39,124 nucleotides of DNA from Octopus bimaculoides (lineage: Eukaryota): the NCBI RefSeq assembly GCF_001194135.2, contig NC_068984.1, positions 131,683,396-131,722,519 of the forward strand, given 5' to 3'. How positions within the stretch are numbered: position 1 is the first letter of the stretch; each line of letters opens with the position of its first letter. The notes under the pieces are model-generated. The model saw only the letters and a list, made by a program, of their open reading frames with translations, did not search any database and had not been told where the DNA came from. This document shows, one piece after another, positions 1 through 39,124 of the stretch. The translations under genes were made by a program, and so were the position numbers.

Positions 1-273
1 AGTCATCGCCTCGGTGAGGCCCAATGTACGAAGGTCTTGCCTCACCACCTCAGCCTAGGTCTTCCTGGGCCTACCTCTTCCACGGGTTCCCTCAACTGTT
101 AGGGTGTGGCACTTTTTCACGCAGCTATCCTCCTCCATTCTCACCACATGTCCATACCAGCGCAATCGTCTCTCTTGCACGCCACAACTGATGCTTCTAA
201 TGTTCAGCTTTTCTCTCAAGATACTTACACTCTGACGGGTATTCACATTGACATTACACATCCAACGGAGCAT
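1..273 (-). mobile_element. RTE-clade LINE fragment (C-terminal part of RT ORF)
   Basis: ORF 55..426 contains LREKLNIRSISCGVQERRLRWYGHVVRM...GRGRPRKT, the typical RTE C-terminal RLRWYGHV/GRGRP motifs; a homologous copy lies at 28690-29290 (+). Confidence 0.85.
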
Positions 274-294
274 ACATATATATATATATATATC

Positions 295-633
295 CAGTGG
301 TTGATGCCAGTGCTGCTGGACTGACTCCCATACTGGTGGCATGTAAAAAGCACCATTTGAGCATGGCGAATGCCAGTGCCATCTGATTGGCTCCCTTGCA
401 GATAGCACATAAAGAGCATTGTTCAAACATGGTCAATGCCAGTGCTGCCAGACTGGCTCCTGTACCGGTGGCACGTAAAAAGCACTGGCTACACTCTGAG
501 AGTGGTTGGCGTTAGGAAGGGCATCCAGCTGTAGAAATCTTACCAGATCAGATTGCAGCCTGGTCCAGCCTCCTGGCCTGCCAGTCCTCAGTTGAACTTT
601 GCAACCCATACCAGCATGAAAAGCGAACATTAA

Positions 634-670
<37 letters not shown>

Positions 671-740
671 CGACGACGACGACAACGACGACGACGATGG
701 TGATGATGATGATGATGATGATAATGATGATGATGATGAT
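295..740 (+). mobile_element. RTE-type 3' UTR/tail module ending in (GAT)n/(GAC)n microsatellite
   Basis: Contains gagtggttggcgttaggaagggcatccagctgtagaaa ... ccagcatgaaaagcgaacattaaatgatgatg; the same tail ends the RTE ORF-bearing copy at 28690-29680. Confidence 0.8.
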
Positions 741-1029
741 GATATATTTATATTTTTATTTATGTGTGTGCATATATATATGTATATATAATTATATTTG
801 TATATGTGTATATTTATATGTGTGTTCTATTGTGTCTAGGGAGAGTCATTTTCTTTTTGTGCCTTATAATTTATATGTGTGTGTATATATATATATAAGC
901 TGAAGTGAATACACCATGGACTTTGTCTTTTTACCCTCTTAGAGGATTTAGGTAAAATTATATAAATGTGTCCATCTGATTAAATTAATTCTATTTATTT
1001 ATTTATTTATGCAGCTGAGGAGAGCTCTT

Positions 1030-1138
1030 TGAATTACAGGTACAACCCATTTTTGCCAGTTGAATTGACTGGAGCAATGTGAAAAAGAATCTCTTGTTCA
1101 CGTTGCCAGGAATTGAACTCATGACCTTACGATCATGA
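1030..1138 (-). mobile_element. tRNA-derived SINE fragment
   Basis: Reverse complement of the head and core of the SINE at 4162-4470 (B-box seen as ggaattgaactc on plus; gactggagcaa core). Confidence 0.55.
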
Positions 1139-1205
1139 AACAAATACCGTAACTACTATGTTCTTTACCTTCACTAAATACATACACACATACATATGTA
1201 ACACA

Positions 1206-1440
1206 TAGTGTGGCAAGCTGGCAGAAACGTTAGCACGCCGGGCGAAATGCATAGCGGAATTTCGTCTGCCGCTACGTTCTGAGTTCAAATTCCGCCGAGG
1301 TCGACTTTGCCTTTCATCCTTTTGGGGTCGATTAAATAAGTACCAGTTACGCACTGGGGTCGATATAATCGACTTAATCCGTTTGTCTGTCCTTGTTTGT
1401 CCCCCTCTGTGTGTAGCCCCTTGTGGGTAGTAAAGAAATA
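1206..1440 (+). mobile_element. Full-length tRNA-derived SINE with 18-bp TSD
   Basis: A-box-like ggcaagctggcagaa, B-box gagttcaaattcc, core gtcgactttgcctttcatcc; direct repeat acatacatatgtaacaca at 1188-1205 and 1441-1458; near-identical inverted copy at 9273-9502. Confidence 0.9.
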
Positions 1441-1446
1441 ACATAC

Positions 1447-1825
1447 ATATGTAACACACTGCCTAGGTACAAATCTTGTGAAATTAGGCTTCTCTAAACC
1501 AGAAAGGAGAAAGCTCATTAGAAGTCTACAGATCCCATCCATTACTGGAACTGTTGAAGTTTGTAAAACTTTCCAGAAGTTTATCATTTAAGTATATATG
1601 CACATGTCTAGACATGCAACTATATGCATGAGAATTTACAGACATAACACAAAATATACAAATCTGCACATGCACTGACTCCAAGCACTGCACATATACA
1701 CACATACATGCTAAAGTATCCTGTTTGTGTTATTAGAATTCCAATGAAGAAGCCTTGGATCTAGGTGAAAAACAGGCTCTTTCTCTACTGGCAAGAAATC
1801 TTGAAATAAAACTGAATAAAGACAT
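1447..1825 (+). mobile_element. 3' end of an RLE-type (R4/Dong-like) non-LTR retrotransposon
   Basis: Plus frame reads YVTHCLGTNLVKLGFSKPERRKLIRSLQIPSITGTVEVCKTFQKFII*, resembling the LQ..(S/A)..GT..I C-terminus of R4-clade ORFs; AATAAA near 1814. Confidence 0.55.
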
Positions 1826-1841
1826 ACACGCAAACATGCTT

Positions 1842-1842
<1 letters not shown>

Positions 1843-1906
<64 letters not shown>
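1843..1906. repeat. (TG)n microsatellite
   Basis: Direct inspection. Confidence 0.95.
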
Positions 1907-1907
<1 letters not shown>

Positions 1908-1910
<3 letters not shown>

Positions 1911-2742
1911 ATAACACTGACATCTCATTTTAACAGATATATTTACCAAAATTACATAAAACTATCTTGAAATACTAAAGAATAAATTTATTCAATAAAA
2001 TCACCATTGGCTTCAACCACGCCCTCCAGATGACTTCAGAATCTCCTCAACTCTTCTGGATGGTCTCCTTGTTTCAGTTGGTGAATGCTTCCATAATATC
2101 TTTGCCTTCAGTTCATCTTCGGTGTTACACGGAGTTTTGTTGCTCTCTCGCCCAACATAATAATCAAGAGGGTTGCAGTCTGGGGAGTTAGGTGGCCAGA
2201 TGTTAGGGGTGATGTGGTCACAGAAATTGTCTGACAGCCATGACTAAGTTCTCCTGCTTGTGTGGAATGGTGCAGAGTCCTGTTGCCAGACATAGGGTCT
2301 TCCAGCAGCCACCCTCTTGATCCTGGGTAGCACTACCTCCTCCAGGCACTTGATGTAGGTCTCCGTGTTGAGTCTGAGGCTGTGTGGGAAGATAAATGGA
2401 AGCATAACGTTGCCATCATCACTGATCACTCCAAACACAATGATGTTGATTCAATGTTTGGTTTTTATCACTCTTGGTACATGTCCTAAGATCGTACTGT
2501 TCTCAGATTGACACCCAAACACTCTGAAATGTTTGTATTGGAGCTTCCAGCTCGAATGCCAAGCAGTACAGTATGTTGTTTCCAAACTTCTGGTAGAGCG
2601 AATTGAGTCATGATGCTGTTTTTCTTACAGACAGTGCCAAACAGACCTTACTATACTGTGTAATCGACAAAATCAAAAACAAACAATGCACATGCGTGAA
2701 ATTAGGAATATATAATGGCAGCAATTTACCCATCACACCCTG
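1908..2742 (-). mobile_element. Internally deleted IS630-Tc1-mariner DD37D (maT) element
   Basis: Begins TA|CAGGGTG at 2744-2736 (-); N-terminal MTQFALPEVWKQHTVLLGIRAGSSNTNISECLGVNLRTVR from ATG at 2611 is joined near 2490 to VFGVISDDG...QQDSAP...WPPNSPDCNPLDY; 37 residues lie between the last two Asp; one in-frame TAG. Confidence 0.85.
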
Positions 2743-2750
2743 TATATATA

Positions 2751-3022
2751 CATCATCGTCATCATTTAACGTCTGCTTTCCATACTGTCATGGGTTGGAC
2801 AGTCTGATTGAGGTCTGAAGAGCTAGCAGCAGCACCAGGTTCCAACCTGATCTGGCAATGTTTCTACAGCTGGATGCCCTTCCTTATGCCAACCACTCCG
2901 AGAGTGTAGCAGATGCTTTTTACATGCCAGGAGCCAGTCAGGTGGGCCTGGCATCGTTCACATTCCAATAGTGTTTTTTACGTGTCACTGGCATGGGGGC
3001 CAGTAAGGGAGTACTGGCATCG
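2751..3022 (-). mobile_element. RTE-type 3' tail copy
   Basis: catcatcgtcatcatttaacgtctgctttcca...cagctggatgcccttcc is the reverse complement of the shared tail. Confidence 0.8.
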
Positions 3023-3688
3023 GCCACATTTGGATGTGTGTGGGAAAAGGAACATGAAAAGAAATAGACAATGGTGGAGAGGAATTATAAGGAAGTCATT
3101 GACAGAAAGTGCAGTAAGAAGGATTGTTGGAGTAGAAGCTAGAAGGTAAAAAATGAGAAGGGATATTAATGATGATAAAGGGTAAAGTGTTTAAAACACA
3201 TCTTTGTTGGAATTGTGTAGATTCTGTGAGAATTGTATATTGCTAAAAAGTGGATTACTTCTTAAGACTTAAAAGTTTCATGCGACTGATTATTCATCAG
3301 CAATACTAAAATAATGAAGCCACAAGCCAGGTACTACCAACAACTTGTTTCACAGTTGGGTGGTCTACATCTAAGCCAGTTTCTTGACCCAGCTTAGCAT
3401 GTAAGGGAGGTGTATAGCACCCAGTTCAGGTAAAAAATATATTATGCCAAAGGCAAAAGAGCTTCTCACAGAGAAACCAAAAGCCAATCATAACTGGAAA
3501 GAAGATAAACACCACCAGATTATCTACCAACACACTTTGCTGGGCATCAACTTATTCTTTGCACAGCAGATTTTCAAAGGAACAATGAGGAAAACATAAT
3601 GGAAAATTGGATATTTGAAGGTGTTGGCTACCTGATTTGTTATGTGGTTAAAGACGTCAAATTCATTTTGTACAAAATTAACCAGCAA

Positions 3689-4107
3689 GAACTTTAGAAA
3701 ATGGTGACAAGTTGATATAAACTTAGATCTTTGTTCCATGTTAAAGTAAGAGTGGAGGATGTTGTGGATTTTCTCTGTAAGATTTAATTATTTAAATTTA
3801 ATTGTTTCTATGTACTAAATAAACTGATGCATTAATCTGTCATCACTGGAGCACTGGATCATTGTATGCATGTACAGGGAATATATAAAGAACATGCAAA
3901 GAAGGAATACATCAGGAACTTTAGCAAATGGTGAAAAGTTGACAAAAACTCAGATCTTTGTTCAGTATTAAAGTAAGAGTGGTGGATGTTGTGGATTGTT
4001 TCTATGTACTAAATTAACTAATGCATGAATGTGTCATCACTAGAGCACTGGATCATTGTATGTATGTACAGGGAATATATCAGGAACATGCAAAGAAGGA
4101 ATGCATA
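3689..4107. repeat. Imperfect tandem duplication (about 227 bp + about 192 bp)
   Basis: gaactttag...gaacatgcaaagaaggaat at 3689-3915 and again at 3916-4107; the second copy lacks an AT-rich internal stretch. Confidence 0.9.
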
Positions 4108-4161
4108 GATATTAATACAGGATGCAGAAAGAATTTGTTTAAGCATTACTTAAGCAAAAAC

Positions 4162-4470
4162 TGTAGTGGTTAAGGTATTCAGCTCATGATCACAAGGCCT
4201 GAGTTCAATTCCTGGTGATGTGTTGTGTCCTTGAGCAAGACACTTTATTTTGCCTTGCTCCAGTCCACTCAGCTGGCAAATATGAATAGTACTTGAATTT
4301 CAAAGGACCAGCCTTGTCACACTCTGTGTCACTCTGAATCTCCCTGACAACTATATTAATTGTATACATGTCTGTGGAGTACTCAGCCACTTGTATGTTA
4401 ATTCCATGAGCAGGCTGTTCCATTAATTAGATCAACTGGAACCCTTGTCATCATAACCGACAGAGAGCCA
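4162..4470 (+). mobile_element. tRNA-derived SINE (second family, possibly Meta-SINE-like core)
   Basis: A-box tgtagtggttaagg, B-box gagttcaattcc, core gtgtccttgagcaagacac...gctccagtccactcagctg; family assignment not verified. Confidence 0.75.
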
Positions 4471-5529
4471 AGCAAAAACTGATAATCAGTTAACAATCTA
4501 TAACAATCGTAAGAGCACTTGCAATAGCAAGGTAAAAATTACCATAGAGAACAGGGAAATCCAGGGAAATAAGAGATGTTCTGTCTCAGAAAAGCATTAT
4601 AAAAATAGTTCAAACAGTGGAATATATTTTATGTTGAGTAAGAAGAGACACCTAATTGTTTAGATATTTGTCCTTGAAAGAAAAAAAAAAAAAGGCAGTA
4701 ACACTGCAACAATGTGTTACGATATTTATTACAATTTCTCTCCCTCTCAAAAGAAGTGACTAAATCATTAGACTTCTCATCTTCATTGCATAAAATATAT
4801 TTAACATTTAAAAAAATTACATTGTCATTGAAAACATTGTAGAGATTACAAAACTTTGTCAGTCTATATTTTAATAAGAACCACGTCTCTCTGTTGATCC
4901 ACTTTTTAGTTAAACAATATTAAAAAATTATTCAGATTTATTAAGCCTTTGCTAAGAATGACAAACTAAATTTCAATACTTTTCAACTAATTAAAAAACG
5001 CCTAATATAATATCTTTTTTGTTTTTTTTGACAATGAAAACAGAGGTAAAGTTAATAACTCTTCCCAATCCTTTCAATGGGAATATGTATTTAAGCTAAA
5101 TTTATTTTATATTAAAGGTAATATTTTGAATGGACAACCTTAAATTTAAATTTTAAATTTTGTTTTTTTGTCATCAGTAAAGTGATGTATTGAACTCGAC
5201 ATATGAAAAATACATAAATGCATGGATGTTTAAGTATGTTAATTAAATAATATGAATAAGTCAATAGCACATAGAGTAAATGTTAGGAATATAAAAGCTT
5301 CATAATAATTATTGATTTTTGTGATGATGGTGATGATGGTATAACATAAAGGATTATAAGCATGTAAGTTCTGGAAATATATGGACCAAACAGACATGTG
5401 GAGGATCTGCATAGAATGGGGAATATGAGTTTGAAATGTGGGATGCAATGTGCTGACTGGGACCTCTTCAGGAAATTTATAAAGACAAGGGAATCTTCAT
5501 GCTGAGATACTGAAATACCAAGTAATATT

Positions 5530-5719
5530 CTTTTCTACTCTAGGCACAAGGCCCAAAATTTGGGGGAGGGGTGGCCAGTCGATTACATCGACACCAGTAC
5601 ACAACTGGTATTTAATTTATCGACCCCTAAAGGATGAAAGGTAATTTGAACTCACAATGTAAAGACAGATGAAATATATAAATATATATACATATATGCA
5701 TACATATATATATATGTGT

Positions 5720-5812
<93 letters not shown>

Positions 5813-6110
5813 TGCATACATATATATATACATATCATTTGACAATGAAAATAGACGTAAAGCCTTGTGAGTGGATTTGGTAGACAGAAACTGAAAGAAA
5901 TCCGTTGTATATATGTATACATATATGTATGTGTGTGTGTCAGTGTTTGTCCCCCCAACATCGCTTGACAACTGATGCTGTTGTGTTTACGTCCCCGTAA
6001 CTTAGTGGTTTGGCAAAAGAGTCCTTGGGTTGATTTGCTTGACTAAAGGCAGTGCTCCAACATGGCCACAGTCAAATGATTGAAACAGGTAAAAGAGTAA
6101 AAAAGTAAAG
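5530..6110. mobile_element. Two SINE remnants (5530-5670 minus; 5855-6110 plus) separated by a long (TA)n tract
   Basis: Matches to the SINE families at 1206-1440 and 7570-7947; (TA)n at about 5675-5830. Confidence 0.7.
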
Positions 6111-6151
6111 AATATATACATATATATTTACATATATATTTACATATATAT

Positions 6152-6339
6152 NNNNNNNNNNNNNNNNNNNNNNNNNNNNNNNNNNNNNNNNNNNNNNNNN
6201 NNNNNNNNNNNNNNNNNNNNNNNNNNNNNNNNNNNNNNNNNNNNNNNNNNNNNNNNNNNNNNNNNNNNNNNNNNNNNNNNNNNNNNNNNNNNNNNNNNNN
6301 NNNNNNNNNNNNNNNNNNNNNNNNNNNNNNNNNNNNNNN
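6152..6339. other. Assembly gap
   Basis: Run of N within (TA)n. Confidence 1.
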
Positions 6340-6346
6340 ATATATA

Positions 6347-6533
6347 CCGGAGTAAGCACATAAAATGTGCAACAAGGTTGAAAAAAGAGTACTCAAATAC
6401 CAGAGGTAGAGTAATATGCTTTATTTAAAAGCAGCAAAAATATAACAAAAGACTGTTACTCTGAGTTTCACGTTCCCGTTCATCGAACAGTTTTGTTAGA
6501 AATGGGAAAGGAATAACAATGCAATCAAAAGTA
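6347..6533 (-). mobile_element. Short Penelope-like non-autonomous repeat (family B) embedded in (TA)n
   Basis: About 190-bp non-microsatellite unit flanked by TA repeats on both sides; carries an HHR-like fold and AATAAA on the minus strand. Confidence 0.55.
6443..6498 (-). ncRNA. Degenerate minimal type I hammerhead ribozyme motif (family B)
   Basis: Minus strand: TAACAAAA-CTGT / TCGATGA / ACG-GGAA-CGT / GAAA / CTC-A-GAG / TA / ACAG-TC-TTTTGTTA. Stems I, II and III all pair; cleavage triplet GUA; core C3/U4 read U/C. Confidence 0.6.
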
Positions 6534-6689
6534 ATATATATATATATATACACACATATATATACATATATATACATATATATTTTTGTCCACCTGTTGT
6601 AAACTCTCATGTTCTCCATCTACCTGACTCTTATTCTCCTTTTTCCATTTGTGCTATTTCCCTCAAATATATAAATGTGCATGTGTGTG

Positions 6690-6861
6690 TGCCATGTAAA
6701 ATGCACCGAGTCTACTCTGTAGAGCAGTTGGTGTTAGAAAGAGCTTCCAGCCACAGAAACAATGCCAAAACAGGCACAAAGCCTGAGCAGCTCCTGTCAA
6801 ACTATCATCCCATGCCAGCATGGAAAATGAATGTTAAATGATGATGATATTTCTCTCTCTC

Positions 6862-6937
<76 letters not shown>

Positions 6938-7380
6938 GTCAGACAACCTTGTACTTCTTCTACAGCAAGACACCTGTTTCTGTCTCTCTGTCTCACTCTA
7001 ACGCTTTTCATCATCTGACACAAGATCGTCTCCTCCAATGCCTCCTCCCGTTTTGAAATTTTTTTTTATTTTTGTTTTGCAAGTACTTGGTGACCCTGTC
7101 AGTGCAGGTGCCACTTAAAAGCACCCAGTCCACAAGTGGTTGGTGTTTGGAAGGGCATCCAGCTGCAAAAACCTTGCCAAAACTGACCTAGCCTGTGCTT
7201 GTGTCACATAAAAAGCACGAAGTCCACTCTGCTGAGTGGTTGGTGTTAGGAAGAGCATCCAGCTGTAAAAATCCTGCCAAAACAGTCACAGATGTATGGT
7301 GCAGGCTTCTGCCTGGTCAGCTCTTATGAAATGGTCCCACCCATGCTAGCATGGAAGGTGGACGTTAAACAATGATATGA
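6690..7380 (+). mobile_element. Two RTE-tail copies separated by (CT)n
   Basis: Shared tail motifs at 6720-6847 and 7085-7380; (CT)n at about 6852-6935. Confidence 0.7.
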
Positions 7381-7569
7381 CTGCCTTTTTTGTAATTTCC
7401 AAATACCAAATCTACTTGTAAAGGTTTGGTCTGCCCAGGGCTATAGTGAAAGACACTTACTCAAAGTGCTGCTCAGTGGGATTAAACACAAGACTACATG
7501 GCTGGGAAGCAATCTTCTTAATCACCAGTCCATGCCTACCCAAATACTAAATCATGAATTTGTATATAC

Positions 7570-7947
7570 TCTTTTACTTGTTTCAGTCATTTGACTGCGG
7601 CCATGCACCTTTAGTCGAGCAAATCGATCCCAGGATTTATTCTTTGTAAGCCTAGTACTTATTCTATCGGTACCTTTTGCCGAACCGCTAAGATACGGGG
7701 ACGTAAACACACCAGCATCGGCTGTCAAGCGATGTTGGGGGGACAAACACAGACACACAAACACATATATATATACATATATACAACAGGCTTCTTTCAG
7801 TTTCCGTCTACCAAATCCACTCACAAGGCTTTGGTCGGCCTGGGGCTATTAGTAGAAGACACTTGCCCAAGGTGCCACGCAGTGGGACTGAACCCGGAAC
7901 CATGTGGTTGGTAAGCAAGCTACTTACCACACAGCCACTCCTGTGCC
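7570..7947 (-). mobile_element. Near full-length tRNA-derived SINE (third family) with internal (TA)n
   Basis: Minus strand starts ggcacaggagtggctgtgtggtaag (A-box), then ggttccgggttcagtccc (B-box region); ends ...gactgaaacaagtaaaagag; remnants at 5855-6110, 29875-30295 and 32140-32350. Confidence 0.85.
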
Positions 7948-8410
7948 TTATTATAGAGTATTGTTATAATTCATCTGTTTAAAATGTTAGTTTTGTGCAT
8001 ATAAAATGCCAAAAATGTCTAGCTGTTTGTTTACTTTGTGAATAGAAAGCATGACAATGAATTTACCAAAGAGGTGTTTGGTATGAAAATGAATTTATTG
8101 ACGAAGTATGATTTGGCTGGCAAGATAATTAATTGCTTAATGATGAAATTAACTGGCTAGAAAAATTATAGATAATGTATTTACTGCAATCTAATTATCC
8201 ACAATGAATTTATGAGATGTGTGAATTCACTTGTGTGATGTATGTATTTGTCCTGTATGCATGTATCCATATCTATTTAAGTGTGTCTATACATGTGTCA
8301 AAAAATACATTTATATATGTGTTTGTATGGTTGTATGCATGTGTGTATGTGTGTGCATGTGTGTGTATGTGTGTGTATGTGTGTCCATATAGATTTGTGT
8401 AAATATATGT

Positions 8411-8451
<41 letters not shown>

Positions 8452-8459
8452 TATATATA

Positions 8460-8620
8460 TATCATCATCATCATCATCATCATAATCATTATCATTTAAC
8501 ATCTGCTTTCCATGCTGGCATGGATTAGATGGTTTGACAGGAGCTGGCTAGGCAGAAGACTGCACTGTTTGTTTCGGCAGGGTTTTTATACCTGAATGCC
8601 CTTCCTAACACCAATCACCT
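8460..8620 (-). mobile_element. RTE-type 3' tail copy
   Basis: (CAT)n followed by ttaacatctgctttccatgctggcatgg. Confidence 0.7.
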
Positions 8621-8773
8621 CACAGAAATTATTGAAATTAGTAATTACTCATTTTACCCCATTCTAGACATTTTTGGAAACTTGAAAATGATCAAATTAG
8701 ACATTAGTGTGGGAGAAAATTGACTTGGAGACATTAAGTCTCCAAGAAAATCCAACAGAAAAAAGAATATTGA

Positions 8774-8812
<39 letters not shown>

Positions 8813-9272
8813 CCAGAAATATTTTAGCGACCTCAATTACAATCGGGTCAAAACTGAGGGGAAATTTCTTGAAAGAAAGTACCTGTCATCTATGTTTCAG
8901 ACTCTCTCAACTTCAACAAATATGCAGACCAATTTTTACTCCAAGAGATAATGCAACAATGCAAAATTATGATGCAATACTTGCAACGTAGTGACTTCAA
9001 ACAGGTTGGGAGAAAATAATGAGAGTTCAGAAATTACTCATTTTACCCCGGTTACAAACCCACCAACATACACACCCAATACCTTCCAAGAAAAAGAACT
9101 TAAATGAAAATAAGGTCTGGTGTTTTTTTGTTTTTTGTTCCTTACTTATTTTTCATTATATATTTTGGTGGGCAAAAACCGATCTATTTTATGTGTCCTT
9201 GAAGGATGACTAGCAAAATTACCAATGATAAGATTTGAACTGAGAACGTAAAGAACCGGAAGAAATATTTTT

Positions 9273-9502
9273 TTATTTCTTTACTGCCCACAAGGGGCTA
9301 AACATAGAGGAGACAAACAAGGACAGACAAAAGGATTAAGTCGATTATATCAACCCCAGTGCGTAACTGGTACTTAATTTATCGACCCCGAAAGGATGAA
9401 AGGCAAAGTCGACCTCGGCGGAATTTGAACTCAGAACGCAATGGCAGGCGAAATACCGCTAAGCATTTCGCCCGGTGTGCTAACGTTTCTGCCAGCTCGC
9501 CG
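9273..9502 (-). mobile_element. Full-length tRNA-derived SINE (same family as 1206-1440)
   Basis: Reverse complement aligns along its length to 1212-1440. Confidence 0.9.
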
Positions 9503-9676
9503 CAAGGCCTTTCGTCCGACGCTCGTAGCGAATGTGCCAATCCCACCAACCAATGTCAAACTGTCGCAGTTACCGTTGGTATTCGACGACAAAATTCAAT
9601 AATTACTGACGAAATACGTGTCGTTCAAACCACAGTAGCGAATGTTTCTAATCATTTTTCCTACAACGTTTCACAG
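9503..9676. promoter_or_regulatory. Candidate CpG-rich promoter with two CCAAT boxes
   Basis: CCAAT at 9537-9541 and 9550-9554; abrupt rise in CpG relative to non-repeat DNA in 1-9250; strong splice donor just downstream at 9710. Confidence 0.3.
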
Positions 9677-10950
9677 ATTAAGAAGATACGGTCTTTATCT
9701 CCTGGCGTGGTAAGTAAACACCAATATTTAATTGCATCTTGCACTTTAGGAAGGACGCTCCAATGGTGCCGCGATTATTTCTATTACTTTTATTGAATTT
9801 CATTATTTGTTGAAGCAGAAGCATGTGGTGAGTTATTATAAGTAAATCCTCATATAGAAAACGTATGATGTTAGACATAAATGTCATTTATTAACATAGA
9901 TATTCGTATATTGAATAAGTTTTATGCTCATACAGAATCACGGTTTTATCAAAGTTACAGAACAGAAGAATTTTGTGGAAAAATTCTTAAATGAAATTAA
10001 GTGTTTTCTTTTAATTATTTTTTCCCTCCTCTGTTGTTTTCAACAGGAGCTTTTTGAGAAACGTGTCGTGAATATTTTTAATCACTTTTCAGATATATTT
10101 TTTGTAGAAATTTTTGGGATTTAAGATAGTAAATATATTCATACATATTGGTTGATTTGCATGGCATTTTTTTTCACTTTCATTTTCGTCAAAATAAGTT
10201 AGCTTTTGAAAATCAATTATATAAGTTATTTCTTTATATGTTTCTCGAAAGATCTATTTTAGGACAGGGTTTAAAAGATGTATTTTTTTAATTGTAGTTT
10301 TGAGGTAATTTAATATTATTTTTTTAAAGTCTGGTACTTAGACTAATAGAATAAGTACCATGCTTAAAAATATGTTTTGGGGGTCGATTTCTTCGACTAA
10401 AATTCTTCAAGGCAGTGCCCCAGCACGGTTGCAGTTTATTGTTTCAGTCCAATGACTGAAAACACATAAGATAAAAATACATATTTAGTGGTTTCTGTAA
10501 ACTGATGTGACTCTATTCTTTTTCTCTAGCTCCCCTGCTCAACATTAATTTATTAATTAAAGTTTATTCCCTAATATTCATATTGAATGTCATGTTATTT
10601 TTTTTTTAAAAAGCAAGAAGAAAAAAAAGTGTCTTCTATATTCTTGCCAACCCCTGAACATCTTGCAGTATTTAAACGATTATATCATATCTCAAAATTA
10701 AATTAATAAATGCCAAAAGCTTACAATCTTTAACAGCCCCTATTCCAGATCACAACTACAAAATTTTTTTATTATGCCCCATAGTCCGGGTACACCTGTC
10801 CTTTCGTCATTCTTATTCAATCTCGACCTTTCTAAACACATCACTGACACTTATCCCCAATTATTTAATTCCTCCACACAATTACAACCGTGTAAGAGAC
10901 CCACCACGTACAGGAGCTTTTTATATTTCTTTCGGCATCAACCATCAGAT

Positions 10951-11010
10951 ATGGAAGACCATGAAGTCCTGTATGTTCCGACTTCCTTCTTCCAAATAAA
11001 CCAGGAGTCG
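10951..11010 (+). CDS. Candidate coding exon of an unidentified gene (MEDHEVLYVPTSFFQINQES)
   Basis: Acceptor ...catcag|AT at 10948/10949, donor TCG|gtaact at 11010/11011; only one frame is open; phase 0 matches the next candidate exon at 12077. Confidence 0.3.
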
Positions 11011-12076
11011 GTAACTTTTCTTGTGATTTTTAAAAAATCATATTTGCTTATGGTTCTCATGTGAATCATATCAACTCTGACAAAGGTATTATACATATAT
11101 AATATCTCTGTGCAGTTTGCTATGTCCGTCATTTGGTAATACTTAATGTAAGCACAAATGACAAAAGTGATGAGACACGACTACCTAAAAGCTAGTATAC
11201 ATTATACTTGAAAAAATTTAAAGAGAAGGTTAGAAACCCACAGATAGCACCTGGCCCGCTTGTTGTCAACCACTGGATATTAAAAGAAATGGTTATATAT
11301 ATTTTTATTAATGTTAATATTGAGTGTCTTAAGTGACCAGTAATAAAGTCACAATTATTTATGGTGGCCGATAATAAAGTCACAGGGACAAAGAAGTCAC
11401 AATTAATTTATTGGATCCGGACAAAACCCTTGACTTATTTTTATCTAGATTTGGTCACACGTATATATTCCGCATTTTAACGTGTATAAGGAACCATTTT
11501 TTTGTCAAAAATTAGGTTAAAAAATTATGGGAGTTTCTTATAGATGAATAGTATTACAATCCCTTACAAAAACATTTCTTCCAAATTTTAAGCCCCCAAA
11601 ATTAGGGTTTCCTAATACACGTTAAAATCCAATAATCCCTGGATGGAGTTTAAGGATTTTTGTTATTATTTCTATATTTTTCCTACATTATATCAGTACA
11701 GGTCAATGCCCCCCCCCCCCAAAAAAAAACTGGTTCACCGGTGAGCATCATTAGTCTGTGGCCGGCATAATGGGATAGGAGCTTTATTTGCATATTCAAA
11801 ATGTTGGATCTAGTTCAAAACGGGGGCACCAGTTTTCATTTATGTTTTATGTAGTGTTTTTGGTACCGAAAGACTTTCAAACTTCGTATACTTATCTATT
11901 TTGTGTTATAGAACAGAAAAAAATTTTTGTATTCGAATTAATTTCATGTAAAAAATTGTCTTATTTCGATAATTTCAACCAATCACTGACAAGTATTCAG
12001 CTGTTTATAGTTACTCCTTTGGGAGTTTAAGCGGTGTAAAGCGTATTTAATCTCCATTACTTCTGACATTTTGCAG

Positions 12077-12133
12077 AGAGGCAACACACGTGTGTTCGTT
12101 TTCCCTAACCCTAAAAAACCAGGCCTTGTGCCT
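12077..12133 (+). CDS. Candidate exon running into the gap (RGNTRVFVFPNPKKPGLVP...)
   Basis: Strong acceptor cttctgacattttgcag| with phase-0 frame open up to the N run. Confidence 0.3.
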
Positions 12134-12771
12134 NNNNNNNNNNNNNNNNNNNNNNNNNNNNNNNNNNNNNNNNNNNNNNNNNNNNNNNNNNNNNNNNNNN
12201 NNNNNNNNNNNNNNNNNNNNNNNNNNNNNNNNNNNNNNNNNNNNNNNNNNNNNNNNNNNNNNNNNNNNNNNNNNNNNNNNNNNNNNNNNNNNNNNNNNNN
12301 NNNNNNNNNNNNNNNNNNNNNNNNNNNNNNNNNNNNNNNNNNNNNNNNNNNNNNNNNNNNNNNNNNNNNNNNNNNNNNNNNNNNNNNNNNNNNNNNNNNN
12401 NNNNNNNNNNNNNNNNNNNNNNNNNNNNNNNNNNNNNNNNNNNNNNNNNNNNNNNNNNNNNNNNNNNNNNNNNNNNNNNNNNNNNNNNNNNNNNNNNNNN
12501 NNNNNNNNNNNNNNNNNNNNNNNNNNNNNNNNNNNNNNNNNNNNNNNNNNNNNNNNNNNNNNNNNNNNNNNNNNNNNNNNNNNNNNNNNNNNNNNNNNNN
12601 NNNNNNNNNNNNNNNNNNNNNNNNNNNNNNNNNNNNNNNNNNNNNNNNNNNNNNNNNNNNNNNNNNNNNNNNNNNNNNNNNNNNNNNNNNNNNNNNNNNN
12701 NNNNNNNNNNNNNNNNNNNNNNNNNNNNNNNNNNNNNNNNNNNNNNNNNNNNNNNNNNNNNNNNNNNNNNN
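12134..12771. other. Assembly gap
   Basis: Run of N. Confidence 1.
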
Positions 12772-12873
12772 TATATATATATATATATTACTCTGTGAAA
12801 CTTAATTTAATTTTAATAAATTGACTTTAATTGAGTTTATACCTGTAATTTTTAATTTTATCCCTAATATTAT

Positions 12874-12905
<32 letters not shown>

Positions 12906-15005
12906 TATCTTGTTTCAGTCATTAGACTGCGGCCATGCTGGGTTACCACCTTGAATTTTCGGTCTAATGGATCGACCCCAGCACATTTTTTTTTCTTTTT
13001 CGTTAAGCCTGGCGAGTTTCGTGCATAAGAACTTAGCAACTAGTTCGTTTAGTGCTTGCGCACGAAGCACGCGGTACGTGTTCCAAGCGGTAACGCATGA
13101 AACTCTCGGTCCTTGAGTCACTTTTGTTGCCTCTACTAAATTATCAGTAAAAAAATATATATATATACTCATATTTTGAGTTCTATTTCCCCTGTTTGCA
13201 TCACTCACACACATACAAACATTTATATAAAATTAAAGTTTCGAAATTAGACGTCAGGTGCTGAACAGGGAATACAATATTTGGGTTGTTCGAATTGTAT
13301 TTTGTCCCTTCTCTCGACACCAAAGCTTTCAGTTTTTGCTGTGTTAATATTTAGTATGGGACAATATGTCTAATTTGACTCGGCTACGTTTCAGATTCTT
13401 CCAGTAAAAAATACAAAGATACAATAGAAAACGCTTGAAGTTTCTATCGACAATCCCTTTCGTCCGGTTTCACTGTTTCCGAATTCCCAAGAAAAATAAA
13501 GCATCCTTTCTAATATTGAATTCAAACGTTTTAACCTTTTGCCTTTCCAAAGCATTTTCATAAGTTTGTCCTTAAACATCCATGCTTATTTTCAGAATTT
13601 TAGTAAGCCGCCCTTGTTTTATATATCTTCTGAAGAATATAAAGATTTCGTTTCATAAATCCCAAGTTATTCTGGTGGTTGAAAAACACTGGAATTGTGT
13701 ATCACATTGCGGTTTCCAATCACTGGGCCGTACAGAAAAATAAATTCTAAAATTTTTCTTTTATTTTACTCATTGCAGTCTGTAGGGGTGGGGGTTATAT
13801 ATAATATACCACACATAATATATATAGATAATATATATATAATATATGGATAATAGATAATATATATAGATACTACACACACTCTTATACACACACATAT
13901 ATATATATATAGGCCTATAATAATTAAGTTACATATTATACAGTTTATTGTTTTATTTTGTGCCTGATCCACCAGTCCGTGGGAAAATCGTCTGGCATGA
14001 AACCGGTCCACAGAAAAATATCGGGAATGTATGATATATATATATGATGCATGGGCAGCAGAGAAAATATGTCCCGAGTATCGCATGTGACACACAAAAT
14101 AGGTGAAGGATTAAAAGATTTTTTGTCAGATTTTTGTATAAATTTTTTGGATTTGAATAAAAGTTTGAGGCACGAGAGATTTTAGGTTTACGTTTTCTGC
14201 TAGTTTCTTGTTTCTAAATAATAATTTAGTGGTGTGCGTAATGGCTCTTCAAAAACTCCCATTTCTCCTTCTCTATAAAAACCCGTCTGCGCGCATATGT
14301 CGGAGATTAGTCTTGCTATCAAAAACTAATAGGCACCTTTGTAAAGAATGTTTTTTGTTTTTTCCTAATTCTAAACTTTTTCTGAGGGATGCGAAAAAAT
14401 AGGCTGTTATGAAAATCATGGAACACGTATATTATTTAGTTGATAGTTTATCCTCATCGATAGTGTGTGTTCACCATAACTTACTAGCTAATATCAAACC
14501 CAATAATTTATTTCACTAAAATCCTGATGCATTGTAGCTGAGAACACAACCGAAAAAAAACTTCTATTTCTACATAAATATACCATAAAAACCTTTATAT
14601 GAAAGGAAGAAACAAAATTCAACCTAGTCCCGTGCAAGACAATAAAGAGAATCTTGAAAATATTTGGACAACAAATTGAGATAGAATTCCCAAAAGGGAA
14701 ACATGAGCAATCCCATACGCATCACAATAATGACTGGATCTTGTTAAATTTCTCTCAACCACTTGAAATTTAAAAAAATTTCATAAGGTTTATATTTTAA
14801 AAAATGTAATTCTAATAGTTTTGCATGACACTTTCTTATTAATTTCTAGAACAACACAAATGAATGCAGTTTTCGTCGTCAGTATGCAAAACAACATCAG
14901 GACTACATGTATGAAAATAATCTGGTGAATATTTGAAATACTTCAAATGGTTGCAAGCAATTTAACAAGATCCCAACAATTTAATCTAAACGGACGTAGA
15001 CATAC

Positions 15006-15094
15006 CGTCTTCAGGCTTTCTTGTAGAAATCCATGTTTCAATGCTATAACTACAGACGGGTGCCCCTCCCTTACGGTGTTTCGTTCGTAACTTT
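15006..15094 (-). CDS. Candidate internal exon of an unidentified minus-strand gene
   Basis: Acceptor catctttcag| and donor GACG|gtatgt; phase-compatible with candidate exons 15383-15399 and 14719-14761. Confidence 0.3.
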
Positions 15095-15959
15095 CTGAAA
15101 GATGCATATTTTCTAATGAAATTTTTCAGATATACGTTTTCGATGGGTAAATTATGATTTTTTGTTAATGATAAGAAGAAAAAAAAATACGATTGCAGCA
15201 TGGAAGACACATTGTTCTTTCTAGAACACACGCGCACACACACACATACTCACACTCACACACACAGAGTCCTGTTAACTTATTGTTATTTGGTGTCAAA
15301 GTTGAACCTTCGTGTGTTTTTGAATTACAAATATGTCTTCCACACGGCAATCGTTTTAGTTTCAACACAGTCGCAAGCATACCTCCGAAATTTATTCATT
15401 CATTTTTCTCTTTTATAAGTTTCGGATCATTGTCGATTTCTCAAAATTTAGTTGTGTATGAGAACTATCTTTAAAAACGCATGATTTTAAGGGATATTTT
15501 ACAGAAATGTGTTTTCGATCTGAGGGCCGGATAAAGAAGGAAATTATTAAAGTTACGGAAATTGGCGGTAACAAAGCGAGCGGAGGGAACGATCTGAAAT
15601 TCTTCCTTTTTTTTTTTTTTTTTTTTTTTTGCGTCCTTGAAAGCACTTCTATGCAGCCCCAAGTCCACTGCTCACATTTCTTATTTTAATTGTACTCTTT
15701 CTTCACTGATTTATTTCATTATTTCAGTCATTTCATTTACCATCCGGGTGATCACTTCTGTGAGAACCCATTAGATGTTAGATATCCACAGTAACATCCC
15801 TGGCAACTTTAGCTCCTCTGCCCCATCTCTACTAACATCATAAACTAAAGACAATTATCAAGATTGGCAAACAATGCTTCATATTCCAAATCATACTCAC
15901 ACACTCATGCTCTTGCTCGATGAGGCTAGGGTCATGCCAAGTCAGTGGTCCCAGAGGCA

Positions 15960-16260
15960 TTATTGTGCATAGAGCCGACTAGGTCCACCAGTGACCCCCA
16001 ATTGCTAGTGGTCTCATGCCAGCCCCTTTGCATCCTCCAAGAAGATGTCAGGTCTCTGGAGATCTTTAATCATATCCAGCCATCTGGTGCTGGGCCTGCC
16101 ACAGGGCCTCTTCCAGGCCTCAGATGCTGCTTCAAACAAGGTAAGACCCTGGTAGGATGGTCTGGCAGGAGGAAGAGAGCATGTCCGTACCAGTGCATGT
16201 TGCAGACGGCTATGAGGCTGCAGGCTGATGCATGTGCACACGCAACTCTTCAGTCAACTA
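15960..16260 (-). mobile_element. RTE-like LINE C-terminal fragment
   Basis: ORF 16014..16241: WKRPCGRPSTRWLDMIKDLQ, matching the (W)KRPRGRP..RW.D motif of RTE-group ORFs. Confidence 0.7.
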
Positions 16261-18869
16261 GAAGTTTGAATACTTCCCACTAATTTCTCAAATGTCAATC
16301 ACTCAACTGAACTTTTATTCACACCACTCTCATTTTGGATGACTGTTGCTGATTAATTCATGCAATACTATCACACTTTCATCCCATCACCTCTTGGTCC
16401 TTTATTCCTCACAACCCACACTTCACTTTCTAGATCTCTACATCTTCTTGTCCCCAACTTTCTACCTATCATACCTACCACCACCTTTTTTTCTGGGTTT
16501 TTTTTTTTTGTAACTTTTGCCATCCATTACTTCTTCAAAAGTAATGGATGACAGAAACGTTTTCACTGTTCAGGACAATCATACTTATTGACAACCATAA
16601 ACTTGCTCTCTTGTCTACTATACCAGCTGGCATTGTCTTGTTGACAATTTGTACAACATATTGAGATGAAGTTCAGCTGTGATCGTACTAGTTCAGTAGC
16701 TGAAAGGACATGATATTTTTCACAATGTATCTTATCTTTTAATTTCTTGTTCTGTACAAAGAAATGTATGATGACCTATCATAATTAAATGCACTAAAAT
16801 TTGTCAATATTTTGTTTGGCATGATTAATCCACTTAAAGTTGGAATAAAGCTTATCAATATACTTCAGTATTACACTATCAAGTGTCTACTACAAGTAAG
16901 AAAATCTACATTAGGTGAGAGAAGTGTAACACACATTCTCCACCTGTTTTCTCAGGTTTGTTTTGTGGTTATCAAGACCTTTCTTGTCAGAAATTTCTGA
17001 AAAAGCACTGATAATTTCTTATGATATGACAAGAAAAAAAAAACATGTCTGCTAAATTAAAGACAATGCCAATGAAGTATCTGCACATTTTTGCATAGGT
17101 CTCCTCTTCCTTAAGTTATATAATTATGGGATCCATGGTCAATATGACCACTTGTGTGGTTGGTATTTGCTTGTTTGTATGCTAAAATCAAGGTTGACTG
17201 CATCTACCAAGCTACCAGTATCATACGATTTGCTGGGTTTCATTTGAATGGCAAAGTCATGGTTTTATTTGCTTGTATACTTTGCTTCTTTATTTGACTG
17301 TATGGAAAATGACTGTGTCCTGGAATATCTTTTAGTTTACTGATGTCAGTGCAATGGTCTGGTCTGTCATTATTATTGTTTTGTGTCTATGTCGGGTCTT
17401 CTAACTTTTGTTGCAATCTTGCATGATTTTTGTATCATTTTCCAAATCCTCCAAACAGTAAAAGCAATTCTAAATGCCCCAATAATATGTATTTGTGGAA
17501 AAGCAAATGAAAAGGTCAAATTTTTAAAAATAACTTTTACAAATGATTATTGTCATGTATATTTTTGGCATTTTGGTAAATGATTTTGATCTATTGAAGT
17601 TATCTGTATTCTATTATCAATCTGTCAGATTTGTTTCCTGTGGTATTGTATGTAGGATGGTTTTTCTTTTTATAACTTTGCATGAGTATTTTTCCAGCTG
17701 GATACCCTTCCTACTACTTAATCTGAAGTGCAGGTGACACTTTAGTCAACTGAGCTAAAATGTGGCTAAATGTTGCTTCAATCTTATAGCTACTATGCTC
17801 ATTTTTTCACCAAAACTCAGCTAACCTTATCAACTATGTTACATCAGCTGTACATTTGATGTGTTAATTTGCTAATCTTCATCTTGTCACATCATTCATT
17901 TCGTGCTTTCATGATTCCAGTTAGTAGTTATTGCTCCTACTTCACAAATGAATATTGTGTAATATTAGGAAGGCATCCAGTTTTAGAACTTTTGAATGAA
18001 TCATTGATGCAATTCTTTGATTTTGTCGAACCTTTTACTTTATAGATTGTACTGAAAAGTGGGAACATACTGCTTTGATTGCCCCTACATATTTGAAAAC
18101 AACTAAAAAATTACCCAGCTTGAAAAATATTTTAGGCTCCTTTGTACAATTTCTTTATCATTAGTTAAGGCCCAGCTAAGAAAGATAAATAAATATTTTA
18201 ATTTTTTTTGCAATCATTATGAAGCCATTGTATTATCATTGGGTCCCTAACAAACATTGATAATATCACTTGAGTAAAACAAAATGAAAATGCTAGATAT
18301 ATTGCAATTATAGATAAAAGTTGGTTTGGTGATAAGCAAAGGTTATTGATAAATGGTAGAGAAATGTGCCAAAGGGGACTTTGAACAAAAAATATAGGTG
18401 ATTGGGATATTGATAGGGGGTACAGATTAGAGGTGACTTTAAAGGCTTCATCAGACTAGTAGCAGCAGAGATGTAACAGCAGTGATGATTACCAGTGAAA
18501 TGACATGATACACATTTATGACTGCAAGTGTACAATTAGCAAATCACTTCTAAAGGGAGAAGATTTTGAAATTGTAGCCATCTTTTATTTATTTATCAAA
18601 TTTTTGTGTGGAAACTTTATCCTTTTTTTTTGTTTGTCCCCCCCCCCTTTTCACTATATATTCACTATAATATTATACATTAGTCCTCCTGGCATTTTGA
18701 ATGATTTAATTAAACCAATACCTTTTTTCATTATTCATAATTACTTTCAGATTCTAATAGCATATTTGCCTGTATTTATAAATGTTTCCAAATAACTGGC
18801 TTAGAGGTTTGGGATTTTGTTTTATATTTATCCTTTTTTCACTAATTTATCTTAGGGATTTTACTCTTA

Positions 18870-19170
18870 GCCTTTTCAAACTTGCCATTTCACAGTGGTA
18901 ATCCCCTCATCTGGGATGTCACATGCATTAACACCTTCTCCAACAGCAACCTGGTGTTTGCAACTGCCTGCCCAGTCTTAACTGCTTGTCAAGCTGGGAA
19001 GGACAAAAGGTCAAAATATCAGCCACTCTTTTCTCAGCTCTCAGACCACATCCTTGTCACTGCTATCAGAGTAAAGATGACTATCCTCAAGTGCAAGCCC
19101 CGTCTCTCTCGCCATACTCCTGAGCAATACCTCTTCCATTTTGTCCACTGAGACTATGAGGCAGTCTAAC
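18870..19170 (+). mobile_element. CRE-clade non-LTR retrotransposon restriction-like endonuclease fragment
   Basis: ORF 18882..19151 PFHSGNPLIWDVTCINTFS...KRSKYQPL resembles the CRE-type PW..G.PL.WD.TC..T.A...K..KY..L motif. Confidence 0.7.
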
Positions 19171-19269
19171 AAGCCTTTTTAGATATTACTTGTTATGTAT
19201 TGTTTGAGTTAACCAGTCATAAACTAATCCTTATAGAACTGCTATTTTGTGTGTACTATTTTTACCAAG

Positions 19270-19501
19270 TGATGATGGTGACGCAGCTGCGGAATTTTGA
19301 TCCCTTTCACAGAATCTTTTATTTAGTAAACATTTCCTGACAAGAAATGAGAACCCAGGTTCAGAATTTCCCCAAGACACCTGATGAAGGCTGGAGGGTA
19401 TATCAGCCGAAACATTGTGTTAACAACAAACAAGATGAGGACAAATATCCATCAAATGTAAATAACATACATAATTCCTCATCTCTTAAATATAGAACTG
19501 T
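19270..19501 (+). mobile_element. Penelope-like terminal repeat (family A), without tRNA head
   Basis: gaaatgagaacccaggt...aaatatagaactgt matches the arms of 31479-31992 and ends at the identical 3' nucleotide as the right arm. Confidence 0.75.
19376..19421 (+). ncRNA. Minimal type I hammerhead motif (family A), probably inactivated
   Basis: GACAC / CTGATGA-A / GGCTG-gagggtatat-CAGCC / GAAAC / ATT / GTGTT; the G of the GUU triplet is A here (CpG-type change). Confidence 0.65.
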
Positions 19502-19504
19502 ATT

Positions 19505-19870
19505 TTGGTGATTTGTTGTACTTGAGAAGATGTGCCAAGCTCAGTGAAATCATGGCTGTGACCTGTGCTAGTGATGCACAATGGGCGCCTGTGCTGGTGA
19601 CGCATGGTGGACACCCATGCCAGGCAACGCGTGACAGGCACCCATACCAAGCTATGCGGGACTGGCACCCATGCCAGGCATCACGTGATGGGCACCCGTG
19701 CCAAGCATCATATGAAGATGTTAACATTAGGAAGGGCATTCTGCCATAAAAACCAAACCAAAGCAGACAACTTCAGCCTGCTGCAGCTCTCCAGCTTCCC
19801 AGTTTAGGACAAACCATCTAACCCACACCAGCATGGAAAATGGACGTTAAATGATAATGATGATGATTTA
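19505..19870 (+). mobile_element. RTE-type 3' UTR/tail with an internal 27-bp minisatellite
   Basis: Shared tail ttaggaagggcattc...ccagcatggaaaatggacgttaaatgataatgatg; four 27-bp units at 19609-19716. Confidence 0.75.
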
Positions 19871-19886
19871 GTCACATTTATCCCCT

Positions 19887-19945
<59 letters not shown>

Positions 19946-20410
19946 GTGTACACATAGACTGGTGACATAAAATGTAAAATTTGTATACTATTTAAATATA
20001 CTCTGATTCATAATACATTAAAACACTACACATAAGGTATAGTCATAGGTGCAAAACCAGAAAAAAAGCTATGCAAGGTTATTGTCCTTGAGAAAGTTAT
20101 TAGCATCTCATATTTGTTCCCTATAAATTTGGTGGTTTAACTTTGGAATTGTTGCTAGTATCATTAATAGGATTGTTGTTATTCTTATATTTATAATTAA
20201 TTTATTCATAATTTCTCCACTATCATCAAATTTATTTTTATTATTCTTCTGTATACAATATGTAAGCATGTAAATGTAATGTAAATGTTGCATATATGAA
20301 TTTTATCTGTGTCATTTTTAGCTGATTTTATATGCTGCCTATGGTCCTTGGATAGCTATTTGCTGAGAGCATAAATTAAACTTACTTCTTTTTTTAATTC
20401 TACCTCTCAG

Positions 20411-20538
20411 CTATAAGTTTATCACAAAATCTAAAAATGATTTTTCAGCAATCATTAATTCTACTACCCACCAGCTTTCTGGAAGCTAAACACTTCAGAA
20501 AAAGTATAACCACAGTTATTAACCTGAACAGTGAGCAA
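20411..20538 (+). CDS. Candidate exon (xISLSQNLKMIFQQSLILLPTSFLEAKHFRKSITTVINLNSEQ)
   Basis: Acceptor ttttttaattctacctctcag|, donor CAA|gtatgt, single open frame; phase 1 start matches the donor at 15567/15568. Confidence 0.25.
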
Positions 20539-20772
20539 GTATGTATAGATGACTTGCCCATCTTTACATAACAAATCTTTCGTTGTGCCCCATGACACCA
20601 GCAATATGTACTGGCCAAACCAATAGGGTATTGGCCATTAGCCAAAGAGTCAATGATTCAAGTACAAGCAAGACGCTTAATTATTTCTAGCTCAGTACAC
20701 CCGATTGTATATAGATACTATAAGAAAAGAGCAAAGCATAAGAAATATTTTTATTTGCAATGGTAAACTTAA

Positions 20773-20979
20773 CCCTTTAACATCCATATTTCTTTGTTAA
20801 GCGTATTCTTATTTATTCACATTGTTTAGAATTAATCATGCATTATCTTGTAGCTTCAAGATTTCAGTAATGTGTTTGTATATTTTTAGAATGACATTGT
20901 AGAGTAGTATGAGATGTTGGATCTGGTCAGTTTTAACATAAAACAGGTAGAATATTTGGCTGGATTAAATGCTAAAGGG
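20773..20979. mobile_element. piggyBac-type MITE
   Basis: TTAA|CCCTTTAACAT ... ATGCTAAAGGG|TTAG: imperfect TIRs with TTAA-type flanks. Confidence 0.7.
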
Positions 20980-21034
20980 TTAGATCCTTTCATTAGTATA
21001 GCTTTAAAGTGTAGGGAAGACTCTAGATAAACTA

Positions 21035-21323
21035 TCATCATCATCGTTTAACGTCCACTTTCCATGCTGGTATGGGTTGGACGGTTTGACTGAGAACTGG
21101 CGAGCCAGATGGCTGCACCAGGCTCCAATCTGGTCTAGCAGAGTTTCTACAGCTGGATGTCCTTCCTAACGCCAACCACTCCGAGAGTGTAGTGGGTGCT
21201 TTTACATGCCACTGGCACGAGGGCCAGTCAGGCGGTACTGGCGACGGCCACACTCAAATGGTGTTTTTTATGTGCCACCTGCACAGGAGCCAGTCCAGCG
21301 ACACTGCCAATGACCTCGCTCAA
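21035..21323 (-). mobile_element. RTE-type 3' tail copy
   Basis: (CAT)n-cgtttaacgtccactttccatgctgg...; homologous to 38795-39124. Confidence 0.8.
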
Positions 21324-21596
21324 ATGTCTGTTTGGTGGTCCAACGCTGGTGCCATCCACTCCAGCTTTATTAGACCTGGTAAGTCAATTACAGCAGATAT
21401 GTACATCAACCAGTTGGATGAAATGATGAGTGAACTTGCGACTAAACAACCAAAATTGGTCAATAGAGACAGGTCAATTCTCTTGCAAGACAACACTCGA
21501 CCACATGTTGCACAAAGAACGCTACTCAAGTTAAATGAACTGAAGTTGGAAATACTCTGTCATCCACCATATTCACCAGACCTTGCACCAACAGAC
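21324..21596 (+). mobile_element. mariner (DD34D) transposase fragment
   Basis: SVWW...LLQDNTRPH...HPPYSPDLAPTD; 34 residues between the last two Asp. Confidence 0.9.
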
Positions 21597-21629
21597 ATTG
21601 CTCATCTAGGTGAAACTTAGTATTGACAA

Positions 21630-21960
21630 CCATCTGTCTATCCCATGGTTATCAGTTCATCCTCATTTGTTATTGCAACCCTCTCCAATAGGATCTCATA
21701 GAAACAGTCCTTTTACTCAACTGCCAGTCCTGATTAGAGTATATAAGCAGAGGTCACTGTTGCTGTGATGTTGCCTATGATTAGTCTATCCCTAATTTTG
21801 TCACATACGTTGACTACCTCAATTACTCTATCCATTTCTCTGCCAACAAAATTCCTGCTCTACCAATTCCAGCACTGTTATATATCCTGATGAATTAGTA
21901 TCTGTGTTTCTTGTTCATGAGCCATCTGGTTGAGGCTCTTCTCCCTCCATATTACACAGC
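21630..21960 (-). mobile_element. Degraded RTE apurinic endonuclease fragment
   Basis: Minus strand VIEVVNVCDKIR...TVTSAY...KDCFYEILL...DELITMG resembles RTE APE SAYAPQ/K..F...L/I..GDFN regions. Confidence 0.55.
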
Positions 21961-24019
21961 ACATATTTACTCACTTCTGCTGCCTGCTCTAGCATTTCTA
22001 GAGTCTTTCCAAACCTACCTTTCAAGTTTATAATAAATAGATATATCTTTTCAGGGCAACTTTGTCTTCTCTATTCTGTTTGATATTTTATAGTATTCAT
22101 CTTCCTATTAATGTTCTTTTTATTACTGTTGCTATTTTAAAAGTGTGTGTCTTTACCATTGTTAATGTCATCATATATCAATAAAAGATCAAAATTGGGA
22201 GGGAACAACAAAAAAATGATCATCATTGTAGAAAATAACTGAATCATAAAATAACAAATTGTGATTACATGAATTTGTTTATATGTCATATTCTTTTATT
22301 CTTTTAGTTATAGGACTATAATAATATCTCATTACTTGTAGCTCACATTTCACATCAGTTTGAACTTCTATTTTGTCTTCTTATATATGAAAATATTTTG
22401 TTTTTGTGTGGGAAATTGAAACCATTCTCATCTGCATGTTTTAACACCTCCCTTTACACAACCAAGGACCATCTCCAGTCGGTTAATTTGCATCTGAGTT
22501 GCAGCATTATAGGTGGAGAATTTATTAGTACCTGTAATACTTGTCACTTGCGGCCATAATGCCTTCAAGACTATCTTTCAAAAAAAAAAACCTCAAAAGA
22601 TATATTTATTCATCGCATAGTCTGCAACTTTGTCTTTCATCCTTTCTGAGCTGAAAGATAAATGTGCTGACCTGGTGGAAATATGAAAGCATTGGATGAG
22701 ATGCTTTGCAATATTATTCCAGCATTTTGCATTTTTAGTTCAAATCTCACAGTGGCCTATTCAGGTGGTAGACTTAATCCATCATCAAGTTTTAACCTTG
22801 CCAGCTGACCTTCGGATGTCTATAGTAGGATTCACTCTCTTTCAAGCATTCAGACTAGTTTCTGGTTTGAGGATATTTTCTTCCTTCCTTCCACCACTTT
22901 GGAGTGGGGCCTGCAAGGGTCATGGGCAACAACACTACACTTTTTTTTTTTTTTAATTGGTTGGAAAAAGATTGACTGACTCTGAAAACTTTATTCTATA
23001 ATAGCAACAGAAGTTTTCTTTACAGACATGTTCTGAATTGTGTGATATAGTTTACAGAAATTATTTGATAGTTCTTTTAATTCACAACACAATTGTTGAT
23101 GGACAACAACAATTTGTTTAAAACCTGTTTCTTCTTGTTAGTATTTGCAGTCAAGCTATCTAGAACAAACCTGTTGCACATAAGAAGAATGCTGAACTTT
23201 TAGAAGTGGTCTGTACGTTCTCCCTACCTCATATGCTATGCTTCATCTAGTCAGACACCATAACAATAACATTGCAAGCACTGTTAGTGTGTTGTGTGAG
23301 ATGACATACTTTCTCTGTTCATTGACCCCCTGCACACCTTGACTAGTCATGATTAATGAATGGTAGTGTAGTGTGGTACGACAAAGTGTCTGTTCTTTGA
23401 TGACACTGTTACATACTGATATGCAATGATTGTTAGTGTGAAGTGTAATAGGAAACAGTCAGTAATGTATAGTGGGAACAGGTATGTGCTGCCTAGTTTA
23501 TTATCCAGCTAGCTTTGTATGTTTAGTGGTGGATTTCGTTGACATATGGAAGACTGGATTCCTTGGCATTTGTCATAAGCACAGAATTTGGTCTTGGAAA
23601 AGAACTTAAGAAACTTATCATAGTCGATTTATAATTTGTTGTGGATTGTGATGATTGTGAATCCAGGCAGCTTTAATAAAGTCTGTGCAATATTTGCTCT
23701 CTCGTTGCTATCATGTGACCATCGACCATCTTTCTTTCTTTTCCTAACTTGTGTTTCTTTCTTTCTTTTCCTAACTTGTGTTTCTTTCTTTCCTTCTGAT
23801 TCATTTGGAGGAATCAGATGCATTCTTGTCTGTCTCCTCTCCAAGCTTGTTCCTCTGCATTCGCCACCTCACCTAATTTAGGCTTGACAACCCCAAACTA
23901 AGGGTGTGACCTATCTACATGTATATACAATGCCTTGTGAAAAGGAAAAAGTGGATTAATTTTGAAGAATATTTACAGCAAGGAAAATACTGTGGTATTG
24001 TACATAAGGACTTATATAG

Positions 24020-24740
24020 GACTTTTATTGAAAGAAAATAGAAAAACTTGAATAGGTTAGACTGAAGAATGTATTGTACTTGGACAGTTCTTGAAGAGAC
24101 ATCTTGAAAAACAGTTGACTTGACAAGAAAAGAAAACATGTGGATAGTTTCAGGGAGATGGATGAATGTGTAACTGTGTAGGTAAATGGAGGTCATGACT
24201 AAGGAAATCAAATTTGAGAACGAACACTGATCTTCTCAGCACAGAGACAGGCCCAGAGAAGAAATAATGTCAAATCCTATGCATACAAAACCAGAGAATT
24301 TATATTAAATAGAATACGTGGTTAAATGGTGAAAGTGTAGTACATTTAAATAAAAAGAATGCAGTAAGTTAGCACTGAAGAAATTTAAGAGAAGACATGA
24401 CGGTGTTACATAGATTATTCACTGGGAATATGGGGAAATAAATTAGAACAGATAGATAGCATGAAGATCAGCTTCCTAATGATATCAAAATTGGTTAGCA
24501 TTTTATCATTTCATACAACAATAAAAAATGACCTGGTATTGTCATAGTGAACAATAAATCAAGAAAATGTGAAAATAATTGGTAATACCAATTCATGGAG
24601 AAATTAGAATTGGGATCAAGTAAAAGAATTAAGAGGCTTTCAAACATGAGATTGTAAATATTTGGCAAGTAAAGAAGATAGATAATAATACAAATAAGGA
24701 TAAATCTTTAGGTATTATCCCTAATAGACTTAGAAAGTGT
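24020..24740 (+). mobile_element. Degraded R4/Dong-like RLE non-LTR element (zinc knuckle-endonuclease region)
   Basis: Frameshifted remnants GQF, LIFSAQ.QA..NNVK, KRRHDGV..IIHW, (R)PGIVIVNNK, LGIIP. Confidence 0.6.
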
Positions 24741-27700
24741 CATGTTGATTGGTCCATTTATTTTACTTTGGTGATGCAGAGAAAATAGATTTATTTCCCT
24801 TCATGTAAGTACGACAGATGGACCAAACAAAATAACTCTTGTAAAAAGAAGTCCCAACTCTCATTTAGCATCATTAGTAGTGAGTTCCCTAATGTGTTAT
24901 GGTGGTCACCACATAATGACACAGAACTACAAGAGCTGAGAAATGCTGTGAAGCTAATGTGTATCTCACTCTCCTTAATAAATATAAACACAATGCATGT
25001 GACTGCAACCTGGAACTTAGTGAAAAAAGAATGCTTGAATGAGGAAGAATTTTCTGTAAACAGTTGAATTCATGATTTAAAAAATAATCAGCTAAACTAG
25101 TAATCCAAGTTATAACGGAACATTTCTAAACAACATTATTTGGAACAGCTAAAAAGTGTTAAAGCCTTAGAGTAACTACCATGCAAGGTACATATAAAAG
25201 GCTTTTGGACTGAAAATTGCAAGTAGTACTTCTCCTTTTCCTTAAAGATACCAAACTACAGTATAAGATCCCTGAATCAGGATAGAAAGTGATAATTTTT
25301 AACTTTAGCACATAAATTTGGGGAAACAGAAAATAATCAATTTAATCCAATCTCAGTACTTAACTGGTAGTTATTTCATAAACACTGAAAGGATGAAATG
25401 CAAAATTAATCCTAGTATGATTTGAACTCTGGTTTTAATGGAATAATATATGGCCCCTTTCAGCTCTTGACTATACATAAAAAAAATTTCAGGAAAACAT
25501 CTGTTTTGTGTGTTGCAACATTTTCTCAAAACATGATCTGGTAATAATAACTCTGAATATATTGTATTTCCAATTTTCACAAATGATTTCAGTTAAAATG
25601 ATTTATGAAAATTTTATTTATTCTCATATTACTCATACAAACAAGCCTTGTTTCCCTAAAACATGTAAAATAAATAACTTGTATTAAAAGTCAATAATTA
25701 CAAACACCAACAAATGTAAGAAATATATTAAAAAGAAAGAAATCAAATTTCAGAAATAAAAATGAATCAGAATATTTCTGTAATATATTGCATTCTATAG
25801 AAATTTGTCTTCATTTGTTGTTTGGCTGAGCTAGAATGATAATAAAATTCAACTATTTAGTTAACCCTTTCATGATCATTTTCTTAATGTAACACACAGT
25901 CAGTATATGCATTAAACTAAATTTTAAAATAATTAAGTTTGGTGGGATTTAATAAAATTACATTTTCATTTCCAAGTTGTTTTGAATTAACGGGTTTTAT
26001 GTGGAATGATGATAAAATGTTTTTTTATTTAAACTAGCAGTGCCTGTGGAAATTTCCCAGTTTCTTTGAAAACTGTAAGTTTGTTGGAAGTTTTTAAAGA
26101 ACCATGAAATGCATAATTTCTTTTGAAATTTCATTTTCTGAAACTTTTCATTCTTAAGATGGTGTAAACTCCACATACGTAGTACTGAATGTACTGTCTT
26201 AGAACGGAACATCTTTGAAAGCTATATTCTTTGTTATACTTAAGCATTGCTGTCTATTATTTTTGTCTTTAAAAGAATGAAATAGAAGACTTTATAGTAT
26301 TATTTTGCTATGGTACAACTACTCTTGGTTGAAATAGTTGTAGTACTTCAAGTACTAATACACTGTACTTCATTTATCTTTTCATATCAGGGAAAGTATA
26401 TATGACTGAACTTACTCTATAAACAAAGTACAATAGCTGCCTCACAGAACTAGGTTAAAAAATAAAAATTGGTAATGTACATATTGCATTTGATTGAAAA
26501 CATTTATCAGTCATTTGACTTATGAATAATATAAATGTTGTATCTATAATAGATTATGTCCTTGATTTCTTTCCATATTTTATCAGCCAGTTGTTTTACA
26601 AGTAATATTTTATTCATTATATTGTCTTTAATTTTATTCCACATTTGAAATGTTTCACATATAGACAATAGAAGATTATTATTTTAATGAACGTTATAAA
26701 TCTGCAGTTTTCCTTTCATAGAAAAATTGTTATTAACGTACTAATCAACAATCAGAGATTATGGGGAAAAACATGGCTTTCTAAATTCTTCTAATGATAT
26801 AAACCTTTTCAATGAAGTTTAGAATAAGTTAGGGTTAATAAAAGTTCTATTGTTTTAATGTCCACTTTTCCATGCTTGCATGGGTCAGACAATTTGTTGA
26901 AGCAGATTTTCTATGGCTGTCACCAACCCTCACCTGTTGCTTAGTAAGGTAATATTTTCAGATTATCAGGCAAGTTTTCATGGAAGATTGGAAATGAAGG
27001 ACACTGGTTGCTTGATGGTCACATCTGCTTTCAAATATCACTCAATATCAAAGGCAAAAAGACAGTAGCATGCATGCATGCACTCTCTCTCTCACACACA
27101 CACATGGGTTCCATCTACAAGACCCATTCACAAGGCTTTGGTCAGCCAGGGACTATGATGGAAGATACTTGCCCAAGGCGCCATACAATGGCTAGGAAAT
27201 AAACTTCTTGCAACACAGCCTGACAAAGGTAAATGTTGGAAGAATTTTAATAGTGTTTGAAAATGTTTCCTAACCTTAAAACAAGTATAGTCATATAATG
27301 TTTGAAAAGGACTTCTTTTCTAAGCCCTTTGTTTTGTTAGCTGAAATAATTGTGGAAGTCTGTTTAATGGTTTAAAGATTTGTTACAATACACAACATTA
27401 GTTCTATAAAGAAATTAACGAGTGACACAAAAAGCAATTCTGTATATTTTAATTTATATTCATAGTCATATTACCATGCTCAAATTCTTCTCTAAGATTT
27501 TGATTCAATTATTGAATATTCTGCAGCATTTGATAACATTTCTCTAATGTAATAAACTTAAAATAATTAAGAGAAATTTTCATTTAGCTACAAGTAAATT
27601 ATGTATATATATAATCTATTTTCACAATTTTATCTTTCTACGTTTATCACTGTAAATTTTTAGTACTTGAATTTTTAAATTTTATACTTGATTTAATGAA

Positions 27701-28689
27701 ATTTGGAATTATCTATCTTTTGTTTTTAAATGTTACTAGAAATTTGTAACAAATTTCAAAACATTAATCTTTGTGAGGCAAAACACCAAATAAATTGTTG
27801 AATCCCTCAATAAAACAGAATTAAGGTAAATTATCAGAATTAGTGATAGCATTAACCACACCAAAGACTAGAGCTTGGTTTAGCTTGTGTAACATTCCTT
27901 GCAGTAACATTTGTGAACTCCTGTTGGTTTTCCTTTAACTACAGTTAATCTTTATGAGGAGCGGAGCAGAAGTGTTTTAATTTTTAATGCTGACATGTGA
28001 AGACATTCCTACTATAGGGACAAGGCCTGAAATTTTGATGGAAGAGGCTGATTGGGTATATCAGCTCCAGTGCTCAACTAGGACTTATATTATTGATCCC
28101 AAAAGAATGAAAGGCAAAAACTGACCTCAGCAGGATTTGAATTCAGAACTGAGTTGGAATACGAAGACATTGCATATGAGCTGTGTTGGTTGTCTCAGTT
28201 CAAATTATCATTTTCAATTTATAGACAGTACTCATGTCATTTTTATTTCTTGAAATTGCTGCTATGCATATTAGAAATTATATTTTGATATTACTATAAT
28301 TTGAGATAGAGAATGAAATAGTAAATCAGTATTAATACGTAAACAGTGCAAGTGACAGCTGGTGAACATTTATCAAAAAGCCCCATATTTTCAATAAATA
28401 ACTTCTGTTGTGGGAACCAACAATGAAATACAATTCATTTTCATTCTCTCTGTGTGCTTAGATTGTCCTAGATTTAACACACTGGTTGGTTTGCAGCAGT
28501 AGAAACTTTTATATTCTCAAAGTTGTTCATTGTATCACAAGAGCTGTGTCGAATATTTCTTCTATGATTAGTGCAAAATTACTACAACTAAGCATGGTGT
28601 ATAATTTTTAAATGCTTTATACACACACAAACACACACACACACACACACATATATACACACACACAAACACATACACATGTACAGAAA

Positions 28690-29680
28690 ATCGACTCCAT
28701 CAACTGCCAATGGGGTGAGCTAGAGGTAGTAGATAGCTTCCGTTATCTAGGTGAGTTAGTAGCAGAGGTGGATGCTCTGAGAGCATAGCTGTGAGAATAG
28801 GATTAGGCTGGGCAAAGTTCAGAGAGCTCCTACCTCTGCTGGCAACAAAGGGGCTCTCTCTCTCAGAATGAAAGGTTGTATAATACTTGAGTGCGAACAG
28901 CTATGCTACATGGCAGTAAAACATGAGCTGTGATAGCCGAGGAGATGCATAGGTTTGAAAGAAATGAAGTCAGTATGTTTCATTCAATGTGCAATGTCAG
29001 TGTGCATATTTGACAGTGTAAGCATCTTGAGAGAAAAGTTAGGCATAAGAGGCATCAGATGTGGTGTGCAAGAGAGACAACTGTGCTGGTATGGTCATGT
29101 GATGTGCATGGACGAGGATAGCTTTGTAAAGAAGTGCTAATCTCTAACTGTGGAGGAAACCTGTGGAAGAGGAAAATTAAGAAGACATGGGACAAGGTGG
29201 TGAAGCATGATCTTCAAAATTTGGGCCTCACAAAGGCAATGATTTGTGACCGAGACCTTTGGTAATATGCTGTGCTTGTGAAAACCTGTCAAACCAAATA
29301 AAATCGTAGTCATGGCTGATACTGGTGGCCTGTAAAAACACCTTTCGAGCATTGAGCCTCACAGAGGCAAAGTGGCTGAGCTTCTTTTGAGTGTTGGGCA
29401 TCACGGAGGCAATGACCAAGACATTTGGCATTGTGTCAAGCTTGAGAAGACCCATCAAGCCAAGTAAAATCACAGTCATGGCAGATACTGGTGTCGTGCA
29501 AATGACACCTGTGCTGGTGGCATGTAAAAACACCCATCACACTCTCAGAGTGGTTGGCGTTAAGAAGGGCATCCAGCCATAGAAACAATGTCAAATTTGA
29601 ATGGAGTCTGGTGCAGCTTGCCAGGCCAGGTCAAACCGTCCAACTCATGCCAGCATGGACAATGGATGTTAAATAATGAT
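28690..29680 (+). mobile_element. 5'-truncated RTE LINE: end of RT ORF plus complete 3' UTR/tail
   Basis: LEVVDSFRYLG, IRIGWAKFRELLPLL, LREKLGIRGIRCGVQERQLCWYGHV, KTWD...DRDLW, then the shared tail ending gttaaataatgat. Confidence 0.9.
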
Positions 29681-29702
29681 ATATATAATTTGTGTGTGTG
29701 TC

Positions 29703-29739
<37 letters not shown>

Positions 29740-29771
29740 GTATGGATTAAAACAGTTTGATTCACATTCGT

Positions 29772-29812
29772 TGGTACTCTTGAGTTTCAAGCATGATGCT
29801 AGTCTTCAGCCA
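29772..29812 (-). ncRNA. Minimal type I hammerhead motif (family C)
   Basis: Minus strand: TGG / CTGAAGA / CT-AGCA-TCA-TGCT-T / GAAA / CTC-AA-GAG / TA / CCA. Intact core, GUA triplet, 4-bp stem III, 3-bp stem I, imperfect base of stem II. Confidence 0.6.
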
Positions 29813-29835
29813 TTTTGAAAATGGCTGAAGACTAG
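29799..29835. repeat. Perfect 18-bp inverted repeat with 1-nt spacer
   Basis: ctagtcttcagccatttt-g-aaaatggctgaagactag. Confidence 0.95.
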
Positions 29836-29866
<31 letters not shown>

Positions 29867-29874
29867 ATATAATG

Positions 29875-30295
29875 TGTGGTAAGAAGCTTGTTTCCTAACC
29901 ACATGATTCCACGTTCAATCCCACTGCATAGCAAGTGTCTTTGACTATAGCTTCGGGCCAACCAAACCTTTGTGAGTGAATTTGATAGACCAAAACTGAA
30001 AGAAGCCTGTCATGTATATATATGTATGTGTCTTTGCGTCTGTGTTTGTCCCCCCTCCATAGCTTGAGAACTGATGTTGGTGTGTTTATGTCCTCATAAC
30101 TTAGCAGTTTGGCAAAAGAGACTAATAGAATAAGTACTAGGCTTACAAAGAATAAGTCCTGGGGTCAATTTCTTTGACGAAAACCCTTTGAGGCAGTGCT
30201 CCAGCATGGCCATAAGTTTACATAGCTGCTGGTGGCATGAGTTGAAATCCTGTTAAATGAGAGAAACATGACTGAAACATGTAGAAGAATAAAAG
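29875..30295 (+). mobile_element. tRNA-derived SINE (family of 7570-7947)
   Basis: tgtgtggtaagaagcttg, cgttcaatccc, ccttgtgagtgaatttg, gcagtgctccagcatggcc. Confidence 0.75.
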
Positions 30296-30514
30296 TGTTC
30301 GTGTGTAAATCCTCTCTGTTTTCTTGGTATTTCTTATGCTGGTGTTTTTATTGGTGAAAAATAATATTTTATTGTTGCTTACCACTACACAAATTATTTA
30401 CTGAAATTTTAGGACTGTTTGGGAAATGTTCTGCTACTATTACTCTATTAGTAGCATTACTACTAAAGATAATTTCCATCTATCCTTAAGTATCAGATAT
30501 CTCATTGAATTATT

Positions 30515-30950
30515 AGGTGAGGTGGCAGAATCATTAGCACCAAAGAAAAATGCTTAGCAGTATTTCTCCTGACTAATTACATTCTGAATTCAAATTCTGT
30601 TGGGGTCAACTTTGCCTTTCATCTCTTCAAGATCAATAAAATAGGTACCGGTCAAGTACTGGTGTTGATGTAATCAATTTAACCCCTTCCCACCAAATAT
30701 TTGGCTTTGTTCTTACAGTAGAAAGAATTATTATGTCTGAGTAGGGTAGTGGGTTGGCAGAATCAGTAGAGCTGTGTGTGTTTTCGGGGTGGGGGGATAC
30801 TTTGTGGTGTTTGTTCCAGCTCTTTATGTTCTGAGTTCAAATACAGCCATAGTCAACTTTCTCTGATATCCTTCTGGGGTCAATAAAATAAAATACCACT
30901 CAAGTACTGGAATTGATTTAATCAAGTAACACCTTCCTCTAAATTGCTTG
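30515..30950 (+). mobile_element. Two adjacent decayed tRNA-derived SINEs
   Basis: Each has a ggcagaatc head, gagttcaaat/gaattcaaat B-box and gtcaactttgcctttcatc-like core. Confidence 0.7.
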
Positions 30951-31531
30951 CCTTGTTGTGCCTAAATTAGAGATTTAATTATGAGTCCTGAGTTGACTTC
31001 AGATTTGGGCTTTACTGAGATTCAGTTACTTTAAAATGAGTAATTTAATGACAATATTAAGGTTAATTATTGTAGTGGATCATCTGAAGTTCTAAAATTA
31101 ATCATTGGAATTATCTTTTGTTAGTTAAGCTGTATCAAAATAAAATCTCTTTCTTTTACTTCGACTATGACTATAATGGGACACCACCTTGAAGGGATTC
31201 GTTGAACAAATTGACCCCAGTACATCTTTTTAAAGCCTAATATTTATTCTATTAATCTCTCTGCTGAACCACTCAGTTATGAAGATGTAAACAATCCAAC
31301 ACCAGTTGTCAAATGGTAGTAGGGGACACACACATACACATTTGCCACAGAATCTCCCAAAACTAGACACCAATATCTAAGCATTATCTAAGCCTAATTA
31401 GATTACCTGTGAAGGAAAAAAACAACCAATAACAATGTAAGTTATCTTCACAACCTATGAATCTACAAACACTTTTCATTATTTACATTATTTACATTTG
31501 ACGGATATTTGTCCTCATCTTGTTTGTTGTT

Positions 31532-31577
31532 AACACAACGTTTCGGCTGATATACCCTCCAGCCTTCGTCAGGTGTC
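31532..31577 (-). ncRNA. Minimal type I hammerhead motif (family A), intact
   Basis: Minus strand: GACAC / CTGACGA-A / GGCTG-gagggtatat-CAGCC / GAAAC / GTT / GTGTT; 5-bp stem I, 5-bp stem II, palindromic ACGU stem III. Confidence 0.75.
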
Positions 31578-31646
31578 TTGGGGAAATTTCAAACCTGGGT
31601 TCTCATTCCTAACGATGTTACTATTATTATTATTACTATTATTAAT

Positions 31647-31674
31647 NNNNNNNNNNNNNNNNNNNNNNNNNNNN
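31647..31674. other. Assembly gap inside the left arm of the palindrome
   Basis: 28 N; similar in size to the missing B-box/3' head segment seen in the right arm. Confidence 1.
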
Positions 31675-31722
31675 CTCGGAACCTTGGGGTTAGTAGCCCG
31701 CGCTCTTAACCACTACGCCATA

Positions 31723-31790
31723 TGGCGTAGTGGTTAAGAGCGCGGGCTACTAACCCCAAGGTTCCGAATTCGATTCACGGCAGCGACCTG
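31723..31790 (+). promoter_or_regulatory. tRNA-like Pol III internal promoter (A and B box); mirror copy on minus strand from 31720
   Basis: TGGCGTAGTGG (A-box), anticodon-like arm GGG-CTACTAA-CCC, gaattcgattc (B-box-like; left arm reads gag before the gap). Confidence 0.7.
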
Positions 31791-31863
31791 GTTAATAATA
31801 GTAATAATAATAATAATATAATAATAGTAACATCGTTAGAACCCAGGTTCGAAATTTCCCCAA

Positions 31864-31909
31864 GACACCTGACGAAGGCTGGAGGGTATATCAGCCGAAA
31901 CGTTCTGTT
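31864..31909 (+). ncRNA. Minimal type I hammerhead motif (family A) with a stem I mismatch
   Basis: GACAC / CTGACGA-A / GGCTG...CAGCC / GAAAC / GTT / CTGTT; the first stem I pair is C-C. Confidence 0.7.
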
Positions 31910-32139
31910 AACAACAACAAACAAGATGAGGACAAATATCCGTCAAATGTAAATAATGTAAATAATTCCTCATCTCTTAAATATAGAACTGTAAACACTT
32001 TTCACTTTACAAGAATAAAGGATAACTCAGAATAATAATACTGTGATCATTAGAAATTCATAATCAAGCATAACGAATGTATATTATATGATGTTATATA
32101 ATGTATATTATATGTTATATAAATATAAACACATACACA

Positions 32140-32350
32140 CACACACAGTGGACTTCTTTCAGTTTTTGTCCACCAAATCCACTTACTCGGTTTTGGCCTG
32201 CTCAAGACTATAGTGAAAGACATTTGTCCAAGGATCCATGCAGTGAGACTGAACTTGGAACCATGTAGTTGGGAAGAAAACTTCTTTCATTCACTAAAAC
32301 ACAAGACCAGGAATATAAGAATTATGTAGGTGCAGGCTGGCTGTGTGGTA
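32140..32350 (-). mobile_element. tRNA-derived SINE 5' part
   Basis: Aligns to 7790-7947. Confidence 0.7.
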
Positions 32351-32657
32351 AGAAGTAGGGGATTGTTAAAGATATATTCTACATTTTGCAAGAAATGCTT
32401 TTTATGTTGCAAGTAGTATCTGTTTGTTGGAGCAGATAACTTTTGAGAGTAGATATTATGAATATTATTAGCCTGTGTTAAATCCATATATGTTCACTTA
32501 TTTTTGTTACCATGATGTCATTTCTTTATTGATCCAGAGTGATATCAACATTACATTATTTCTTTATTTAAATAGTTTTGTTTTATATATCCTTCCTTGA
32601 TGCTGCTAAGGGATGGATAACTCAAAATATTTTACAAAATGTAACATTGGTTAATGT

Positions 32658-33159
32658 CTTGCTATAGAGGAGATACAAGCCAACCTCACATGAATTAAGA
32701 GTGAGTTGGTGTACCTGGAAAGAAGATACCTGGGTTTGTACCCCCATCACACTATAGCCTCTTAACACATGGCATAGAATCATTGCCCTCCTCCCCATAC
32801 CTGGGTTTGTACCCCCATCACACTATAGCCTCTTAACACATGGCATAGAATCATTACCCTCTTCCCCATCTCAAATATGTTCTCTCGCATTTAGTTGAGG
32901 AGGTTTTTTTACTTTTTCTCTTTTTCTTTCTTCCTGTTCTTTCTTGACTTGCAAGTTACTTGGCAACCTTTCTAGTGCTGGTGGCATGAAAAATGCACCC
33001 AGTACACACTGTAAAGTGGTTGGTGTTAGGAAGAACGTCCAGCCGCAGAAACTATGTCATAGCTGACAATGGAACTGAACATGGTCCAGCAGCTTACCGG
33101 ATCCTGTCAAACCAAACAACCCTTGCCAACTTGGGGAAACCTACAGCAAATGATGATGA
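32658..33159 (+). mobile_element. 502-bp RTE-tailed retroposed insertion with 16-bp TSD and internal 71-bp tandem duplication
   Basis: taacattggttaatgt at 32642-32657 and 33160-33175; (GAT)n tail; units at 32726-32796 and 32797-32867. Confidence 0.8.
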
Positions 33160-34851
33160 TAACATTGGTTAATGTATTTATTTTAATTATTAGAAATTTT
33201 GAAATACACTTTTATTACAGCTCTAAGATGTAAGTAATAATATTAAACTTTCAGCAAAGCATAACTCAACCAGTATATGAACTTATACTATTTTCAGATT
33301 AAACTAATCACTCATTTTTCATGACAACATTACTCCCAAGCAAACTGTATTGTTTGCTGAATCTTATGACACATTACAAGATTCTTTGATCTACTCACGG
33401 TTTCTAATTCTTTTTATATTCTATTTGCTCAATAGTTCTTTATGTATAGTTAACATTAGAATTTGATGTCTCTTGAAGATATTATTTTGAGATCTTGCTT
33501 GGAATGTATAGAGTTAAGAGTATGGAGTAAAGAAAAGTAGCTACAATAGATACAATTGCTACTATACTTTTTAGATTTTAACTTCTCATTTCAGATTTTT
33601 CATAAATTTTAGATTTTATGTTATAGGAATGTTAGAATCTAGTCAAGCAGCTTCTATATTTAACCAAGTCAACTAGCTAATTATTCAACATCCTGAGAGG
33701 ATTGTGTTGTTATATGTTAATCAAAAAAACAAAACATATTTGAAATGTTATTTTAAGATGTTTCATTCTTTGCATAGTCTTTATTTTTTTACATGAGAAA
33801 GTGCTAAAAAAGCTGATATCTGTACTAGATTTCATTTCATACACTAACAGCTACCTTCTAATTTCTGACATTTGTCTAAGGGGATGCATCAGCCCTTTGC
33901 TTTTCTGTTAGGAGGATTAGGTTCACAAAGGAATATATTTTTGTAACTCTTTTTAATGTTGACTTACTGAGGTCATGTGGAACAAATTGTAAAATCATGT
34001 CTAGGATCTATTTGAAAGAGCCTTGCTTTCAAATGTTTGGGTTCATTAATCAAATTGGCACATCATGGAGATAAGATGTTTCATGCTTAATTGGATTAAT
34101 AAGGACTAGGTCTTGCTTTTTCCTTATGAAAGATTTTTGCATTTCTTCAATCTTTCTGCTGGCTTTTATGTGCAATAATCAGGCATCATATTCTGCTTCA
34201 TTTTTGTCTTTGCATAAGAAACGGTTTGTATCTAGAAATGTAAAACAGAAGAGAGTCTAATTTATGGTATTCTTGATAAAGATAATCATGAGAAAAATAC
34301 ATTATCTTTAAATTTGAAAAATCTCAAATCGCATTAACAAATATTTATGTGGTTAAAAGGATTATAGAAGCAAAGTGTTTTATAAACATATGATCACAAA
34401 ATAGATGAAATGTATGAGATATTCAGTATTGTTATTGGGTGAAAATGTATTGGATCTAGTAATAATGAGGAAATGTACTACATTTAGTAGTAATGAGAAT
34501 AAAAGTACTTACAGGAAAGGTGATTTTCTTTAATCAGTATTTCTGAAATAATGAATTACTATTGCTATGATCTCAAGACAGCTTTATAAATCCCTATCAC
34601 AAAGATGTAACTGCTGTGGACTAACATGTTTTATCAAAATATCATTGAGAATTAGCATGAAGAAGATTAGTGTGGATTGAAACTGATGAGTGAAAAACTT
34701 GATTGATTCTATTCTTTCTGTTAATTTTAGTTCTGAGTCAGCTGAAACCAGATTTATGCACTAGAATTATTTACTAATAGGTGTTTGTAGGGGCATTTTT
34801 TTGTTGTTCTTGTTGTTGTTGTCAACATGTGTAATAATGTAGCTCACAAAC

Positions 34852-37131
34852 TTTTATATCCTTCTGTACATTGGATATAGAGATTTCATGAAGCGGGCAT
34901 AGATGCAACTGTCTTCACATGATGTACTTCAAATTACTCCAATAAATACAAGTTCTCAGTGACTTCCTACGACTTCCACGAACTCTTAATGACTCCTACA
35001 GCTTCTCATCTCAACCAATACGCTACTCTTTATAAAAGTTTGGCTAGTCCATTCTTCCAATCCCACGAGGGTTTCAATGACTCTTGCCACATCTCCCTGT
35101 TTGAGATTTACTTCCTAGGGAAGTTTAATATTTCTTCCATTTAGGAACTACTTCCAATTGTTCTGTTTGTTTCCTCTTTCTTGTGTTGCTAAGCCTAAGT
35201 TCGACATCTTGTGGAGTTGGGACATCAAAAGTGTCGTAGAGCTCTTCCATAGGTATCTCTTGTCTTTTGTGTTCCCATTTGTCGCCTCTTATACATGTCA
35301 TTTTGCCTATTCATTTTGTTACTACTCCGTCTTCCCAACCTTCTCTTCCATTTTTATATATTTTGAAAAACACCTTGTCACCAATATTAAAATACTTTGT
35401 CATATTTTTAATGGTTTCCCTATTTGATTTTCTTACTGGTAACAACTTGTCAAAAATTGACTTTATTTTATGAGCAAACATTAGTTCTGCAGACGACTTG
35501 CCTTAACAAGTGTTTGGGTTTGGTGTTATCCTATAAACCCTCAAGAATTGTGTCAATGTTGCGTCATCAACTAGCTCATTTCTTGATTTCTTTAATGCCC
35601 TTCTAAATGTATCCACAAACCATTCCACTTACCCATTTGATCTTGGGTGACCTGGCTGAGTAGAGATGTGTTCAATTGCGTACATTTTGCAAAAATTTAA
35701 ACTCATACACTGCAAAGAGTTCATGAAGAAATTCTATTGTTACTGTAGAGGTTGGTTTCCTACATCTGCATATTTCCATCTACTTACTATAACTATCTAC
35801 TACAATCAAGTAACATGCACCATTTACTGGTCCAGCAAAATCTATATGAAGCCTGGTCCATGGACTGTCGGTTTTAGGGCATGCTTGGAATTTTACCAGT
35901 GGTGACTTGGCTGCAAGGGCACAACTTCTGCAGTATTTCACCAACTCTTCAAAGTCACAGTTTATTGCAGGCCAATATACATAATCTCTCATTAGTGATT
36001 TCATTCTCAAAATCCCTGGGTGACCAATATGAAATTCCTTTAATAAATGCTTTTGTAGTGCAGCTGGCAATACAACTCTTTGTACATATATCAACACATT
36101 GTCACAGTGAGAAATGGCTCACATTTGTGTTGTGCATATTTTTATTGTCTTTAGCCTTCAGTGTGTCTTTCATTTTTATAATGAATTTATCATTCTCCAA
36201 TTTTGCTTTTATGTTTGCTAACGTAACTGGCAGTTCACAAATGACATTGCACAAAACATTTTTAATTTCATTTTCCACTCGCAAAGCGGCAATCACAGTA
36301 TCTGCAAATGGTTATGCATTTTTAAAAATCAGTCTTGATAGACAACCTGCAAGGCTTAATTTCTTGGATGGTACGTACTTCATCTTGAAATTGTAGTTTA
36401 ATAATATCATAGCCCAGTGTATTGAACAGGAAACTTCTCTCACTGAAAATTTTCAATAACAATTTGTTTCATCGAAACATGTATTTTTTGGCAGAATATA
36501 GTTATAGTATTTTTCGTGTTCGGCAGAGGGATAATCTTCTTAAAAGTAGTCGTACCTTTTCATTATCCATCCAGTTTTTGCATTCCTCTTAGAAGATTTC
36601 TTCATATCTTCAGAAATATGCAGAAAAAGTAATACCTTTTTTTGGGGTTATAACTAAATTCTGCAATTGTGTTTGCTACGCCATCTGGCGAGCATGAACT
36701 GAAGTATTTTTGGACTTTAACATTAATTCCAGCAACTGTTGGTATTGTTGTTGTTGTAATTGCTGCTGTAACTGCTGTTGTAACTGCACTACGGAGGCTA
36801 ATAAATCTTCAATGTTAACTAACTTTTCTTTGATTTTGTATCAAACCTCTGATGTAAGCTTTGAATAAACTCGTCGCCACTTTTTTTATCCTTCTATACA
36901 TTGGATATACAGATTCCATGAAGCGGGGATAGACACAACTGTCTTCACCCAACAGACTTCAAGTTATTCCACGAAACATGATACTCCAATAAATACAAAC
37001 TCTCAACAACTTCCACAAACTCTCAACTACTCCTATGACTTCTTGTATCAACCAATATGCTACTCTTTATAAGAGTTCGGCTAGTGCATTTTTCCAATCA
37101 CATACAGGTGTCAATGACTTGCACCACAACA
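34852..37131 (-). mobile_element. Internally deleted Ty3/Gypsy LTR retrotransposon
   Basis: LTRs 34852-35091 and 36882-37131; PBS TGGCGACGAG (36879-36870); PPT AAACAGGGAGA (35102-35092); TSD caaac (34847-34851, 37132-37136); gag remnant, end of RNase H and integrase. Confidence 0.9.
35780..36097 (-). pseudogene. Gypsy integrase fragment (HHCC zinc-binding domain and first catalytic Asp)
   Basis: HIGHPGI.RMKSL...YVYWP...C..C...PWTRLHIDFAGP...IVVDSYSK. Confidence 0.9.
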
Positions 37132-37177
37132 CAAACAAGTTACTGTATTTATGTGGTGCAAGATGGGCGATTTAGAT

Positions 37178-37850
37178 CAGTGATTTTCAACATTTATTTC
37201 TCTTATGTTGGTCTACTTTTTTTAACCCAAATTACTTCTGTATCCACCCCACCTGCTGCCATTAGTTGGCAAAACATTTTACTATTTGCAACATGTATTA
37301 ACCACAGTTGTATCTCATAGATTCAAAATGTTTGTATTAGATTACAAACACAACCATTTCCATATTAGCAAAAGAAAATTCATAAGGACTGTCACAAGTT
37401 ATCTCTAATAATGTGTATTTTACTTACCAAAAAGAAAGAAAATTATTAGAAATATAGATATATAATAAAAATACTTTTATAATTGTTACCTGAGCATTGT
37501 GACTTATGCAAACCTGCAAGCTTTTCAATATCTGGCTGCAATGTTCTTTGTGACAAATGGAGATCATTTCTCTTTACAATGTCAAGGTAGTTGCAAGCTT
37601 TTGACAGTAGACATGTTACCTGGCTAAAGCAAGATTCAATAAGAAATGAAGTGGGAAAAGCAATAATATACATTGTTACTTTTTCCTAGAAAGTAGAAGC
37701 TTCTGAGCAATTTCTCTTTTTCATAAATTATACTAAGTTGTTTCTTTGTCAACATGAATTCATTTAGCCCCAATTGGATCCAATACCCAACCTGGAACAC
37801 ACATCTTTTGCAAGTCATGTATTTCTGCTTCGCCAAAAAGTGAAGTTAAT
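37178..37850 (-). mobile_element. hAT (Buster/Charlie-type) transposon 3' part with dimerisation-domain remnant
   Basis: ORF 37446..37673 FPTSFLIESCFS...LLSK...LDI.K..DLHL....LQPDIEKL; terminus CAGTGATTTTCAAC at 37178 preceded by atttagat (nnnTAnnn). Confidence 0.7.
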
Positions 37851-38794
37851 GGACTGGTTGATTAAGAGATAGAAATCATTTTTGGAAGAACTTGAATTTA
37901 CACAGGAATTTAGAAATAAAAGTGCTTTGGAAAACATACAAAATTACTAGCTCATCTAATTCATTACATCATAGAAAAAAAACATTGAATCAATATTATG
38001 CTAATATCATTCAGATATACTTCATAGGTGTTTGAATCGTGTATAATGTTTGTTAAGGAGTAATATAGTCAGTCCTTATAGTTGTAGTTCATTACTGATG
38101 GGAAATAAGTCATAAACAAAATGAAGTCACACGATAAAAATTGTTAATCAAAGAAAAACTGTACCTACAGCCAGCCATGTTTCTTATAGAGTATTTAGAG
38201 GGAAAACTGGAGAAATTTGAAATGCTACAATACAATAGTTATTTATAGTAGATCTACAGCCTCTGATTCTGACACTATCCCCTTCATTAATTCCAAACAA
38301 CATATACCAGAACAAGCTCCTGTCCTCACCACACTTTTCAATCTCCCCCCCCTCTCTCTCTCTCTCTCAAAATATTTCAATCTTTGGAAATACTACAGTA
38401 TTTATCATTTTCAAGCAGGGCAACCTTTCTGGCCCCGCTAAGCACCGCCTTCAAGTATAATGCTTGGCAAGATCAGAGTGGTCACCCCCTTCATTTTAAA
38501 GATGATGGAAACAGCTCTTAACTACAAAACTTCTGACACCTTGAAATTCTCTTCCTCTTTGATTACCAGTACAGCTTTCACAAAGTCAGATCTATTGGAG
38601 ATCTTTTCTTCTGTGTCATTTCTGTTCCCCACTCTCTATCTGATACACTTCTTTTTATAATACTTCTTCTCTTCCACCTTTCTCGGCATTGTCACTAATT
38701 TCTCTTTCCATATTCCAGTAGCTTGACAGAAAGTGTTTGAAATAAACAAACCAAACAAGAGTAATGTGATTTGATTCTTTATATACATAGATAT

Positions 38795-39124
38795 CATCAT
38801 CATCGTTTAACGTCCGCTTTCCATGCTAGCATGGGTTGGACGATTTGACTGAGGACTGGTGAAACCGGATGGCAACACCAGGCTCCAGTCTGATTTGGCA
38901 GAGTTTCTACAGCTGGATGCCCTTCCTAACGCCAACCACTCAGAGAGTGTAGTGGGTGCTTTTACGTGTCACCCGCACGAAAACGGCCACGCTCGAAATG
39001 GTGTCTTTTATGTGCCACCCGCACAAGCCAGTCCAGGGGCACTGGCAACGATCTCGCTCGAAAATCCTACAGGAGCCAGTCAGGCGGTACTGGCAACGGC
39101 CACGCTCAAAATGGTGCATCTCAT
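38795..39124 (-). mobile_element. Young RTE-type 3' tail copy with modular repeats, running off the window
   Basis: CpG-retaining copy of the shared tail; repeated gccagtc...gcactggcaacg modules. Confidence 0.85.

Follow-up and report, generated by a model that had tools for sequence, protein, structure and literature searches.

A head-to-head fold-back insertion in Octopus bimaculoides suggests a SINE that borrows Penelope rather than LINE machinery

By definition, SINEs rely on the machinery of LINEs, and in classification schemes their ends are sorted by LINE clade. Can a SINE depend on Penelope-like elements (PLEs) instead? The question is raised by a palindromic insertion in a 39,124-nt stretch of the Octopus bimaculoides genome (assembly GCF_001194135.2, contig NC_068984.1, positions 131,683,396 to 131,722,519; hereafter the window), which joins a tRNA-like head to a hammerhead-bearing tail. 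The locus suggests a SINE that borrows Penelope rather than LINE machinery. In our best explanation, to which we assign a probability of roughly 55%, a non-coding unit of 271 nt was inserted once, as a fold-back, by a PLE RT/endonuclease. In this unit, a tRNA-like head with a putative internal Pol III promoter would be separated by an (AAT)n spacer from a tail of ~170 nt that carries a PLE-type hammerhead.

The insertion is a 514-nt head-to-head inverted repeat. Its right arm (31722–31992, plus strand) is the full 271-nt unit: the head, an (AAT)n-rich spacer (31792–31830), and a tail module (31826–31992) that is also present in a solo copy at 19322–19501 (nhmmer E about 1e-56). The left arm (31479–31721, minus strand; 243 positions including 28 N) is inverted and holds, from left to right, the tail minus its last 26 nt, an (ATT)n run, an assembly gap, and the 47 nt with which the head begins. 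The spacer between the arms is zero: the axis falls between 31721 and 31722, where CCAT meets ATGG within CCATATGG. The arms are 100% complementary over the inner 46 nt and over one outer stretch of 54 nt; across all 208 comparable positions, there are 206 matches and 2 substitutions. Further differences are a 7-nt indel, one additional AAC, and an unequal length of the AAT run. In comparison with the solo copy (hereafter the 19k copy) and two tail-derived protein entries (P0001 and P0002), each of the four differences is confined to a single arm, and one of them is a CpG transition. This fits two arms that probably started out identical and have accumulated 1% divergence since the insertion. 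An earlier note on this DNA had described a 514-bp inverted repeat with arms reading outward as head, (AAT)n, and tail, and had listed differences between them (a 7-nt gap, AAC and AAT lengths, and point changes). The inverted-repeat coordinates and the zero spacer bear out the first description, and the arm alignment reproduces the second.

The whole structure is bracketed by an exact 12-bp direct repeat, AAACACTTTTCA, at 31467–31478 on the left and at 31993–32004 on the right; base 31478 is assignable either to this target-site duplication (TSD) or to the left arm, an ambiguity of 1 nt. Across 37,637 start positions in the window, AAACACTTTTCA is the sole 12-mer that recurs 520–532 nt apart. 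A single AAACACTTTTCA within ...TATGAATCTAC/CTTTACAAG... is the predicted form of the site before insertion. The ends of the structure are unequal: a 3' extension of 26 nt, TCCTCATCTCTTAAATATAGAACTGT (31967–31992, plus strand), is present at the right end only and is absent from the left arm. The same extension is found in the 19k copy and in P0001, and the right arm and the solo copy (which ends at 19501) share their terminal base. The bracketing repeat, the shared terminus, and the left arm's shortfall of ~26 nt had all been reported earlier; the exact 12-nt copies confirm the first, and alignment confirms the other two. Since a single TSD pair surrounds everything, we read the whole structure as one event, and the earlier proposal of a single insertion is supported on the same ground.

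The arms could, in principle, stem from two events: either the insertion of a second, oppositely oriented copy precisely at the 5' terminus of the first, or a later inverted duplication at the DNA level. PLEs tend to insert in or beside older copies (PMC6765202), and the 19k locus resembles an insertion beside an older copy. Nonetheless, the palindrome has perfect symmetry with zero spacer at its axis, and one TSD pair surrounds it with no internal TSD. In addition, a later DNA duplication would not set the truncated inverted tail exactly on the left TSD copy. We consider two events very improbable. Less credible still, and the last of the readings that we would entertain, is a foldback-type DNA transposon or MITE composed entirely of its long terminal inverted repeats. 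The 514-bp near-perfect inverted repeat between direct repeats has that appearance, but 26 nt occur on one side only, a single arm with the same 3' end exists at 19501 and in P0001, and the content, a tRNA head and a hammerhead, is retroelement-like. A 12-bp duplication is also unusual for cut-and-paste families, which counts against this reading.

Is the second arm real? An assembly gap of 28 N (31647–31674) stands in place of about 22 nt of the left head, in the B-box region; the B-box half of the left head falls within the gap and is hence unread in the assembly. The left contig stops in an (ATT)n run at 31646, and the right contig begins 47 nt to the left of the axis, at 31675. If the arms are symmetric, about 22 nt are missing here (right-arm 31769–31790), as against the 28 N written; this is near the symmetric expectation, so order, orientation, and spacing across the gap fit a symmetric palindrome. 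The gap-edge bases, 31646 and 31675, both mismatch the opposite arm; these may be contig-end errors. An artefact of short-read assembly would take the form of a mirrored hairpin at a contig end, or of a wrong scaffold join over the 28-N gap, and the true locus would then be one-armed. Consistent with this, the left arm contains a gap, the first 46 nt of the right contig are the exact reverse complement of the following 46 nt, and short-read assemblies are known to be upset by tandem and inverted PLE structures (PMC8557442). On the other side, substitutions and indels distinguish the arms, the two flanks are not reverse complements of each other, and the gap size agrees with the symmetric model. 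The junction between TSD and inverted tail (between 31478 and 31479) and the head-to-head axis each lie within a contig. Finally, the 12-nt TSD copies sit in two different contigs; for unrelated contigs the chance of this is roughly 1e-6, and empirically such a repeat is found at just 1 of 37,637 start positions. With both critical junctions inside contigs and the two contigs bound to one event by the direct repeat, an assembly mirror is unlikely, and we consider a one-armed locus improbable. The arm differences had already been offered as an argument against a simple mirror. That argument is upheld, and the in-contig junctions and the TSD copies in separate contigs add to it.

The tail provides the first link to PLEs. 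A strict hammerhead descriptor has two matches in the window, one per arm (31532–31577, minus strand; 31864–31909, plus strand), and 0 in 300 shuffles. The left-arm motif reads GACAC CUGACGA A GGCUGG-loop-UCAGCC GAAA CG UU GUGUU, with helix I intact at 5 bp. The catalytic boxes CUGANGA and GAAA, in type I order, occupy 31869–31875 and 31897–31900 on the plus strand, and they occur likewise at the mirror position of the left arm and at 19381. The bulged A is 31876, and helix II (GGCUGG/UCAGCC) has 6 bp, one G-U pair included. There is no real helix III; GAAA-CG-UU yields the palindrome ACGU (positions 15.2–16.2) in both arms. In the 19k copy, the hammerhead (19376–19421) is weakened by a G to A change at position 16.2, and the palindrome is broken to ACAU. 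Helix I (GACAC/GUGUU) is fully paired (5 of 5) in the 19k copy and the left arm; the right arm has 4 of 5 pairs, the closing one being disrupted by a G to C change at 31905. Cleavage of the right arm is predicted between 31904 and 31905, after GAAACGUU; any cleavage is expected in dimers alone. Rfam returned no hammerhead at the gathering threshold or at E ≤ 10, a silence expected of a motif without helix III; the sub-threshold matches were only mir-3160 and mir-885, a generic response to a perfect hairpin.

By its sequence, the tail hammerhead is of the PLE minimal type. It has every sequence feature given by Cervera & de la Pena 2014 (PMC4209133), who also reported paired minimal hammerheads on opposite strands 100–700 bp apart, and the earlier identification of a hammerhead-bearing terminal repeat holds on these features. 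The hammerhead is most likely part of a module recognised by the PLE enzyme. Efficient self-cleavage at this locus is improbable, since it would sever the head from the 3' end.

The anatomy of the insertion provides the second link. In PLE copies, head-to-head is the commonest arrangement, and junction palindromes have been interpreted as self-priming (Arkhipova 2013, PMC3846280). PLE inserts have an inverted 5'-truncated copy beside the 5' end and a tail of 30–40 bp at one end only (Craig 2021, PMC8557442). The octopus insertion resembles those described in both studies in its inverted head-to-head copy, its palindromic junction, its 3' tail at one end, and its short TSD; the earlier note's comparison with PLE insertions stands on these likenesses. 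It further resembles PLEs in the hammerhead of its terminal module and in the involvement of (AAT)n/(AAC)n. The 26-nt one-sided extension corresponds to the PLE "tail" of these authors (PMC3846280, PMC8557442), and it is a little below the published 30–40 bp. The TSDs of rotifer PLEs are 8–10 bp (PMC3846280). Unlike PLEs, the unit lacks both an RT/GIY-YIG ORF and a direct pair of pLTRs, and it measures 271 nt in all. It contains no ORF, and neither Pfam on ORFs of at least 70 aa nor a motif regex revealed an RT or GIY-YIG domain in the window; the only Pfam matches in these ORFs were Transposase_1 and Integrase_H2C2. Given no ORF with PLE RT and GIY-YIG, the unit is non-autonomous at best, and with neither domain in the window, the link to PLEs is drawn entirely from the ribozyme type and the insertion anatomy.

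What would drive transcription of such a unit? The head (31722–31788, plus strand) is tRNA-like and corresponds to tRNA positions 7–73, as delimited by ARAGORN after a hypothetical 6-nt addition. By inspection, the A box, TGGCGTAGTGG (31723–31733, plus strand), matches the consensus TRGCNNAGTGG at 11 of 11 positions. A B-box-like stretch, AATTCGATTCA (31767–31777, plus strand), has two mismatches that flank an intact core, TTCGANNC. The A-box and B-box starts are 44 nt apart, which is tRNA spacing. The native head yields no tRNA with the Rfam covariance model, even at E ≤ 10, or with ARAGORN; a tRNA-Ser(ACT)-like cloverleaf appears in ARAGORN only once the hypothetical 6-nt 5' acceptor strand is supplied. 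The head thus begins at position 7, without tRNA positions 1–6. It is unrelated to the common octopus SINEs of the window (9338–9497 and elsewhere); it may resemble MIR/CORE-type SINE heads, a likeness that we do not use as evidence. The 271-nt unit contains no TTTT. The first T4 run after it (31999–32002) lies in the right TSD copy, 6 nt past the unit end, and is a possible Pol III terminator. Judged by sequence, the unit is laid out as a working SINE would be, having A and B boxes, a T4-free interior, and a defined 3' end.

These results support in part the main proposal of the earlier note, a Pol III SINE with a PLE 3' end present as two complete units. A tRNA-like head is recovered, its A box being perfect and its B-box core lying at the distance usual in tRNAs, and the hammerhead and the fold-back anatomy are of the PLE type. 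Membership of a SINE family, transcription by Pol III, and derivation of the 3' end from a PLE are putative. The completeness of both units does not survive: each head begins at tRNA position 7, and both are short of about 6 nt.

A plausible course of events can be outlined for a Pol III unit inserted by a PLE enzyme. Pol III would start upstream of the A box, read through the T4-free unit, and end in flanking T runs. The PLE enzyme would bind the pLTR-like tail, nick the target, and prime cDNA on the RNA 3' end; this first cDNA would be the right arm, with its full 3' end. Near the RNA 5' end, the polymerase would change template to the cDNA that it was making, by self-priming (snap-back), and copy it back. 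The snap-back copy would form the inverted left arm, halting 26 nt before the end, and joining across a 12-bp staggered cut would generate the AAACACTTTTCA duplication. The end product alone is observed, and from it we infer all of these steps.

Does the unit represent a family or a single accident? On balance, we favor membership of a PLE-dependent SINE-type family; head and tail are found together at one event only. The search for copies covered about 80 kb: the window, 20 kb of an O. bimaculoides chromosome reached through an integrase query (L001), and a 20-kb non-octopus contig from ENA (L002). No second head-and-tail locus was present in these three, and the 20 kb of octopus chromosome held no copy of the head and none of the tail. 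Exact-pattern scans for the hammerhead or the head gave 0 matches in metagenome contigs, prokaryote genomes, and viral contigs, all of them non-octopus collections, and a peptide from the major octopus SINE, used as a query, returned no candidate loci. The tail is, from the sequence evidence, multi-copy in octopus: the window has a solo copy, and the protein collection has two tail-derived O. bimaculoides entries, P0001 and P0002, the only matches there to the translated tail ORF.

The main rival is a one-off template-switch chimera, that is, a retrocopy outside any SINE family whose pairing of head and tail is unique to this locus. A PLE enzyme would have started on hammerhead-tail RNA, namely a PLE transcript or a fragment of one, jumped by (AAT)n microhomology to a tRNA-like or short SINE RNA, and then folded back. 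The observation of head and tail in one event only is in line with this course, as are the 5'-truncated head and the 19k copy (19252–19501, plus strand; homology from about 19322), which swaps to a different 5' sequence exactly at the start of (AAT)n and so links the same tail to another partner. Moreover, template jumps and the capture of foreign sequence via (AAT)n/(AAC)n have been proposed, and capture of unrelated sequence beside pLTRs has been shown (PMC3846280). Yet a tail-less head-(AAT)n SINE copy was likewise not found among the sequences searched, the unit has the full layout of a working SINE, and the octopus sample (the window plus 20 kb) is too small for counting copies. We regard the chimera as possible but doubtful.

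A SINE-type unit served by a PLE enzyme, the reading that we prefer, has precedents in concept: the Sm-alpha/Sj-alpha hammerhead SINE-like elements, trans mobilisation by PLE pLTRs, and retrozymes as PLE dependants. These are also the closest precedents. Sm-alpha and Sj-alpha are SINE-like elements of Schistosoma with a hammerhead (Ferbeyre 1998; Laha 2000; reviewed in PMC6765202), and schistosome genomes also carry PLEs with hammerheads (PMC4209133). Like them, the octopus unit is short, non-coding, and apparently transcribed by Pol III (here, as predicted), with a promoter part followed by a hammerhead. The sequences are unrelated, however, and the Sm-alpha hammerhead is of the canonical efficient type I, whereas the octopus hammerhead is of the minimal PLE type, thought to act only as a dimer. 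Sm-alpha is often tandem; the octopus unit is dispersed, and its copy is a head-to-head fold-back.

In the case of PLE trans mobilisation, pLTRs suffice to mobilise unrelated sequence, and (AAT)n/(AAC)n are involved (PMC3846280). The cargo there is host genes, in contrast to the tRNA-like Pol III head found here. Animal non-LTR retrozymes are, like the octopus unit, non-autonomous, AT-rich, hammerhead-bearing, and a few hundred bp long (PMC7229834), and a dependence on PLEs has been proposed for them (Cervera & de la Pena 2020, PMC7229834; Li et al. 2026, 10.64898/2026.07.22.740005). Retrozymes form head-to-tail tandems with canonical type I hammerheads and circular RNAs, whereas both octopus loci are without a direct tandem, and the unit has one minimal hammerhead and a tRNA-like head. 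Lastly, the octopus unit resembles tRNA-derived SINEs with RTE, L2, or CR1 tails in its tRNA-related head with A and B boxes, its body, its borrowed 3' module, and its TSD; it is unlike classical tRNA SINEs in that the 3' module carries a PLE-type hammerhead and the insertion is a PLE-type fold-back. No SINE with a PLE partner is described in the literature searched, which covered papers rather than the repeat catalogues (Repbase, Dfam, SINEBase).

A tRNA-headed SINE with a PLE-type end would mean a new partner class. It would connect the orphan minimal hammerheads, present in thousands in animal genomes, with Pol III non-autonomous elements and with the proposed PLE dependence of retrozymes. 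The locus is a compact natural record of PLE integration, a poorly understood process in which self-priming and the formation of the "tail" are still unexplained: with a unit of only 271 nt, one short stretch displays the axis and the two junctions together with the TSD and the 26-nt extension at one end. If it is a single chimera, it illustrates PLE template switching neatly and not much beyond that.

A stronger version, which we put forward tentatively, is that Octopus has a SINE family partnered with a PLE, not a LINE, and that this family may spread preferentially as self-priming palindromes. If so, no tRNA-headed SINE before it would have had a PLE end. The Pol III start site would lie some 10 nt upstream of the A box, a position that at this locus is inside the opposite arm. 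Transcripts of fold-back copies would open with a perfect 5' hairpin, such that the cDNA end would snap back and daughters would have the same axis. Octopus is known for massive A-to-I editing, and fold-back copies would be ready sources of long-hairpin RNA in an animal of this kind.

The 19k locus has features of its own. The copy has a candidate TSD, TATTTTG(G)TG. We considered a retrozyme-like tandem with a 259-nt period at this locus and rejected it: TRF found none, and the flank-only similarity is not significant. Past about 30 nt the similarity is marginal, reached by 5 of 500 shuffles. We favor a new copy placed behind an old relic over a tandem. As a side observation and not a rule of target choice, homology of the target site to the element 3' end is strong at the 19k locus (10 of 11 nt) and not significant at the palindrome (6 of 11 nt).

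An inverted repeat of 514 positions spans 31479-31992 with a spacer of zero. Its head-to-head arms, delimited by inverted-repeat comparison (left, 31479-31721, minus strand; right, 31722-31992, plus strand), meet at an axis inside CCAT|ATGG, and each runs outward from a tRNA-like head through an (AAT)n spacer to a hammerhead-bearing tail. Complementarity is perfect across the 46 nt nearest the axis and across a 54-nt outer block, and reaches 92% over a 92-nt block. Identical 12-nt copies of AAACACTTTTCA bracket the arms as a direct repeat (31467-31478 and 31993-32004); no other 12-mer, of 37,637 start positions compared across the window, recurs at that spacing. The 3' end of the right arm is the same base as that of a solitary tail copy ending at 19501, and the outer 26 nt of this arm (31967-31992) are absent from the left. 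Of 208 comparable positions, 2 (1.0%) are substituted between the arms, which also differ by an indel of 7 nt, by one AAC unit, and in the length of the AAT run. Coordinates and arm comparison agree with the earlier note, which had described the inverted repeat, axis, target-site duplication (TSD), arm ends, and arm differences correctly throughout.

One of 3 N runs in the window (31647-31674) lies within the left arm, where it hides the B-box half of the left head and raises the question of an assembly artefact. The contig left of the gap stops in an (ATT)n run, a typical break site for short-read contigs, and the contig on the right begins 47 nt left of the axis. Symmetry predicts a gap content of about 22 nt (the counterpart of 31769-31790) versus the 28 N written; gap size and contig order, orientation, and distance are therefore consistent with a palindrome. 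Bases 31646 and 31675, at the gap edges, mismatch the opposite arm and are possibly errors at contig ends. An artefact is nonetheless very improbable: the junction between direct repeat and inverted tail (31478|31479) is within the left contig, the head-to-head axis is within the right contig, and the copies of the 12-nt repeat sit in 2 different contigs, which is not expected of unrelated contigs. Moreover, a mirror artefact would give no indels or substitutions between arms. Two alleles scaffolded back to back are ruled out, as the flanks are not reverse complements of each other.

The tail carries a hammerhead by manual reading: GACAC-CUGACGA-A-GGCUGG-(AGGGUAUA)-UCAGCC-GAAA-CG-UU|GUGUU. An Rfam search of the window returned no hammerhead even at E<=10, a silence that is expected because the "minimal" hammerheads of Penelope-like elements (PLEs) lack helix III. 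PLE hammerheads have both catalytic boxes, a G10.1-C11.1 pair, a long helix II, a short helix I, and palindromic 15.2-16.2 positions (Cervera & de la Pena, PMC4209133); in a manual comparison the tail displays every one of these traits, with 15.2-16.2 reading ACGU, predicted to pair between 2 molecules. A descriptor script encoding the PMC4209133 rules matched, in strict form, exactly the 2 arms within the window; 300 shuffles gave no match. The relaxed form adds the solitary copy, whose 16.2 position is mutated; the right arm has lost the closing pair of helix I through a G->C change at 31905. One more relaxed match at 35453 on the minus strand (a U3-A8 core variant, AT-rich, helix II of 5 bp, loop of 3 nt) is probably due to chance. 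In Schistosoma, minimal hammerheads occur in pairs on opposite strands, 100-700 bp apart (PMC4209133), the very arrangement of the octopus locus.

The insertion anatomy points in the same direction. In PLE insertions, the 5' end is often immediately adjoined by an inverted 5'-truncated copy, a "tail" of 30-40 bp often occurs at one end only, and such structures hamper short-read assemblies (Craig et al., PMC8557442). Arkhipova et al. (PMC3846280) describe inserts flanked by inverted pseudo-LTRs (pLTRs); their TSDs measure 8-10 bp, one of the inverted repeats carries a tail of 31 bp, head-to-head is the commonest arrangement, junction palindromes are read as self-priming, (AAT)n/(AAC)n is proposed to act in template jumps, and pLTRs suffice to mobilise unrelated sequence in trans. 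The octopus fold-back is a small-scale match to each of these points. The window holds no reverse transcriptase or GIY-YIG domain.

Did the arms come from one template or two? At all 4 alignable differences, the solitary copy and 2 O. bimaculoides proteins derived from the tail (P0001 and P0002) side with one arm against the other: the 7-nt deletion, the G->C change, and the extra AAC are private to the right arm, and a C->T at a CpG is private to the left. This is the pattern predicted by post-insertion decay of arms identical at the start. With the perfectly symmetric axis, the private changes favour a fold-back, that is, a template switch onto nascent cDNA, over 2 independent RNAs. The primary cDNA would be the right arm, whose 3' end is complete; copy-back would halt 26 nt short of the primer-proximal end, which would account for the one-sided extension. 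Since the tail diverges by 5.5-8% from the solitary copy and the arms by 1.0%, the insertion is young relative to the family.

The right arm starts with A-TGGCGTAGTGG; one base separates the axis from this A box, which matches TRGCNNAGTGG perfectly. At tRNA spacing, 44 nt further on, stands a B-box-like AATTCGATTCA with the core TTCGANNC intact and 2 flanking mismatches. Neither ARAGORN nor the Rfam tRNA model finds a tRNA in the native head; once the head is extended by a hypothetical 5' acceptor strand of 6 nt, ARAGORN calls a 73-nt tRNA-Ser(ACT)-like cloverleaf at a relaxed threshold. Judged from its sequence, the head is a degenerate tRNA derivative that begins, in both arms, at tRNA position 7. 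TTTT is absent from the unit and a T4 run is found 6 nt past its end, consistent with, and no proof of, Pol III reading through the entire unit. The common octopus SINEs scattered through the window bear no relation to the head. One of these, an abundant tRNA-derived SINE (sense strand …GTTCAAATTCCGCCGAGGTCGAC…), has many copies, at 1214-1375 (minus strand), 5524-5644, 9338-9497, 28017-28148, and 30520-30710 in the window and at 3440-4240, 7290-7480, and 9300-9470 in L001, a 20-kb stretch of O. bimaculoides chromosome.

Beyond the palindrome, the tail recurs in a copy at 19252-19501, in which the stretch of about 70 nt ahead of it resembles neither a tRNA nor (AAT)n; the tail module therefore has at least 2 5' contexts. 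Both a borrowed 3' module and a one-off chimera predict this. No additional head or tail copies were found by nhmmer in the window, in L001 (which has other repeats in common with the window at 75-84% identity), or in L002, a 20-kb non-octopus contig, so that head and tail are joined in a single event only. Pattern scans of metagenome, viral, and prokaryote collections gave 0 matches, and the translated tail ORF (19347-19508) has only 2 matches among 5.8 billion proteins, both from O. bimaculoides. We favour, at a probability of roughly 55%, a non-autonomous element, tRNA-headed and dependent on a PLE, that entered the site once as a self-primed fold-back; the main rival, in which the same PLE machinery produced a single template-switch chimera, seems rather unlikely. 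Of the earlier interpretation, the PLE-type chemistry and insertion anatomy are well supported by the hammerhead traits and the match to PMC8557442 and PMC3846280; the "SINE family", its Pol III drive, and a PLE partner with the same tail stand as hypotheses.

Related systems are known. Schistosome Sm-alpha and Sj-alpha are Pol III-type SINE-like elements with a hammerhead (PMC6765202); their ribozymes are canonical and often in tandem, whereas the octopus unit has a minimal hammerhead and is arranged head-to-head. Animal non-LTR retrozymes are tandem hammerhead repeats lately proposed as PLE dependants (PMC7229834; preprint 10.64898/2026.07.22.740005), and PLE enzymes move foreign sequence joined to pLTRs (PMC3846280). 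In octopus repeat surveys, most SINEs are entered as unclassified, tRNA-Core, or tRNA-Deu. Full-text literature searches brought up no tRNA-headed SINE reported to have a PLE-type end, whether in octopus or in other organisms.

Several further observations concern the tail copies. A relic of about 40 nt resembling the tail's 3' part (19204-19251) directly precedes the solitary copy (19252-19510); TATAGAACTGCTATTTTGTG at 19232-19251 matches TATAGAACTGTATTTTGGTG at 19491-19510, and likeness beyond about 30 nt is marginal. The locus looks like a newer copy, with a TSD of about TATTTTG(G)TG, placed just downstream of an older one; PLEs are reported to insert next to older copies (PMC6765202). At the palindrome, the 11 nt just upstream of the left TSD (31456-31466, TATGAATCTAC) bear a loose likeness to the element's last 11 nt (31982-31992, TATAGAACTGT), with 6/11 ungapped matches or 8 gapped. 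This is not significant alone, and the event at the solitary copy is stronger (10/11); it may hint that the target was chosen by pairing with the element's 3' end. Just downstream of the solitary copy, 19612-19707 holds a 27-nt tandem repeat (CACCCATGCCAAGCAACGCGTGACAGG; 3.6 copies, 75% identity) richer in G+C than its surroundings. P0001 is a 51-aa "protein" consisting of nothing but the tail ORF. P0002 is dystrobrevin beta isoform X1, whose N-terminus (…GEGWRVYQPKCCVNNKQDEDKYPSK…) is a translated tail copy including the hammerhead region; its break after YPSK falls at AAAT|GTAAAT of the element, which suggests that the element provides a splice donor.

The axis also attracts sub-threshold Rfam matches at 31677-31766, to mir-3160 (59.9 bits; gathering score 80) and mir-885, solely because it is a perfect 46-bp hairpin; fold-backs of this kind can swell microRNA counts in genome annotation. 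The flanks at 31167-31340 and 32123-32304 form one copy of another octopus SINE-like repeat, with paralogues at 7611-7925 (plus strand) and 29881-30181 (minus strand). Its internal (CA/TA)n region is longer at this locus by some 245 nt of additional sequence (31341-31466 plus 32005-32122), with ACACATACAC-like runs at both outer junctions. The palindrome lies inside this added stretch, and nesting is therefore at least 2 levels deep. Other fragments in the window comprise a mariner transposase (21192-21620, plus strand; Pfam Transposase_1), an LTR-retrotransposon integrase zinc-binding region (35780-36097, minus strand; Pfam Integrase_H2C2), and 2 LINE-like C-termini recognised only by eye from a …GRPxxxW… motif (55-426 and 16014-16241, both minus strand).
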